This document shows positions 1-64,000 of a stretch of DNA of 64,000 bases, one piece after another. Made by a program: the position numbers and the translations under genes. The notes beneath the pieces were generated by a model. It was not told the DNA's origin. It worked only from the letters and a program-made list of their open reading frames with translations, and ran no database searches. The stretch is taken from assembly GCA_020536535.1 (NCBI GenBank), contig JAHLWZ010000850.1:11186-75185 (forward strand), given 5' to 3'. The DNA comes from Pelomyxa schiedti. Its lineage: Eukaryota; Protista; Evosea. Within the stretch, counting starts at the first letter, position 1. The number at the start of each line of letters is the position of its first letter.

Positions 1-550
1 CAGATATGGGAACACAGTGCGGAGACTAGATCTTGGGTTTCCTATGCCGACCTGGATTCCGGTACTGATGGGACCAATGATATAGCGTGGGCACCTTCAC
101 TTGGGAGGTGACTAATTCTGTTACATTTTGCCACTGAAAAACTGCTAAAGTTATATCCTAGATCGTATTACCTCATTGCTGTCGCACCGAAACGGGGTGT
201 CACCAAACACGTGCGATTGTACCGATTGACCAGAGACGCAGGGCCAAACAAATACAACCTTCAGGAGCTATCCCTTCCTCCACCACCCCACGCCCTTGAA
301 CTAGAGTCCGTTCATGACCAACAACCACACCACCCTCTGCCTAGCACACAATCCTCAAAGCTAGTATCGGTAGCCTTCTTTCTCTTATCATAGCAAAATC
401 TAATCACAGTGTGCCATACAGGTACGTCGATTGGAGTGGAATATTACCGGCACTGTGCTAGCAGCATCTTTCGACGACGGAACCATTATTTTGTGGAAAC
501 AAGCACTAACAGGAGACTGGATTGTGGTCAGTGTTTCCACCCAGGAATAA
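1..550 (+). CDS. SEH1: WD40 nucleoporin Seh1 (Sec13/Seh1 family), 3' part, spliced, 5'-truncated by the window edge
   Basis: Spliced translation gives ...TNDIAWAPSLGR|SYYLIAVA... and VRRLEWNITGTVLAASFDDGTIILWKQALTGDW, matching the last WD repeats of Seh1 (AWAPNxGRS; WNITGTVLASSGDDG). Stop TAA at 548-550. Confidence 0.8.
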
Positions 551-665
551 ATGAAAGATTTCTTTTCATTTTTGCGTTTGAAATCTTTTCTTTTTGTAAT
601 GGTAAAGAACAAAATGGACAAGGTCCGGTTGGATTTTGTTTCCCTATAAAAGCTCTATTTAGCCA

Positions 666-1344
666 TTACTCAGACTTCTTCTTCCCTAATCTCTTCTCCT
701 GTCTGGCCGCAAAGGCTTTTTTGGTGTTCTTGGCAACTGGTCTGCAACCCTCACGGAAATCATTGTGGAATTTAACTCTCACTTGCCTGGGTAAAAAGTA
801 AGGGATTTGGAGGGCAAGAAAAGGAGGTCTCACTTGAGGTAGCGCATTCTTCCTGTTCCGGTTGTGCGGCGGCGGAGTGCCTTGTGGCTCCAGTGATCTA
901 TGTTTTAAAGGTGTGAAATTTTGTGCCAAGGGGGGGATGGTAGAGATAGTGTTTTGTGGGTTTGGTTATTTATTGTGTTGGGGTGTCATATTTTTGGTGA
1001 AGTGGAGCAAGGGTTAGGGCGTGCTTGTGTAATTTTGGGAAAAAGGAGGTGACATACATTTGCGCATTCTGGCGGCGGGGTAGCCACATGACGCGCACTT
1101 GTTGTGCTGAATGTGGAAGGAGCGTCTTCCACATCTGAGGCACAATCTGTGTGTTTTGTTGTGTCGTTTACCGAAGCTAGGTGTGCCCTTGCCCTGTTTT
1201 CAAGGTGTCATACTTCCGCAAGAAGAGAAATTAACAAACGCGACAAAAAAAAACTTCACGTAGGTGACGACGCAGCGGGGAAAAAAAAAGCCCAACACGA
1301 CAGCGATAACAACACACTCAACAACAGCTACGAGATCTCACCAT
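666..1344 (-). CDS. RPL37: 60S ribosomal protein L37 (eL37), 4 exons
   Basis: Exons 1344-1342 (ATG), 1193-1058, 897-834 and 786-666 give [81 protein letters not shown]..., with the CxxC...CxxC zinc finger. All introns are GT-AG. Confidence 0.97.
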
Positions 1345-1554
1345 TTTATGAACCACGCGAAGAAAGGGGTGACGGCGGGGATGCCGGGTAGTGAACGAGA
1401 CGCAAAAAACGAAATTTAATTTCGGGAAGACGATGGAGAGCAAAAAATTCTAATAAAGAAGACGTCAGTTGCCACAACTGTTCAAAATTTTTCCACCAAT
1501 TTTCTATCGTTCTAATTTCTATCAGCCAGAGATAGGAAAAACTTTTCGTTTCTT

Positions 1555-4500
1555 TCAATTAAAAATGGATAACGGGTGTGCCTCTGTGTTGAACACGTAT
1601 TTATCAAGTGGAATGAGGTCGTCTGGCGAATACAACAAGTACAGGTACTGCAATGAGTTGTGGGTGAGTGTTGGTAATACCAAGCAAAAAGGAATTACCT
1701 TGAGTGTTTCTGCCAGGAAATAGCTTGGTTGGGAGTCATCCTTGACAAACTTGCCATCAACTACATTGAGAATCCCACTGTAGCCTCCACCCGCGCACTT
1801 ACAGTGTTTGTCGATTGCCAACCAGAGATCCCAGCCCCAATCTGTGTTGAGTTTTAATATTAGAAGTTAGGGTTTGGGCTGAGTACAGTTTACCTTGATA
1901 AATCGGATCATGTGTCAGCCTCCATAAAATAAACATACTCTCCAGTGTTTCTATCAGAATGTGCTATGAGCTCCGACGAATAAAACTGCAGAAATACCTG
2001 GCCTAAGAAGAAAATGCTTTGCGCCAGCAACAAAGTCAGAGCCGTCAACAAAATTCACAAATTCGGGTGCCAACCCTGGACGGAGGTTAGCTCATTATTC
2101 TGGAGGGTTTGACGGGCCTGAAGGCATTCGCGTCCACATTTCATAACAAGTTCGGGTAATTTCCTTTGCAAGATGCATGTGCAGCTCGCTATCCCTATTT
2201 GGGTGCTGTGTTGAGTTGTATCTGGAGGCTCCCATTGCAAACATTGCTCCAGCAAAGCACGCCTGCATTGCCACAGTTGTTATTGAATAGGTAGTTAAGA
2301 AGCAGATTTCTACGCATACAAGTTCATCCATTTTCGGAACCGCGTGATTGTTGTCGTACTCACTCAAGTAGGTGAGCTTACTTGGAGAAGAAACTTTGAC
2401 AAGATGCTCCACAACACTTTTCATAGCTTCATCGTAGTATTCTCGATATTTTGCTCCCTCAGTTCCTGGACCACTGAGAGGTGTAAATGTGGAGAAAAAA
2501 GGAAATTGTGTACCCAAAAAGAAGCCACATCTTCATGAGGTATTCATAAAAACTATCGCCAAGAGCCCCCAGAGAAACAACAGCTGCAACCGGTAAAAAA
2601 AAACAGAGAAACAGAGGGAAGATTCACATGAGGAAAACTGTCCAGTGCTTGGGTGAATGTACACAGGATATAACCCTTTGTTCTTTGTGGCTGCAACAAG
2701 CTGGTCAATTACTTGCAAAGCCTGTAGTCCTGAAAGAATTATACCAGGTGAAGGAAAGGCGAGGAAAGGGAAATAAAGAATGGGAGTGCCAAAGAAAAAA
2801 GTTTTTCATACTTTCTCCTCAAGTTCTGGGTCGTTAACGTGCCGTGCCAAATAGGTAAATTCTAGTTGAACTGTTCCAACTTCAGAAAGAATAGAGCACC
2901 CCCCACTCCATGAAGGATTCGTTGCTACAGCTCTTTTTGTTGGTTGAGTAGGTTTTTTTCTTCTTGAGGAGCACACACGTTCCAAGGTTGATTGTGGTTT
3001 TTGGGATTCCAGTGGGTGTTTCAAATCCATGGAGTAAGATACGAGCCAAAGTGTGTGCTTTCTCTAGAAACATTTTATCTTTGCTCAAGTCATAAGCACT
3101 CAGGAGACCCCCAACAGTCCGTATTGTGGTCTCAAATATAGAAACATCTACATGCTAGAGTTGCTTTGGTAAGGTAATCACCACTTTCTGTGCAGACCTG
3201 CTGAAAATTGAGGGAATCAGCCACCCAGTCACGTGCTTTTTGGAATTCATCGTAAAGTTCCATTATGAAAAGAGTGTCAAGTGCATCAACCATTGTGAGA
3301 CCGAGATCTGCGAAGATAAGAGAAAGACATTGCCAGGTGTTACACACGAAGCCAATCATTCCCCTCACGGGCAACTGGTCTAAGGTCATCCTTACCCCAG
3401 GCATATTTTGTATAGCCGCCCCAAGCATAAATCATAGCCTGATGAGGATGTGAGGCTTGCTAAATTTTACCAATTACGCACTTGACGAATGGCATCTCTA
3501 CGCTCCTTTATGATAGCTTTCCTTTCATTGAGAGCTTGTTGGTCAACAGGTGATGACAAAGGAAGGACAGTTCCATTACTCGCAGGACTCGACGGAATAA
3601 CTGACAATGAAAGGTGTCCTGGGATGAGCACTCCAGTTTGGGGCACTAGAAGAAAGTTGGGTCAAGTAGCAAGAAAAAGAAGGATGTCACATGATTCATA
3701 AGGCAGGCTGGTGAGTTTCACCACTAAGTAAAGGCAGAAAACGATGAAAATGAGTCCCACAAAAAGGCAGGCCGTATTGGCACTCTTTCCGCGAGTCTTC
3801 AAAGGAGCCACAAAAGATGGGCACCTTGATCTCCGCGTTTTTCTTTTGTGACTTCTGCCAATACCTGCTGGCAGTGGCAACTGTTTTGCCGTCTTTCCTG
3901 CAATTTTGTTTCGAAGCAAACGTCAGGTAACGCAGTGCGTTGGCAAGATCGCCGTACCCTTGTCGTCACTGGAATCGTCTGCCGAAGACACGTCGCTTTC
4001 GTGGTACTGGGACATTCTTTTCAAGTCAAAAGCAAAAATCTGGTTTTTTTTCCTTCCCTTTTTGAGATGTCAAACAGTGACACCTGCGCAGGGGATTTAC
4101 TCCCGAATTGCCAATAAACCCCTCAATTCCAATCCAGCACACGCTCCCAATCTACAATCTCCAATCAATCACCCGCAATCCCCAGTTGCACTCCCACTCC
4201 CCTCCCTCAGTCTTTTTGCTTGGCCGGGGCCTCAGGAATGACTTGGTCGGGCACCTCAGCACGAGATGCCATCATGCTGACGGGCAGGACGTAGTCATCA
4301 GGCTCAACTGGGGGAGGTTCCGCTTCTGGAACGAATTCGTCGCCCCAGGTCGTCGTTTCTGCAGCGTCGGGAATCGGCCTCACGCCCGTGGTCCTCTCAA
4401 GGTCCTCGTCAATATGGGAACTGCAGGCGTTGTGAATTTTAGATGGTTTTGGGTGACCTTTTAATGAGTTTGCTTCGTTTATTTGTATAGTATTTTGTTG

Positions 4501-4635
4501 TGCTTGAGTGTTTGGGACGCACACTACGTCGCTGTAGTTGACGTCGCCCTTTGGCCTAAAATCGTACTCGCTAACAACATCAGCGTTCGTCACCGCTACA
4601 GGCTTCACACCTTCGCTCTTCTTCTCCGTGGCCAT
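1555..4635 (-). CDS. Class I alpha-1,2-mannosidase (GH47), type II membrane protein, multi-exon
   Basis: C-terminal motifs [11 protein letters not shown]|YLYLL...[29 protein letters not shown]-like [13 protein letters not shown] and [11 protein letters not shown]-terminal hydrophobic segment [18 protein letters not shown] follows an acidic cytosolic tail starting MATEKKSEG. Confidence 0.92.
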
Positions 4636-4776
4636 CGTGTCTCAAACAAACTCGCTATGACAAGGGTCAACTTTTTCCTTGTGTAGTACCCATCGTGCAT
4701 CACCATTGGTCATCCCCGTCGTTCCGTTTTTTCGTTTTTTTTTCCCCCTGTTCGCAACGCGAAAAACCGCAAACGA

Positions 4777-6613
4777 ATGGCAGCAACTGCCTCAGACTCT
4801 TCCAACACCAACACCACGCCCTCTGCTGCCTCCTGCTCCCTCCCACAAGAGCCGGGGGGCGGCGGCCCTGCCTCGCCCTCCCCCTCTGCCTCTGCCTCCG
4901 CGTCCTTGTCTGCAACCCCGTCTCCTGCACCCCCTGCGGTGCTGCTGCTGCTCCCAGAGGCGTACGTGGGGTGCATGGTGCTTGGGGCCGTGGGCGACGC
5001 CCTGGGGTACTACGGGGGCCGCTGGGAGTTCATGAAGTCGGGGGCCCAGATACACGCGGAGCTCAGCGAGATGACTCGCGGGGCGGGCGTCCCGGCCCTG
5101 GCTCTGTACGGAAGGGACTGGAGGGTGTCTGACGGTTTGTGCCTTGTGTGAGTGTGGGGTCGGTGGCTTCTGCATTATGGGATGGGAGCCACTGTTTCAA
5201 TTGGGGATTGTGACTTTGTGGGGGTTGTTTTTTGTGTGGCTTCCTCCTATTGTTTCCTTGCCATGATTTCACTATGATTTTTTTTTTGGGCTGTGGAAAT
5301 AGATACTGTGATGCACTTAGCCACAGCTGAGGCTTTGGCCACTGGGGCTGAGGGGAATGAGTTGTATCAATGTATTGCTGCACGCTATGTTGTTTGCTGG
5401 AAAGATATGGGTGGGAGAGCACCAGGTGCGAGCCTTCTGAAGTTTTGCACTTATTACTACTTATTTTGTTATGTGATATGTGGCAAGTTGTAAAGCTTAT
5501 ATTTCAGGCATGTCGTGCCTTACCGGCGTGAAAAGATTACTTGCAGATGGGTCCAACTGGGCGGAATCCGCTTTCAACCCAACTGCTGGAGGTCTCCTCC
5601 CCTCCTTCCTCTCAGCTATAGGCTTATTCCTGCCAGGTTGTGGCGCTGCCATGAGAGCCATGTGCATTGGACTTAAATATCCTCTTGCTTCACAACTGCA
5701 GTCTCTTGTAGCATGCGCTGTAGAGAGTGGTCGTATTACTCACCACAGCCCATCAGGGTATCTTGGCGCGGTTGCAGCAGCGGTATTCACAGGTAATCCA
5801 GACAGTCTTCACTGAAATTTAACCTTTCCAAGCCTACGCCATTCAAAAAGTACCAGTCATAGATTGGGGTTGGAAACTACTTGAAGAAGTTATCCCTGTT
5901 GCTAAGGAACATATCGTGTAAATTTACTTTGCTAGTCTGTGATGTTCATCTTGGTACCAGAAATTCTCGACGGTCAGTGGAACGAAACTTGGCCTTGTTC
6001 GGATATTTCCAAAAAAAGTGGAGTGATTACCTTGAATTGAGATGCATTACAAAAGCCAACAAGACTGGACCCACTTTCCCTGCAAAGTGGGGTGTTGAGG
6101 AAAGAGACTACTTCTACCAGTCTGTGTCCTACAGTGGCTGGGGTGGCTCCAGGTTTCCATCCCTTTTCCTTTTTCCAGTTTTCTTGCTTGCTTTCTTGCT
6201 TGTTTGTTTTACTGGGTTTTGACCGTTGACCAAGAAATAACTGTTAGTGGCCATGATGCCCCCTTGATTGCCTATGATTCCTTGCTGTGGGCAAAAGATA
6301 ACTGGGAGCAATTGTGTTTAGCCGGCATGCTTCATGGAGGTGACAGTGACTCCACAGGTTTGACTCCCCACTTTTTACCCTCATAAGAAAAAAAAAACCC
6401 ATCCCAAAAAAAGGAACTATAGCCGGAGCTCTTTGGGGAGCCGTTTATGGCCTTTCGAAAGTGCCCGAACGGAACTATATGTATGTTGAATATGTTGACA
6501 GAGCTGCCTCTTTGGCTCTTGAAATAGGCCGGGCCTCTCACCCAGACTTTGCTGCACAGGAGGCCCTTATGCCTGGAAACATGTCTCTCAGACCAACACT
6601 ACATGGAATTTAA
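4777..6613 (+). CDS. ADP-ribosylglycohydrolase, ARH1/ADP-ribosylarginine hydrolase-like
   Basis: [28 protein letters not shown]|[41 protein letters not shown]|[10 protein letters not shown] and HGGDSDSTG|[12 protein letters not shown] match ARH1 including the Mg-binding SDDT and DSDS motifs. Stop TAA at 6611-6613. Confidence 0.92.
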
Positions 6614-6710
6614 ATTATGTATCAAACAAACCAACGGAAACATAACCTCAAAATGGTGTTTTTTTATGTTGTTTTTCGTCAAACTTAAACAATTGGGTGG
6701 TGTGCTCCCT

Positions 6711-8756
6711 TTAGAAAATTATCTTCATGAGAAGCAGAGCAATGATAAGCACGATGAGGGACTGCAGGAAACAGGTGAGTACCTGGAAACAAAAGAAGTA
6801 ACATACGATAACAGCAGGGCGCAGAGTAATAACTCTCATGTTAAGAGGTGCTGGAAGGACAAATAGCTTGTTCCATCGGCGTATGACATCACACTCCAGC
6901 GGCGGAATGTACTCACCTGGGCCATAGACAAACCAGCGCGTGCCGGGTTTGCGGTGAAGAACCTGTTGGCGAGCCGGGCGTGATGATGCAGTGGTACTGT
7001 GTGATGGAACTACAGCACTGGCGCCTCCTCCAACCCTGAATCCAAAACCACCAAAGTTAAACCCTCCACACAGTCTAATATTTCGGTCATCAAATTCCTC
7101 CTTGCAAATGAGCTCTAGAGCTTCTTCTTCTCCTGTTCTTTGGTGAGCACATAAAAAAAACGGGGGCGGGGGCGCGGGGGGTGGGGGTTAACGTACCGAG
7201 CACGTAAATCTCTCGCACGCCACCCTCTAGTTGCTCTCCAGGTTGGAGGAAGAAAGTCTGTTCACCCAGTAGAATTTTACGGCATCCAAAGTGCTGAACA
7301 CCAGTTTCATCATAGTAATCGCGGATGATACTAAATTTGTTCGGATTTGATTGAGATATATTAAAAGTACCAGTATTGACGGGATGTGAGAGTTGTAATA
7401 TTCACTGTAGTAACAACCTCCTCACCAACGTCTGGGATATAACTTTCCGCATCCTTCATGGTGACAAGCCATTCTTCACCCTTTTTATGGTATTTTCTGA
7501 AGCGATCCTCAAAACTTAGGCGTGCCCGGAGTTGGAGCGCAGTTTTTGGTGTAAGTACAATGGCCTAGAATGATGAGACTTTACTCTCTTAGGATTAGGA
7601 AAATAACGTCTACTTGCCTTTACTGTGTCTACAACACGTTCCTCTACATCAGGCATATAGGCCTGAAGAATTGTTAAGAGTGAAACAAAAGTAATTCTCG
7701 TACTCCTTCTGCTCGGACAAGCCACTGTTCTCCAGCTTTGCGTGGTGTACCATTGCAGTCAATACAAGCGCGGTTTGCTAGGTGGTGTGGGTCGATTTAT
7801 GAGTGGAATAATGCAAGCACCTGCAAGTTTAAGAGCTGTATCTGGAAGAATAATATGGGCCTAAGAGCTTGAGAAAAATGAAACAAAAACTGTGAGCCTA
7901 CCTTCCTTGTTTCCACAACTTCCACTTCAACACGGGGCTGTAGAGTTTTAAATGAATTACAGGGATAGGTTGCCACTGACCTTGTAGGTGGCGGGCCCCA
8001 TAAATAGCCACTCTTCCCCAGCTTTTCTCTTCACTTGCATTACTTTTGTTGTTGGTGACGTGGCAGTTGAGAGGGTCGGAGTTGAGCTAGTGTTTCCTTC
8101 CACTTTCCCTGGGTTGACAGGTATTTCTACTGTTTCCTCAAAATCCAGATGTGCATGCAAGCGCAGTGCAGTGTTCGGGGCAACGACTTGGAAAGGGGTA
8201 ATTGGGCTCTATTTGATCGCCGATTAATCAAGTGACAACCAAGTCAGAGGCGTACAAGCAAGGCTTCCCCTGGGAACAAGGGGAAAGGATCCTCCTGCTC
8301 AAATCGAATCTCCAAGTCACCGTGTCTCAGTTGAGCTTGACCATCTTTGTCAACCACAACATTATGTTTCTGATCACGAATAACAGGGTTTTTTACAATG
8401 CAATAGTTGCGAGGAGGAATGATCAGCATCTCCTTGGGTCCTGGCGAAAAATACAGGTATTGATATCAGAAAAAAACCGAAACGAAACAAGTAATGGGCA
8501 AAAGAAGGAGCTATTCAAACCTAGGATTACACGTTCGTGTTCCCTACATAAAAATGTCTTGGGACCCACTTCAAGCCGTGTGACGAGCGTGTTCACATCC
8601 AATACATGAAGATAATGAAACGGTGCTACCTGTTTGTTTTGTTGTTTTTTTTGTTGTTGTTTGTTTGTTTGTTTGTGTGAAAACCGTATCTGGTATTTAT
8701 TAATACAGGTGAATCGTGACCAAGCACACCTTGATGAGACACGTGCGCCTGGACAT
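6711..8756 (-). CDS. Major vault protein-like protein: repeats R1-R7 only, plus a C-terminal hydrophobic anchor
   Basis: Spliced translation: MSRRTCLIK|VAPFHYLHVLDVNTLVTRLEVGPKTF; LRHGDLEIRFEQEDPFPLFPGE; AGEEWLFMGPATY; GEQWLVRAEG; GEEWLVTMKDAESYIPDVGEEVV; EQTFFLQPGEQLEGG; PGTRWFVYGPGEYIPPLECDV. It then ends ...SLIVLIIALLLMKIIF* with the stop at 6713-6711. Confidence 0.88.
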
Positions 8757-8799
8757 GCTTTCTTTTGTTTTTTTGTGCAGAATACCAGAATCCGCTTGG

Positions 8800-9020
8800 C
8801 GGTTTAATCGGCCTGTTCTGAATTTTTTCTAAAGAAGGATTGAGGAGATCCTCAGGGGCAGTTCCCCCCGGAGAGTCTTGGGCTGATCCAAAGGTGATGG
8901 CTACCTCCCACTGAGACGGCGATTGCCTTTTCCTTGAGGATATCAGAAATCTCAATCTGATGATCGGGACATCTGTACATGTCCACCATCAAAATAACCT
9001 TCCTTGTTGTTTTTTAACTG
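8800..9020 (+). ncRNA. Candidate box C/D snoRNA cluster (tentative)
   Basis: CUGA boxes at 8818, 8883, 8911, 8957 and 9017; UGAGGA at 8841 and 8935; GUGAUGG at 8894; UGAUGA at 8958. GGCCUGUU-CUGA resembles the U25/snR56-type guide, and CUACCUCCC-A-CUGA is complementary to conserved 18S GGGAGGUAG. No clean canonical box C precedes the first guide. Confidence 0.35.
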
Positions 9021-9131
9021 AAAAACAATTTCTTTTCGGCTGAGAGCCGGCCCCGGCGTGCCCTGAACAAGACTGACAAAAGATTCACAATTACAAAAAA
9101 AAAAACAAAAAGAAAGAGGCGCGTTTGTGCT

Positions 9132-12100
9132 ATGAGCAGTAGCAATGGCGATTCACCAAGGTCGATACACATAAGATCGGCCAGTGTTTCTGCGGTTACG
9201 ACAAGATCTCCGTCTCCAACACCGCCAACGAGGTTAGCGGCGTACGGTTTGGCGAACGGCGCGTGTCACATTCCGATTTCTGCTTCGGGGTCAACGTCCT
9301 CGCCTTCCTTGCTTTCGCCTGGTTTGGCAAGCGAGTTGAGACTTCGCAGTCACAGTGTGATGATGGGCGCATTCGTGCCTGGCAGGGGTGACGTTATGGC
9401 ACCTGTTGCCCAATCTGGTATTAGAACAAGTGGCGAAAACTGCACGTCAGCCCCCCGTGTTGGGTTGATGGAATCAGCAATACCCTTGGCAAAGGATTTA
9501 GTTGTGACTAGCCAGCTGCTTGCCAAATCTGTTACTGGGGAGGTACGGCAAAACTTTTTTTGCTTGGAACTTTTTTCTTGCTAACTAAAACAAAAAGGAA
9601 CGATGTGAATCGGAGGGAACAATTTTGACATTGGCTAAAGACGTCGCATCCCGTGCTCGGGCGATTGAGGAATTGGTTATGTCCCACCTTTCCCAACAAA
9701 CAGTGGGTGAATCACCACTTTGGTCTCAACTTAAGGAAGCTTTGACTAAGGTTTCTAAATCAATGCAAATCCCACCCATTACTCACTCAAAACTATTCCT
9801 GTAAAATGGTTGATTTTTACAAGGTTCAAGCAGCAGTTTTGTCACTCATAAGTGCTGTGAAGGCTGCTTTTTTGAATCCTTTTGATTTGCAGGCATCACA
9901 AAATGTTTTTACAGCCTGCAAGCACATAGCTAAATCCGTGAAAAAGGTTCGTCTCTTTGTCCTCCACTGAGACCTAATCCAGTCAGTTTATGTCTTCTGT
10001 GTCTGTAGTGGAGAAGGCTGTTTGTAGTCCTGTCCTAACCGGACAAGAATCACAGCCACCCACCACAAATAGTGTACCCTCTGTGGCAACTGCGACAGAG
10101 CAAACTCCTGCCGCTGCAGTCGTGAGCACGATTTCTCGTTGTAATCTTACTCACTGTCATTCATACAGACGAAAGGTTCCATCGACGTGATTGCAGTTAC
10201 ACAAGATATTATCAAAGCATTCTTGACCTCACAGCAAGCTATTTCTGTGTGTTGGATTACCCTGGATGCACTCAAATAATTATCCTTAAAGAGTCAGGAT
10301 GAATCTCAATTTATAGAAGGCATACGGCTGCTTGTCAGAAGTTTTAACAAATTCATCGAATATTCTCACCTCCACCATCTTGATCACGCTCAGGTCTTTT
10401 ACTGATTCCACGTAGAAGAATAACCATATAAAAGAGACTGAGAAATATGGCCATGGTAATCGGGCAGCTTTCAAAATCTGCATTTAAATTTCCGTCGGAT
10501 CCAGTATATCAATCAAAGTTTATGCAAGGTATTTTGGATGCGATGGTGGCACTGACGGTTAGTTCCTGAAAGTGGTGAGAAAAAAGTGACTTCACAAAGG
10601 ACATACTTTCAGCAACTTGCTCTGCTACCCCTGAAGCTGCGGAGGCTCTGAAAATTCTTTCAAATGCTAAGACTGAACTTCTTCCAAACCACAGCCCAGA
10701 AACATGTGTGGTGCCCCTCACAAAACATTCTAATGATTGCTTTTAGCACCACAATTAAGCAAGCCGACTGATCCTCCAGTGCCCAAAATATTACTTGCTA
10801 GTGCCCGTTATGATCCGCTTGCTGCACAGCATATCATTCAACTTCTAACCTCTACGTTTCCACTGTTTAAGAAAGAGTGGGAGGAAGCTCCACCTTCACT
10901 TGTTGACTCCACTTTACGTTCCATTGAAAGAATGGTTTCACAGAGTTCCTCTGATGTTTTGAGGTGAATTGTGGCTTTGTCCTTGAGATGCAATAACTTT
11001 CATTTTAGGAAATCGCCAAGCGCCCCTGTTATCACGGGATTTTCTCAAAAAGTATCCATCCTTTTTATCTTAATCACCTCATCATGTGCTAGGGTTCCTC
11101 CACTGGGACATCTCAAAAAACCAAAGCTGTGAGTTATAGCTAACATTATTTTGCCTCTCATAATCGAAAAGGATAAAGTAGAGGAAGTACTTTCAATGCA
11201 CACACTTGCACCATCCCAATCCACTGTTTCTCTTGTTACCAAATCTGCTGTATGCAATAGTAATAATACTAAAAAATCTAACATTAACTTCACCAAGAAC
11301 GTATCCCCATCACCTTTCGTGGCCACTGAGTCTGCCTCTGTAATATCCAACTTACTTAAGGCAGTTTTACAGCAATCCAACATGCTTCTGCGGGGGGAGG
11401 TTTGCCTAATAAGTACTATCCTAACACTCACTCAACTCAGCGGGTATCCCGTATGGATTTAACAAAAAGTGTCGAGGAGTTTATGGCCAGTGTTTGCTCC
11501 CTTCTTGACGAAACATCATCCCATGGGAAAAGTCGAGCGTCTGCTATTGCAGCTCTCACAGCATCCAACAGTTCAGCCACATCATGGGACCCCACTCAAG
11601 GCCCTCAAAAATTAGACCTTCTTTTGGATCAACTTTGTTCTGCATCAATGCAATTAGCAGAGAAGATAAAGACACGCCCTGTGGAGTTGCGTTCCAATTT
11701 TAACAAACACAAGTAACGAGGCATAGAATTGATGAAGCCGCTGTAGCAGATTGTACGGGGAAAAACTCTAAACGAGTCGAAGAGCTATTACTGGGTCAGG
11801 TATACAGGTTTTCCAACTCGTTGAGGTAATCCACATCATGATGGGGTGCATCCTAAACAATCTCTAGGTTCTTCGTAATCCATCTATTTGGTGCACTAAG
11901 ATTGATCTCTGGGTCAGGTGGCACTAGTACTAGCACAGTGCCAATGTTAGCTGCTATGATGCAACTTGTTGCTGCTTGTCAATGTCTTCTCTCTGGATCA
12001 CAGACATTCCTGTGTCATGTTGGGACATTGCAGTGCATCACTTCAAGTAATTTTCCCCGAAACCATATTTGTTCTAATCCAAAAATTAGGAGATTCAGGG

Positions 12101-13893
12101 AGTATGGGCAGCAAAATTGAAGAAGAGTTGGAACTAGTTTCTGATGCAGTATGACCTATCCTCTTTCTCGCGACTCCCTTTTTTTTCCGTGATCATTTTT
12201 TAGGACAATTTATCCAATCTATGGCAAGAAAAAACCTCCTACTTGTTTGACACATCCTCTGCAACCTCATCCCTCCGAACAAGTTCACCAGACACTGTTA
12301 ACTCTGTGCCCCCCTTACGAGCTGGCACACTGAATAACATTGTCAATTACTTGACTTCAGAAGATTTTTACAGTTAACATCACCTAATTCTTATTAAACA
12401 TAACACTGTTCCAGATAACAAGTTTCTCAATTCTTGTATTACAACATACCAAAGTTTTTGCTCACCATGGGAATTACTGGACAAACTTCGGCAAAGGTAC
12501 AGTCTCGAATCCTAAGGAACAAATTTACTTTGGCACTGTAGATACCAGGTTCCAGAATCTATCAACCCCCAAAGAGCAGGCAAGATTAAATTACGTGTGG
12601 GAATTGTACTAAAATACTGGATTGAAAACCAGTTTCAAGATTTTGACAGTAAAACAATAAAGGTATCCAAGATTAGTTTTACTTAGCTGAACTGTACCCA
12701 GGAACTCTTTGTATTTGCTGACTGCCTTAAAAATGATGGTCACGTCAACCTTGCAAAGGCTCTTCACACAGAGCTTTTGAAGAAAGAGGCCGAGCTTCAA
12801 ACTCAGTTGCAACTGACAGCAAAAGAGTCCCCAATCGAGGTAAACGAAAAAAATGCACAACCAGAATCATCAAAAGCAAAAAACTTACAAGAAAAAAGAT
12901 ACCACCGTATTCCCTGCTGGAGGTGTGGGAATCTTCAGGCGAAGGTGACGTAGCACAACAACTGACTATGATTGACCACTCTATTTTTAGAAGTATCATG
13001 GTAAACAGCGCAGATCTTCTTTGATCCATCTTAAAATACACAGGCCTCAGAACTTCTGGATCAAAATTGGAGCAAAAAAAAGACAAAACATAAATCTGTT
13101 AATGTGCTCAGGATGATATCGAGATCCAACCAAGTTGCCTTTTGGGTGTGAATTTTTAACGACTTCAGATACACTTCTAATGCGGAGGTAGGTTGCAACT
13201 ACAATTTTATCTTGCCCCAAAGTTTCAGATAGGGCCCGGGTTTGCTCGAAGTTTATTAATGTAGCAGAGGTAACCTTCTTTTCCACTAAGGATTCTTAAT
13301 AACTTCTGCTGAAGAACTTGAGAAAGCTATGTAATTTTAATGGGTTAATGAGCATACTGGCAGGGCTAACAATGAGTCCCATATCAAGACTGTCTCTCAC
13401 TTTCCAAGCAATAAGCAAACCTGTATTAAATGTAACGTGCATTGCATATTTCTTGCTGTAACCCCCAAGAAGACTTTTGAGAAACTGCAAGCCGTGATGA
13501 ATCCTACCATGTCATTCAAGACTTACAGGGAAAACCTTCGAAGAAGTACCGAATTTTGTGTACCGTACTTGGGTACATACCTATCAGACATTACGTTCAT
13601 CTGTAATCATTCTGCCCTCCCATAACCCCCTGTCTTCTAAGTCACCCACAGGTGACGGCAATCCCGACTTTGTGGAGGGAGCTGTGGAGCCCGGGGGTAC
13701 CCCTCCCAAGTTGATCAACTTTAAAAAGCGCGAGATGGTTTACACAGTCATCGACGAGATCAGACTCTACCAACAACTTCCCTGTACCATTGTACCACAG
13801 GACCCTCTGCATACCCTTCTGCAAGAGATACCGCACTGTGACGAAAATCAGCTGTATGCTGTTTCACTGCAGCTGGAACCACGCAAACCCTAG
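9132..13893 (+). CDS. Ras guanine-nucleotide exchange factor (REM + CDC25 domains) with a long helical N-terminal region
   Basis: NKFLNSCITTYQSFCSPWELLDKL, IKLRVGIVLKYWIENQFQDFD, VAQQLTMIDHSIF, CVPYLGTYLSDITF, GNPDFV...LINFKKREMVYTVIDEIRLYQQ and SLQLEPR*. Confidence 0.9.
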
Positions 13894-14011
13894 ATAGAGG
13901 ACACAGCACATTTGGGTTTTTTGATAAATAATGTTTGTACTATTTGTGTGCAGAACATGAATAAACCAGGAATTGTTCACTATCAACTTGGGCAAGAGGT
14001 TTTTTCTTCGC

Positions 14012-15292
14012 CTACTCAGCCCAGCCCCATTCATCTTCTCCGAAGACACAAGTGTCCAGATACACATAGACGTGCTCACCGTGAGATGGGTCAGGGTGGA
14101 CTTGGTGACGGAGAAGCCAGGTGCCGTAAATGGTATCACAAAGGTCGATTGTGTAATCGCCGGTATCAGTGTCCACTTTGAAGGCAATGAACCCGTTGCT
14201 GCATCGCACTTGCGCAGTGTCGTCGTAGTGAAAGATTCGTGTTGGGTTAGTGAGGTCCTCTGTGCTGAATAGCTTGAGGGTCCCATTGTATGTGCCACCG
14301 GCCTCTGTCGCGCCTTCCAAGAAATGCCTGGCATCAATCTTGAGTGGCTTGTACATGTTCCCTTTCAACAGTTTCCGTGATTTTGGGGTCATGCTCTTCA
14401 GTTCGCAGTATCCCGGAAGGTCTTGTCTCTTGTCGCACACAGCGGCAATAAGGCTGTTCTTGGAAGAGCTAAAGGTGGCTTGAATCTGGCGACTCCTATT
14501 CGCGGCAAAGCCAGGGACTGTTTCAACAGGCACAAATTCAGACAGCTGGTAGGCATCATTGAGGTCCACAAGCCACAGCTCTTGCTTGAACTTATAATCG
14601 TAGCCCACAGGCTGCACTGACAGCACAGCCCTGTCGCCCTCCAGCAGCTCAATCCACCTCGCGCGTTTTTGCTGTTGCGAGCTTGTTATTGTATGGCAGG
14701 GTCCGCAGATATTGGCGCCGGCAAGAGGCCAGAGCCACACGGCCCTGTGCTCCCCGCTGGACTTCCACATGAAATAGGCAACACGCTGGTACATAAGCAG
14801 CCACTTGTCATTCCTCAGCACGCGCCACGGTAGGTTACCATATCCGCCACCCGCGTAGCCGCACATTGTGCTCCTGTCCACGTGCTCCTCGCGGTAATCC
14901 AGAGATGGCCAGTACATTGTCGCCAGCGTTCCCCTTTCCCACAGAAGCACGCAGTCCTCGAAGCCCGCGACGACGTTGGTGCTGGGTGGGCACTCGACTC
15001 TCCTCAGCCAAGTCACGCCAACGGTGCACGAGACGCCAACGCACAGGAACTTGAGGGAGCCAATCTGGGCCATCGGGTGCGCCACCTTGACGCCGATTGC
15101 CACGGTTCGGCTCACCCGCATGACCCACTGCCTGCCAATCGCGTCCACGAGCACCGGAGGCGGCAGGACGCGGGCGGGGCTGAACATACCACATCGACGG
15201 TGATGACTCAGTGCGAGTGCCACGAACTGGTCCCGTGCCCACGCAACGTGCTCGCGTACCCCACGCTCGTCTTTACTACTGGGCTTTTCCAT
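14012..15292 (-). CDS. Intronless hypothetical protein (~427 aa)
   Basis: Uninterrupted ORF with first ATG at 15292 (MEKPSSKDERG...RDQFVALALSHHRRCG). The C-terminal half is beta-rich with short repeats reminiscent of a propeller. No recognisable catalytic motif. Confidence 0.75.
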   Translation of the reverse strand: MEKPSSKDERGVREHVAWARDQFVALALSHHRRCGMFSPARVLPPPVLVDAIGRQWVMRVSRTVAIGVKVAHPMAQIGSLKFLCVGVSCTVGVTWLRRVECPPSTNVVAGFEDCVLLWERGTLATMYWPSLDYREEHVDRSTMCGYAGGGYGNLPWRVLRNDKWLLMYQRVAYFMWKSSGEHRAVWLWPLAGANICGPCHTITSSQQQKRARWIELLEGDRAVLSVQPVGYDYKFKQELWLVDLNDAYQLSEFVPVETVPGFAANRSRQIQATFSSSKNSLIAAVCDKRQDLPGYCELKSMTPKSRKLLKGNMYKPLKIDARHFLEGATEAGGTYNGTLKLFSTEDLTNPTRIFHYDDTAQVRCSNGFIAFKVDTDTGDYTIDLCDTIYGTWLLRHQVHPDPSHGEHVYVYLDTCVFGEDEWGWAE

Positions 15293-15503
15293 TCGCGAGT
15301 CATGGACCCACCCAATTGCCAAAAGGCATTGGCGGCAAATAAGACAAAGAGAACTTGGTTTTCTCGACCGGATTCTCTATTTCCAGTCAAAACAAACAAT
15401 AACCACAGGTGGTCACACCAACAAAGAACCCTTTGGGGAGGGTAGTGACATAATGTCAATGTCGGTGTCAGTATTGGCTCAGAGTAGATAGAAGGGGAAC
15501 TTT

Positions 15504-18500
15504 TCAGGGCAGAGGCGTGCCAAGATAGCGAGCAATGTAGTTTGCCATCATGCGGTACAGGTGCTCACGTCCATTGTTGCCACTTATGCTGTGGTCACGA
15601 TTGACATAGAACATGGTGTCAAACTGGATGTTGTTTTCAACTAGGAGCTCATTGAGGTCGCACGTGTTCATGAATTGAACGTTATCATCGGCTGGGAGAG
15701 TCCGTGGTGACAAAGTGAGGGAAAAGAGGTGGGGCAGTACCTGTTCCGTGTACAAGAAGGAAGTGACTTTTCATTTTACTTGCTTGGTATAAGACTGATG
15801 TAGCTTCATAACCGACGGGGTTAGTCTTAGGGTCTTGCATATACCTCTCAGTATAGATCGAGTCTTTAGTTTCAATAAACGAACGAGTAGAAAATTAACC
15901 AAACAAGTACCATACAAAGCCCAATCTGTGACAGGAGCAACAGATATTCCAATATCAAACGGGGACGAAGCCCCATTTGCCATGACCAAAGCCGTGACAT
16001 ATCCTCCAAATGACCATCCCCATATACCTTGTTTTGTTTTGAACAGCAGAGGACACTATAAAGTAACCTATATTTTTGTCGTCGATATAGTCATAATAAG
16101 TCTTCAGGTAACTGGAGAAAGAATTAAATGAGAGGGTGTTAGTAGTGCTACTACTTGGCAGAGTCTATCTGATCGTCGCATGCATAAAGTCCCATATCCA
16201 AACTTCAAGGCAGACTTTAGGGGGGTGAAGTGGTGACAGGAAAGTACTAGATTTGCTTCATGAAATCATCCCCACGGTATCCTGTTCCCCTGCCATCCAC
16301 TGATCCTACAACATATCTATAATAAAAGGGCTAAGTTGACTGTTGCAAGGAAAGAGGTTTTACCCATTAGATGCGAGATAGATAAGGAAGTTGTCGGTCA
16401 GATATTGCTGAGTTACCATCTGGGATCCTGGTCCTCCATATACCTTCATGAAAAGTGGATACTGTCCAAATTCATCGAACTCGGGAGGCTGCAGGAGGTA
16501 ACCATTGAAGTCTAAAAGGTAGATAAGGAAAATTGAGACACACAATAAAGAAAGACCTCCTTTTGAGGTTGGTACTGTGACAAATTTACGAGCTGGCATT
16601 TGGTATTCACTAAGTAAAGTTTTGAGGTAGTTATTATCCTCAAGTTCGCGAACTACGGCTAAAAAGCAATTTAGATGGAGAAAAGCAAACTAAGAAATAA
16701 TACTAAAGTCGGTAGTGCGCACTAAAGCTTGCTCAGGGACTGATGGTCCGTCACGATAAAGAACATACCAGTCACCATTGGGGGAGACGGAAGCAGAGTT
16801 CCTAATACAGCTAAGTATATAACTACAGAGACACGTTGGATACCATAGCCAAGGAGTGTTAGTTAAGCAAGTCTTTTCCCCGTCCATGGTAGTGGCATAG
16901 AGGTGTCGCTGTGTGGCATCGGGTTTTGCAATAAGATAAAATCTTGATTCTTTAGTAACAAGGAAAACAAGCAGAAAAAGTACAGTTGGTTTTTAGAGTC
17001 ACTCCAGCCGAGAATTTCTGCCACAACATAGTTTTCTGTTGTTAAGTAGGACATCTTGAGATTTCATGTTAATCAACTGGGGAAGGGATACTTTTGAAAA
17101 AAATGTGCAGAGAGAAATGTACACACAAAATGACCACTCGTGTGTCTCATGGCAATTTGAGCGTACCCATTCGTGTCACTCTCTATGTCAACAAATATAT
17201 CAGTATTCTTTAGGAAAAAAAGAGGATTTTGGTCCTGTAATTTGTGAGGAAGATGAAGAGTGATAGTTAAACTCTACCTCTTCAATCCAGTATGTATCAG
17301 TTCGCTCATACAATAAGATTGAGGAATCGGTTATTACATCATAGCTGTAAGTCTGCTGGTTTTGCTGGAATCTATCGAGTACACGGTAAAAAAGTGATGT
17401 TTCATTACTCCATGCGGCATATGAAATGATGTTAGTAGACGTGGCTAAAGTCTTCTACAATGTAAGAAAGATTGAAAATTGGGTTTGGAATAGACACACC
17501 GCTTCGATTGATATCAAAGAAAGTAAGTCATAGATGACAATTTCAACAGATGGATTGTTTGTCCCAGGCTAATGAACAAATGAATAAAGGTGCGAAATAT
17601 CACTGTTACCCTGGGATATCTGATTTGTCTCTGGGATGTATACTGCTGTGCGGAACTTAGTGGGTAAAAGTCAGCTTCAATTGAAAAAATTAGCAGGACA
17701 AAAACAGAAATGTGAGTTACGTATTGGGTAGATTGGAAATTCGGAGAGTGGGACCGCCGATTCATTGGTTCTAAAAAATACGTGAGAACATAAATTTACA
17801 CTGTTATTACCTCAAAAACGCAAGATAGTTGCCGGCTGGATTCCACCTTCATCACTTTGAGGAATAAAGTTGAGACATTCTAATAATCATACCAGAAAAC
17901 GCACGATGAGCCAAATACTTCTTCTTCATACACCCAACCATTTACGCCATTGAGAATGGCACCTTCTTCAGACCCATCTGTGGTTATCTGGGTACTCACT
18001 TCACTATCAGCATCAAAAATAAAAATATCACGGTTTTGTGTGTAGGCCTAATACCAGTATTAGTGGTGAAATAGGGTGTCATCTGCCAACCAAAACGTGA
18101 GTTGCTGGGGACCAATAGGCACATGTAACTTCACTGGCATCGCCAACAAATAGTAGTTGTTTGGAGGTAACCGTATAAACAGCTAGAGTGGACTTAATAG
18201 AATGTCTCCACAGCTGCCACAAATTACCCACGATTTACGAGGATAAGTAATTTACTTTAACTGGATTCAATAACAGAGCAATATAGACCTCATCAAAAGA
18301 CACGTAGTATGCATAAACGGTTGGGTCGTCTAGGCCAGTTAACTGAGAACCTTAGGCAAGGTATTCATTTTAAAGAGAATGTCACCTGCCCAAGAGAGTG
18401 TCCATCAAGCAGTACATTAGTGCTACCGTCAGCACATGTTGTCGCAATAACGGACTGGTTTCTATCCATAGTGTAATATGAATTACCTTGGTTATCAATA

Positions 18501-18955
18501 AAAACAGTAAAAAGAGGAGAAGTTGGTCTACCATCTGAACTCCATGAAACTTCAACCTATTGGTATTGAGAAGGGAAGGTACAGTGGTTCTCTTACCTTG
18601 TTCGGAGTGAAAGAGGTGTTGAAAATGTCATTGAAGCTGAATGTCTTAAGGGTAGCCGGTTCATTGGGATCGAACTCCATTACAATGACAACCACTATCA
18701 TGGTAAGCACCACCAAGAACAACAGCACTCCTAAAAACACCAGCACTTGTTGCTTTTTTTTCTGGGCATAAAAATCAGTACGAACGAATCTGGGGGAAAA
18801 ACCCATACAGAAACGTGACACGACAAGCTGGACTTATGGTGCTTGTGCTTTTTTTTGTGTTTGTCGCGGCGACCATCCGTCGAAGAGGCGGTCGACCGTG
18901 TCTCAGACGATGGAGGAGACAACAAGTTGGATTTCTCTTGTGATTGTGTCGACAT
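15504..18955 (-). CDS. Dipeptidyl peptidase IV family (S9B) serine peptidase, type II membrane protein
   Basis: N-terminal TM VLVFLGVLLFLVVLTMIVVVIV; YPLFMKVYGGPGSQMV; nucleophile GWSFGGY (~16000-16020); catalytic Asp in ADDNVQF and His in NRDHSI. Confidence 0.93.
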
Positions 18956-19181
18956 CCTAACGCAACGGCGAGATCTTACGCCCTCTCGGTCTGGGGTTTT
19001 TTTTTTCTTTTGGATCCAAAATTTTACTGGGCATCACTGCGTTCGGTGAACGCCAATTTCTCAGCAAAGGTCGGTAACGGCCAGGTACGGTGAAAAAAGG
19101 AATAAAGGATTGATTGAGGGGAAAAAAAAGACTATTGGAATATCATAACAATAAAAAACAAAATTCGCGGGGTGGTTGGCC

Positions 19182-22100
19182 TCAGCTCTTTCCTCCAGCG
19201 GTGGCGTATTGTCCTTTTCTGGCCTAAGTGTGGCTTAGTATTTGGTTTGGTAAATAGATTGGGTGGGGATTTTACCCTGAGCATCTCGTTTCTTGTCTTG
19301 CGCAGTTGCTCCTCGAGCTGTTGCATCTGAATCTGCATCTCAATTTCACGGTTGCGGGCTGCCACGAACGAGAGGCCACTTCCACCCTAGTCAGAGACTT
19401 AGAAAGTCGCACCACCCATAATAACAAAATATAAGGCACACACCGTGCTTCCTTCGTCGTCCTCCGGTGGTGTAAGTGCCTTCTTTGCAGATGACACCAG
19501 CTGAACAGTGGTATTGACGACGGACTTGGCTGCGGCAGACAAGGATTGTTGGTCCTGTGCGTGAGATTATTACAAGTTCCAGGGGGGATCTTCGCGTTCC
19601 GCGGGAAAAAAAAAAATACCTTGCTGTTGAGATCGTCAGCCTTGACCCTGGAAGCAGTCACCAATTGGGTTGTGGCTGCGACGACTGCGCGAGTTGTTGC
19701 AATTAGCTCTTCCTCGACTGGCTTGGATTTATTTGCAGCTCCGATGAGTTCTTGTACTGCCCTGACTACTTTCTGTAGTAGTTTTAGTGGGGTGGGAAGC
19801 TTAGTAGTTAACTAGTCACTGAACCTGAGCACAAGAAATGAGACCGTTAGACCATGTTGGATCTGCACGGTACTTTACGCTGGCCGATTTAAGGTTTTGT
19901 ACTCGAGCACTCTGCAGACATAACGTCACGCAAGGTCACAGTGAAGTAATTACAACTAACCTGGGAGGTTGCAGCATTGCGGACAAGATCAGTGCAGGAA
20001 ACGGCAATAGCGTGTGCACCTTCCATGATAATGGCATTTATTTCAGCTTCATCAAGCTTGACACCCTGGCTGAAAGTAAGTGATAAGCCTTTACTCCAGG
20101 GCTCGTACTCCTTTCTTCACTATTACAGGCCTAGAGGCCAACAATTTCTCAGCTGCCTCCGATATCACCTGAGCACAGCGAGTCAACTCACTACGGCTGT
20201 TAGGTGACAAAAGAAATACGAAGTAGACTCACTTCTCTGCAATGGTCTCCATATCTGCTGCTTCTTTCTCCTCTTCTTCAATGGAAAGATTCTCACCACC
20301 GGGGTATTGCCTTATCGCTTGTTCAATACTTTGTAGGGATTTGACCAGAGAGATCGAGTTTTGCTCAAGCTAGGGAAAGGTGAGATGGCTTGGCAAAAGA
20401 TGTCAACGTACAGTAGCCTTTTTAGCGGACTTCTCGTTTTCGGTGCAGACAACCATCTGAGCACCACTAGAGAGAACAACTTGTACCTGTCGCACTGTCT
20501 CTAGAACAGCAGCATCCAACTTGGCAGCAACACCAGGAGGTGGTGATAGCCGATGAACACCCTGATGCCCAATAAGATCACACAAGGTTGAAAAGGAGAA
20601 GTAAACCTTGGCGTCCTTGAGAATATTTGTGGCAGCAGCAGATAAGAAGCCAGCCGCACGTCCAACCTCGTCCTGATCGTTTGCAGTGATACCAGACTGT
20701 AACGTGGAACAAGCGGCTAAAATACGGGTTAAGTACATATTGTATGGGTAATTTACGTACCAATAATGTTTCGGGCATCGTCTACTACATTCTTGGGTTG
20801 AGATTCTGTGTTACCATCCAAGGTCGTGTATCTGAAAATGTATGAGAAAACTCAATGTTTGTTCAGAAATACCTTGAAGCTAGGTTTGAAACTGTTGCGC
20901 GGGCAGTTTCGAGGTTTCGGGATCCACGCGCAAGGTCACCCAAAGCAGTTGTTGCAATTCGAAGAAGTTGTTCTGCAGTTTGTTGAGTAAGTCCCAAAAC
21001 AAATGGGAAAGAGGTGTACGTATAGTATCAGTAACTTGCTGGTTACACAGTCCTAGGTTGTCCAGCGATGCGGTATTTTTGAGTCTTTGAGCATCTCTAC
21101 CAGTGAGTGCCAGAGCCTGACAGGCAATGCACACAGATTTCCCAGCCCCAACCAATTCCTGTTGAGAAACCATGTCTCTGTAATTGAAAGAAGGGATAAG
21201 CAAGTTTTTCTTCAAGAGAAATGAAGTCACTTGATGTGGCAAGCGGCCCCAATGGTTTCTTTCGAGAATTGAACAAAGGCCTGGGCTAAGGCATTGCAAG
21301 CCTCACCAAGAGCAACATCCGTAAGCTTACTGGAATCAATTAACCTAGCTCGGGCTGCCATCAACGTTCTTGCGGCATTGTGTAAATCAACAACCTGTGG
21401 AGGAATTTGAGGAGCAGAGGATGGGGTTCCCGGAGGAGACGGTGCTGAAGTTGGGGGTGGTCCACGAGCCGGAGTTGCAGTTGCTGGCGTAATTCCCATT
21501 GTAGCTTCATCTAATTGGCCAGCAGAAGCAAATAGAGCAGCTCGGTCCAATTGAGCAAGAGTTGTTTTGAGAAGTTCCAGAGCTTCCTCGAATATAGCCT
21601 CACCTTTAGCACCTTTTTTGGCAGCCTGCAGAAGAGCGGCCGTCGTTGTGGCAAGCTGCTTAAATGTTTCGTTCACTTTGCTAAGGAGGGTTGCATTTTT
21701 GGGGTCCATCATCATTTCCTGCAGAGGAGTTAGGGCAAACTTGAGCGAAAGCAAAAGGAAAAAGCACACCTGAACAGTCTGTAGGATTGAGTGAGCAGAC
21801 GAGATAAGTGCGGCTGTTTGGGACTTAATTTCTTGGGCAATTGCTGGTTCTGGAGCCAGTGCAGAGGCCTGTTTACTGTGCGACACCAAAACAGAGCACA
21901 TATCGGCTACTGCTTTTACAGTATTTCCCATCTAAGGTACATAAATAACAAAGAAAGAAAAAAACCCAACAAACCTGAACAAGATTGGTCTTATCAGAAG
22001 CAATAAGGGTTTTTACAGCGGCAGTGATGTTTTTACATGTGTTTGTGATCTCATCTTTGCTTGTCTGGTAACTGGCATTCTCTGGAAGGGCAACTGGTGC

Positions 22101-25100
22101 GGAGCTATTGCTATCGGCCATCGCCCTTGAAGTGGTTAGTTGCCTTCTTGTTATTGTAACCAGACATGCCTTTCAACGACTTTCAAAGCTTCATCAACCT
22201 CCTGATGCATTGAAGCGCCCGCAGATAATTTGGAGGCCAGAGCACCAATTGCGGCCGTAGCTGCTTCACTTGCGGTATGGACTGCCTGCAGAAAGAAGAT
22301 TACGGTTAAAATTTTAGGATGAAGGCTTCGCGGACTTGTAAAGACTCGACGGATGGGTTACAGGCAGACGTGAAAGCATGTTGCACAAGCTGCAAAGAAG
22401 ACTCCGCAAGTAGTTGAGCATTGCTTACAAGTTCCGCTTGGAGGTCGGGGTCGGGAGAGGTTGAGGCTGCCTGAATTGCTAGTGTACAAGCTTTCTTGAC
22501 TGCAATTGATGTTAATAAAGAGATGTTGGGGAGTAAGGAAACAACCTGCTGTAGTACACTCCTGAGCAGCACTTGCTGCAGCGCCTGAAGTAAAGCGGGC
22601 AGCAGCTTCAACTTGGCCAATCGAGTTCATAACTACTTTGGCTTGCTGCACCAGCATTTCCTGGGGGGGGGGGGGAAGATTAAATAAAGAGTTGAGGAAC
22701 ACAACCGCACCTGCAGTTTTTGGTGGGGGGTGTCAGCTGGTGTATCTCCCAACGTGCCCACAGCCACAGCCATTGATGCTGAGGCCACTTCACCTATCAC
22801 GGCTCGTAAACTCTCATTGCAATTCTCTACTGTGTCAGCACCAGCAATGGCACTACTTGCTGTAAAATAGGTGAGATGGAAGTATGACCTAACTATAAAA
22901 AAGGGCTTACCAAGTTTCATAAATTTCTTGACTGCTTCACTGACTACCAAGCCATTCTCCGTCAAAGTGGCAATTTGTTCTTTATCCCCGGGCTTGGCTG
23001 AAACGGACATGGAACTGAAAACGAGTTGGGTGGTGGCTCCACACAATTCTTTAACAGCGGCCACCATCTTCTCACTCTTGTCTGCTGCGAGGGCTTCACT
23101 GTAGAAAGATTAATATGATAAAAAAGGGAAAAAAAAATGAACCTGGACTGTGATGTGTGCACAGTAAATTCACCGATCAATTTTTCAGCAGCATCAAGGA
23201 ATTCATCACCAACTTGCTTCAACTGATTCTTACCATCTGGAGAACCAGAAGCAGCAAGCTAATAAGGATGTTAACACAAGAGAGGGGAGTGTTCCAAACC
23301 TTGGTCACGTGTGCAATTTTTGCAAGTCCTTTATTGAGGTTGCCTGCTCGGTGTTGGAGGGCAGTGAGTTTTTCTGCATTGGCAGTCTTCTCAGCCTCTC
23401 TGTGTGAGTTTAGTAACCATAGCGTCTCCCATAGAACAGTACTTTTCAAAAGTGAGCAACACATTCATGGCTTTCTGGATTCCTTGCACAGCAGCAACCA
23501 TTTGTTGAGGGGCATCTTTGGCTTCAACAAGTTTAGCTATAGACTGCTTCAGCTGAGAGAGTGGCCCAACAAGATTCTCTGGAATTCGATTTTCCTTCAC
23601 GGGGTGAGTGTTAGGCTGCTCAAAGATGGAAAAACCTCTGGTGCTATCATTGCCCTTGCAACATCAACTATCTGCCGAACATTGTCAGCAGCAGCTCTAG
23701 CGTGAGCTGTCATGGCACCTTGGTTTTTTTATTATTCAATGGGAAAAAGTAGCACTATGAAAAACCTGGGGCTGTTCGGGATTTGGAAACAATCGCTACA
23801 GTATTCTCGGTCAAGCTCCTGGTAATAGGGGCGAAGTCGCGCACTGCAGCGGAGGGAGATATATGTGTTACACCAGAAAAGTTTGTTAGGTCTTGTGAAG
23901 ATTCGCTAATAACCTGGACAAGTGTTAAAATAGAAATGGCCTGTGAGCCCTAACCTCAAGAGCTTCCTCACAATCTCGGTTAGATACAGCACCAAATGTG
24001 CGCATAAGTTTGTTGAGAGAGTTCGCCACGGCCTTGGAGGCATCCAAAAGGGAACTGAGTAGATTTCAATTTAATTGAAAGGTGTGAGTAGGGAACTGAC
24101 GTATCAACAGCACTTTTTCCCGTCTGTTTTCTAGCAACAGCAAGAGCAGTTCCATATTGATTTAGGAGGTTACGTGTGTTCTTAATGATTTCTTCTTGCG
24201 CCTTGGGATTGTCAGTAGCACCAGCTTAAGAAGCATTAACAAATATGAACACCCCCATATGTATACCAGCAATATTTGTGGCCTCAACAAGGGAAGGAAC
24301 AGTACTGGACATTACTTGAACGGCTGCTCCCACCCCACCTGGATTGGTTTGAACTAAAGTGGCAACCTAACAAAATGAGCAACAAAGCCAGGTATTTACA
24401 TAAATAAAACCTGACTGACTCCAGCACTTAAGGCTTTTGCACAATTTGTAACCCTCTCAATCGCAGTGGCAAGAGGGACAGTCACCCCAGTAGCTGGCTT
24501 GAGAAGGGCCATTTGTGCTTTCACTACATTGATAGCTTCGTCAATTTCGTGCAAGTTGGCCTAAAAAAATGAGAAATTGTGTAAACTAAGAATACAACAT
24601 CGGTGGCTGTAAGTTCAGCAAGAGAAGCTTTCACACGTTCTAAGGAGCTTTCCAGAGCAGCAATACCTTCGGCTGTTGGACGAACAACCACTGTTGTGGC
24701 AGTATTGAATAGATCTGAGAGGTTTTAGATCAAAAAAAAAAAATTTCAGACTGAACCTGTGGTTGCTTGACTCAGTGATTTGGCAGCAAGGGTGAGCCTC
24801 AACTGCTGTTGTTTATCAGCAATTGTTGGTACGAGAGCTTTTATTGCTGTTATGACTTGTACTGTGCTGTTTGCAGCTGCTCGCGACCGGGCAGCCAACT
24901 AGTAACGTGAATTAAAAACCTCTTAATCTACAAATTTTCCATAACGCACCATTCTTGGCTCGTTCTGTGCTGAAGTTGCAACAAAAGAGGCCTCATTTGA
25001 AAGTGTTTTCGCGGACAAAGTCAGAAGGGCCATTGCATCTTCATTGGCATGTCTGTCAGTGATCTTTGTAAGGGTCCCATTTTGGACCGAGGCCAGCAAA

Positions 25101-28100
25101 CCATCCAAGTCGTTGCCAGTGGAGGCAAGTTGCTCAGTCACTTCTTCTACTGCAGTTTGTCCGGTGAGGTCCTTGAATGCCTGTGTTGCTTTCATCAGGG
25201 CTTGAGCTGCTTGTTTTGCCCTAATTCGGAAGAGGTTGTGTCAGAAAGTAGATCGTTGGACTAAACGAAACAAACTTTTCGGACTGGTGAATTAGATCTT
25301 GTTTGGCAGTAAAGTTTTTAATCTTTGGTGCAGCTTTCAAAGCAGCCACAACCATCGTCATTGTTGGAATGCAGCTCTTTTGTGAGGCTGCTAGGACTTT
25401 TTGTTGCACTGGCAATGAAAAGGGGTCTTTAACTGAGGCCTATCACTAGATTAGAAAGGCTGTAAAGACAGCTGTTCTACCAGAGTTGCATCAAGAAGTT
25501 CAGTGGTAGTGGCAGATAGTGCATTGGCAGGCTTCATGAGAAGCGCTCGTTGTGATTCAGGAAGATACTTTGCACATGTCTTGGCTGCTGAAATCAAACA
25601 CAAAGAGCTTTCTATAAGCCCCTACGGTGTGGTAAATGATAAGGAAGTTGTATGCTGATTGCCGCCAGCTTACTTTGGAAAAGCCACGAAGATTTGAACC
25701 AGCAGCAAGACCGCCAGCAAGGGTGGCCATGTCCTGTGTCGAGGCTTGAAGATTCATAGCAATTGTCATAATTGCCTCCTGTTTTGCTTTGTCATCTGGA
25801 TTGTCAGCACATTCCTGGCAGGAAGCATACAGTTCTAAAATGTGAAGATTTTTGTGAGTGCGGCTAGAGACCAACAAAAACAAACTGTTGAACATGTCTG
25901 ACACATTTCGGATTGCTGTTTCTAACTTCAATCGTAGTTCTGGATCTTTTACACTGCCAGCAATGTTTTTCCCACTGGCAACGACTTTGTTGACTGATGC
26001 TCCCACAGACTTGAGAGCAACATCCATCGTTGCACGACTTCCTAGTCCATCCCTGGTTTGGCGCATCAGAGATTAATACCGCAAATGTTGAGTTATCTTA
26101 CTTCAGAGCTTGAAAAGGGGTATTCATTTCAGTGAAGGCTTCAGCGAAAGTGTTCACGAATTCCGGGTTTGTGGTACCAACTGGTTCGGCGCAGGCCGTA
26201 GCTTGGAGAAGTCCATTAAGTGATTGCAGAAGTGCCTGCACTGAGATGAAGAAAAAAAAAAGTAATGCATTGGTACCTGTGCTTGTTGTTGGACAGCAGA
26301 ACTGGGGTCAAGTCCCATTGTATTGCAAAGTTCAAGAAGTAAGTTAATGTCCTTCCTTATTGGGTCTACTGAGTCGGTGATCTAAAAAAAGTTCAACAAA
26401 AAAGCCTACACTTCACTTGGTGTAACCTGCGCCCTGCATATGGGGGCAAGAATTGCTGACCCAAATGTTTCTATTGCTGTTTGAGCGCTTATGGTTGCTT
26501 TTTTAATGCCCTCTATGCGTTCCAAGAGGGCAGTCCTTTTTGCAGCATCTGCGGTATTGATCGTTTCAACTGTAGCAGCATCAAGCAGTTGATTGGATCC
26601 GTCCACTAGAGTCTACTAAAGTTATCCAAACAACAAGCGAAAATGCTAACACCTGTCCATATTCAGTCAGAAGGCCAAGGGACTGACCGTCAACAACACC
26701 TTTGCCACTAGGGAGGGTTGGAAGCCAATATTCAATGAATGAAGAACACACGAAATAGCTGCATTCATGTAGGCAACAGCGGCATTGTATTTTGCTTGTG
26801 CAATTTTCATGGCGTTCATATGTTCTGCCCCTATGGCTTGTCCTTCATTGCATTCTTCGGCAACTGACAGAATTCTGGAGAGTGTAAGGCAGAGCAAGTG
26901 CTAATTGACGTACCCAGCCATAGCAGAGGTAACAAGCTTAGAAGCTTCCAATAAGGATACTGGGCTGTTGCCTTCAGGAATTGCGAATTTTGCTGAGGAA
27001 CCCATTTCATTAGCATGAACCATGATTTGTTTCACAGTGGGTAACAGTGCTTCACGAGAAACAGGTTTCGTTGTCATAAGCTGGCCGGGCTTAGTCGCGT
27101 AGTAATGTAGAATTGGGTCACCTTCATTAAATCTTCAACTGTTCCCCCAAGGGACTGAAATGAGGTTCCAAGTTGACTTCTCCACTTCTCTGGGGTCAAG
27201 CCACTTATGTTTTTTTAAAAAAAAAAAGACAGTAGAACTTCGGGGAACCTGACTCGAGTGGCTGGGGAAGGGCTTGCTGCAAGATCCTCTACCAGTGCTG
27301 TAAGTGCCTTCCTAGCTGACGGCAAGTCCTGGGACGGAACAGGCGGAAGAGCGGATAATTGAGCTGCCGAAGCTACAACCTTCTTGCCACTTTTTTTGGT
27401 AAAAAGGGTGCTCTACGATTTTACAACACACACCCAGTGTTAGGGTCAAATGAACCAGCAGTGTTGTATATAAGCCTAGATGAACCCTGTTTCTTCTTGC
27501 CAACTTGGTACATCACTGGTAAAGCCGACGCTTCAGCTTGCTGTACTTCAGGACCAGGTTCTTCAACAGCCTTTTCTGTGGACAGGTACCCCCTATTGAG
27601 CAAAGTCTTCGAAGCGTCAACCAAATTTACCTCGGCGTGCTTTCAGGGCAATATCCACATAACCAGCGAGAAGGGAATTAATGTCTTTTGCACATGGAGA
27701 ATCGAACTTCATCAACTGTGTGTCGTACTCTCCAAAATCCAAAGTGCATGTTCGGTCTGTTCCACCCCAACGCTTTATATGGTTAAGGTGGTTCCCTTTG
27801 ATCACTTCCTACAGAATATTAAACAGGAAAACTGAGGGGGTGAATACAAAGGTCTCTGGGTTCATAATCTGAATTGCGTCCCTTTTAATTCCCAGGGCAA
27901 ATTCCTTAAGATTCATCTGTAGAAATACCTTCGTTTAAAAAACAAAACATGAAAAAAAGGTAACTTACACAAATAGGGAAAATTGTGAGACCGTAAGTCT
28001 TCAAAGACCGTGCAAGCTGAATATACCGAAATTTGGCTTGCACCTCTTCAACACCACGAACTTGTTTGTACTGCAGGAAAACCTCATCCCCTATCTTCTT

Positions 28101-29218
28101 TGTCTTTTGCCAGCGAGGAGGGAGGAATTGAATTAACTCCCTTTTGGAGAAGTCAGTTAATCCATTGGCACCAGTAAAAAGAAATACTTTTTGAGTTTCT
28201 TGGCATCCCATTTATTTGGATCATAGTCGTGCAACTGGACCTGTGCTCGCATAGCAGCAAGCAAAATTCCTTCATCCTTTTGGCAAGGATATGACCCTTC
28301 CTCAATGGCACTTTTCAACTAGTTCAATTACCACTCAGTTAGAGACAAACAGTAAAGGGACTAGGTCTACTTGAAGGTAAACCAAGTGCACGGCCATAGG
28401 AATTGTAAGGTCAATCTGGTCGTCAGTGGCAAAAAACCTCTTCTTCATAATCAACAAGACAGTGTCGGAGATATCCTGTTCAAAAAGGGACTTTGTCGAG
28501 TCGACCCACATACTTGGAACAGCAGGGCCATTCCAAACGGCAGGGGGAGGAGGAGCTTTGCCAGGTTCAACTAATAAAGTTAAGGAAAGTGAGGAGAAGC
28601 GCGGATACTCACTTGTTACTTCCTGCTGAAGTGAAAATTCTTCCCAGTTTTTAACGCTCAATCGTTCACACATGGTCTGAACAATTGTCTGGTGCGTGAT
28701 GAATACGCCGAACAAACTAAAGTGTGGGGAGGTATACTGCTGCAGGTTTACTGTCATCAACAAGCACAGTTCTCACGTTTTCATCAATAGTTTTAATTTT
28801 TTGTGCACGGGTTTTTTTCCGGAAGATCACTTCATCATCCTGATTCAGTCAAACCAATAAAGGGAAGTAAACAAAGCACACATTTCTTAGGTCGTAGAAC
28901 CCTAGGGTCTTGGTTGGGAGCAAATATCTGTACAATGGTTTAGACGAAAAAGACGCAGAAAGGTGATAACCTGTTGTGAAATTTTTCTGATGCCATTTGA
29001 AACAAGCCGTGGTCTGCTCCACCACACATGGCCTTCATAGCATGTTAAAAAGAGGGCCAATCTTGTTAAATTGGAAACATGGTTTTTTTGGAAAATAAAA
29101 TAAAAACACAAACTTTTTCGGTGATGTCGACTAGTGCCTCTCCAACAGACAGAGTTCTGTTGAAGCGCAGAGATCTCGTCACGCTCTTCTCGGGGATGTT
29201 AACTCGTAATGTAAGCAT
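19182..29218 (-). CDS. TLN: Talin (FERM head, helical rod, C-terminal I/LWEQ actin-binding domain)
   Basis: MLTLRVNIPEKSVTRSLRF...DEVIFRKKTRAQKIKTIDENVRTVLVDDSK (F0/F1); YIQLARSLKTYGLTIF; IKRWGGTDRTCTLDFGEY...LLAGYVDIALK (F3); Ala-rich rod bundles; EELIATTRAVVAATTQLVTASRVKAD and EIEMQIQMQQLEEQLRKTRNEMLR|ARKGQY at the C-terminus. Confidence 0.95.
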
Positions 29219-29442
29219 TCTTCGACAATCGAACTACACTGTACGCGTAACCCACGCACGTGTTTACGGGTGCCGGTGTGGTGTTGGGGGTTTTGTGGAA
29301 AAAAAAAAGAGAAAAACAAAAACGGCGGGCAGATCCCAAAGAACAGGGATGTTGCCGATGATGGTGGGTTACTTTTGTTTTTTCTTTTTTTTTTTTTTTG
29401 AAACGCTGTGAGCGAACCTTGTTTCTTTCTGGATGGTTATTT

Positions 29443-29764
29443 ATGGAAACGATTTCCTTCTTCAAAGAGGAATGCAGTTGCCAGAGTCCAGAGACTCCCG
29501 TAATCCCGATGTATCCCGCCGCACTCCAGTCGATTCGGAACAGGTGCCCTCAACTCTCCTCAGAAGATCAAATCGGGGCTCTGGAGGCGGCAGCGCTGTG
29601 GTCCTCATAACCCAAATAAGAAAGTGATGAGTGGAGTCGACGAGACCACGAGGCCGGTGATGGTCGTTGCATCGACTAGATCTTCGAGTGTTTATCACCT
29701 TCTACGAGTTATCGGCAGGTTTTCAAAACATGATGGATGGTTGTCTATGTGTGTGGGTTTATTA

Positions 29765-29852
<88 letters not shown>

Positions 29853-31081
29853 TATTGTAACAGGGGGAGTCACGCTCGTGTATTCTATGCTGAGGTTGAA
29901 GGGACAAGAGAAGTTGTTGCTGTCAAGGTGGTTGAGAAAGCCAAGCTTTTTAATGGAAAGCAAAAAACCAACCTCATACGTGAGGTGGAAATAATGCGAT
30001 CAGTTGTGCATCCAAATGTATGCTTTTCTTATTCTGCTTATTGGTGCCCTCTAACCCTTTTTCTTTTTGGTAGGTATTATCTCTTATTGACTTAATAGAA
30101 GACACGAATAACATCTATATGGTTACTCCTCAGTATGCAGTTAAGCTATTACCATCACTTACAACGCACAGTATGGGTGGTGGGGAACTGTTCAATAAAA
30201 TAATTAGCCGGGGTCACTTCACTGAAGCAGATGCTGTATCTATAGTAAAACAGGTTAGTTGCTTGTGTATTTGAAGAACTTATTAATTTTCTTCAAGATT
30301 TGTGAAGCAATCAATTTTTTGCACCGTCAAGGAATTTGCCATCGAGACTTGGTATGCTTTTTATTAATTTGTTTCCATTCATGCTAATACAGAAACCCGA
30401 AAATATATTGTGTTCCGAGGAACCAGTTAATTTCCGAGTTGTTATCAGTGATTTTGGTTAGTGCCTATGCTTTCCCAAGGTCTACTTCTTACCCTCCCAG
30501 GTCTCTCGAAATTGTTTGGCCGTGGTGAACTCATGAAAACAGCGTGGCTTCCTTTTACTCACACTAATTAGCACTAACCATACAATCACAGGTGCGGAAC
30601 TTTACAGTACGCTGCACCGGAGGTCTTCACCTCCAGAGTCTATTCTGAAGCATGTGACATGTGGACACTTGGTGTTATCACATACGTCATGTTCCATTCC
30701 TTCCCCCGTTGTACTTTTCTAACGTACAAACAAAAGTCTAACTGGGTGCTTCCCTTTCAACGGCACGTATGAGGACTTAATGGCTAAGATGTCTCAACCA
30801 AATTACGTAAAGGACAACCTCACTCCCGTCGGAGTATCACTTCCCGGTTAGTTGCACACAACACTCACACTACTCACTCACATTCACATTCACATTCTCA
30901 TTCTCTCACACTTTGTGTTCCAGCTGTTGCCTTCATTGAGGGCCTTCTTCAAGTCGAAGCAAGCAACAGATTGCATGCCAACAACGCTCTGTCTCACCCC
31001 TGGCTTCTCGCCAATTTGTCTGGTTCATCAGGAGTTTCCTTGAGGCAGAGTGTGGACCTGCTCAGACAAAACCGAAACTGA
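29443..31081 (+). CDS. Ser/Thr protein kinase, CAMK group
   Basis: IGR|GSHARV Gly-loop, [18 protein letters not shown]|KPENIL, SDFG|[27 protein letters not shown] and HPWL; stop at 31079-31081. The start is 29443 via a 64-nt intron, or 29627. Confidence 0.9.
29768..29851. repeat. 84-nt poly(T) homopolymer inside a kinase intron
   Basis: Uninterrupted T run directly upstream of the 3' splice site (...gtaacag). Confidence 0.95.
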
Positions 31082-31211
31082 CCCCCACAAGGAACACAAC
31101 AAAGACAAACCTCTTTACTTGTACAAATGATACAAAATGTCTTCATAAGACTCTTTTTTGTACTGCTTTTTTGCTGCCACTGCAGGTTTCGAATGAACAT
31201 GCCTTGGTTTC

Positions 31212-32307
31212 TCATGGAAGAGCGTTGGGTCCAACAAGGAATCCCCACCGATTCAGAATCGCCTGGGTGATGTCTTGCCCGTTTTCCAGAGTCCTAGCAA
31301 CGTTAAGGGCGTCGTCGGCTGTGTGTAGCCAGTTGAACAGCACAAAAGAGTGCGGAGTGAAGTTTGGTAGACTCTTCACAGAGCAGGTGCCCTTAAGCCA
31401 AGCAGGAGTGTGTTCTTTGGCCCACGTGCACACTATCCTCTTCACAGTTGCAGATGCACGTTCCGTGTCCGAGTTTTTATCCCGCAGGATTTCACTGTCA
31501 GCAGGGTGGAGTGTGCCAGGTGTCAATTGCTCAAGATAGACCAGTTGTTTGCGAAGTGTTCTTAACTAAGGGATATTTATAATATGAAATGCAATAGTTT
31601 GAGTAACCTCTTTTGCGTAGGTTGGTGCATCCATTACAGTCTCACCTGATGTAACACCCCAGTCAGCAAGCTCAAGCAACATAGGTACCAGGGATTCGAC
31701 TTCATGAGCTCCCTCAATTGATTGTCTCACAGTATCCATGTATCCCGGAGGGAGTAGTGCCCTATCTTTTGGATTGACCATTTGAGCATTAAATCGCTCT
31801 ACAACTTGGTCTCGGACAATGGTGTTCCAGCTGTTCATGCTATCAAGTACTACTAGCGAAATAGGGGCGCCAGAAATTTTTATAAATGACTCCCATCCCA
31901 TTTTCAGCTCCCTTTTTATTTCCAAATCTACTCTGTTGAGGAGAAGCTCTGGCAGTCAATAAGTTTGGTTTTAGAGTAGAATCTAAAGTGGGCATTTGGG
32001 GGAAAAGAAAATCACCAACAATAGGCAGGGTGGTTTTCACTGCAGATGTGAAGAAGTGTTCAGCAGTTTTCTCGGCCGCAGCGCGCAACCACAAGCCGCA
32101 CAATCCTGCTCTCTCAGGGAGGGTCGCCAAAACAGAAGCCACTTGTTCCTCTTAAAAACGAATGAATACAACAAGATCTTGACCGTTGCTCGCCACACTC
32201 TCCGTACCTGGACCAGACTGAATGGCCTCACGCAACATTTGCGGTGTCACCCTACTCTTGTTTGCACTTGCCGTAGTGCCGGTTGTAACGTTCGGATCTT
32301 GGCTCAT
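31212..32307 (-). CDS. Hypothetical protein, multi-exon
   Basis: MSQDPNVTTG...AIQSGP|EEQVASVLATLPERAGLCGLW... joins the ORFs at 31566-31925 and 31212-31526 through GT-AG introns. No motif recognised. Confidence 0.6.
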
Positions 32308-32495
32308 TTCTTTTTTGCGAGAAATTACAATCTGAATCTCTTGTCAGCTGTGCTTGTCGAGGAGGAGCTTGTCACCCGAATTGCATTAATTCCCTGCGTG
32401 ACACTTTCATAGGATTCAGACTTGGATTCCCTCCAAGTTGGAAACAAGGAGTTCCAATTCGTAAATTATCAAGAAAAAACAGCGAGGCGATAGTC

Positions 32496-34061
32496 ATGTC
32501 AACGGAAGTCGTCGTCACGCAAAACGGACCGGAAAGTACGACAACAACTACGTCAACTGCGACAGCAAGTGGTGAGAGATTGTCTGTGGATACGAGTGAC
32601 CCGGGGATCGTTCAGTCCGTAGTCAAAGAAGAGGTCCTCTATGTTTCTCTCAATCAAGATCACTCGTGTTTACTGCTTGGAACTACGACTGGGTAACAAT
32701 CACTTTCCTACGTTCCCGTCGGTTGACAAATGGTTCTGACGCCAGTTATAGGTTCAGGGTGTTTAACACCGAATCAGAGCAAACACAGAGACTTTACCGA
32801 AGTAATTTTCCACTTTCAATTCGTAACGTGGTCTTATTTGGTTAAGGACTTGATGGTGGGATAGGAATTGTTGAGACACTGCACAGGTTTAGGGTGTATC
32901 ACTTTGTTCTATTTCCCACTCTTTTTGTCTAAAGAACGAACTTTTTTTTCCTTGTCGGAGGAGGGAAACACCCAGCATGGGCAAACACGATGGTTAACTT
33001 CATAAACTCTTCATATCCTTGTTGCATGTATAACCCTAATGACAGTTTATTCTTTGGGATGACAGTCGCGGGGCCATTGAAGTACATATGGAATTTCCAA
33101 GGCCAGTCCTAGGTGTCAAAGTCTCAAGGGACAGGTTGTCTTGCAACAGTGAAAACAGAACTTATATTTAACAGAATTTTGTTGTGTCTGGAAAATGTGA
33201 CCTATCTTTATGCACTCAATAACTTGGATATGCTGTCGTCATATCCAGCACTAAATCCTCGTGGAGTATGTGCTATGTCTACTCGTGTAGTAGAGCCTTC
33301 TACAATACAACTATTTGGTCCTACTGATCCAATTGGTTATGCAGCAACGCCGGGCCTCCAGGTAACTCTATGAATGCAAGCTGCTCTCATTATCAATATT
33401 TAGCCAGGGCAAGTTGTTGTGCAATGCCTGAAGGAAACCTATGAATATGCAGTGTTCAATGCTCACGAATCTAATGTGACCAGCATAGCAATGAAAATGG
33501 ATGGGACAGCAATGGCAACGGCATCTGAGCAGGTTTGTTACTGTTAAACGACTTTGCTTACACTTAGCAGGGCACGATAATCCGAGTTTGGGATGTACAA
33601 AAGGTAATGAAGAAAGTTGATGCGAAAATTATGGAGCTACGACGTGGAGCAGATCACGCCAACATCTATTCATTGAACTTCTCGCCGCATACACCGTTTC
33701 TCCTTGTTACTTCCGACAGTGGTACCTGCCACATCTTTTCTGAACAGATGTATGCTCCTTCAGTATTTTCCTGTAGCAATTGACACTGAAAAGGGAGAAA
33801 AATGTATCATCAAGATTAACAGCAGTGGCTTGGGGTTTGCCAGGCTACTTTTCATCACATTGGAGCCTTATCAATTTCAAAACGACCAACCTGAAAAATT
33901 GTGCATGCTTTATAGGGCAAGGCGCTTTCATTCTCAGTGAGAAACTGCCCCCCTTTTTCACTCACTAACACATTACAGTTGTAAACATGAATGGGGAACT
34001 GTTCAGATATGAAATTGTGGATAACACTGCAAAGCAAATTGTGGAGAAATCTTTATTGTAG
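32496..34061 (+). CDS. PROPPIN / WIPI3-WIPI4 (WDR45, Atg18/Hsv2-like) phosphoinositide-binding WD40 protein
   Basis: SLNQDHSCLLLGTTTG|FRVFN, FFLVGGG, AHESNVTSIAM...ATASEQ|GTIIRVWD and ELRRGADHANIYSLNFS (LRRG motif typical of the WIPI3/4 branch). Confidence 0.92.
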
Positions 34062-34090
34062 GAATTTGGTTTGAATTTTTCTGTTTGCAT

Positions 34091-34890
34091 TCAAGAGCTC
34101 CTCACATAGAGTACTTCTGGTACATTTTCTAGCTGTGCTGCAAAACGTGCAGCCACAAAAAGCAAGTCACTCGCCCTGTAAAATTAAAGAAATGTTGAGT
34201 GATTTGAAAGGATAAAGACAAAACAAAAAAAAAACCAAGTGTTAGGACACAAAACCAACCTATTGAGGAATTTGAGGGTGCAGGAGTCTATGTTGTGACC
34301 AGATTCAACCAAACTCACAGTGGACCTTTCAGCCCTGCGACACACGCACCTGGCAATGTGTAGGTTGCAGGAAATGGCCCCGCCACTGGGCAACACGAAG
34401 CCCGTCAGTGGCGCATTGTGGGAGTCGATAGTGTCTATTTGAAGCTCGATGTCGTCGACGTGCTGCTGCTTCATGGGTATCTGCCCACGCCCTGGTACGA
34501 AATGTCTCACAGAAAAAAGATACAAAGGGGGCGGCAACCTCCACCGCTGGTTGGTGTTGCAGATGTTGTTGTTGTCGCAGCAGTAGTTGATGAGCACGAC
34601 CCAATCGCAGTGCCAACGTCGAACAGTCTGTTCTGCATCGTGCACAACGCGGAGTCCAGCATCGCCCATAAGTCACACCTGGGCTCGCGCTCGGCGGAGT
34701 TCAGCGCCGCTCTGGCCGCCCCGACGTGCGCGTTGGCCTCGTCGACCGAGCCAAGGGCGTCGAACACCGTGTCCGACTTCGACCGTCGCTCTCCCGTGTA
34801 CATGCTGCTGGTCCCACCGTCCCCGCTACGTGTGTACACCTTGGACTTCACCCTCGAGGTGTGTGACGACGACTCGGCGGCACTGTCCAT
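34091..34890 (-). CDS. MMAB: ATP:cob(I)alamin adenosyltransferase, PduO/MMAB family
   Basis: KVYTRSGDGGTSSMYTGERRSKSDTVFDALGSVDEANAHVG, QNRLFDVG, LTGFVLPSG...LHIARCVCRRAER and FLNR|ASDLLFVAARF; two introns. Confidence 0.95.
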
Positions 34891-34978
34891 TTGGTTTTAT
34901 GAACCGGTTTTCCAGGTTGTTGACGTGCAGAAACACATTCATTTTAGGGGAAATTTGGACAACGAAAAGTGCTGGGGC

Positions 34979-37547
34979 TTACGACCTGTCTCCGGCGTGG
35001 GGGTATGCGTCCAAAGGCCACAGTGCGGGTCCGTCCCATTCGCGAATTCCTGGTATGTGGTGAGGGGTGGTTGAGCAAAAGAAATGAAAGCCTACTTGTC
35101 ATATTGTCAAGAACTGACTGCAGTTCCTGTTCAACGCCGAGTTTGCGTGCGGTGGCCATAGTCGGGACACCTGTTTCTACATCGTAGCCGTGTATTTCAT
35201 AGTAATGAGCGAGAAGCTGTTGGAATTGCTCACGCTGCCTGGCACCTTCCTCGGTGGCTGGCAGTAATGAGATTATAAGAAGATAAGGTGGAATGTAACC
35301 TGCGACTTCCGGGAGCTGGGGGAAAGAATCGTGCTTCCTAGAACAACCTTGCTTGATGTTAATTAAGCGCTCAATGAAGTAAACTCGATCAGCAAGCTCA
35401 TTCAGTACTGGGCCAGACCAATGGTCCGCAATTCCTGTCGCAGCAACGAGGAGTTTAACTAGCCCACCGTAGAGTGGCTCCTTCCAACATAGGGGCACTG
35501 CTGCTGTCCACGAATTAACAGCTCCCTTACATCTACCAATGCAATCAGTGAGAGTCGTTGCCCGCTCGGAGATAGTCAAGGCGACAACAGAGTCTGTCTT
35601 GAACTCAGCTGGGAACTCGTCCGGTTTGAGCAGAAGACGTGGGAGGAGATCCTCAGGATCGTTTTCCATGTACGCCCAAGACCTATACTGGTTAGGAAAA
35701 CCTCTGGGACAGTGTTAGATACCTTCCGCGAAGATGGTCAGCTCCACGTGTGGAAATTGCGTGAGACAGTGCCCACATGCCTGCTTCATGAGGGCCACGG
35801 CTCACACCTTTTACGTGATAGCAACGCCTCAGAGCTTCTTCTCCCATCAATTTGGCAAATGAGTAGTACCCCTCGGCAAGGACATTCCCAAATCCTAGTA
35901 GATTATCAATACCCTGGAGAAAAGGTCATGGCAAGGGAACCCTGGCGGAGGGCAATTCTATGGATGAGCTCCACTTGATTTTCAGCATTTTCCCATTCCA
36001 AAGAAAGACCTCCAGTAACCTAAAGTTGTTTACTACGTTCATGAAGAACCTGGCAACTTACTGTATCATTGATGAACCCTTTGTTGTACAAATCTTTGGC
36101 AAGTGCTATGTCATTTCCAAGAGCAATTACATCCATTCCATACGCGTCAGAGAGGTTCTCCATTTCCAGAATGGTGACAGGATCTTTGATGCCGCAATTG
36201 GTACCAAGACACATTATACCCTCGTATTCCAAGGCTGCCCCCTTTTCACCAGCACGTCTATGGCCTTTGGGCATGGCATACGCATTTTTGCACTTGACAG
36301 GGCACCCAAGACAGCCATGCCTTCCGGTCTGATTCTCAATAAATACAAGCCAAAAGGAAAAAGATGGCTGCGGACCTCATATTGTTTCCAGCTATCAGGT
36401 TGCAAGTTCAGAGGCACTTGGTCTTCTGTCCAATACTCTGAGTAATACCTGTGGCCTGGTTTCCAATGGGCCATACCAATATGTGTTCCATATCTGACAG
36501 GTTCTTAGAATGCACTACTAATCATGCAATGGAACGCACTTGCTGATAGTTTCTTTGTACTTGGGGTTTGTTAAAAAGAAGTTTACATCTTCAGCAGCCA
36601 ATGAATCGAACGTTGCCTGACAATCAATCAAAATCAGAAGGATTTTAGCAGACTTACCTTATCACATAAGGGTACTTCTGTCTTACCAAAAGCAAAGACA
36701 GCCTTAAGTAATTTGGAACCCCACACAGCTCCTAAACGAGTCAAATTAATATGGATACTACACAATGTGATAGGGCCCTACCACTTCCTTTAGCAGCCGA
36801 AGCATATTTATCCACCATTGTAGAGGATGCTCTTGCCTGAGAAACAGTTAATAAATTACCTTGGAGTGGTAAAGTACCAAGTTTTCTCCCGCTTGTCCGA
36901 TGCCCATAACACTTCCAGCTCCATGGACCTCCTTCAGTTTGTCTGTCGCGACCCATATAGATTTACCCCAAATTTCACTGGCGTCGCGCAACTCTGCCCC
37001 GGTACTCGTGATAAGAAGATACTGAGGTCTTGGGGCTTTGCCATGAATTACAATTTGATCAATCCCGCACCTCTTGAGGTGGAATCCGAACATGCCACCT
37101 ACATTCCCATCCCCAAGTATAGCTGCACAGCTTAGAAACTGCTTTTTTGGAGAGAAGCCATACCACTGTAGGCTGAAATGGTACTGACCTCTGTTCTGCA
37201 GGACATGGGTAATCTTGTACCAGTGAACGGTCCGGGAGCTATACAAATTCTATTTTCAGGACCCAAAGGATCGCAATTTATGGGGCACTCCTCAAAAAGC
37301 ACTTTCGAATTGAGTCCACGACCCCCCATGTACCTGGTAGGGGAAGAAAAAGAAAACAGTGAGTATTGCATACAATACTAAAAGTAAGATCTTACTTGAG
37401 AGCTAGAGAGAGTTTCAAAGGGACGGATGTAATAGTTTGGGCAGTGAGATCCACACGAAGAATTGTTCCCATCCAGCCTCCGTGAGCCACTGGATCTTCT
37501 GTCGTTGTTGTCGCTGATGCAGTAGCAGGTACGGTCGTTGTCGCCAT
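34979..37547 (-). CDS. Aldehyde:ferredoxin oxidoreductase family (AOR/AFOR, W/Mo-bis-pterin + [4Fe-4S]), more than 10 spliceosomal introns
   Basis: GGWMGTILRVDLT...YMGGRGLNSKVL, GNVGGMFGFHLKRCGIDQIVIHGKA, IGQAGENLV, RLGAVWGSKLLKA, GCLGCPVKC (three Fe-S Cys), DAYGMD and DCIGRC (DxxGL(C/D)-type motifs; the second carries the fourth Cys), STRGADHLRG, C-terminal EWDGPALWPLDAYPHAGDRS*. Confidence 0.93.
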
Positions 37548-37803
37548 AGCGGAAGGACTTACTTTATTTTTTTTTGATTTGTGATTTTGTTCTCCTGAAT
37601 GTCGTGAGCGGAAAACCGTTTCTTCTCTACAGGCCGCACCAGGATGTACCATCCTTCCATTTTTGAATTCAGTCACAGATCTTCCGGAGGGAAGGGAGGC
37701 AGAGTCTTCCTCAGGCCCGGCTTGACAGTGAGTTCTTGTGGATCACTCAGGAACTCCTGCCACTGTCCGGTCAGTGGAGTTTTCGTGCAGGCTCTCAGTA
37801 TAG

Positions 37804-40800
37804 ATGCCGTTTCGAAACCCCTTCCAGATATTGACTATGGACCAAGAGGCGCCGTTGTTGCCTGGTGAAGTGGACCAATTGGTCCAAGACATCCCACTAT
37901 CGCGTGGAGATCCAGTGCGTGCCGTCAAGAGGCTTTTGCGTGGAATAGTGTTTGCTGAGGGTGGTATTGAACTAAACTCAGAACACTCGGCGTCCCGTAG
38001 GCCCAAAGCTAAGACCACGGCCGTGTCTGTCCCACAATCCAGTGAATCTGCTGATCGAGTCGACAAGGCCTTGCGTGAACTTTCCCAACGTTGTCCTGAG
38101 ATACTCTCAGTCTCTTTGGCTGCTGTGATTTCTGACTGTAGTATTCCAGTGATGGTATTAAAATGCGCACTGTGATCCCATCATCTATCTTCCTATCATT
38201 ATTGTGTCCTTCCCAGTCAGTGTTGTGCTGTGTTTTCTTGTGTAACATTGTACTTGAAAATCTAATGTATGGATACCTTGGTTATAGTTGAGAAGATTGG
38301 CTTTGATCTACCTGGAAAAATTACTCTCAGCTGCAACCAGGGTTTTGGGATCAGCAATCCATCACCGTATCAAGGTGGTAACGTGATAATGATGAAGTTT
38401 TGGTTAAACCTTCTATTAGGCACAACTACAGGAGGCGATTAGCCGTGAGAAGGATAGAAAACTCCTCAAACCATTGTGCTCAGCTGTGCTGAGCTGTTTC
38501 TTGAATACAGGCGTGTTCCCAGTGTATTATTTACGCTCACTTGCAGATAAGAGGTTTTTTCTTTGAGTTAACTGCCCTTTACCCAGGCCAAGACAGTCTC
38601 CCATTTGTACTTCAGTTCATCAAGTCAACAGTGTGTGCTTGTTGTTACCAACTGGTGCCTCACAAACATAGGAGGAATATCACAGGGTAGCAGGTTTCTC
38701 AATGCTGTCAGAGTTGTCTGTTGGCCCTCAGTCCAATCTTTCCCAAGTTACTACTCTTCTGTATATGGGACTAAAGGACACAAGCTTATCAGTACGTTAG
38801 ATGCCAAATCTGGGCTTCTCACTTTTTTTTTCAGGTACGAAATGAAGCTCTCTGTGCTGTTACTTCATTTGCTGCTGTCACAGCAACAATTAAACCTTTT
38901 CAGGGATTTATTCCCCTTCTATTAGAAGTGTGGCTCCTTTTCAATTTTGGAGACATTTTATCTTCAAGCTAGACACTCAATATGGCTGTGTGGCAAAAAG
39001 AGCAAGAATACTCTGTAAAAATCATCTCCAATTTTCTGGACTTGACGGAGAGTCACCCCTGCTTCTTCAACCCTCATTTATCAGATGTCTTCTCCTGCAT
39101 GTTTCTCATTGCCTCTTCACCAACAAACTCTGATGGTAATGGTCGTTTTGGTTTTTTGAAGTAACCATCCCATAGAATTACGGCAGGATGCTATAGAATT
39201 TTTTGTTTCTTTAACTGAAATTGCCCCATCCAGTGTGAAACGGTACCGATTCATCTTTTCTTTCAAACTCACTCCAACTACCAGCAAACTGCCAGCACTA
39301 TTTCCCACAATTATTGTTTTCCTCCTTGAACTTCTCTCCACCATAAGTGATGATACTGAACAATGGGAATCAGATCTTGATGATGACGATGTTACAAATA
39401 TTTCCGTGGCAGAGCAAGCTTTGGACCGAATTGCGCTTGCTCTTGGATCATCTGCTGTTCCAACACTGCTTTCATCTGTTTCAAGTATGCTTACTAACAA
39501 AACGGAATGGAAGAAAAGGTGGGGAGGCCTTATTGGCCTCTCTGCTTGTGTAGAGGGGTGTCATGTTGCTCTTGATAAGCACATCCCTGAAATAATCAGG
39601 TTTCACTACCTTTCATTCTTTTGAATTAAGTTCTTCAGTATTGTTATCCCCCTTCTTGAGGATGAACACCCCCAGGTGAGATGGGCAGCATGCCACTGTA
39701 TTGCACAGTGTTCATCAGATATTGTATACTTTTTTCTGTAGCCTCCTACTCATTAGTAATTAGCCACTCCTTCGAGAAAAATTCGTGGAAATAATTTTGC
39801 CTACCTTACTGGCTCACTTACGTGATCCTTCGTTTAAGTACTTGTGTTCTACCAATAGCAAAGATATTGACTTTTTCTGTAGAGTTTTTCTGCACTGTGT
39901 GGATTCAATTGGACTGTTCCTTCAGGATTGCCCCTATTCGAAACTGGAACCATACTTGGAGCAAGTCTTGGCACAGATTTATCCACTTTTGACCCACTCG
40001 TAAGATTTTCCATTGTTTCAATATACTAATAAAATCTAGACATCCAAAGGTTGGAGAATCAGCAATGCTAGGCCTTGTTGAAATTGTACAGGTCTCTCAA
40101 GGGCATTTCTTCAGAGTATTACCATTTATCAATACTACTTCTTATACCTGCAGTTTTATGACATCTTTGTTCCTGTTTTGAAAAAGTGCACCTGCCAAAG
40201 ATTATTGCACTGATTAATTTGGTTCTAGTATGCTAAAAATGCTGAAAAGTTCTGGTGATTGTGCTAGGAAAAAAATTCAGTACGCTGCTATGGAGTGCCT
40301 CAGCTTAATTGGTATGAGTTAGGTTTTTACGCATCTTAGTTCAACTGACAGCTATATCTGTGGGCAAGCAGCACTTTCAAAAAGATGCCCATGAAGTATT
40401 AGGTGATATTCTTAGCATAATGGCTGTATGTTAGTACTGGGGTTTTCCTCTTATAAGTACTTATAAGATGCCTGGGATGGATGGAGAAAAGTATTCCTTT
40501 GTGCACCAGACGTTGTGTCGATTTTCTGAGTGTCTTGGTACCGACTTCTCCCCGTTTTTGTCTCTGGTAATACCGCAATTGATTGCTCAAGCTTCCCAAG
40601 AAATAACAGAGCCTGGCAAAGGTACTCTTTGAGCCACTATTTTTTGTATCGCTTTTTCAGTTTTAGAGTGTCTTAGTAGTGGAAGCTGTGACACTATTAT
40701 TGAGACACTTAATTTGCTTAAACTTTATGGAACAAATCTGGCAAATGAGTTTATTTCTTTTGTTCCAGAGGTCAGTAAACTTGTTCTGAAGCATCTCACA

Positions 40801-42571
40801 TGTACAGAAAATGACGGTATTTACTTCATTATTCCTTCATTAGATTACGAGAGCATTTTGTTACTTGGCTTACTTTCTTTGTAGAAATACGGAAGGCTGC
40901 AAGTGATCTTGTTCCAACATTATTCCACTGCATTTCCATTGTTGATAACAGTACTTCGGCAAGCTCTGATGTATACCACGCACACAAGACTGCCCTTTGG
41001 CGTGCAATGTACCGTGGAATAATGGGGAGCATTTCTTTAGTTGCCGACAAAGAGACTATCCTTGAACAATTGGAGGGATTGTTGGAAGTTACCCTTTATT
41101 CCATCCTTACTCCCTCTTATTCTCAAAAGACACTTCCTTTCATTGATGCGGATTGCCTTACTGTTGAAGAGTTCTCTCAGTTTACGAACTTTTTGACTGA
41201 CACTTTCAGACACTTCCATGAAACCAACACTCGTGCAAGTTGGTTTCTTTTGCAAAACAAAAAAAGTCAATCTTCTCTGTCCCAGTTACTCGTGGAATGA
41301 GTGAGGAACTTGAAGAGTTGACTGAACTGGAAGAAGAAGAAAAAATGGATGGTAGCATTGCAATTCAGGTTAACAACTTTATTTTTCCTTTCTTGTAAAA
41401 ATCAATGAAGGCATGTGAATGCACAAAGAAGATGGCTTCTCTGAATAAACTTGGGGAATATTGCAGTTACTTTGCCTCTGACCTTCTTCCAGTTGTACTA
41501 GTACTAATGGTTATTTTACAAGCACCAAAAATCCTTTAAACACAGTAGAAAGGGTGCTGAGCGACCTTACACTGAGAGATGTCTTGCACTGTGTGCATAT
41601 GATGACCTCCTTGAACTATCCTGGTTTCCAAAAAAAAAAAAACAACCAAGTAAATTAAGACATGGAAGGGAAGCAGCACAGTGTCATTTTCATCATTTCA
41701 TTGACCTTTTACTGACAAATGTTACGGTTCATGACGCCAGTCTACGACAATCAGCAGCCTATGGCCTAGGTTTGTGGGTGCCAGCTTTCTAAGATTAATA
41801 CTCTCCAGGATTGTGTGCCATGAAAGGAGGGGACTTTTTTGTGCCATTTGCACCAAAGGCTCTCTCGGCCTTGCGCAATGCAGTAAATGACCCCTTAGAC
41901 GGGTCTGAGTCGAGCCAGGCCGCAACTGACAATGTTATATCTGCGTTATTCAAAATTTGTACTTCAGCGAGTGGTGTGTACCTCCGCAAAAAAAAAAAAA
42001 GTTCTAGCCAAGATAAGCAACAATCAGCCAACCAACTCACCCACCCCGAAGCCAAATCCTAACCAACCGCATCAGGAAGAATAGTGGACGATATCACTCT
42101 TTGGCCGATTCTACTGCAATCACTTCCTATTGTTACTGATACAGTGGAGGCCCTTATTGTTTATGATTCCCTGGCTACACTTCTCCACAGGTAATTTCCT
42201 GCAACCCAAAGGCTTCCCATAACTCCAACTCGCCACGAACTACCCAACCCACCCCAAAAAGGTCCCCGGCCGTCGCTCTCGGCAGAAACTTCGAGTACCT
42301 TGGGCAGGTGATCAGGGTGATCGCCCGCGTGGCCAATTCCAAGTTGGTTACGCCCGAGACGAACCTGAAGCTCGCAGAGTTCCTGCACCAGGTTGCCACA
42401 ACAACAGCACAAACGCCGGCAGGGCCGACGCAGCCCATTCTGATGCAGTTATGGGAATCCCTCAGCGCAGACGCCAAACAGAACATAGTGCAACTCCAGA
42501 CCCTCTGGAACACACACTCCCAACAAGCTCAGCAGGCGCAATCCACACAACAAACATCAAATTCCTCTTAA
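37804..42571 (+). CDS. IPO5: Importin-5 / karyopherin beta-3 (Pse1/Kap121-like) HEAT-repeat protein
   Basis: DDDDVTNISVAEQALDRIALALG...WKKRWGGLIGLSACVEGC and EDEHPQVRWAACHCIAQ; later HEAT exons (AAMECLSLIG, AATDNVISALFKI, LPIVTDTVEA). Confidence 0.85.
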
Positions 42572-42634
42572 TTTATCCCTATCAGATCTTTGTGTTCGTT
42601 TTTTTTCGAACGTTAAAGAGTGAGGGAAAAAAAA

Positions 42635-45600
42635 ATGCGAAAGGGATTTGCGGCTACAGGGAGCCCATTTTTGTGCTTGTTGTTGACATTTGTCGTCACT
42701 TGTGCAACTGTAAGTATTAGATTGTATCTGCACTGCTGAGCTATTTGTTGAACACCACTGTTTTCCAAGGGGGCAGAGCCTTTGAACTTCTATGTATTTG
42801 ACCTGGCCTATATTTCTGACCTGACCCCTGAGTGTGCCTATGAGCATCAACACGTTGTGGCTGCCCTCTGTGGCCTGGCAAATAGGGATGACCTAAGTGT
42901 ATACATAGAACTTACATCTACTGATTCTGAGTGGTTGGAGTGGTCACTGTCATCTGGAAAATGGCTGTGTGTTTAGTAATTATTCTATACCTCTTTTTTC
43001 ATTATGTTGTATTTCCATTGAGAGTGTTCGTTCTTTTTTCCTCCAATCCTTCATTCTAATAATTGTAGGGAGGGATATGAACCCGTATCTGTGTCATCTC
43101 TCGAGGAATTACTCAGTGCTCTATCTAGTTTCTATACCGGCGTTGTGCTGTATGACACAAATGTTTACAAAAATGAAATACATGCACATGCAACACACTT
43201 TTCCAGGTACCGTCTACAAGTATGGTAGCTTCGACAATAGCAGGCATTGAGAAACTTCTACCCATTCCTTACCGGCCATCTGATCCAGATTCTTTGTGTG
43301 TATTTATTTTATTTTTCTACCATTATACTCACTGTTCACCTCGTAGGTACAACAAATTGGTTGTTGCAGGGCTCCAGCTTCCAGTAGTTAAGTCCTTAGT
43401 TGGAATGTTTAATGGAAGTATATCTGGTATCTCCTTTCATGTCAGTAGATTAATAGTATTGATGGACATGCTCAGGTAGCTCCAAGTGTGATGCCTATTT
43501 GTGGGCAAAGGATCAATACATGGACACTGGACTTGCCAATCCATGCAAGATGGGATACTGTACTTCGTGAAAGGATAATTTTTCTGTTAACATTTTCTAA
43601 GACCTGGACTGGTGGTGGACTACTGTAGCAGAAACCTCTGGTCTCCCATACTATGTTAATACTGTTACAAATCATGACTACTTTATTTCACAGCGTGGCT
43701 TTTTCTGGGATCTTGATGTACAAAATACACAAACATTGGAAAATAGTAATTGCAAACTATAAGGTATGGTGGGATGAAACTCCCAATGATGATCCATCAC
43801 AACCTCTTGGAACTGATCCAAATACCCTCACCACCCTTCTTCTGGCAGCATATCAGCAATCGAAGGTTGGAAATCTTGCCAGAATTTGTAATTCATTGCT
43901 CAGAGTGAATGTATGATCCATGTTGGGGGATTTACACCCTGGGCTTTTAAGTATGTTGGATGGAAGCATGAAGGCGTGGAGACAGAGTGGCAAACTGCCA
44001 AAATAACCTCGGCCTACAATGCTTGTACATTCCCTTCCCATGGAGAATCGTCTATAATGTATTTTAGATATCGACGCTGATGCATGTTGCATTCAACAAA
44101 TGGCAAATGCAGCTTTTTTCCACCATATGCCTCTCAAATTAAGGTATGCACAAAATCCAGCTCCAACATATGAGGATCTGGTCTCGAAAGGCTATATTGT
44201 AGACGACAGAGTGAGCCCCATTTAATACGCCAAACCTGATAATCCCCAAGGTAGCACGAAAAACTTATTTTATGTTCTATGTTGGAGACTACGATAGTGC
44301 CGTAATGTATTTTATTTCCTTTTCATTACTCATTGCCTCAAAAGGCTTGGGTATACAATGAAATAAAAGGGTAATGAGAGAATTCCCTTTCTATTACTGA
44401 GAGATCCAGTTTTTGGGATGACCCAGAGAGGGGAACAGTCCCCTTGGGTTGGGCTGTCAACCCCAACTTAGCAGAGCGAATACCCCTTGCCTTTGAGTAC
44501 ATGATGACTTCATTAACCCCAAATGACCGTTTAATAACTGGGGATTCTGGCTCTGGATGTTGCATCGAATTACTAAAAGTGTCAGTAACAATTTCTCAGA
44601 TGTGAATCCCACACAACTGCTTGAGCCACGGCAGATTTCAAATTTGACCTCTGCAGAGTCTTTGTGGGTACAATACAATATTCCGTATTACAGGCAATTT
44701 TCCATTACATTTACTGGATTCCTCATAAATGGGGCATCAGGCACTATGACTAAAGAAGCTGAAATGGTTTTCTTTCTTTTCTTCTTCTTTTTGTCAAGAT
44801 ATTAACTCGTATTTAGATGTACACCTCATTTTCCTGGGACGGTAATTTTCTTGGGAATCGGTGATGTTCTTTATATTCCTTAGGAATGGTGGAGCAGTTT
44901 GGATATGAACCTTCAAGCTCCTTTTTAACAGGTATTCTCGCTGTATTGTGTTTTATGGTAACCACCTCCCAGAAATGGTTCAAAATACCCCTGTATTTGA
45001 AGAGGTGGATATCTCTGGATCTGCCCAAGACGCAGCAAATACAATATTGTCATACCACACACTTGGCAGTATACAATTCCAAGTGTACCGTGGCATTCTA
45101 CAGACTCCATCATGGTACAAACAGGTCAGTGATAATTTTTTTGATTATGTTACACCAATCTCTAGGTTGTTGATATCGTCCAAAGTAAAAGAGACATTGT
45201 TGTTGTAGATCCCGTTGAGTTGGCTTATCTTGCTCGGTACCATATGCAAGGCAACAATGATAATAGAGTAGCCTATATAAATGACACTCTTCCGGCTTCT
45301 CTTTTGCACACTGGAGAATCATTTCAGTTAGCAGTCACAACGAGAAATGATGGCTGGAGTACGTTTCGTTCCCACAATCTCTTCTAACCGAGACCAGATA
45401 CCTTGTATTCTCAGTCCTGCTATCTTCATTGCCATTTTGACAGCTCAGAAAGTAGTGAATTATGTGGGTTCTATCTCACAGCCGGTATGCACTGCGGTTC
45501 TCTTGAAATTAGTTCACCTTGATATTAGACATTATGAGTGGGGATTATGGGCAGGTAGTGGGAGAAGTTCCAGCCATCCCTCTCCTGGCTGGGTCACACA

Positions 45601-45689
45601 CATTCACCTATCAATTAACACAGCAAGATGGCACCCCTTTCTCACAGTTTGGCAACATCCCCTGGGAGGCTATTGTGCAAGTACTATAG
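42635..45689 (+). CDS. Secreted GxGYxYP-family putative glycoside hydrolase
   Basis: Signal peptide MRKGFAATGSPFLCLLLTFVVTCAT; HVVAALCGLANRD; YFMFYVGDYDSA; ITGDSGSG|YVNPTQL (GxGYxYP-like); TGFLING; Ig-like C-terminal tail ending ...WEAIVQVL*. Confidence 0.7.
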
Positions 45690-45764
45690 GACTGTTTGTT
45701 TGTTCTTCATTAAATTGTGCCAAAAGATGTTCCATTTCCCTGAAACACAAAATTTAAAAAAAAA

Positions 45765-46323
45765 ATGATGGCAAGCAATAGAACTCCTATGACAGAGGTG
45801 ATCCCTGGCCAGTTGTTTCTGGGATCAGAATTCGATGCAGGTGACAGACAACTACTCAAAAGACATGGCATAACACACGTACTCACTGTCGAGTTGGCAT
45901 TCGATCCGCCGTTTCCCGATGTTTGTTTTTTGTGCTTTTCTGAATCCCCCACTCAGATTTAACAATATTTTCCACACTGAATGCCTTTGGCAGGAATTTC
46001 AATACAAGGTTGTGGCTGTTGAGGACTGCACGCAACACTCCCTGCTCCTAAAGTCACAGTTCGATTCCTGCATCGAATTCATTGACAACGCCCTCGTTTC
46101 CCACAATGGCGTGGGAGGCCGGGTACTTGTCCACTGCGGGGCCGGAGCCTCGAGATCACCCACCGTTGTTGCAGCGTATCTGATATCTAAAAAGTCACTG
46201 GCAGCGACAGAGGCACTCAACTCACTCAAGAGGCTGAGGCCTATCGTGGACCCCAACGACGGCTTTGTCCAGGCTCTGCATAAATACCAAATGGAGAAGT
46301 TCACCCAGCCGCCAAGAGAATGA
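45765..46323 (+). CDS. Dual-specificity protein phosphatase
   Basis: EVIPGQLFLGS, VEDC, RVLVHCGAGASRSPTVVAAYL (HCxxGxSRS) and RPIVDPNDGF; one intron. Confidence 0.95.
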
Positions 46324-46409
46324 AGTTTTGGGAGTGGAGGAAAACACCCATAAGTATGTCCTTGGATAGTTTTTTGCCTTTATTCAACAAGAATTGAGGG
46401 CTTTCTTTC

Positions 46410-46642
46410 GGGGTTGGTGATGTGGAGGTGGAGTTGAGAGACTTGCTGCGTTTACAGCCGCGCCCTAGGAAGCTTTCAGTAAACAACGTTACCCGAGGTA
46501 GCTCGGGCTCCGTGGTTCGTTTAATGACGCTGCGCATCGGAAGAGGCCGGAAACGGAACATTCAAAAGCGGGCGCTGGGAGCGGTCACAGGAAAACGGGG
46601 CTGAGTGGGAGTCTCAAGATTCAACACTTGCAGCATCAACCC
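46410..46642 (+). ncRNA. Signal recognition particle RNA (7SL), S domain; Alu domain absent or strongly reduced
   Basis: Helix 8 GAAG-AGG-CCG-GAAA-CGG-AACA-UUC (46540-46563; human has AGGUCGGAAACGGAGCA); helix 6 CCCGAG-GUAG-CUCGGG with a GNAR loop (46492-46507); helix 5 pairings GCGCCC/GGGCGC, GAGACU/AGUCUC and GUUGA/UCAAC; terminal GGGUUG/CAACCC followed by a T11 run. Confidence 0.88.
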
Positions 46643-46653
46643 TTTTTTTTTTT
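46643..46653 (+). terminator. Pol III-type oligo(T) terminator of the SRP RNA
   Basis: Eleven T immediately after the 3' strand of the terminal helix. Confidence 0.75.
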
Positions 46654-46907
46654 CAATAGGAAAAAAAAAGGGCACTGTTGTATGGTCAGTGTGGTATTTC
46701 GATCGAGGTATAAAGGGGTACATGCAGGACTCAATGAATAAGATTTAAAAACCCATCAAAAATGATCTGCACCAGGTGTTGCAGATGACTTTGCCAAAAA
46801 GGCAGTGACCGGTCAGACACCCCACCAAGTTGAGGGCCGCAGATGTTTTCCACTAAAGAGCAGAGGAAAACACAAAAAAAGCCCAGCGAAAAAAAAAAAC
46901 CCCAAGG

Positions 46908-48739
46908 ATGCAACAACCAACCCTCCTGAGCAGCGTTGACGTTGTGAACGCGCCGCCGTTCCTTTCCTGCGCGCACTGCCGCGGGCCCGTGTTCGAGGAC
47001 GGCGTGGTGCACCGCAGCTGCCGCCAGCTCATCTGCTCGGGGTGCTGGCCGTCCGCCGCCCTGCGCGACGTGCGGGCAATAATACCGGCGAGGTGGGGAG
47101 GCCGGAGGCCCGGAGAGCGCGAGGGAGGAGGCGGGGAAACCGCGGAGGCGGGGGCGGGTGCCCCCGGCGGCTCCTCAGCCACGGCGCTGCCCACCCCAAC
47201 CGCAGCCGCAGCCGCCGCGAGCCCCGCGTGCAACTGCGCCGTGGTTTGTCCAAAGTGCAACAAGCCCATCGGGATCGATGACGAAGACCCAGTGCCCATG
47301 TGCCTGCTTTCGGAGGTAGAGGAAAAAAAAATATTTTTTTTTTCTATTTGTTTGGTTGCGCTGCTGTTTCGACGTGTAACTTCTTATTTAATTTGATGTT
47401 ATTTTAATATTTATTTTGTGACATGGAAAAATAGATGGAGAAAGTGGAAGTGAAGTGCAAATGTTGCACGGAGGTTATGCTGCGGTCACAGTACCAGCAA
47501 CATTATGAAAGAGCGTGCTTGACAGGTTTCCTTAATGTGGGAAGTCCTGCTGGAAGCTAACCATCTAAGAATGTGAAAATCAATGTGGGGAACGCTTATG
47601 TAGAAGCAATCAAGAGGAACATAACCAAGGTTGCCCAAAACTCAAAGTACCCTGTCAGCACTGCAATTTACTTGTTGTGCGTGACTGCATGGAAGCCCAC
47701 CTGACAACAGACTGTTCTGGAACGCAAGTTAGCACCCTTGACTTCTTCTTGACCTGGAAAAGTAATTATCCCTTAGGTAGCGTGCCCTTGCGGTTGTCAA
47801 TGGGTCGGGAGAAGAAGCGAGCTCGGCGCCCACACTCAAAAATGCTCAGTTGACCAGATTTCCTTACTTCGAGATCAGGTTTCCTTACTTCGAGACCAGG
47901 TTTCCTTACATCAGCAAGAAATCAACACTCTCAAGGAGAAGGTTGAAGCTCTAGAAAGCCAAAAATTCAGAGGGCCGCAAGACTACTATGTGCCACTGAA
48001 CACCATGTATAATCAGGACAAACAACCCACAACGACGCCAGTTACACCCCCAGCCACAGCCACAGCCACAGCCACAGCCACAGCCGCGCCCCTATCTCTC
48101 AGTAGCAGTACCGTCCATAGTCTCATGCCCACCCCCACCGCCTCCTCATTCTCTCTCGCCTCATCTTCTTCATCATTGTCCCAATGCTCCTCGAAATCAT
48201 CCTTTTCTTCATCGTCCATAGCACCAGAGATAGTGCAGCTGTCCTGCCTGCGCCGAGACCTCGAAGCCGAAGCCACGCACCACTTCAGCTACGACGGCCG
48301 CACCATCTACATCTTCGCGGCGGACCCGGCCAAGCCCCTGGCGGACTACCGCTCGTTCGCGGCCGACAAGAAGCTGCGGTGGTGGAAGCCCCGCACGCAG
48401 CAGGAGGCGATCGACGTGATCCACAAGTGCCAGCAGCTGGCGCCGCGGGGCAAGGCCCACATCGACACGGCGTGGGTGGTCACGCGCGGCGTGGCCACGC
48501 AGCCCCGCGAGCGGCTGTACGGCGGCTTCTCGCTGGGCAACGCGGTCGGCGAGGCGTCGGAGCGGCTGCCCAACGCCGGCGCGTGCGACGGCAACGGGTT
48601 CACCGCGGTCAGGATGCCCAAGATCAGCTGGTGCAACCCTGAGTACTACGGGTTCACCAGGTGCTGGGACGAGAGGAACACGTATGACTGGCTTGTCACT
48701 GAAGAAGACCCTGCTTTCTGGTCTGCGCCGAGTGAGTGA
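46908..48739 (+). CDS. RING-like + TRAF-type zinc-finger protein with coiled coil and an unknown GC-rich C-terminal domain
   Basis: CAHC...HRSCRQLICSGC...CPKC; VKCKCCTE...QHYERAC; CENQCG...EHNQGCPKLKVPCQHC; VACPCGCQWVGRRSELGAHTQKC; heptads; Ser/Thr/Ala linker; final ~160 aa domain with no MATH signature. Confidence 0.8.
47852..47909 (+). repeat. 21-bp tandem repeat (~2.8 copies) encoding coiled-coil heptads
   Basis: gaccagatttccttacttcga / gatcaggtttccttacttcga / gaccaggtttccttac = DQISLLR DQVSLLR DQVSL. Confidence 0.9.
48053..48082 (+). repeat. (GCCACA)5 microsatellite encoding (Ala-Thr)5
   Basis: Five perfect GCCACA units in frame in the linker. Confidence 0.9.
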
Positions 48740-49127
48740 GTGAGCGTGGCTGGGATTTAAACTTATAATGCGTACCTGTAATAACAACAACAAATGAAGA
48801 GACAATTGAGGAAACAACAAACTTTGTTTTTGTGGCCCCCTTCCTTGTCCTTTTGGTGGCCACTGGACTACCCTTTTTTCATAAACCCAAAAGCAAACTC
48901 CGAGCCAAGTTGGCCAAATTCTGCGATCAATTTGGAAGGTTGTTTTCGGCTGAAAAGCGACAAACGCGAAAAAAGAAAAAATCTTCGTCGCGCACCACCC
49001 AGGAGAGCGGTTTGTGGAGATCTAGCGAGGTTGTGAGATCTATACTTTTCTACGAGGGGCTGTGCTTCTATCAAGGCCTGCTTCGTTTCTCCGGATTTCG
49101 AGACTTTTTTTTGGTTGTTTGACTGCG

Positions 49128-52100
49128 ATGGCACACGTTGCATCGGGGACGACAAAGCTCATTGGCAGATACACTGTTGTGAAGGTCCTCGCTGAAAGCC
49201 AATTTGTTGTCGTTTACGAAATTTTGAACCCTGAGGACCCAACGGGGCCACACAGAGCCCTTAAGGTCATCGACACTTCAAGAAGCACTCCTGAGCAAAA
49301 ACAGGTTGGTGGCACTTTTCTGTTTCGTTTGGTCATCCACGTGGCAGCGCATTCTTCAAGAGGCAGTACTACAAGAGTCTATTTCCCACGAAAATGTGAT
49401 ACAATTGTATAGTCACACTGTGAGTGAAACTTAACTACTGCCATTCCTTTCTTATTGCTTCTATCCCAAAAAAAAAATTTTGAACCCAGTGGGTTGCTGA
49501 TTCCTTGTATCTCGAGATGGAACTTGGAGGGGAAACCCTAAGAAACAAGATTAGGGATACTCCACTTTCTGAGACACAAGCCAAGTTTTTCATAAACAAC
49601 CTTGGTAATGTTTCTTTTCCTGTGTTCCAACGAAAATAACACTACAAGCCAGTGCAATATGTGAGCTTTCAAGAAGAAGTATGTACACATTAATTGTATG
49701 CCTTGAATCCTCTTACTGATATAGATATTGTGCACAGAGATCTGAAGCCAGAGAATGTTCTTTCTCTTATTATTCTTCTATATTTGTTAACTTTTTCTAG
49801 ATAGTGATTATTGGAAATATTGCTAAACGTAAAAAAATGATAATTCAATTAGTTTCCTAATGTTTCTTTTCTTTCTATTTCTCCTCCTTAGTATGTGATT
49901 TGGTAAGGACAGTTTACCCTCCATTTTCCCTTTTTCTTCATCTAATACATAAAACAAGGGTTTCACATCGTTCTATGAAGCACAAGGTTTGCTCGCTTCC
50001 AAGTCATATTTTTATTCAAATGGCTAGGGAGAACTCTTTATATGGCACCTGAGATAATTAGAAAGGAACCTCATAATACAAAAAGTGTTTTATGGAGCTT
50101 AGGTGTCATCTTTGCGGAGGTTTGAGCTCCAGATCTTTTTATGTTTTATTAATTGTACTAAAAAGATTGTTGGAGTCAGAGCACTCGATCTTGAACAATT
50201 CTCTCAGGATGAAACTGATGTTATCTTTAATAACAGCAGATTCTCCCTTGAGTTTAATTCTGTTATTCAACGCCTTCTGAAAAAGTATGCTACTTACTTA
50301 TTTTGTTAGCTGTTGGAAGTCACCTTTCCATACAGAAACCCGAAAGACCGCATGAGTCCTGAGGAACTCTTGAACCATCCTTTCGTTCGGCTCCCTAAAG
50401 TCACAATAACTTCTCCTCCATCTTGCACATCTGGAACTTGGTTGTTGCCTTATGTGATACAGCATGTTGTGAACCCGGGGAACCTCCAAGGAGTGAGTAC
50501 TGTAGGCACAGTTGTCATGGTATCTTCCATATTATTGTGTTTCGGTTCTTCTTACTTAATCAGAGATATCTCCCAAATTCCCCGATGGAATACACAATCT
50601 TAGTAGGGCGACATAAAGTTACTACCGAGACACCAATAACTGATGTCCTGTTTCAGGATGTATGAGCATTTAAAGTTAGCTGTTTGTGGAGTCATTACTA
50701 ATAAGATCGTATCTGACGGATTTGTATGCATTCACAACAACCTTTCTCCTGATGCTTCAGTACCTCTCAGAGAGGAGGAAGTTCCTGTAATTGATGTAGG
50801 CTTCACTTGCCTGTCAATACACCTGATATTAATTAATATCAGATTTCAGCTGTTCGTAAATTTGACCAGATGCTAAAACAACTGCGTCTCCTTCAGTACG
50901 TGCTTAATACCGTAGAAAATTTCCTTGCAGCAGCAAGGTAGGTCAGTTGATACGAAAATAGTCCATGAAACCAAACTACAGCAATATAAATACCATGGAA
51001 TTGGTTAATGAGTGGAAGATTACAAAAGAGCACATACAGCGCCAAATGCCACTTCTGCGTGAAAGGCTTGCAGTGGTACACTACTAATACCCTTTTTTTT
51101 TGGTTTTGAAAACCTCAGTGTAACCAAATGGTGCTCTCTGCTGCGCTGTCAGCCAGTGAAAATCTGTCTCTTTCAGATTTCGTTGCATCCATTATTGTCC
51201 CGGACTCAACTGCATGTTACCAACAAGGTATGACAATACAAAAGTTTTCGCTTAACCTGTTACAAAGATAACTGGCTCAATACAGTCGATGCAATTTCAA
51301 AGAGGTGTTATGTAACTCTTTGTTTTTTTTTTCTTAAAAAAAAAACCTAGAATACCGGAGCACGAACTTGCCTTCTCACAGATGTTCGATCTCTATAGGA
51401 TGGCAGCTGAGCAAGCTACAGGTCCATATCCTTCTCATTGATATTTAGATATAATTGAAGCACTTTTGTTTAGCCACCCCCGATACGAATGCGGGTCTTA
51501 GTGTACAACTATGCTACCATACTTGTGTAACTACTGATCCACCCACACTCAAATTAACTATCTGAGTAGATCACTTTCTGGTCCACCTTTTCGATTGTAG
51601 CAACAATGATAAACTGTCCTGAATCCTTCTCATCTCGACTTATCGCAGGCATTTCTCCTCCTTTGCTTTGTGAGCCTCAACTCTGACTCACTTAAGCAAG
51701 AGACGAACAAAAAAAGTTGTGCAACATCATCGATGCCCAATTTAACAGTGTTGTAGCTGTAATGAATGCTGTTAACAAGTTCTCTCCTTCTCCACATTTC
51801 CCAGTTTAACACCTTTATCCCTTTATCCCACTAGTTGCACCCCAAGAAACCTTGCGGAGAAGACAGCTAGTACTCAAAGCGGGGCCCAAAACGCTTTGCA
51901 AGAGTAAACGCTCCTAATAATCTTGTTTCCTTGACTAACTCTACAAGGAACGTTACGAAGATCTTTGGAATGCAGCTCACATTTAAAGCCCAACCCAGTG
52001 CGGACACCCTGGCCCGGTATTTGGAAAGTTGTTTTACCCCTCCAGCTGTTTGTATGTACTGCCAGTACATCTCCTTTACCCCAACGAAAATCCTCTCTGT

Positions 52101-52284
52101 AGGTTCTAGAGAACCACCAGCAGCACCTTGCCCAAGATGTATTGAATTGCACAAACAGAACAAATTACTTTCAGGGCTAATACGGCAGAGCTACTCCACC
52201 GACGTAACTCCTTTTTTCAGAGGACTCCAGGATGTTTGTGCTCAGGAAGCACTTCGCCTCTCTGGTTCTCTTTCGCGAACATGA
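49128..52284 (+). CDS. Protein kinase with degenerate Gly-loop and a long C-terminal extension
   Basis: RYTVVKVLAESQFVVVY, RALKVI, IVHRDLKPEN, KLCDL|G, GTLLYMAPEI and HPFV. Plus-strand exons continue to ...CMYC...CPRC...LSRT* (52284); continuity of the 3' exons is less certain. Confidence 0.72.
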
Positions 52285-52439
52285 TTATTAGCACATGTTC
52301 GACAGTTTCCTCACAAAACCGAAAAATCAACTACTGAGAAATAAGCCAGAAAACACATGAATTTTTTTTTCTCGCCTTTTGGCTTTTAAACGGTTGTTTT
52401 GCCAGACCAACAAAAAAAATAAAAACCAAATACAATACA

Positions 52440-53287
52440 ATGGCCACAGCCACAGCCAACACTGACGCCCTCCTTAGCGAGCACACTCCAGTCCTTGTGA
52501 TTCGCTCGGTGAGAATAATTACTACAAGTAAAACCAATTGGCTCTTTCCTAACCTTTGGAGTTAGATTTTCAACAAATACGATACCGACCACAACAACGT
52601 CTTGGACCCGTTGGAGCTCCGAGTAAGTTTTTTTTCCTCTCCCTTTTATTATCAGTTTAAACTGCCGTTGTGGTGCTTATCACTGCTATGCAGAAATTAT
52701 TCTATGACCTTGGGTTCCTGTTGAACCCTACGGAGCTCGCTCACGTAGTTGAGGCGGTAGACAAGAATCACAACCACGTAATTGAGTTTGATGAGCTGGC
52801 TGCCTGGTGGCACCGTGCTGACAAGTACAAGGCCATTCCAGCCGACGTTCTTCGTGCCCGGAAGCAGGCTGCAAGTAAGTTCCTGTGTATCTGTGCTGTA
52901 TAAATTAGAAATTAATGTATGGTAGCGGGAATACCCTCACTTCGTTAATTGCCCTGCCGGCATATTATATCTCCTAAATTATTTATGTTTAACACAGTAC
53001 CGAATCAGAAACTCACCTTTACCTCCCTCAATTTGAATTTAGCATACTTTGCCAAATACGACACCAATCAGAACGGCGTTCTGGAATTGGCAGAGTTCAG
53101 GAAAGTCTGGGCTGACCTCCTTGCAGCGTCTGCTGTGAGTGAGACGGTCGAAGAGGCCATCCACAAACTGGACAAGAACAACGACGGCATGATTCAGTTC
53201 ACAGAGGTTTGTAACTTGTTTGGCTTATTCCCTTCTCACAATTCCCCACAGTTCGTTGAGCTCACCAAGAACCGCTTCCAGCTTTAA
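52440..53287 (+). CDS. Calmodulin-like protein with four EF-hands
   Basis: Loops DTDHNNVLDPLE, DKNHNHVIEFDE, DTNQNGVLELAE and DKNNDGMIQFTE. Confidence 0.92.
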
Positions 53288-53495
53288 TCCGGTTATTTAA
53301 CTATTAGCCCTTAAAAAGTTGAAAAAAAAAAGAAATGCAACAGAAGAGTGTTTTCTTTCTGCGTGGGCACCCTCGTAACGAGGTTTTTATGGGGTTTCCA
53401 TTTTTCCTCTTCCCTTTTTTACAGGAAATTTTGCCCCATAATAACTCTCCAGCATACCGGGAATAAAATCGAACCGGGTGCCTTGAACGTTTTTC

Positions 53496-53655
53496 ATACT
53501 TACCTGGTACTCACGGACACTGATCAACAAGGGTGCCTCGTGTGGTTCCGTCCCGGTCTTTGCACTCTGGTCTGGGATGAGCTTTGGGATTCTCGAAAGG
53601 GAATCCCTAGTACACAATTTTTGTTTAGCCGGAGTTTGCGTTTAGGCGCAACTCC
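53496..53655 (+). ncRNA. U1: U1 spliceosomal snRNA
   Basis: 5' AUACUUACCUGG; SL1 loop UGAUCAACAAG (U1-70K site, human GAUCACGAAG); SL2 loop UUUGCACUC (U1A site); SL3 GGGAUUC/GAAUCCC; Sm site AAUUUUUG at 53616-53623; 3' SL4 GGAGUUUGCG/CGCAACUCC; total 160 nt. Confidence 0.95.
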
Positions 53656-53759
53656 TCCAATAAATAGAAAAAAAGACCTCGAAAAAATTTGGGCAGTGGG
53701 TTTGAGTTCCAGGGTAATTGATTGTCAGAAAGAGCACTTCTAATGATGGAGAATTTTTA

Positions 53760-56120
53760 TTAGCTTTTGTCTGGGGGTGGAGGGATGTATATTGTGGCAC
53801 TGTTCTGGTCAGCTTCTGGGTGGTGAGGGGTCTTAGAAACCACAACTTTGACTTTGGCTGCCGCAGCAGGAACCGTGGATAGCACAGCCGGGCCACCAAC
53901 ACACCCTCCCTCACAGGCCATCACCTCCACAATGCTTCCCGGCGGGTGTTTTCTAGCGTAGGCCTTCAGCTGCTTCACGCTCTCCACGTTCAATCCATTG
54001 ATCAGTGTTAGTGTTGGAACTGTTGTGCCAGACGTAGATGTAGCTGTGAAGAATGACTTGACAGCGCCAGATACACCACCAGTGACTGCAAAACCTCGCC
54101 CCTCTCTCTTTCCGACTTCGAATCCCTCAAGGGGGGCAAACGTGGTGAGCTGCGGGTTTTCGTTAGTAATCAAGGGGGGAAAGACAGGGGTAGATACATC
54201 AAGACCACGGCCGTGAATCATTGCAAACAGCTCCATGAAAGAAAGAGCAAAATCGGTAGCAGGATCACGTAGAGCCTCTGCTCGTTTCGCAACGCACGGA
54301 CCTGGGCAAGTTACACCAGGCAGTAACTTCAAAAAATGTACCAATAAAGACTGGGGTGCATCCAGGGTACTTCTCTCTTGCCAAAAGACCTGTGTAATGT
54401 AATGGTGATCGAGTAGTTGACATAGCATCCTCCAAGTCAGGGATGTGTTTTTTCACACAGTTGACATATCTTTTCAGTCATACAGTTAATGAAAAGGACA
54501 GCAACTGTATACACACGCTGGGCAACAAGATGTTGTCATAAAATCTGGTTTCCCCTTGGAAGTTCGGAGACTCCTCACGTGTGCCAATTCCGTAGCTTCC
54601 ATTTGAGCAACCAGGTCAGCACCAACTGACACCTACATCTTGTTAATACAACCCGTTGTCAATGCAGAAAATACATCAAGAGCGGCATGAAATCCCAAGC
54701 CCTTCACCAACCCAGCAGCCAATACAGCAACGTCCACTTTACAGTGTCCAACAATTGCAGGAGCCAAAAGAGCAACTACTTTTTTAGTCGGGTCAGCAAG
54801 TGCCTTAAGAACATCAATCAATTGGCTCTTAGGCATGACAGCTCCGAAAGGGCATGAACGTTGGCAATTGCCGCAGAAAATGCACTTATTGAAGTCAAAT
54901 CTTCCAAGTGTCAGTGAGAAACTTAGCTAGGTGTGGAAGTACTTTTTATGCCCGTCATCTAGTGCGGTAATAGCACCAACAGGACATGTTGCCAGGCAGG
55001 GAATAGGGATGTTAACAATGGCATGATAAGGGCACGACTTCTGGCAAATTCCACCTGCACGACGAGTAAGGTAAATCATATAAATTCTCTGGACATTTAA
55101 TGCACAAAGAGGGGTTAATGCGAGCTCTTCCAAGTTCGTGGTCTATTGCTGCTTTTGGACAATTAGAGGCACATGGCCTTGCTATGCATGACTGTTACGT
55201 AAAGGGCATGAGGAAAAGATAGCTGCAGTAGGAAATCACCTGGCAAGCATCAGTAACAAAGTAGCGCTGGCGTGAGCACTTGTGACATGCCTACGTGAGA
55301 ACAAAAAGGTAAGACTACAGGGTAAAAAAATGAAACTTGATCAACCTCCTGAATTACAGTAAGAACTGGTTCCACAACCTGGTCTGTGGTACGTGCAAGA
55401 GCACGAGTTGCATAGCTGGCAAGTCGTGTTAGCTCATCGGTTTCGTCCTCTATGGCAAATCCAAGGGAAGCAATGATGCGGTATCGGATCATGGCACGGT
55501 CACGGTAGATACAACAGCCTGAAAATGGAAGATTACTTCCAAAGAGTAAAACCTGTTAACACACGGGAAGCATGCTCCGAGTCCTTGGGACGCATCGAAA
55601 TGGGCAGGCGATCAATTTCATCCACCAGAGTTCCGGCAAAGAACATCCTCGATATCTCCTCTTTTTTTTGGAGCATTATGAAGAGTATCACACAAGGACA
55701 TAGTATAGTATTCAATTAGTTCAGTATACTCCACACCTCCATCACACAAGGAACACACCCAAAATGTGAGTTTCAATGTAATTGACCTCATTGTCGAATT
55801 TGTAGTGGTCCTTTGGCTCCACCCTCGGCCTCGCCTGCACAGGTTGCGCCATAGCCGAAGAGGTATTAATGGGAGTGGCAGGGACCGTGGCAGCAGGTGT
55901 GCAAGTGACGCCCACCGTAGCCGTTGCTGCGCTGGTACTTGGTTGCGTCGCGGGAGTGGCCGCCACTGCTGTAGTACTGCTAGTGGATGTCGTTGCTGAT
56001 ACGATATGTTAAAAAAAAAAAGCCGGAAAAGCGAGAGGGAAAAAGCGACAACAACTCGAAGAGCACAGCGCGACTGAGATCTTGCATATTTGTTTTGTTT
56101 GGTTTATAACACTCACCCAT
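53760..56120 (-). CDS. [FeFe]-hydrogenase, group B-like monomer with several N-terminal ferredoxin-type clusters
   Basis: H-cluster motifs TSCCP, FIG|PCVAKRAE and EVMACEGGCVGGP; Cys clusters ACHKC, CIARPCASNCP, CQKSCP, PCLATCP and CIFCGNCQRSCP. Start ATG G|CA at 56120 followed by a GT-AG intron gives MATTSTSS... Confidence 0.93.
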
Positions 56121-56294
56121 TCGATGTTGGTCCAACGCCTGGGATTTTTTAATTAATTTGATTCGAGTGCCAGCGGGCGACGAAAAGTTTTTCGTGAATA
56201 TGGTTCTGATTTTTTTCCAGGGGATGAGTAAGAGGGTGTGGTGTAACAAACAGTGGAGGCTTTTGTTTGGGTTTTTTGTGCAAAGTGTTGGGTG

Positions 56295-57877
56295 ATGAGG
56301 TTGGTTGGTAACTATTTGTTTACTTCTGAGGCTGTGACTGAGGGTCACCCTGATAAGGTTGTGGAACTTTTGTTTGTGTGTGGGGTGCAAAGCTTAACAT
56401 GCACCTAGGTTTGTGACCTTATCAGTGACAGTATTTTGGATGCAATATACTCGAAGGATCCTCATGCTAGAGTTTCTTGTGAGTGTGTGGCTGGAATGGG
56501 TTTCGTACTGATTACTGGAGAGATTACAACGTCGGCTATTGTGGATTATCAAAAGATAGGTTTGTGGTTTTACGGAAGTCATACAACCTAACTCGGGATG
56601 CAAGCGCGTGGTGTTTTGAAAGATGTTGGATATACCAAGGCACAGTACGGATTTGAGCACGAAAGTGTAGGGGTGCTGATCTCAATACACGAGCAAAGCC
56701 CGGACATTGCATTGGGTTACTGATGTTTCACCCTTTATAAAAATCTGAAGCAAAGTAGGTGTTGCTAGTGATGAAAACATGGGAGCTGGAGATCAAGGTA
56801 TGATGTCAGGCTACGCTACAAATGAAACTCCGGAAATGATGCCAATGCCTATACTACTTGCACATCGATTAGCAGAGAGACTGGCAGAAGTAATGCTAAA
56901 GAAGCTGCAAGCATGTGGTGTAATTCTCTATACTTTTTTTAGGTCCGAAAGGATGGAACGATTCAGTATTTGAGACCTGATGGCAAAGCACAAGTAACAG
57001 TGGAATATGTGAACAACATACCCCAAAGACTCGATGCAGTTGTGATTGCTGCCCAACACGACCCGGAGGCAACTCTTCCCCAGGTTCAAGAATGCAGATA
57101 TTCAATAATAACTTTCTGGTGCAGATTAAAGCAGACATCAAGAAATACGTAATAGAGCCTGTATGCGGTAAATACCTGGATGAGAACACCAAATTCTTTA
57201 TCAACAATACTGGAAGATTTGTAATTGGAGGTCCCGTTGCAGATAGTGGTTGTACAGGACGAAAGATAATTTCAGATACATACGGAGGTGAAATACCAGT
57301 TTCTAAATAACTATGTTGAAAGAGACGCCTAGGTGTAGGGAATCATGGAGGCGGAGCTTTTTCTGGAAAGGACCCATCAAAAGTGGATCGAAGTTCTGCA
57401 TATTTTGCTCGATATATAGCAAAGGTACATAGGCTAGATCAGTTGTCAATTTGATTATTCTGATGTTGACAGAATATTGTGGCAGCTGGGTTGGCAGATA
57501 GAGTGGAAGTACAACTTGCTTATGTGATTGGGTGTTCGAATGCCATAAGTTTCTTCTTGGATACCTATGGTACACATAAAATCGAACCCATGAAAGTATG
57601 GTCCCTCTCAAGCAGAAAATGAAAGAAGATATTAAATGAAACTCAAAAAAAAACAACCAAACACCAGATTGTGGAACTTGTGAGGAAGCACTTTGACTTT
57701 AGACTAAGTTCAATTGTGCGTCTGCTTGACCTGAGGCGTCCAATATACAAGCTGACAACGAATTATGGGCATTTTGGCCGCCCCCTTCCTGAATTCACAT
57801 GGGAGTTGACTGACGTTGCACCCAAGTTGGCCCGCGACGCTGCCGAGATGCAAACCCAGTCCACGGGCAGTGAATAA
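56295..57877 (+). CDS. metK: S-adenosylmethionine synthetase (bacterial MetK-like)
   Basis: [15 protein letters not shown]|[54 protein letters not shown] and YGHFGR. Alternative start at 56224. Confidence 0.96.
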
Positions 57878-58117
57878 CCATCCCTCCACCTCAACTTATT
57901 CTAAAGAAAAATAAGTAAACCTCGCGAGAAGTTGCAATTGAATATTTCCCGTGAGAAAAAAAAATTCATACAAAGTATAAACATAGCACACTGTAGTAGC
58001 ATTTGATGACCTCGGATTGCGGAAATATAGCCTGTATCTATTTGTTTTGGTAAAAGTTAGAAGGATATCTCCCAGTCAAGAATAAAGAGTGTTTCAGTGA
58101 AAGCACGTGCCCATCCC

Positions 58118-60740
58118 CTATTGGTTATTGGTCCACCCAAATGATTGCCTTTGTGGACTAACCGCCCTTCGTATATTTCCATTTCCACCAGCCTTGGAGA
58201 GGCTCACTCGTGTGCAGCCACAATTGTCCACCAATTCAACGGAAAGAAAGCAGAACGTCATATGGAAACCGCACAGGCGTCCTGTCCTATTCCTCCCATA
58301 ACAGTACCACGTTGGAATCCCCTCGCTGAAGAAGCACTGCATCACGAAATAGTGATGGTTCCGGGAACCAGACGAGCACTTCCAATCTTTTTTTTTCCTC
58401 TTCGAAATATGAAGTGGAGATGAGATGGTGCTTCCATCACCAAGAGACGAATCACAATGCTAAAAAGGCGTGTACTTGACTAAGAAGAAAGGGCTTTCAA
58501 CCTTATTGTATTTTATACATGCTGTTCACTAGAAAACATTGTTGGTTGGCAAAATCTCAAGGAGGGATTCATGTTGATGGAGGAGCTGTATGAGCCTCAC
58601 CACTTCTTCAATTGTTGATTCGCTGAGGTGCTTTGAGCTCAGCAGAGTGCGGGCCCATTCTTTTATTGTTGCCCATGTGGCAGGCTTGATGTGCTCTTTT
58701 CCAAGAATGTTGGTCTTGGAAAAATACTGTTGTTGATGTTATTGGTGCAAAGTTAGTTGTGTGGTTGAAATGAATATAAGCATACAGAAGCTATGTGTGG
58801 AATGGGGTAATTCTCTTGTATCCACATTATGAGTTGGGCAATCCCATCACCAGAGTAATCTGATGAAAGCAGTGAATAATTATGCAGTGCTGTAGACTCG
58901 TTCGTAACCAGGGTTTAGAAGGGCAGCAGAAAAACTTGATAGAAGTTTTTCCCAAGGCAGAGTAAGAAACTCACACAAAAAGTCTCTATGTCCCATTGAA
59001 CAGTCGCAAATCAATTCCACTCTTGTCCTTTGATTAGTGCACAATGGAATTAAAACTAACAAAGTCCACTGCAAGTATTTCAAACATAGCAACCTCACTC
59101 ACATCCAACGAATGTTCATCAAATTTTCTACACTTTTTTCCTCGGTTCCAGGTTTTATGGTTGGCTTCCCAGCCAATCTGCGCTTCACCATTTCTCTGAT
59201 GCCTTCTGGGCCACAGGAAAGAAGTGGTATATTATTTGAGTCCAAATACAGGATTTCTAATTCATTTGCTGTCTTGTTAACAACAATGCAGAACTTTGAG
59301 CTGTTAAGTCAAGGAAATCGAGAGAATGAAGTACCCAGTGTGAAGTACTTCCAACAACGAAAGCATGAGTAAAATTGTGAGAATTGGCACAGGCCTGGAA
59401 AGTCTTATAGAGTTGCGATGCTTGGTCTGCTTCAAAGAGGGAATTTGACACTGAGTTCTGACTGAAATCTAGAAGATTTGAAAAGTTTCTAAATCTCCGT
59501 GTAAGTACCTGGTAAAGCCGTAATATCTTGAGGAGACAGACCACATAAATCCTTCAAAAAGATTTCATCCTCAACAATCTTGTACCTTCAGAGTTGAGAA
59601 GAGTAAAGGGGAACAAAGGTGCACTCACAAGTACTCCCTCTCCAAAATTCCTGCATCAATATCTTTGGTTGTCCATGGGAAGTATCTTTTGTTTTCTATT
59701 AAAAGACTGTCAAGAGCTCTTTTAATAACTACTTGTTGCCGTTTCTCACAGCTTCTTTTTTGAGATAGTCCTGTGTGTGACATATAAACGATTGAAACCC
59801 TAGTAAAGGTGAATGAAATGCAAGAAGAGCACATTACCCACTTGGTATACTTGCAATTTCTTCGAGGGTTTCTCTGCTCACCTTTAAGTTTGGACATAGT
59901 GCACATACCCGAAATACAATTCCTGCATTATAAAGTGCATGATAGCCACATCTTCAAAGCAAATGTCAATATCACTATCACCCCCACGAATACAGGAATA
60001 AACAAGAACATTGAGAATGAATACATGTATGGGTTCCACTGGTGCACAACAGCCACCTGCCAAATGGGTTTATCTGGGTGCTTTTCCAAACACACTATTT
60101 CACTGGAACCAACCCCTCTCTTCAGCTTAACTCCGACCTCCCCACTTGATATCCTTCTCGTCCCATCACTCAACCTGCTACTACTCCTACTACTACTATC
60201 ATCACACCTCCCACCAGTATTAGAATCCAGAAGGTCGCGGGTCGCAGTTTCCGAGTCTGTTTCCGTTTCTATTATTGTTGTTGTTGTTGCTGCTGCTGCT
60301 GCTGCCGCCGCTGCTGCTGCTGTAGAAGACTCGGTCGCGGCGTCGTGATCCGTTGCCTGCACTGGGCCACGCGCCTCGCAGCCGCCTCTGTAGGGGTACA
60401 TGTCATAACCCCAGCAGGACGTGGACGCGCTCGCGGGGGGGTCCGCCCGCGTACTCAGCACCTCGGGCCCCAGCACCCTCACCGCTCCGCTCACGCGGAA
60501 TCGCTGCTGCGGCGCCGTCTCCGCCGAAGGCGCAGCGGTCACAACGTCCTTGCCGCCCTGGCTCACGGGCTCTGCGCCGCTCTCGCTCCCGCCCAACGAG
60601 GCAGCGACGGCAGCGGGGCTGAGAGGAGGGGCGTCGCGCACGACCCAGCGGATCACGCCCTCCACCCACCAGCGGGCCCAGTCTCGGTCGGCGGGGCTGG
60701 GATTGATCTCGGGCGGTGCAGCGTTGCCTTCCGTGGTCAT
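58118..60740 (-). CDS. Hypothetical multi-exon protein (a single gene is assumed)
   Basis: Long GC-rich first exon (MTTEGNAAPP..., poly-Ala/Thr tract, one hydrophobic stretch) followed by AT-richer minus-strand exons with GT-AG introns and a Cys/His-rich end (CSSGSRNHH...CYG...CGFH). No family recognised. Confidence 0.5.
60276..60321. repeat. (GTT)n/(GCT)n trinucleotide tract encoding poly-Ala/poly-Thr on the minus strand
   Basis: ttgttgttgttgttgctgctgctgctgctgccgccgctgctgctgct. Confidence 0.85.
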
Positions 60741-60900
60741 TTGTGTGTTGAAAAAATGCCACGATGATAAGGAAAAGCACAGCGTTCCGGTCTGTTGATT
60801 ATTTTATTCCGCCATTTCGTTGGAAGCAAGCTCGTTTACCCTTGGGGGTAAATCATCGAGTTATTTCCGTCAATAAATAGGTTCTCTTCCGAAATACAGT

Positions 60901-62860
60901 ATGGCAGGGCTCACGTCGACTCAGCCACAGAAGGTACGCACAAAGACAAAGAGTTTTTTGTTTGCGAAACGGACACACAGCCGGGATCGTGGTTCAAATA
61001 CACCGAAGGCACACTGGACAAATGGGACAGCAGATACAAGTGCGTGGTGTGCGACGCTCCTGCATTTCAGCCTCTGGTTCACGACTGTGGTGCTTGGCTC
61101 TGTGAGGCTTGTTGCTGCGGAATGGTATGCTGTTGAATGTTTCTATTTCGGATTTCTACTGGCCCAATGTTCAATGTCTCACTGTCAGTGACACCACACC
61201 ACCTTCGATAGTATTCGGGGCACTAACGGATGTAATAAAAGAGTACGACATGTCTGATTTGTGAGGAGGAACTGGAGGGAAGACTGAAACCTGTAATGGC
61301 AAAACCTATCGTCGCAAAACTATTGACCATTCAAGTGCACTGCCCTGTTTGCCAGGAAATATTCAATCGAGAATCACTCCTCTCCCACATTCCGCATTGT
61401 CCAATTGGTTAGTGCACAAGCTACTCAAAATTCACCCTTTTAAATCAAATCACAGACTGCCCAAAACAGTGCGGAGTAAAAGTAGCACCTATTTCTCAGG
61501 CAGAGCACGAACAAACTGATTGCCTAGCTGTGCTTGTGATTTGCGATCTCTGCCGAGCATCTGTTACAAGGAGATCAATGAAAGATATGTCACACAGACA
61601 ATTGGATTGCCCAATTAGTAAAACCCCTCCCAATTTACTGAGTCTGACCTGCGATTGTTGAAAAAAGATTGCCCAAATGGATGTGGGGAAAACGTGAAAC
61701 CAAGGCAGCTGGATGATCACCAATCAACATGTACCAAAGTGTCAGTCGCGTGTTGCTCCCAGTTCTGCACGTGGACTGGACTGAGGTGCGGTCTCAGTGA
61801 GCACATTCAATCTTGTGTTCTTGTCAAAACGAACCCTGTGTTGACCTCCCTGGCTTCTGAGAATAGAAGACTGACAGATCAGCTGGAAAACCAAGCTAGA
61901 ACGATCAAGGGAATGGAAGAAAGATCCAAGCACGAAATGTTGGAAATCATGGCAAGTATGCAACAGCTGACAAAACAACTGGAGATGTTGAAGAGTATAC
62001 AACCACCCCTGAGAGTTAAGTTCACAACACTCAATGGCCTTTTCAACACTGGGCCGACCATTGTGGACTATGTGTCACCATTCCAGGCAAGAGTAACGCT
62101 GTCAGGCGGGATTCAACAATGGGTGGTTCCTGTAACTGGAAACTATAAACTCACTGCCATTGGTGCAAGTGGTGGCGGCCCGAATGGGGGGCTTGGAGCC
62201 ATTGTTGTAACAACTTTGAACCTGCAACGAGGACAAACAATCAACATACTCGTTGGACAAACGGGTGATGGTTCATGGGTAGGTGGGGGTGGGGGTGGGA
62301 CATTCGTGTGGGAGAACGGAGCCACGGTGCAGGGCAGTGCTGCACCCACAACAAATGGCAAGATTCTGGTCTGTGCCGGCGGCGGTGGTGGTGCTGCTGG
62401 GATCAGACGGGGAGACCCAGCCTATTGCAAAGACTATTGGAGTGTTGGTGGCAAAGGGGGGAAGGGCGGCGGAGGCTGCGGTGCTGGGTGGTTGTCTGAT
62501 GGTGGCCCCAGTGAGAAGGGTGCAGGTCCGGGCCTCACCCCCATGCGCGGTGGTACTGGTGGTGCACCACATCCTAGTTATAGTGGTCGTGGGAGTGGTG
62601 GGTTTGGCGGGGGTGGTGGTTGTGGTTGCTGGGACAAAAGGAGCGGTGAAGAGAGTTCCACGGTTGATTTTGGTGGTGGCGGGGGTGGCTTCAGTGGTGG
62701 TAACTCTAACCTCGAGGGTGGCGGTGACGGCGGCACCTCGTTCATTTTCAATAAGAATACCCGGGTTGGGTCCTACAGTCGTCTGGCACCAGCACCTTGT
62801 GAGGGTTCAGTTGTCTTTCAACTGTTACCACCAAAAACCTTGGAACCCCTTTTTGGCTAG
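60901..62860 (+). CDS. RING-like + TRAF-type zinc-finger protein with coiled coil and a C-terminal ALK/LTK-like glycine-rich domain
   Basis: MAGLTSTQPQK|...CVVC...HDCGAWLCEAC...CLIC; CPVC...HIPHC; CPKQC; CPNGC...HQSTC; CCSQFCTWTGLR...HIQSC; then GIQQWVVPVTGNYKLTAIGASGG...LNLQRGQTINILVGQTG...GGGGGTFV...LVCAGGGGG, matching the ALK/LTK GR-domain pattern. Confidence 0.85.
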
Positions 62861-62894
62861 TGAGGTCGATGTAAAACGTTCTTTATTAATTATC

Positions 62895-64000
62895 TTATGG
62901 CTTGTGAGGGGGTTCTGAAGGTTTCACAGCAGTTGGATTGGTGCTTGTGGTTGATGTGTTGGGTCCAGTGGTTGGTGTTATTTGTGTAGGTGTGTCTTCC
63001 TGTGCATCACTGTCATTGGGATCAAGACAGAACAAAAGAGGGTCTGGGTCGAGAACAGGGAAAAGAAACCTTTTGGGAGTGTTACTTGCATACCCCACAT
63101 GCGACCCTCAACCATACTTTTCACTGTTCCAGGGTCTCAGTCTAATAGCGAGTGTGAATAATAATAATAAAAATGAGTCATTACATGGAGTCAGGAGTAA
63201 AGTGCTTCACGTGTGTCATGTGATCCAGAAGTAGTGTCTTCGATGCAAATATAGTATAACACTGCACGCAAGTATTGTTTTTAACAGAGCTCCGTATGAA
63301 ATTAACCAACATAACAGTATCGTAGTACGTCAACTCTTACATTACAGGCACTGATATTAGATCGGAAGGATTTAACAACAAAACCGCACCCCATTTGGAT
63401 TGTATTGCTGTCAAATTGAATAAGTGTTGCTCAGAGCAATGAGAAAGCATGAATGCCGAGCTATCGAATGTCATATCACAGAATAAACACAGGCAACATG
63501 TGTCAGATGCCTTTGGTTCTTCCTGCCAGTCGTCAATGGTGTCTCCAGTAGGGTCCTCCTCTGAGTCTTCATTCTCTCTTGGGTTTTGAAATAAACTGAG
63601 AGGAAACAGGGGAACGCTTGTTACCTCAAGGCCTGCTCGGGTGTGTAACTTGAAATGAAGAACCTGTCATACAGTCTTGTACTTGTTTAGTGTGGCTTAG
63701 GAGAAATTAATTATTAGTTCAATGCGGACTCATGTAGTACGGTAGTTTTGGGTTTATTCGCATATGTTTCTTGGTCTTCATGTGTTTTTTGAGAACTTGT
63801 TGACCCTTGAAAATACGTTCACAGTAGATACAACAATAGCTGTTGCGAAAGAAATGAGTATTTCAATGATGAAGTTGAACACACTTGTTGAATTTTGACC
63901 GTAGCAGCTCAATCAAATCAGCAACATATACAAGATTGTCAGGATTTCCAATTTTGAATTTGTGTTGGATAGCCATGTGCAGTACTAGTGGTGCCCTGCA
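62895..64000 (-). CDS. ZNF277: ZNF277-like C2H2 zinc-finger protein, 3' part (5'-truncated by the window edge)
   Basis: HMAIQHKFKIGNPDNLV, CIYCERIFKGQQVLKKHMKTKKH, DDWQEE...CLFCDMTF...HLFNL, YYDTVMLVNFIR, CVQC...HMTHVKH and FLFPVLDPDPLLFCL, collinear with the ZNF277 C-terminus. Confidence 0.85.

Follow-up and report, generated by a model that had tools for sequence, protein, structure and literature searches.

Gene structure and transcript

[quoted passage not shown] The 482-residue product of this model is 100% identical to P0151, which stands in NCBI as 'Major vault protein [Pelomyxa schiedti]'. Introns 2-11 are supported by RNA contigs from three single-cell transcriptomes. The read comparison skipped a low-complexity stretch (8631-8684), and exon 1 and intron 1 rest on the gene model and the NCBI N-terminus. 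The RNA support extends to the 45-nt last intron, which the first-pass annotation had recognized as lying in frame, proposing a hydrophobic end whether or not it was spliced; in the mRNA the intron is removed and the hydrophobic end is present.

Table 1. Features of the short MVP gene, given as positions in the window; residue numbers refer to the predicted product.
Feature	Position	Strand	Evidence or remark
Whole coding region, short tail-anchored MVP paralog	6711..8756	(-)	12 exons, 482 codons + stop; model = P0151
Exon 1 (start codon, residues 1-9)	8730..8756	(-)	GT donor and N-terminus as in NCBI P0151; without read-spanned joint
Exon 2 (remainder of R1)	8521..8629	(-)	X2 RNA contig spans 8520-8630
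Exon 3 (R2)	8256..8440	(-)	Pfam Vault_2, 89.6 bits; joints 8439/8520, 8208/8256
Exon 4 (R3)	7981..8208	(-)	Pfam Vault; RNA joints
Lineage-specific insert in exon 4, residues 136-160	8050-8124	(-)	Low pLDDT
Exon 5	7902..7937	(-)	Joints 7937/7981, 7859/7901
Exon 6	7821..7860	(-)	RNA joints
Exon 7 (R4 core)	7704..7777	(-)	Pfam Vault; RNA joints
Exon 8	7618..7662	(-)	RNA joints
Intron 8, GC-AG	7565-7617	(-)	Donor GCAAGT; 53-nt skip in 3/3 RNA runs
Exon 9 (R5 and start of R6)	7371..7564	(-)	Pfam Vault, 50 bits; RNA joints
Exon 10 (R6)	7197..7330	(-)	Pfam Vault_2; RNA joints
Exon 11 (R7, juxtamembrane strand, membrane helix residues 1-4)	6807..7132	(-)	Pfam Vault
Gly/Phe/Ser-rich insert in exon 11, residues 373-412	6969-7088	(-)	pLDDT 40-47; fastest-evolving, pN 0.385
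Conserved R7 end, residues 418-443, R..G..W...GP.EY.PP motif	6876..6953	(-)	R418, G421, G428, P429 invariant in 31 family members
Juxtamembrane strand, residues 444-462	6819..6875	(-)	Alignment, tail comparison; AF2 strands 448-450, 456-458
Intron 11, 45 nt, in frame, removed from mRNA	6762..6806	(-)	Joint 6761/6807: X1 depth 180, X2 depth 72
Exon 12 (rest of predicted transmembrane helix, residues 467-482, and stop)	6711..6761	(-)	Hydropathy 3.05; AF2 helix 461-481
Whole predicted transmembrane segment, residues 463-482	6807-6818 + 6714-6761	(-)	
3' UTR	6629..6710	(-)	Poly(A) site ~6646 (T21 loose end, X2); X1 contig extends to 6629

The transcript ends shortly after the stop codon. An oligo-dT-primed poly(A) end lies at about position 6646, some 65 nt past the stop, where the genome has no A-run. 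A convergent ADP-ribosylglycohydrolase (ARH) gene ends at 6613, leaving 97 nt between the two genes' stops, a spacing from which the first-pass annotation had argued that no further 3' exons could follow. Because the mRNA is polyadenylated at this point, there are indeed no further exons, and the poly(A) contig likewise rules out shoulder or cap exons beyond the ARH gene. An assembly artefact is ruled out by a DNA contig of another run (X4) that is collinear with the locus over 3700-8630. Downstream of the ARH gene, the minus-strand open reading frames appear by eye to be of glycosyl-hydrolase type, not MVP.

RNA contig depth reaches 70-180 for the short MVP gene, against 2-12 for the neighboring gene. 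Compared with its closest relative, P0152, the protein is 71% identical, with pN at 0.19 and synonymous sites saturated (pS 0.77). The two share reading frame and stop position, and their tails differ only by changes between hydrophobic residues, both ending in KIIF. Single-nucleotide differences among transcripts comprise three synonymous and one non-synonymous change. The coding sequence evolves under purifying selection. A pseudogene or decaying fragment is ruled out by the expression of the gene, its poly(A) end, the saturation of synonymous sites in the face of 71% protein identity, and the conserved stop; the signs of decay named beforehand, absent expression and relaxed constraint, are not seen.

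Seven vault repeats and a hydrophobic C-terminus

The Pelomyxa protein consists of MVP repeats R1-R7 and a short strand homologous to the beginning of R8, followed by a single predicted C-terminal transmembrane (TM) helix. Pfam Vault (PF01505) matches four stretches with 169 bits and Vault_2 (PF17794) adds 108 bits. The AF2 model (pLDDT 86.3) finds its best PDB match in the murine MVP R1-R7 crystal fragment 3GNG/3GF5 (TM-score 0.73 by target). Rat, human and Dictyostelium MVPs (MvpA/MvpB) are collinear with the short form over R1-R7 at about 42% identity, with Foldseek E values of 1e-35 to 1e-39. Unlike them, the short form lacks R8-R9, the SPFH-like shoulder, the cap helix and the cap ring, has a TM helix instead, and falls in a separate clade. 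The murine fragments (PDB 3GF5, 3GNF, 3GNG) have the same domain content, and the short protein stops at almost the same point; however, those are engineered truncations, and the Pelomyxa protein is a natural product that also carries a juxtamembrane strand, a putative membrane helix and two lineage-specific disordered inserts.

Sequence homology to the solved MVPs runs out at about MVP residue 376-379, the end of R7, and all that is left of R8 is a stretch of some 19 residues homologous to its first strand. Vault_3 (PF17795) and Vault_4 (PF17796), which represent R8-R9, give no Pfam match at E <= 0.01. Neither MVP_shoulder (PF11978) nor Band_7, the SPFH domain, has a Pfam match, and the protein ends 37 residues past R7. 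A cap helix is likewise absent: the sole helix (461-481) is purely hydrophobic, and the mRNA ends after the stop. These results uphold the earlier reading of seven repeats with neither shoulder nor cap helix.

The membrane anchor proposed in that reading also holds at the level of sequence. Kyte-Doolittle hydropathy in a 19-residue window peaks at 3.05 at the C-terminus, against at most 1.06 anywhere else, and the peak corresponds to a segment of about 20 residues that is almost pure Ile/Leu/Val/Phe. By the same measure there is no signal peptide or second TM segment, and the protein begins directly with R1. By sequence, then, this is a tail-anchored protein, with a single predicted TM segment at the extreme C-terminus, trailed by no more than about 30 residues. 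In Pelomyxa the hydrophobic core is followed by a single residue (0-24 across the family described below), and the chain closes with KIIF immediately after the helix, without a luminal tail ending in -[D/E]L. Yeast Sec20p is an example of the tail-anchored ER proteins with an H/KDEL end, in which a cytosolic N-terminal domain is followed by one C-terminal TM segment and a short luminal tail with a KDEL-type retrieval signal. The cytosolic domain of the short MVP is unrelated to theirs, and its Pelomyxa member lacks the luminal tail.

A family of short major vault proteins

A search for repeat-only MVPs with a C-terminal TM segment, which the first-pass annotation had suggested, returned at least 48 database proteins with the R1-R7 plus TM architecture from several genera, and eight further short forms without TM. 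Named members come from Pelomyxa, Mastigella, Acanthamoeba, Balamuthia and Pyxidicula. As so many proteins share the architecture, it is not a single truncation, and it defines a conserved family that is at least Amoebozoa-wide. In an IQ-TREE phylogeny built from R1-R7 only, with the tail left out, a single branch (SH-aLRT 99) separates 51 short from 40 canonical proteins, and this separate clade bears out the term 'paralog' that had been applied to the Pelomyxa gene. The nearest relatives of the Pelomyxa protein in the tree are P0152 and then Mastigella P0267.

Beyond R7, family members share a juxtamembrane motif, A-F-x-x-x-E-x-L-x-x-Y-x-F-x-P, whose homolog in canonical MVP is the first R8 strand; Pelomyxa and P0152 have a divergent form in common (…LPAPLNMRVITLRP). 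A single hydrophobic helix then follows within the last ~70 residues. Its sequence varies freely across the family, with hydrophobicity alone being kept. The eight TM-less relatives stop after the juxtamembrane motif and may be soluble variants or truncated transcripts. Among the 28 TM members with at least eight residues past the helix, 24 end in -[D/E]L (KDEL, KKEL, KQEL and others), an ending found in none of 89 full-length canonical MVPs.

The repeats themselves remain close to those of canonical MVP. Consensus identity between the two groups is 63-81% per repeat, and no R1-R7 column is fixed differently between them. Of the R1 residues listed as forming the vault waist (PMC13347060), N22, D/E39, H/N40 and K/R42 are kept in the short family and Q38 is not conserved. 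Both forms occur together in each of the three species that could be checked, namely Ceratiomyxa (P0274 and P0018), Balamuthia (P0356 and P0396) and Acanthamoeba (canonical L8GQU5 (PMC3762200) and the short ortholog P0311, XP_004339473, which has a QQEL end). For P. schiedti, a canonical MVP was sought as a second Pelomyxa entry, and none appears among the best 120 matches listed. In Dictyostelium, a Swiss-Prot fold search for the short TM form gives MvpA and MvpB only, and there is no dictyostelid protein among the matches listed for a query with the poly-Asn-rich member P0070.

We found no paper describing a short membrane-anchored MVP family, and it is absent from both of the Daly et al. 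surveys. Feature and shape searches of the ESM Atlas gave generic MVP/SPFH clusters only, with no informative taxa. The family is thus apparently undescribed, as the first-pass annotation had supposed of the architecture, but the sequences themselves are not new, since databases already list them with automatically assigned 'major vault protein' names.

A proposed membrane-held vault wall and its alternatives

We consider it probable that this functional, highly expressed gene encodes a tail-anchored membrane protein of the conserved paralog family, inserted in the ER, with R1-R7 rods packed as a ring or palisade. Membrane insertion, topology, location and oligomerization are predictions for all members. 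The helix would be inserted post-translationally into the ER membrane, with the N-terminus cytosolic, a topology suggested by the -[D/E]L ends of relatives, which none of the 89 canonical MVPs has. The rod, whose seven repeats are estimated to span ~14-15 nm, would then lie in the cytosol with its N-terminus facing away from the bilayer. Many relatives have a predicted luminal tail, at most ~24 residues long, whose K/x-D/E-L end would allow ER retention via the KDEL receptor. The Pelomyxa protein would depend instead on its very hydrophobic helix; since it and its closest relatives lack the -xEL end, its ER residence is an extrapolation from the wider family.

Given the canonical constraints on R1-R7 and the retention of most R1 waist residues, the rods probably adopt the side-by-side packing of the vault barrel, which would yield a membrane-bound open ring or palisade. 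In canonical vaults, the shoulder and cap helix are the main drivers of assembly, and lateral contacts of R1-R6 are weak (PMC13347060); with both of those elements missing, ring formation is not assured. Were a ring to form, its free R1 rim could pair with either a canonical half vault or a second ring; alternatively, the ring could display its wall of repeats to vault partners on the surface of the ER.

Alternatively, the short proteins could form an autonomous scaffold on the ER or endomembranes, unconnected with vault particles. They could serve as a spacer or tether joining two membranes by R1 pairing in trans, or as a docking rod for repeat-binding partners such as PARP or TEP1-like proteins. 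In its favor, the family is old and separate from the canonical MVPs, waist residue Q38 has changed, and the Pelomyxa protein is very highly expressed alone, with no canonical P. schiedti MVP among the matches listed. Yet R1-R7 have stayed under canonical constraints with zero family-specific fixed differences, and the two forms coexist wherever this could be checked, so that we regard a role independent of vaults as somewhat unlikely.

An extension of the tail-anchored ring model, which we hold to be unlikely as it stands, is that the short family is the vault's missing membrane anchor, an ER/NE ring of short MVP pairing through its R1 rim with one canonical half vault. With a half vault of ~37 nm and seven repeats of ~14 nm, the hybrid particle would stand ~50 nm above a continuous bilayer. 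It would then be the 'two-thirds vault at a defined barrel height' of Dictyostelium cryo-ET. In that work, Geissler et al. (2026) observed the vault wall upright on the cytosolic ER/NE face, with the membrane at a fixed barrel height and continuous underneath, and stated that the vault has no known membrane-associating motif (PMC13100048). The short family would give ER-bound vaults of this type a membrane motif and an ER address. The Dictyostelium particles differ, however, in being full-length MVPA/MVPB hetero-oligomers with the membrane put at the shoulder, two repeats past the end of the short protein, and the portions of the supplement covered name no third vault protein (PMC13100048). 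SPFH-family cages (flotillin, erlin, stomatin, prohibitin and HflK/C) are evolutionary kin of the MVP shoulder (PMC13100048). They are likewise oligomeric walls held on a membrane by a terminal hydrophobic element, but an SPFH domain is missing from the short MVP, which has its anchor at the C-terminus rather than the N-terminus and a wall of MVP repeats.

It is improbable that the short protein is mixed laterally among full-length MVPs in a normal shell, as a membrane tag or as a regulator that spoils assembly. The high per-repeat identity to canonical MVP would permit this, and Dictyostelium already builds its vaults from two MVPs (PMC13100048). A chain without R8-R9, shoulder and cap helix would nevertheless leave a gap in the shell, and a helix at shoulder height of the same half is hard to fit with a flat bilayer.

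More improbable still is that the hydrophobic end is an oligomerization or aggregation helix of a soluble protein, substituting for the cap helix to close a small cage. The canonical cap helix does form an Ala/Leu-rich 39-helix bundle (PMC13347060), and eight relatives do without a TM segment. However, ~20 almost pure Ile/Leu/Val/Phe residues with a hydropathy of ~3.0 and only hydrophobicity conserved speak against it, as does the polar -K/x-D/E-L tail in most tailed members, which is sensible only in the ER lumen. Finally, truncation after R7 with hydrophobic read-through resembles a broken gene, but a decaying fragment, a mis-assembly or a gene with shoulder and cap exons elsewhere can be set aside with near certainty given the poly(A) end, the matching DNA contig, the frame and stop kept in P0152 despite saturated synonymous sites, and the recurrence of the architecture across genera.

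To our knowledge, what vaults do has been an unanswered question since 1986. The family described here is a conserved, expressed paralog in which the vault barrel wall is fused to a predicted membrane anchor, with an ER-retrieval-type end in most tailed relatives, and it offers a concrete molecular link, open to testing, from vault architecture to the ER. It could account for the attachment of vaults to the ER; the vault tether or receptor put forward in the first-pass annotation is likewise a proposed role. Because it occurs in amoebae that can be cultured and that possess canonical MVP as well (Acanthamoeba castellanii, Balamuthia), localization, knockout and cryo-ET tests are feasible, and if the short family is indeed the membrane anchor of the vault, vault function at the ER would become genetically tractable in Acanthamoeba. 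Even if the family proves unrelated to vault particles, it would be the first case of the MVP repeat fold built into an integral membrane protein.

Gene model, transcript and predicted fold

The short MVP gene of Pelomyxa schiedti, an anaerobic amoeba of the Archamoebae, comprises 12 exons separated by introns of 40-100 nt, ten of them GT-AG and one GC-AG, and its 482-aa product is identical to the NCBI entry 'Major vault protein [Pelomyxa schiedti]' (P0151). When contigs of three single-cell RNA libraries were aligned to window positions 3700-9500, introns 2-11 were reproduced exactly. A 1513-nt RNA contig terminates at 6646 in a stretch of 21 A and then a G, as an anchored oligo-dT primer would leave, and because the genome has no A-run there, the mRNA must stop about 65 nt past the stop codon. 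The first-pass annotation had held that there was no room for further exons, with the convergent ADP-ribosylglycohydrolase (ARH) gene stopping 97 nt from the MVP stop; both statements stand, as the ARH gene ends at 6613 and the mRNA does not continue into shoulder or cap exons.

Transcripts of the two genes nearly abut or overlap at their 3' ends (ARH reaches at least 6614, MVP 6646/6629), and RNA contig depth is 70-180 on the MVP gene versus 2-12 on ARH. Four transcript variants fall in the MVP coding sequence, three synonymous and one (A395S) in a disordered insert. Vaults carry a PARP, which makes an ADP-ribose hydrolase gene adjoining an MVP paralog a curiosity, probably a coincidence.

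Features of the short MVP gene and the convergent ARH gene, in window coordinates
Feature	Position	Strand	Remarks
Short MVP gene	8756-6711	minus	12 exons, 482 aa
Low-complexity run in intron 1	8631-8684	minus	(CAAA)n-type; DNA contigs of run X4 break at 8630 and 8685
Intron 8	7565-7617	minus	GC-AG, donor AAG|GCAAGT; confirmed in all three RNA runs
Gly/Phe/Ser-rich insert in R7 (…CGGFNFGGFGFRVGGG…)	6969-7088	minus	residues 373-412; pLDDT 40-47, disordered
Intron 11 (last)	6762-6806	minus	45 nt, in frame; spliced in RNA, depth 180 and 72
ARH gene	4777-6613	plus	spliced; Pfam ADP_ribosyl_GH, 52 bits
ARH introns	5134-5301, about 5423-5504, 5918-5960, 6151-6245, 6356-6411	plus	RNA-confirmed

Pfam matched N-terminal repeat models only, namely Vault in four stretches (169 bits) and Vault_2 (108 bits), with no match to Vault_3, Vault_4 or MVP_shoulder in the 482 residues. 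The protein begins at the start of R1, with nothing before it, and its alignment to solved MVP structures runs in register from MVP residue 47 to residues 376-379, the end of R7. A confident AlphaFold2 model computed from a family alignment of 31 sequences (mean pLDDT 86.3) is a rod of beta-sandwich repeats with two short extra strands, disordered lineage-specific inserts at residues 136-160 and 373-412, and a single helix at residues 461-481. The solved structure closest to this natural short MVP is a crystal fragment, murine MVP R1-R7 (3GNG/3GF5; E 7e-37, 42% identity); next come full vault cages, of which only the first ~380 residues align. The last 20 residues are nearly all Ile, Leu, Val or Ala, and 19-residue hydropathy reaches 3.05 in this tail versus at most 1.06 elsewhere. 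Profile matches, structural alignment and model thus agree with the initial reading of seven repeats without shoulder or cap, and hydropathy and the modelled helix support the predicted C-terminal anchor, which is encoded with intron 11 spliced out.

A family of short MVPs

An exon 3 search against 1.8 billion representative proteins yielded many MVP-like sequences only 380-530 aa long, whose ends share one plan: R1-R7, a strand, about 20 hydrophobic residues, and then the terminus or, in some, a polar tail of up to ~24 residues. The strand, with the consensus A-F-(L/I)-x-(I/V)-E-(A/P)-L-(N/G)-(L/I)-Y-(F/I)-F-x-P, aligns to the strand that opens R8 in canonical MVP (…AIPLDENEGIYVRD…). At least 48 proteins, a few near-duplicates included, carry the C-terminal helix, among them those of Mastigella eilhardi (P0007/P0267), Balamuthia mandrillaris (P0396), Pyxidicula operculata (P0268) and Acanthamoeba castellanii (P0311 = L8GWT3/XP_004339473, 477 aa), the last being the top AlphaFold DB match, aligned over its full length including the helix. 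Eight further short forms of the same clade, from Ceratiomyxa fruticulosa (P0018), Filamoeba (P0378/P0163) and other sources (P0005, P0074, P0080, P0115, P0166), end directly past the juxtamembrane motif (…LGIYAFYF, …LGLYTLYM, …FFFW…), without a transmembrane helix; they may represent soluble variants or come from incomplete transcripts. Named members are Amoebozoa without exception, and most of the rest come from unlabelled metatranscriptomes. Judged by these sequences, the Pelomyxa protein is no accident but belongs to a family.

One member ending in KKEL, P0242, lies at 6001-7251 of L001, a 98-kb metagenome contig (ERZ929229) that also holds a gene with a faint FNIP-repeat match. Its ORF begins at the R1/R2 boundary, the site of Pelomyxa intron 2, which suggests that this intron position is conserved between the two.

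We built a tree with IQ-TREE (LG+C20+F+G4) from 51 short MVPs and 40 canonical ones of full length, all trimmed at the end of R7 to remove any influence of the tails. A single branch separates short from canonical MVPs (SH-aLRT 99), bearing out the description of the gene as a paralog, and FastTree recovered the identical split with weaker support from 115 rows. With the short clade as vantage point, the first division among canonical MVPs is between metazoan-type and amoebozoan-type proteins, so that on this topology the short family did not branch off recently from amoebozoan MVP; an uncertain root and long-branch effects preclude a firm date.

The MVP of the heliozoan Raphidiophrys contractilis is said, in a 2017 study by Bhadra et al., to bind beta-1,3-glucan and act in food capture. 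As the first-pass annotation had supposed, we found no description of a short membrane-anchored architecture in full-text searches of the literature on MVP, including searches on the Acanthamoeba accessions and Pelomyxa schiedti, and no mention of it in two evolutionary MVP surveys by Daly et al. Database names of family members are automatic ('major vault protein', 'major vault protein alpha, putative', 'membrane protein involved in colicin uptake').

Constraint and predicted topology of the tail

Among the matches listed, the nearest relative is a metatranscriptome protein (P0152) with 71% identity, its tail likewise ending KIIF. Between its coding sequence (L002) and that of Pelomyxa, pN is 0.19 and pS 0.77 (saturated); by region, pN is 0.12-0.13 in R1-R6, 0.19 in the R7 end and motif, 0.32 in the helix and 0.385 in the R7 insert. 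All helix substitutions replace one hydrophobic residue with another. Taken together, the two sequences show the pattern of a protein under constraint that includes a membrane segment, rather than that of read-through into non-coding DNA. The R7 insert, the fastest-evolving region, has an FG/RGG-like flavour and is shared, among the matches listed, with P0152 only.

Where at least eight residues follow the hydrophobic core, 24 of 28 helix-bearing short MVPs end in -[D/E]L (for example KDEL, KKEL, KQEL, KSEL, QQEL, YDEL, KTDL and SADL), as do 0 of 89 full-length canonical MVPs. A K/HDEL-type end has no function outside the lumen of early secretory compartments, and the recurrence of such ends therefore sets the likely topology of the family, a cytosolic N-terminus and a luminal C-terminus, with the ER and nuclear envelope as its likely address. 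Such a tail is lacking in P0152 and in the proteins of Pelomyxa and Mastigella. Tail anchors of very high hydrophobicity are in general targeted to the ER, and ER residence of these three would follow from that.

Vault contacts and membrane-bound vaults

Per repeat, the R1-R7 consensus of the short family equals the canonical one at 63-81% of columns, and no column across R1-R7 is fixed differently between the two. A recent study of human MVP assigns the waist contact of half vaults to N22, Q38, N40, D39-R42 and a hydrophobic patch (PMC13347060). Of these, N22 (35/37), D/E39 (30/41), H/N40 (34/41), K/R42 (24/41) and hydrophobic position 7 are retained in the short family, where Q38 gives way mostly to L or K. 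Canonical and short MVPs co-occur in Ceratiomyxa, Balamuthia and Acanthamoeba.

In Dictyostelium, 1.4% of vaults were seen upright on the ER and nuclear envelope, on the side facing the cytosol, with ~50 nm visible, two thirds of the 75-nm particle, equator included (Geissler et al., Nat Commun 2026; PMC13100048). The membrane meets the barrel at a single defined height and runs uninterrupted beneath the vault, with no cage density below; according to the authors, the vault has no known membrane-associating motif (PMC13100048). Their truncation control used antibodies against MVPA peptides (PMC13100048), which would miss a separate short paralog. Conceivably, these images show a short tail-anchored ring docked rim to rim with a canonical half vault, a reading we consider unlikely. 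Such a hybrid would rise ~37 nm (half vault) plus ~14 nm (seven repeats, roughly, as estimated from general vault dimensions) above the membrane. Against it, fold and sequence searches found no short form in Dictyostelium among the matches listed, the membrane is assigned by the authors to the shoulder, two repeats beyond the short MVP end (PMC13100048), and without the cap helix R1-R6 make weak lateral contacts (PMC13347060).

For the short family itself, the rod seems to be under surface constraints like those of the vault wall. This suggests that short MVP rods may pack side by side on the membrane, and that their free R1 rim could engage a second R1 rim.

Follow-up and report, generated by a model that had tools for sequence, protein, structure and literature searches.

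The window analysed here, a 64,000-nt stretch of a Pelomyxa schiedti contig, carries on its minus strand a gene belonging to the AOR (aldehyde:ferredoxin oxidoreductase) family that runs from an ATG at 37547 to a TAA at 34981-34979, and that is divided into 13 exons by 12 GT-AG introns of 62, 41, 41, 50, 41, 46, 47, 42, 46, 40, 42 and 46 nt. The coding sequence of 2025 nt encodes 674 aa and contains neither internal stops nor frameshifts. Two homology-guided models gave the same 12 introns: in the first, all GT..AG pairs between homology anchors were enumerated and scored against the proteins P0001, P0008 and P0011, while the second was an independent spliced-alignment dynamic programme run against P0148. 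On separate exons, Pfam AFOR_N is matched with E-values of 1e-24 and 1e-17, and AFOR_C with E-values of 7e-23, 4e-9 and 5e-18, in the correct domain order; on these five exon pieces the matches exceed the gathering score, spanning positions 25-165 of AFOR_N and 64-384 of AFOR_C. An earlier note on this DNA had described a full-length, intact AOR-family gene broken by more than 10 short GT-AG introns. The two Pfam domains and the 674-aa open frame bear out the first part of that description, and the second is correct, the exact number being 12.

The limits of the gene as a whole (34979-37547) rest on the two gene models and on RNA splicing, the latter described below. Exon 1 (37396-37547), taken from the gene model, opens with a 22-aa Thr/Ala-rich N-terminal extension (37547-37482). 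AFOR_N lies on exon 2 (37164-37333) and exon 3 (36878-37122, with GDGNVGG at 37114-37094), both of which are supported by Pfam, the gene model and RNA. The gene model and RNA also define exon 4 (36782-36836), exon 5 (36658-36731), which encodes GAVWGSKLLKA, exon 6 (36540-36616), exon 7 (36376-36493), exon 9 (35941-36019) and exon 12 (35096-35257). The catalytic core is placed on exon 8 (36062-36328) by Pfam and by alignment with the P. furiosus AOR structure 1AOR, while exon 10 (35723-35894) and exon 11 (35300-35682) are annotated from Pfam and an alignment of P0148 with 9G7J, a Clostridium autoethanogenum-type AOR. Exon 13 (34979-35049) encodes a clade-specific C-terminal tail, EWDGPALWPLDAYPHAGDRS (35041-34982), recognised by alignment with the clade and followed by the TAA. 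An alternative start, Met26, is found at 37472. The ATG at 37547 is the likelier start codon, since a Gly-Trp that is invariant in the bacterial N-terminus is conserved in the window protein upstream of Met26, and since the second eukaryotic ortholog discussed below (L001) has no Met at that position.

The residues on which the chemistry of this family depends are, by alignment, in place. In a direct alignment of exon 8, CLGCPVKC (36313-36290) aligns with Cys288/291/295 of 1AOR, LEYE (36232-36221) with Glu313, and DAYGMD (36148-36131) with Asp338-Asp343. Through P0148, the GADH of STRGADHLRG (35754-35725, exon 10) corresponds to GGCH of 9G7J, the motif with the catalytic His, and DCIGRC (35546-35529, exon 11) corresponds to DSLGLC, which provides the second pterin motif and the fourth Fe-S cysteine (Cys494 in the structures). 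GSKLLKA lies inside 36797-36700. Thus all of the motifs picked out in the earlier note (CxxCxxxC, DAYGMD, DCIGRC, GSKLLKA and STRGADHLRG) are present, and together with LEYE they supply all four [4Fe-4S] cysteines, both DxxGx(D/C) pterin motifs, and the catalytic Glu and His. More generally, the window protein keeps 116 of the 121 columns (96%) that are invariant in its clade, where an invariant column is one at least 97% conserved in 75 prokaryotic members. Five such residues are changed, and three of the five changes are common to the window protein and L001, R205K and H609F among them. Searched against PDB sequences, the C-terminal 142 aa returned no match, and exon 10 alone matched PDB entries at chance level only.

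The splicing foreseen in the earlier note is now confirmed by RNA. Three single-cell RNA runs from 2023, labelled 'protist metagenome', were assembled and their contigs aligned with 34700-37900. In all three, the contigs skip each of the 12 modelled introns exactly (with CT..AC ends on the plus strand), and on the AOR gene they carry no variants and no indels, so that the frameshifts named in advance as a possible flaw were looked for and are found neither in the RNA contigs nor in the 2025-nt coding sequence. Of the sampled words of the stretch, 57-60% occur in the three RNA runs. All of them (100%) occur in a 2021 run of that study with an unrecorded library kind, and one 16.6-kb contig of that run (X4) covers 34700-37900 unspliced, with none of the 12 junctions seen in the RNA. 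The 5' ends of RNA contigs lie at 37474 and 37404, where template-switch oligo sequence takes over; since the oligo sequence stands at differing ends, these contigs are truncated cDNAs, and RNA coverage of the coding sequence begins after its first 73 nt. The AOR gene is transcribed and spliceosomally processed.

The surroundings of the gene are likewise eukaryotic. A cobalamin adenosyltransferase gene (34184-34890, minus strand), whose best named relative is animal MMAB, starts 89 nt downstream of the AOR stop, and an importin-like gene lies upstream on the opposite strand. One might suspect that the AOR gene is a bacterial contaminant, the product of a chimeric assembly or a defunct pseudogene, as its nearest relatives are all prokaryotic and the source organism harbours bacterial and archaeal endosymbionts, one of which has an AOR pseudogene of its own. 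Against this stand the 12 spliceosomal introns removed in RNA, the intact open frame, the eukaryotic neighbours on one contig, which argue that the gene is no contaminant, and the introns it has in common with the second eukaryotic ortholog. The splicing evidence already refutes such an origin, to which we assign a negligible probability, and the earlier assertion that the gene is not a bacterial contaminant stands. Farther along the window, the [FeFe]-hydrogenase gene that had been noted 16 kb away is indeed present on the minus strand, as two Fe_hyd_lg_C pieces (53760-54428 and 54265-54456) and a weak Fer4 match (54927-55133); pieces of this hydrogenase-like gene lie at 53.6-55.1 kb. In a eukaryotic genome, a distance of 16 kb is no evidence of functional coupling.

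Residues 24-674 of the window protein are colinear, with 55-57% identity and no large gaps, with residues 3-648 of a group of bacterial proteins of about 648 aa; the nearest relative in our library, P0001, comes from a Syntrophobacteraceae MAG and is 649 aa long. This ~648-aa clade of anaerobic bacteria and archaea is found in Anaerolineae, Methanosarcinales/Methanoperedens, Hadarchaeota, Desulfobacterota, Synergistota, Desulfurococcales and others, with examples in Syntrophobacteraceae, Desulfosarcina alkanivorans and Maridesulfovibrio, and it is separated from outgroups with support of 100 (starred) in a quick tree and 100/99 in a careful one. The window protein resembles its members, such as P0148, in colinearity, in the invariant residues counted above, in the C-terminal tail (W-x-G-P...YPHG) and in having no WorS partner; it differs in its 12 spliceosomal introns, its N-terminal extension, its long stem branch and its eukaryotic host. 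The window's own protein was absent from both large protein collections searched. Two other sequences, P0007 and P0252, were considered as eukaryotic fragments and rejected, one being a truncated and the other a frameshifted bacterial gene.

With P. furiosus AOR (1AOR), 9G7J and P. furiosus FOR (1B25), the window protein shares the three-domain architecture and the cluster, Glu, His and pterin motifs already described. These structures are distant from the window clade, which has an extra C-terminal tail of about 35 aa that the solved AORs lack; a clade representative scores about equally against solved AOR and FOR (313-323 bits), and WOR5, WOR83 and BamB are further away. No NCBIfam model exists for the ~648-aa clade, and none reaches its cut-off: for the GAPOR_Arch equivalog the clade representatives reach 36-52 bits (cut-off 1300), and for the YdhV equivalog PRK09849 they reach 224-264 bits (cut-off 868). 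BamB, which is the tungsten subunit of class II benzoyl-CoA reductase and another member of this family, is of similar length (~650 aa) and occurs in Desulfobacterota-type anaerobes, but its match to the window clade is weaker and partial (4Z3W, 242 bits, residues 2-418), and no BamC-I partner genes were found in the window or adjoining the bacterial relatives at three loci. At those same three bacterial loci there is no polyferredoxin (WorS/Fer4) neighbour, while one of the three adjoins moeA. Nor does a WorS lie beside the window gene, whose neighbours are the MMAB-like and importin-like genes, although in a eukaryote a partner gene could sit anywhere in the genome. Single-subunit, ferredoxin-dependent WORs have been termed 'Class I' (PMC13328260), and since the three bacterial relatives stand alone, without a polyferredoxin neighbour, they correspond to this WorL-only class. 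As judged from sequence and gene neighbourhood, the window protein is a single-subunit Class I member of an uncharacterised AOR/WOR clade. The clade accession and genera were not found in the supplements of the paper that published a 92-clade WOR scheme.

A second eukaryotic ortholog is found in L001, a portion of a eukaryote-like, 170-kb contig (GC 39%) from an ENA metagenome assembly. Its AOR gene had been split into pieces by a prokaryotic gene caller and was reached via a fragment match; spliced alignment restores an intact gene of 661 aa with 11 GT-AG introns of 37-52 nt. The window protein and its L001 counterpart are 75% identical, with a dN of 0.197 and saturated dS, and nine intron positions, with identical phase, are common to the two genes. 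Because these positions and phases are shared, most of the introns were gained before the two lineages diverged. The transfer is old, and the gene has long been inherited vertically and maintained by purifying selection. Further close orthologs were found neither in the protein collections nor in JGI metagenome contigs, the latter scanned with patterns specific to the eukaryotic pair; searches of this kind see eukaryotic genes poorly.

The phylogenetic position of the pair was assessed in a quick maximum-likelihood tree of 97 sequences and in a careful tree of 74. The window protein and L001 form a clade in both (100% in the quick tree, 100/100 in the careful tree), on a long stem of 0.65 substitutions per site in the former and 0.65-0.67 over both trees. 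In the quick tree the pair falls inside a group of 34 (SH-aLRT 95) whose other members are almost all Thermodesulfobacteriota, and in the careful tree inside a group of 31, of which 24 are Thermodesulfobacteriota, with support of 94/96. This nesting within a prokaryotic clade shows transfer of the AOR gene from a prokaryote to a eukaryote and, because the gene descends from that clade, the domesticated lateral transfer suggested in the earlier note is borne out. The identity of the donor is a separate matter. A quick tree on a reduced taxon set contains no starred clade holding the eukaryotic pair beyond the pair itself, and an AU test does not reject the alternative of grouping the pair with a Chloroflexota/Methanosarcinales subgroup (p = 0.157). 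A Desulfobacterota-type donor is our best estimate from these trees. At 0.49, the exon GC of the AOR gene differs little from the 0.45 of the window, as expected if the transfer is old. A more recent one, from the Syntrophus symbiont of today, was also considered, and was rejected because the common introns, the host-like GC and the long stem all speak against it.

The long stem, and the few changes at positions that are invariant elsewhere, might also be expected of a gene that has neofunctionalised, or that survives as an expressed and conserved relic without its cofactor, for example as an Fe-S protein only. We regard this as very improbable. Two diverged eukaryotes have each kept all the cluster cysteines (four), the two pterin motifs, the catalytic His and Glu, and 96% of the invariant residues, a pattern that is hard to reconcile with loss of the ancestral chemistry. 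Overall, the window contains a nuclear, spliced and expressed Class I AOR/WOR gene that was acquired long ago from a prokaryote, most likely of the Desulfobacterota type, that has been maintained by purifying selection, and that probably encodes an enzyme working by the ancestral type of mechanism.

If so, the cofactor that such an enzyme would require becomes the central issue. Characterised members of the AOR/WOR family are nearly all tungsten enzymes (PMC12096430, PMC13328260). No tungsten-containing protein has so far been identified in eukaryotes (PMC13328260, 2026), and a survey of 250 eukaryotic genomes found molybdoenzymes of the SO, XO and MOSC families only (PMC6147048, 2018). The two papers on P. 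schiedti (PMC8887013, which gives 7.4 introns per gene, and PMC10579272) and the Mastigamoeba genome paper make no mention of AOR, tungsten or molybdenum in their main texts. The supplement of the consortium paper lists for the amoeba four XDH, the Moco sulfurase ABA3 and a 'molybdenum cofactor guanylyltransferase', and no AOR; its entries for the Syntrophus symbiont include tupA/tupB and a two-piece 'aldehyde:ferredoxin oxidoreductase, putative pseudogene'. On this listing, the host would use Moco and so make molybdopterin, and it may own a MobA-like enzyme as well.

These same observations lend some substance to the idea that the window protein uses molybdenum rather than tungsten, as a molybdenum-bis-MPT cofactor built by the host Moco pathway with the help of a MobA-like enzyme. 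There is precedent in E. coli YdhV, a mesophilic member of the same family that prefers molybdenum, and whose bis-Mo-MPT cofactor is formed by MobA (PMC9103625). However, YdhV, unlike the window protein, is assigned to a class of membrane-associated enzymes with several subunits (PMC13328260), and the window clade falls far below the YdhV equivalog cut-off; the characterised family members point overwhelmingly to tungsten, and the metal itself is not readable from sequence. We consider the molybdenum alternative unlikely, though well short of negligible. A bolder reading is that the AOR would be the first tungstoenzyme of a eukaryote, loaded with a W-bis-pyranopterin made by the host's own molybdopterin pathway plus prokaryote-type, MobA-like steps, and used in a ferredoxin/H2 metabolism that feeds methanogenic partners. 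We advance this extended proposal only tentatively, and hold its chance of being correct in full to be somewhat below even.

The general pathway can be outlined along the following lines, in which we infer cofactor loading, metal, substrate, direction, location and electron partner. An ancestor of the amoeba lineage acquired the AOR gene long ago from an anaerobic prokaryote. By analogy with characterised relatives, the protein would bind one [4Fe-4S] cluster and one metal-bis-pyranopterin, with tungsten or possibly molybdenum as the metal. It would probably be cytosolic; inspection of the protein reveals neither a presequence of mitochondrial type nor a PTS1-like C-terminus. In this location it would interconvert aldehydes and carboxylic acids and pass electrons to or from ferredoxin, and would thereby be linked to the ferredoxin pool shared by PFO and [FeFe]-hydrogenase, and to the H2 that passes to the methanogenic symbionts. 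Consider, for example, a cell in which the enzyme runs in the direction of aldehyde oxidation: the reaction would add reduced ferredoxin for H2 production. Run in the opposite direction, acid reduction followed by an alcohol dehydrogenase would convert acid to aldehyde and aldehyde to alcohol, and would serve as an electron sink, as the same pair of reactions does in disposing of electrons in acetogens (PMC12727526).

The novelty lies in the domain of life to which the host belongs, in the introns and in the cofactor biochemistry implied; as an enzyme, the protein is an unremarkable representative of a family already known. That family has hitherto been described from bacteria and archaea alone. 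We found nothing relevant in the full-text literature that combines AOR or tungsten with amoebae, protists or hydrogenosomes, and, within the literature open to searching (PMC13328260, PMC6147048), the claim of novelty made in the earlier note therefore stands.

Judged by its sequence, the AOR gene offers a specific candidate for the first eukaryotic enzyme with tungsten (or bis-pterin molybdenum). No element heavier than tungsten is known to play a part in biology. With the AOR gene intact, expressed and conserved in two species, whether any eukaryotes use tungsten, and whether any make a bis-pterin cofactor, can be put to the test on a defined protein. The AOR reaction is missing from the metabolic maps published for P. 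schiedti; the gene brings a ferredoxin-linked reaction of low potential into models of anaerobic protist metabolism and of the syntrophy between amoeba and methanogen.

On its promoter side, the AOR-family (aldehyde:ferredoxin oxidoreductase) gene is flanked in divergent orientation by an importin/karyopherin-like HEAT-repeat gene (37804-41300, forward strand; Importin_rep_4 at 39235-39624), and this neighbour is eukaryotic. On the other side, 89 nt separate the AOR stop from the start of a downstream cobalamin adenosyltransferase gene of the PduO/MMAB type (34184-34890, reverse strand), matched by Pfam Cob_adeno_trans in two frame pieces. Among named relatives, an animal MMAB comes closest, with 54% identity. 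Local GC is higher around the gene, and the part of it at 34700-34806 is covered by RNA contigs. At 53642-55133, on the reverse strand, lies a further gene in several exon pieces, with same-strand domain matches to Fe_hyd_lg_C (53760-54428 and 54265-54456) and, weakly, to Fer4 (54927-55133); its sequence suggests an [FeFe]-hydrogenase-like protein, for which HydA and a NARF-like protein are the candidates.

RNA contigs mapped on the AOR 5' region end at two separate sites within exon 1, 37404 and 37474, and at both they terminate in SMART-type template-switch oligo sequence. No RNA contig covers 37482-37588, and the 5' end and start codon of AOR are therefore provisional.

A second, eukaryote-like contig (ENA ERZ21831265; 170 kb, 39% GC) carries an ortholog of AOR that is intact and has 11 tiny introns (2883-5335 of L001, a part of this contig, forward strand), adjoined by genes encoding SAM, ART and ICMT/PEMT domains. 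Two further members of the AOR clade are bacterial and unrelated to the eukaryotic gene; one is internally truncated (L004, 5001-5891), the other frameshift-split in a long-read assembly (L006, 5175-7087).

Molybdenum cofactor guanylyltransferase is an enzyme of prokaryote type. An entry of this name, Pelo_18822, stands in the amoeba table of the P. schiedti consortium study, which also annotates tungstate transporter genes tupA and tupB in the Syntrophus endosymbiont and lists that endosymbiont's AOR, in two pieces, as a 'putative pseudogene' (PMC10579272, supplement files 3 and 5).

On one Chloroflexota-like contig (L089; 3277-4518 and 7983-10211), the AOR-clade member is accompanied on its flanks by moeA and by genes for a pyridine nucleotide-disulfide oxidoreductase and for a molybdoenzyme of the xanthine dehydrogenase family. 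This setting offers a possible hint to the function of the AOR clade.
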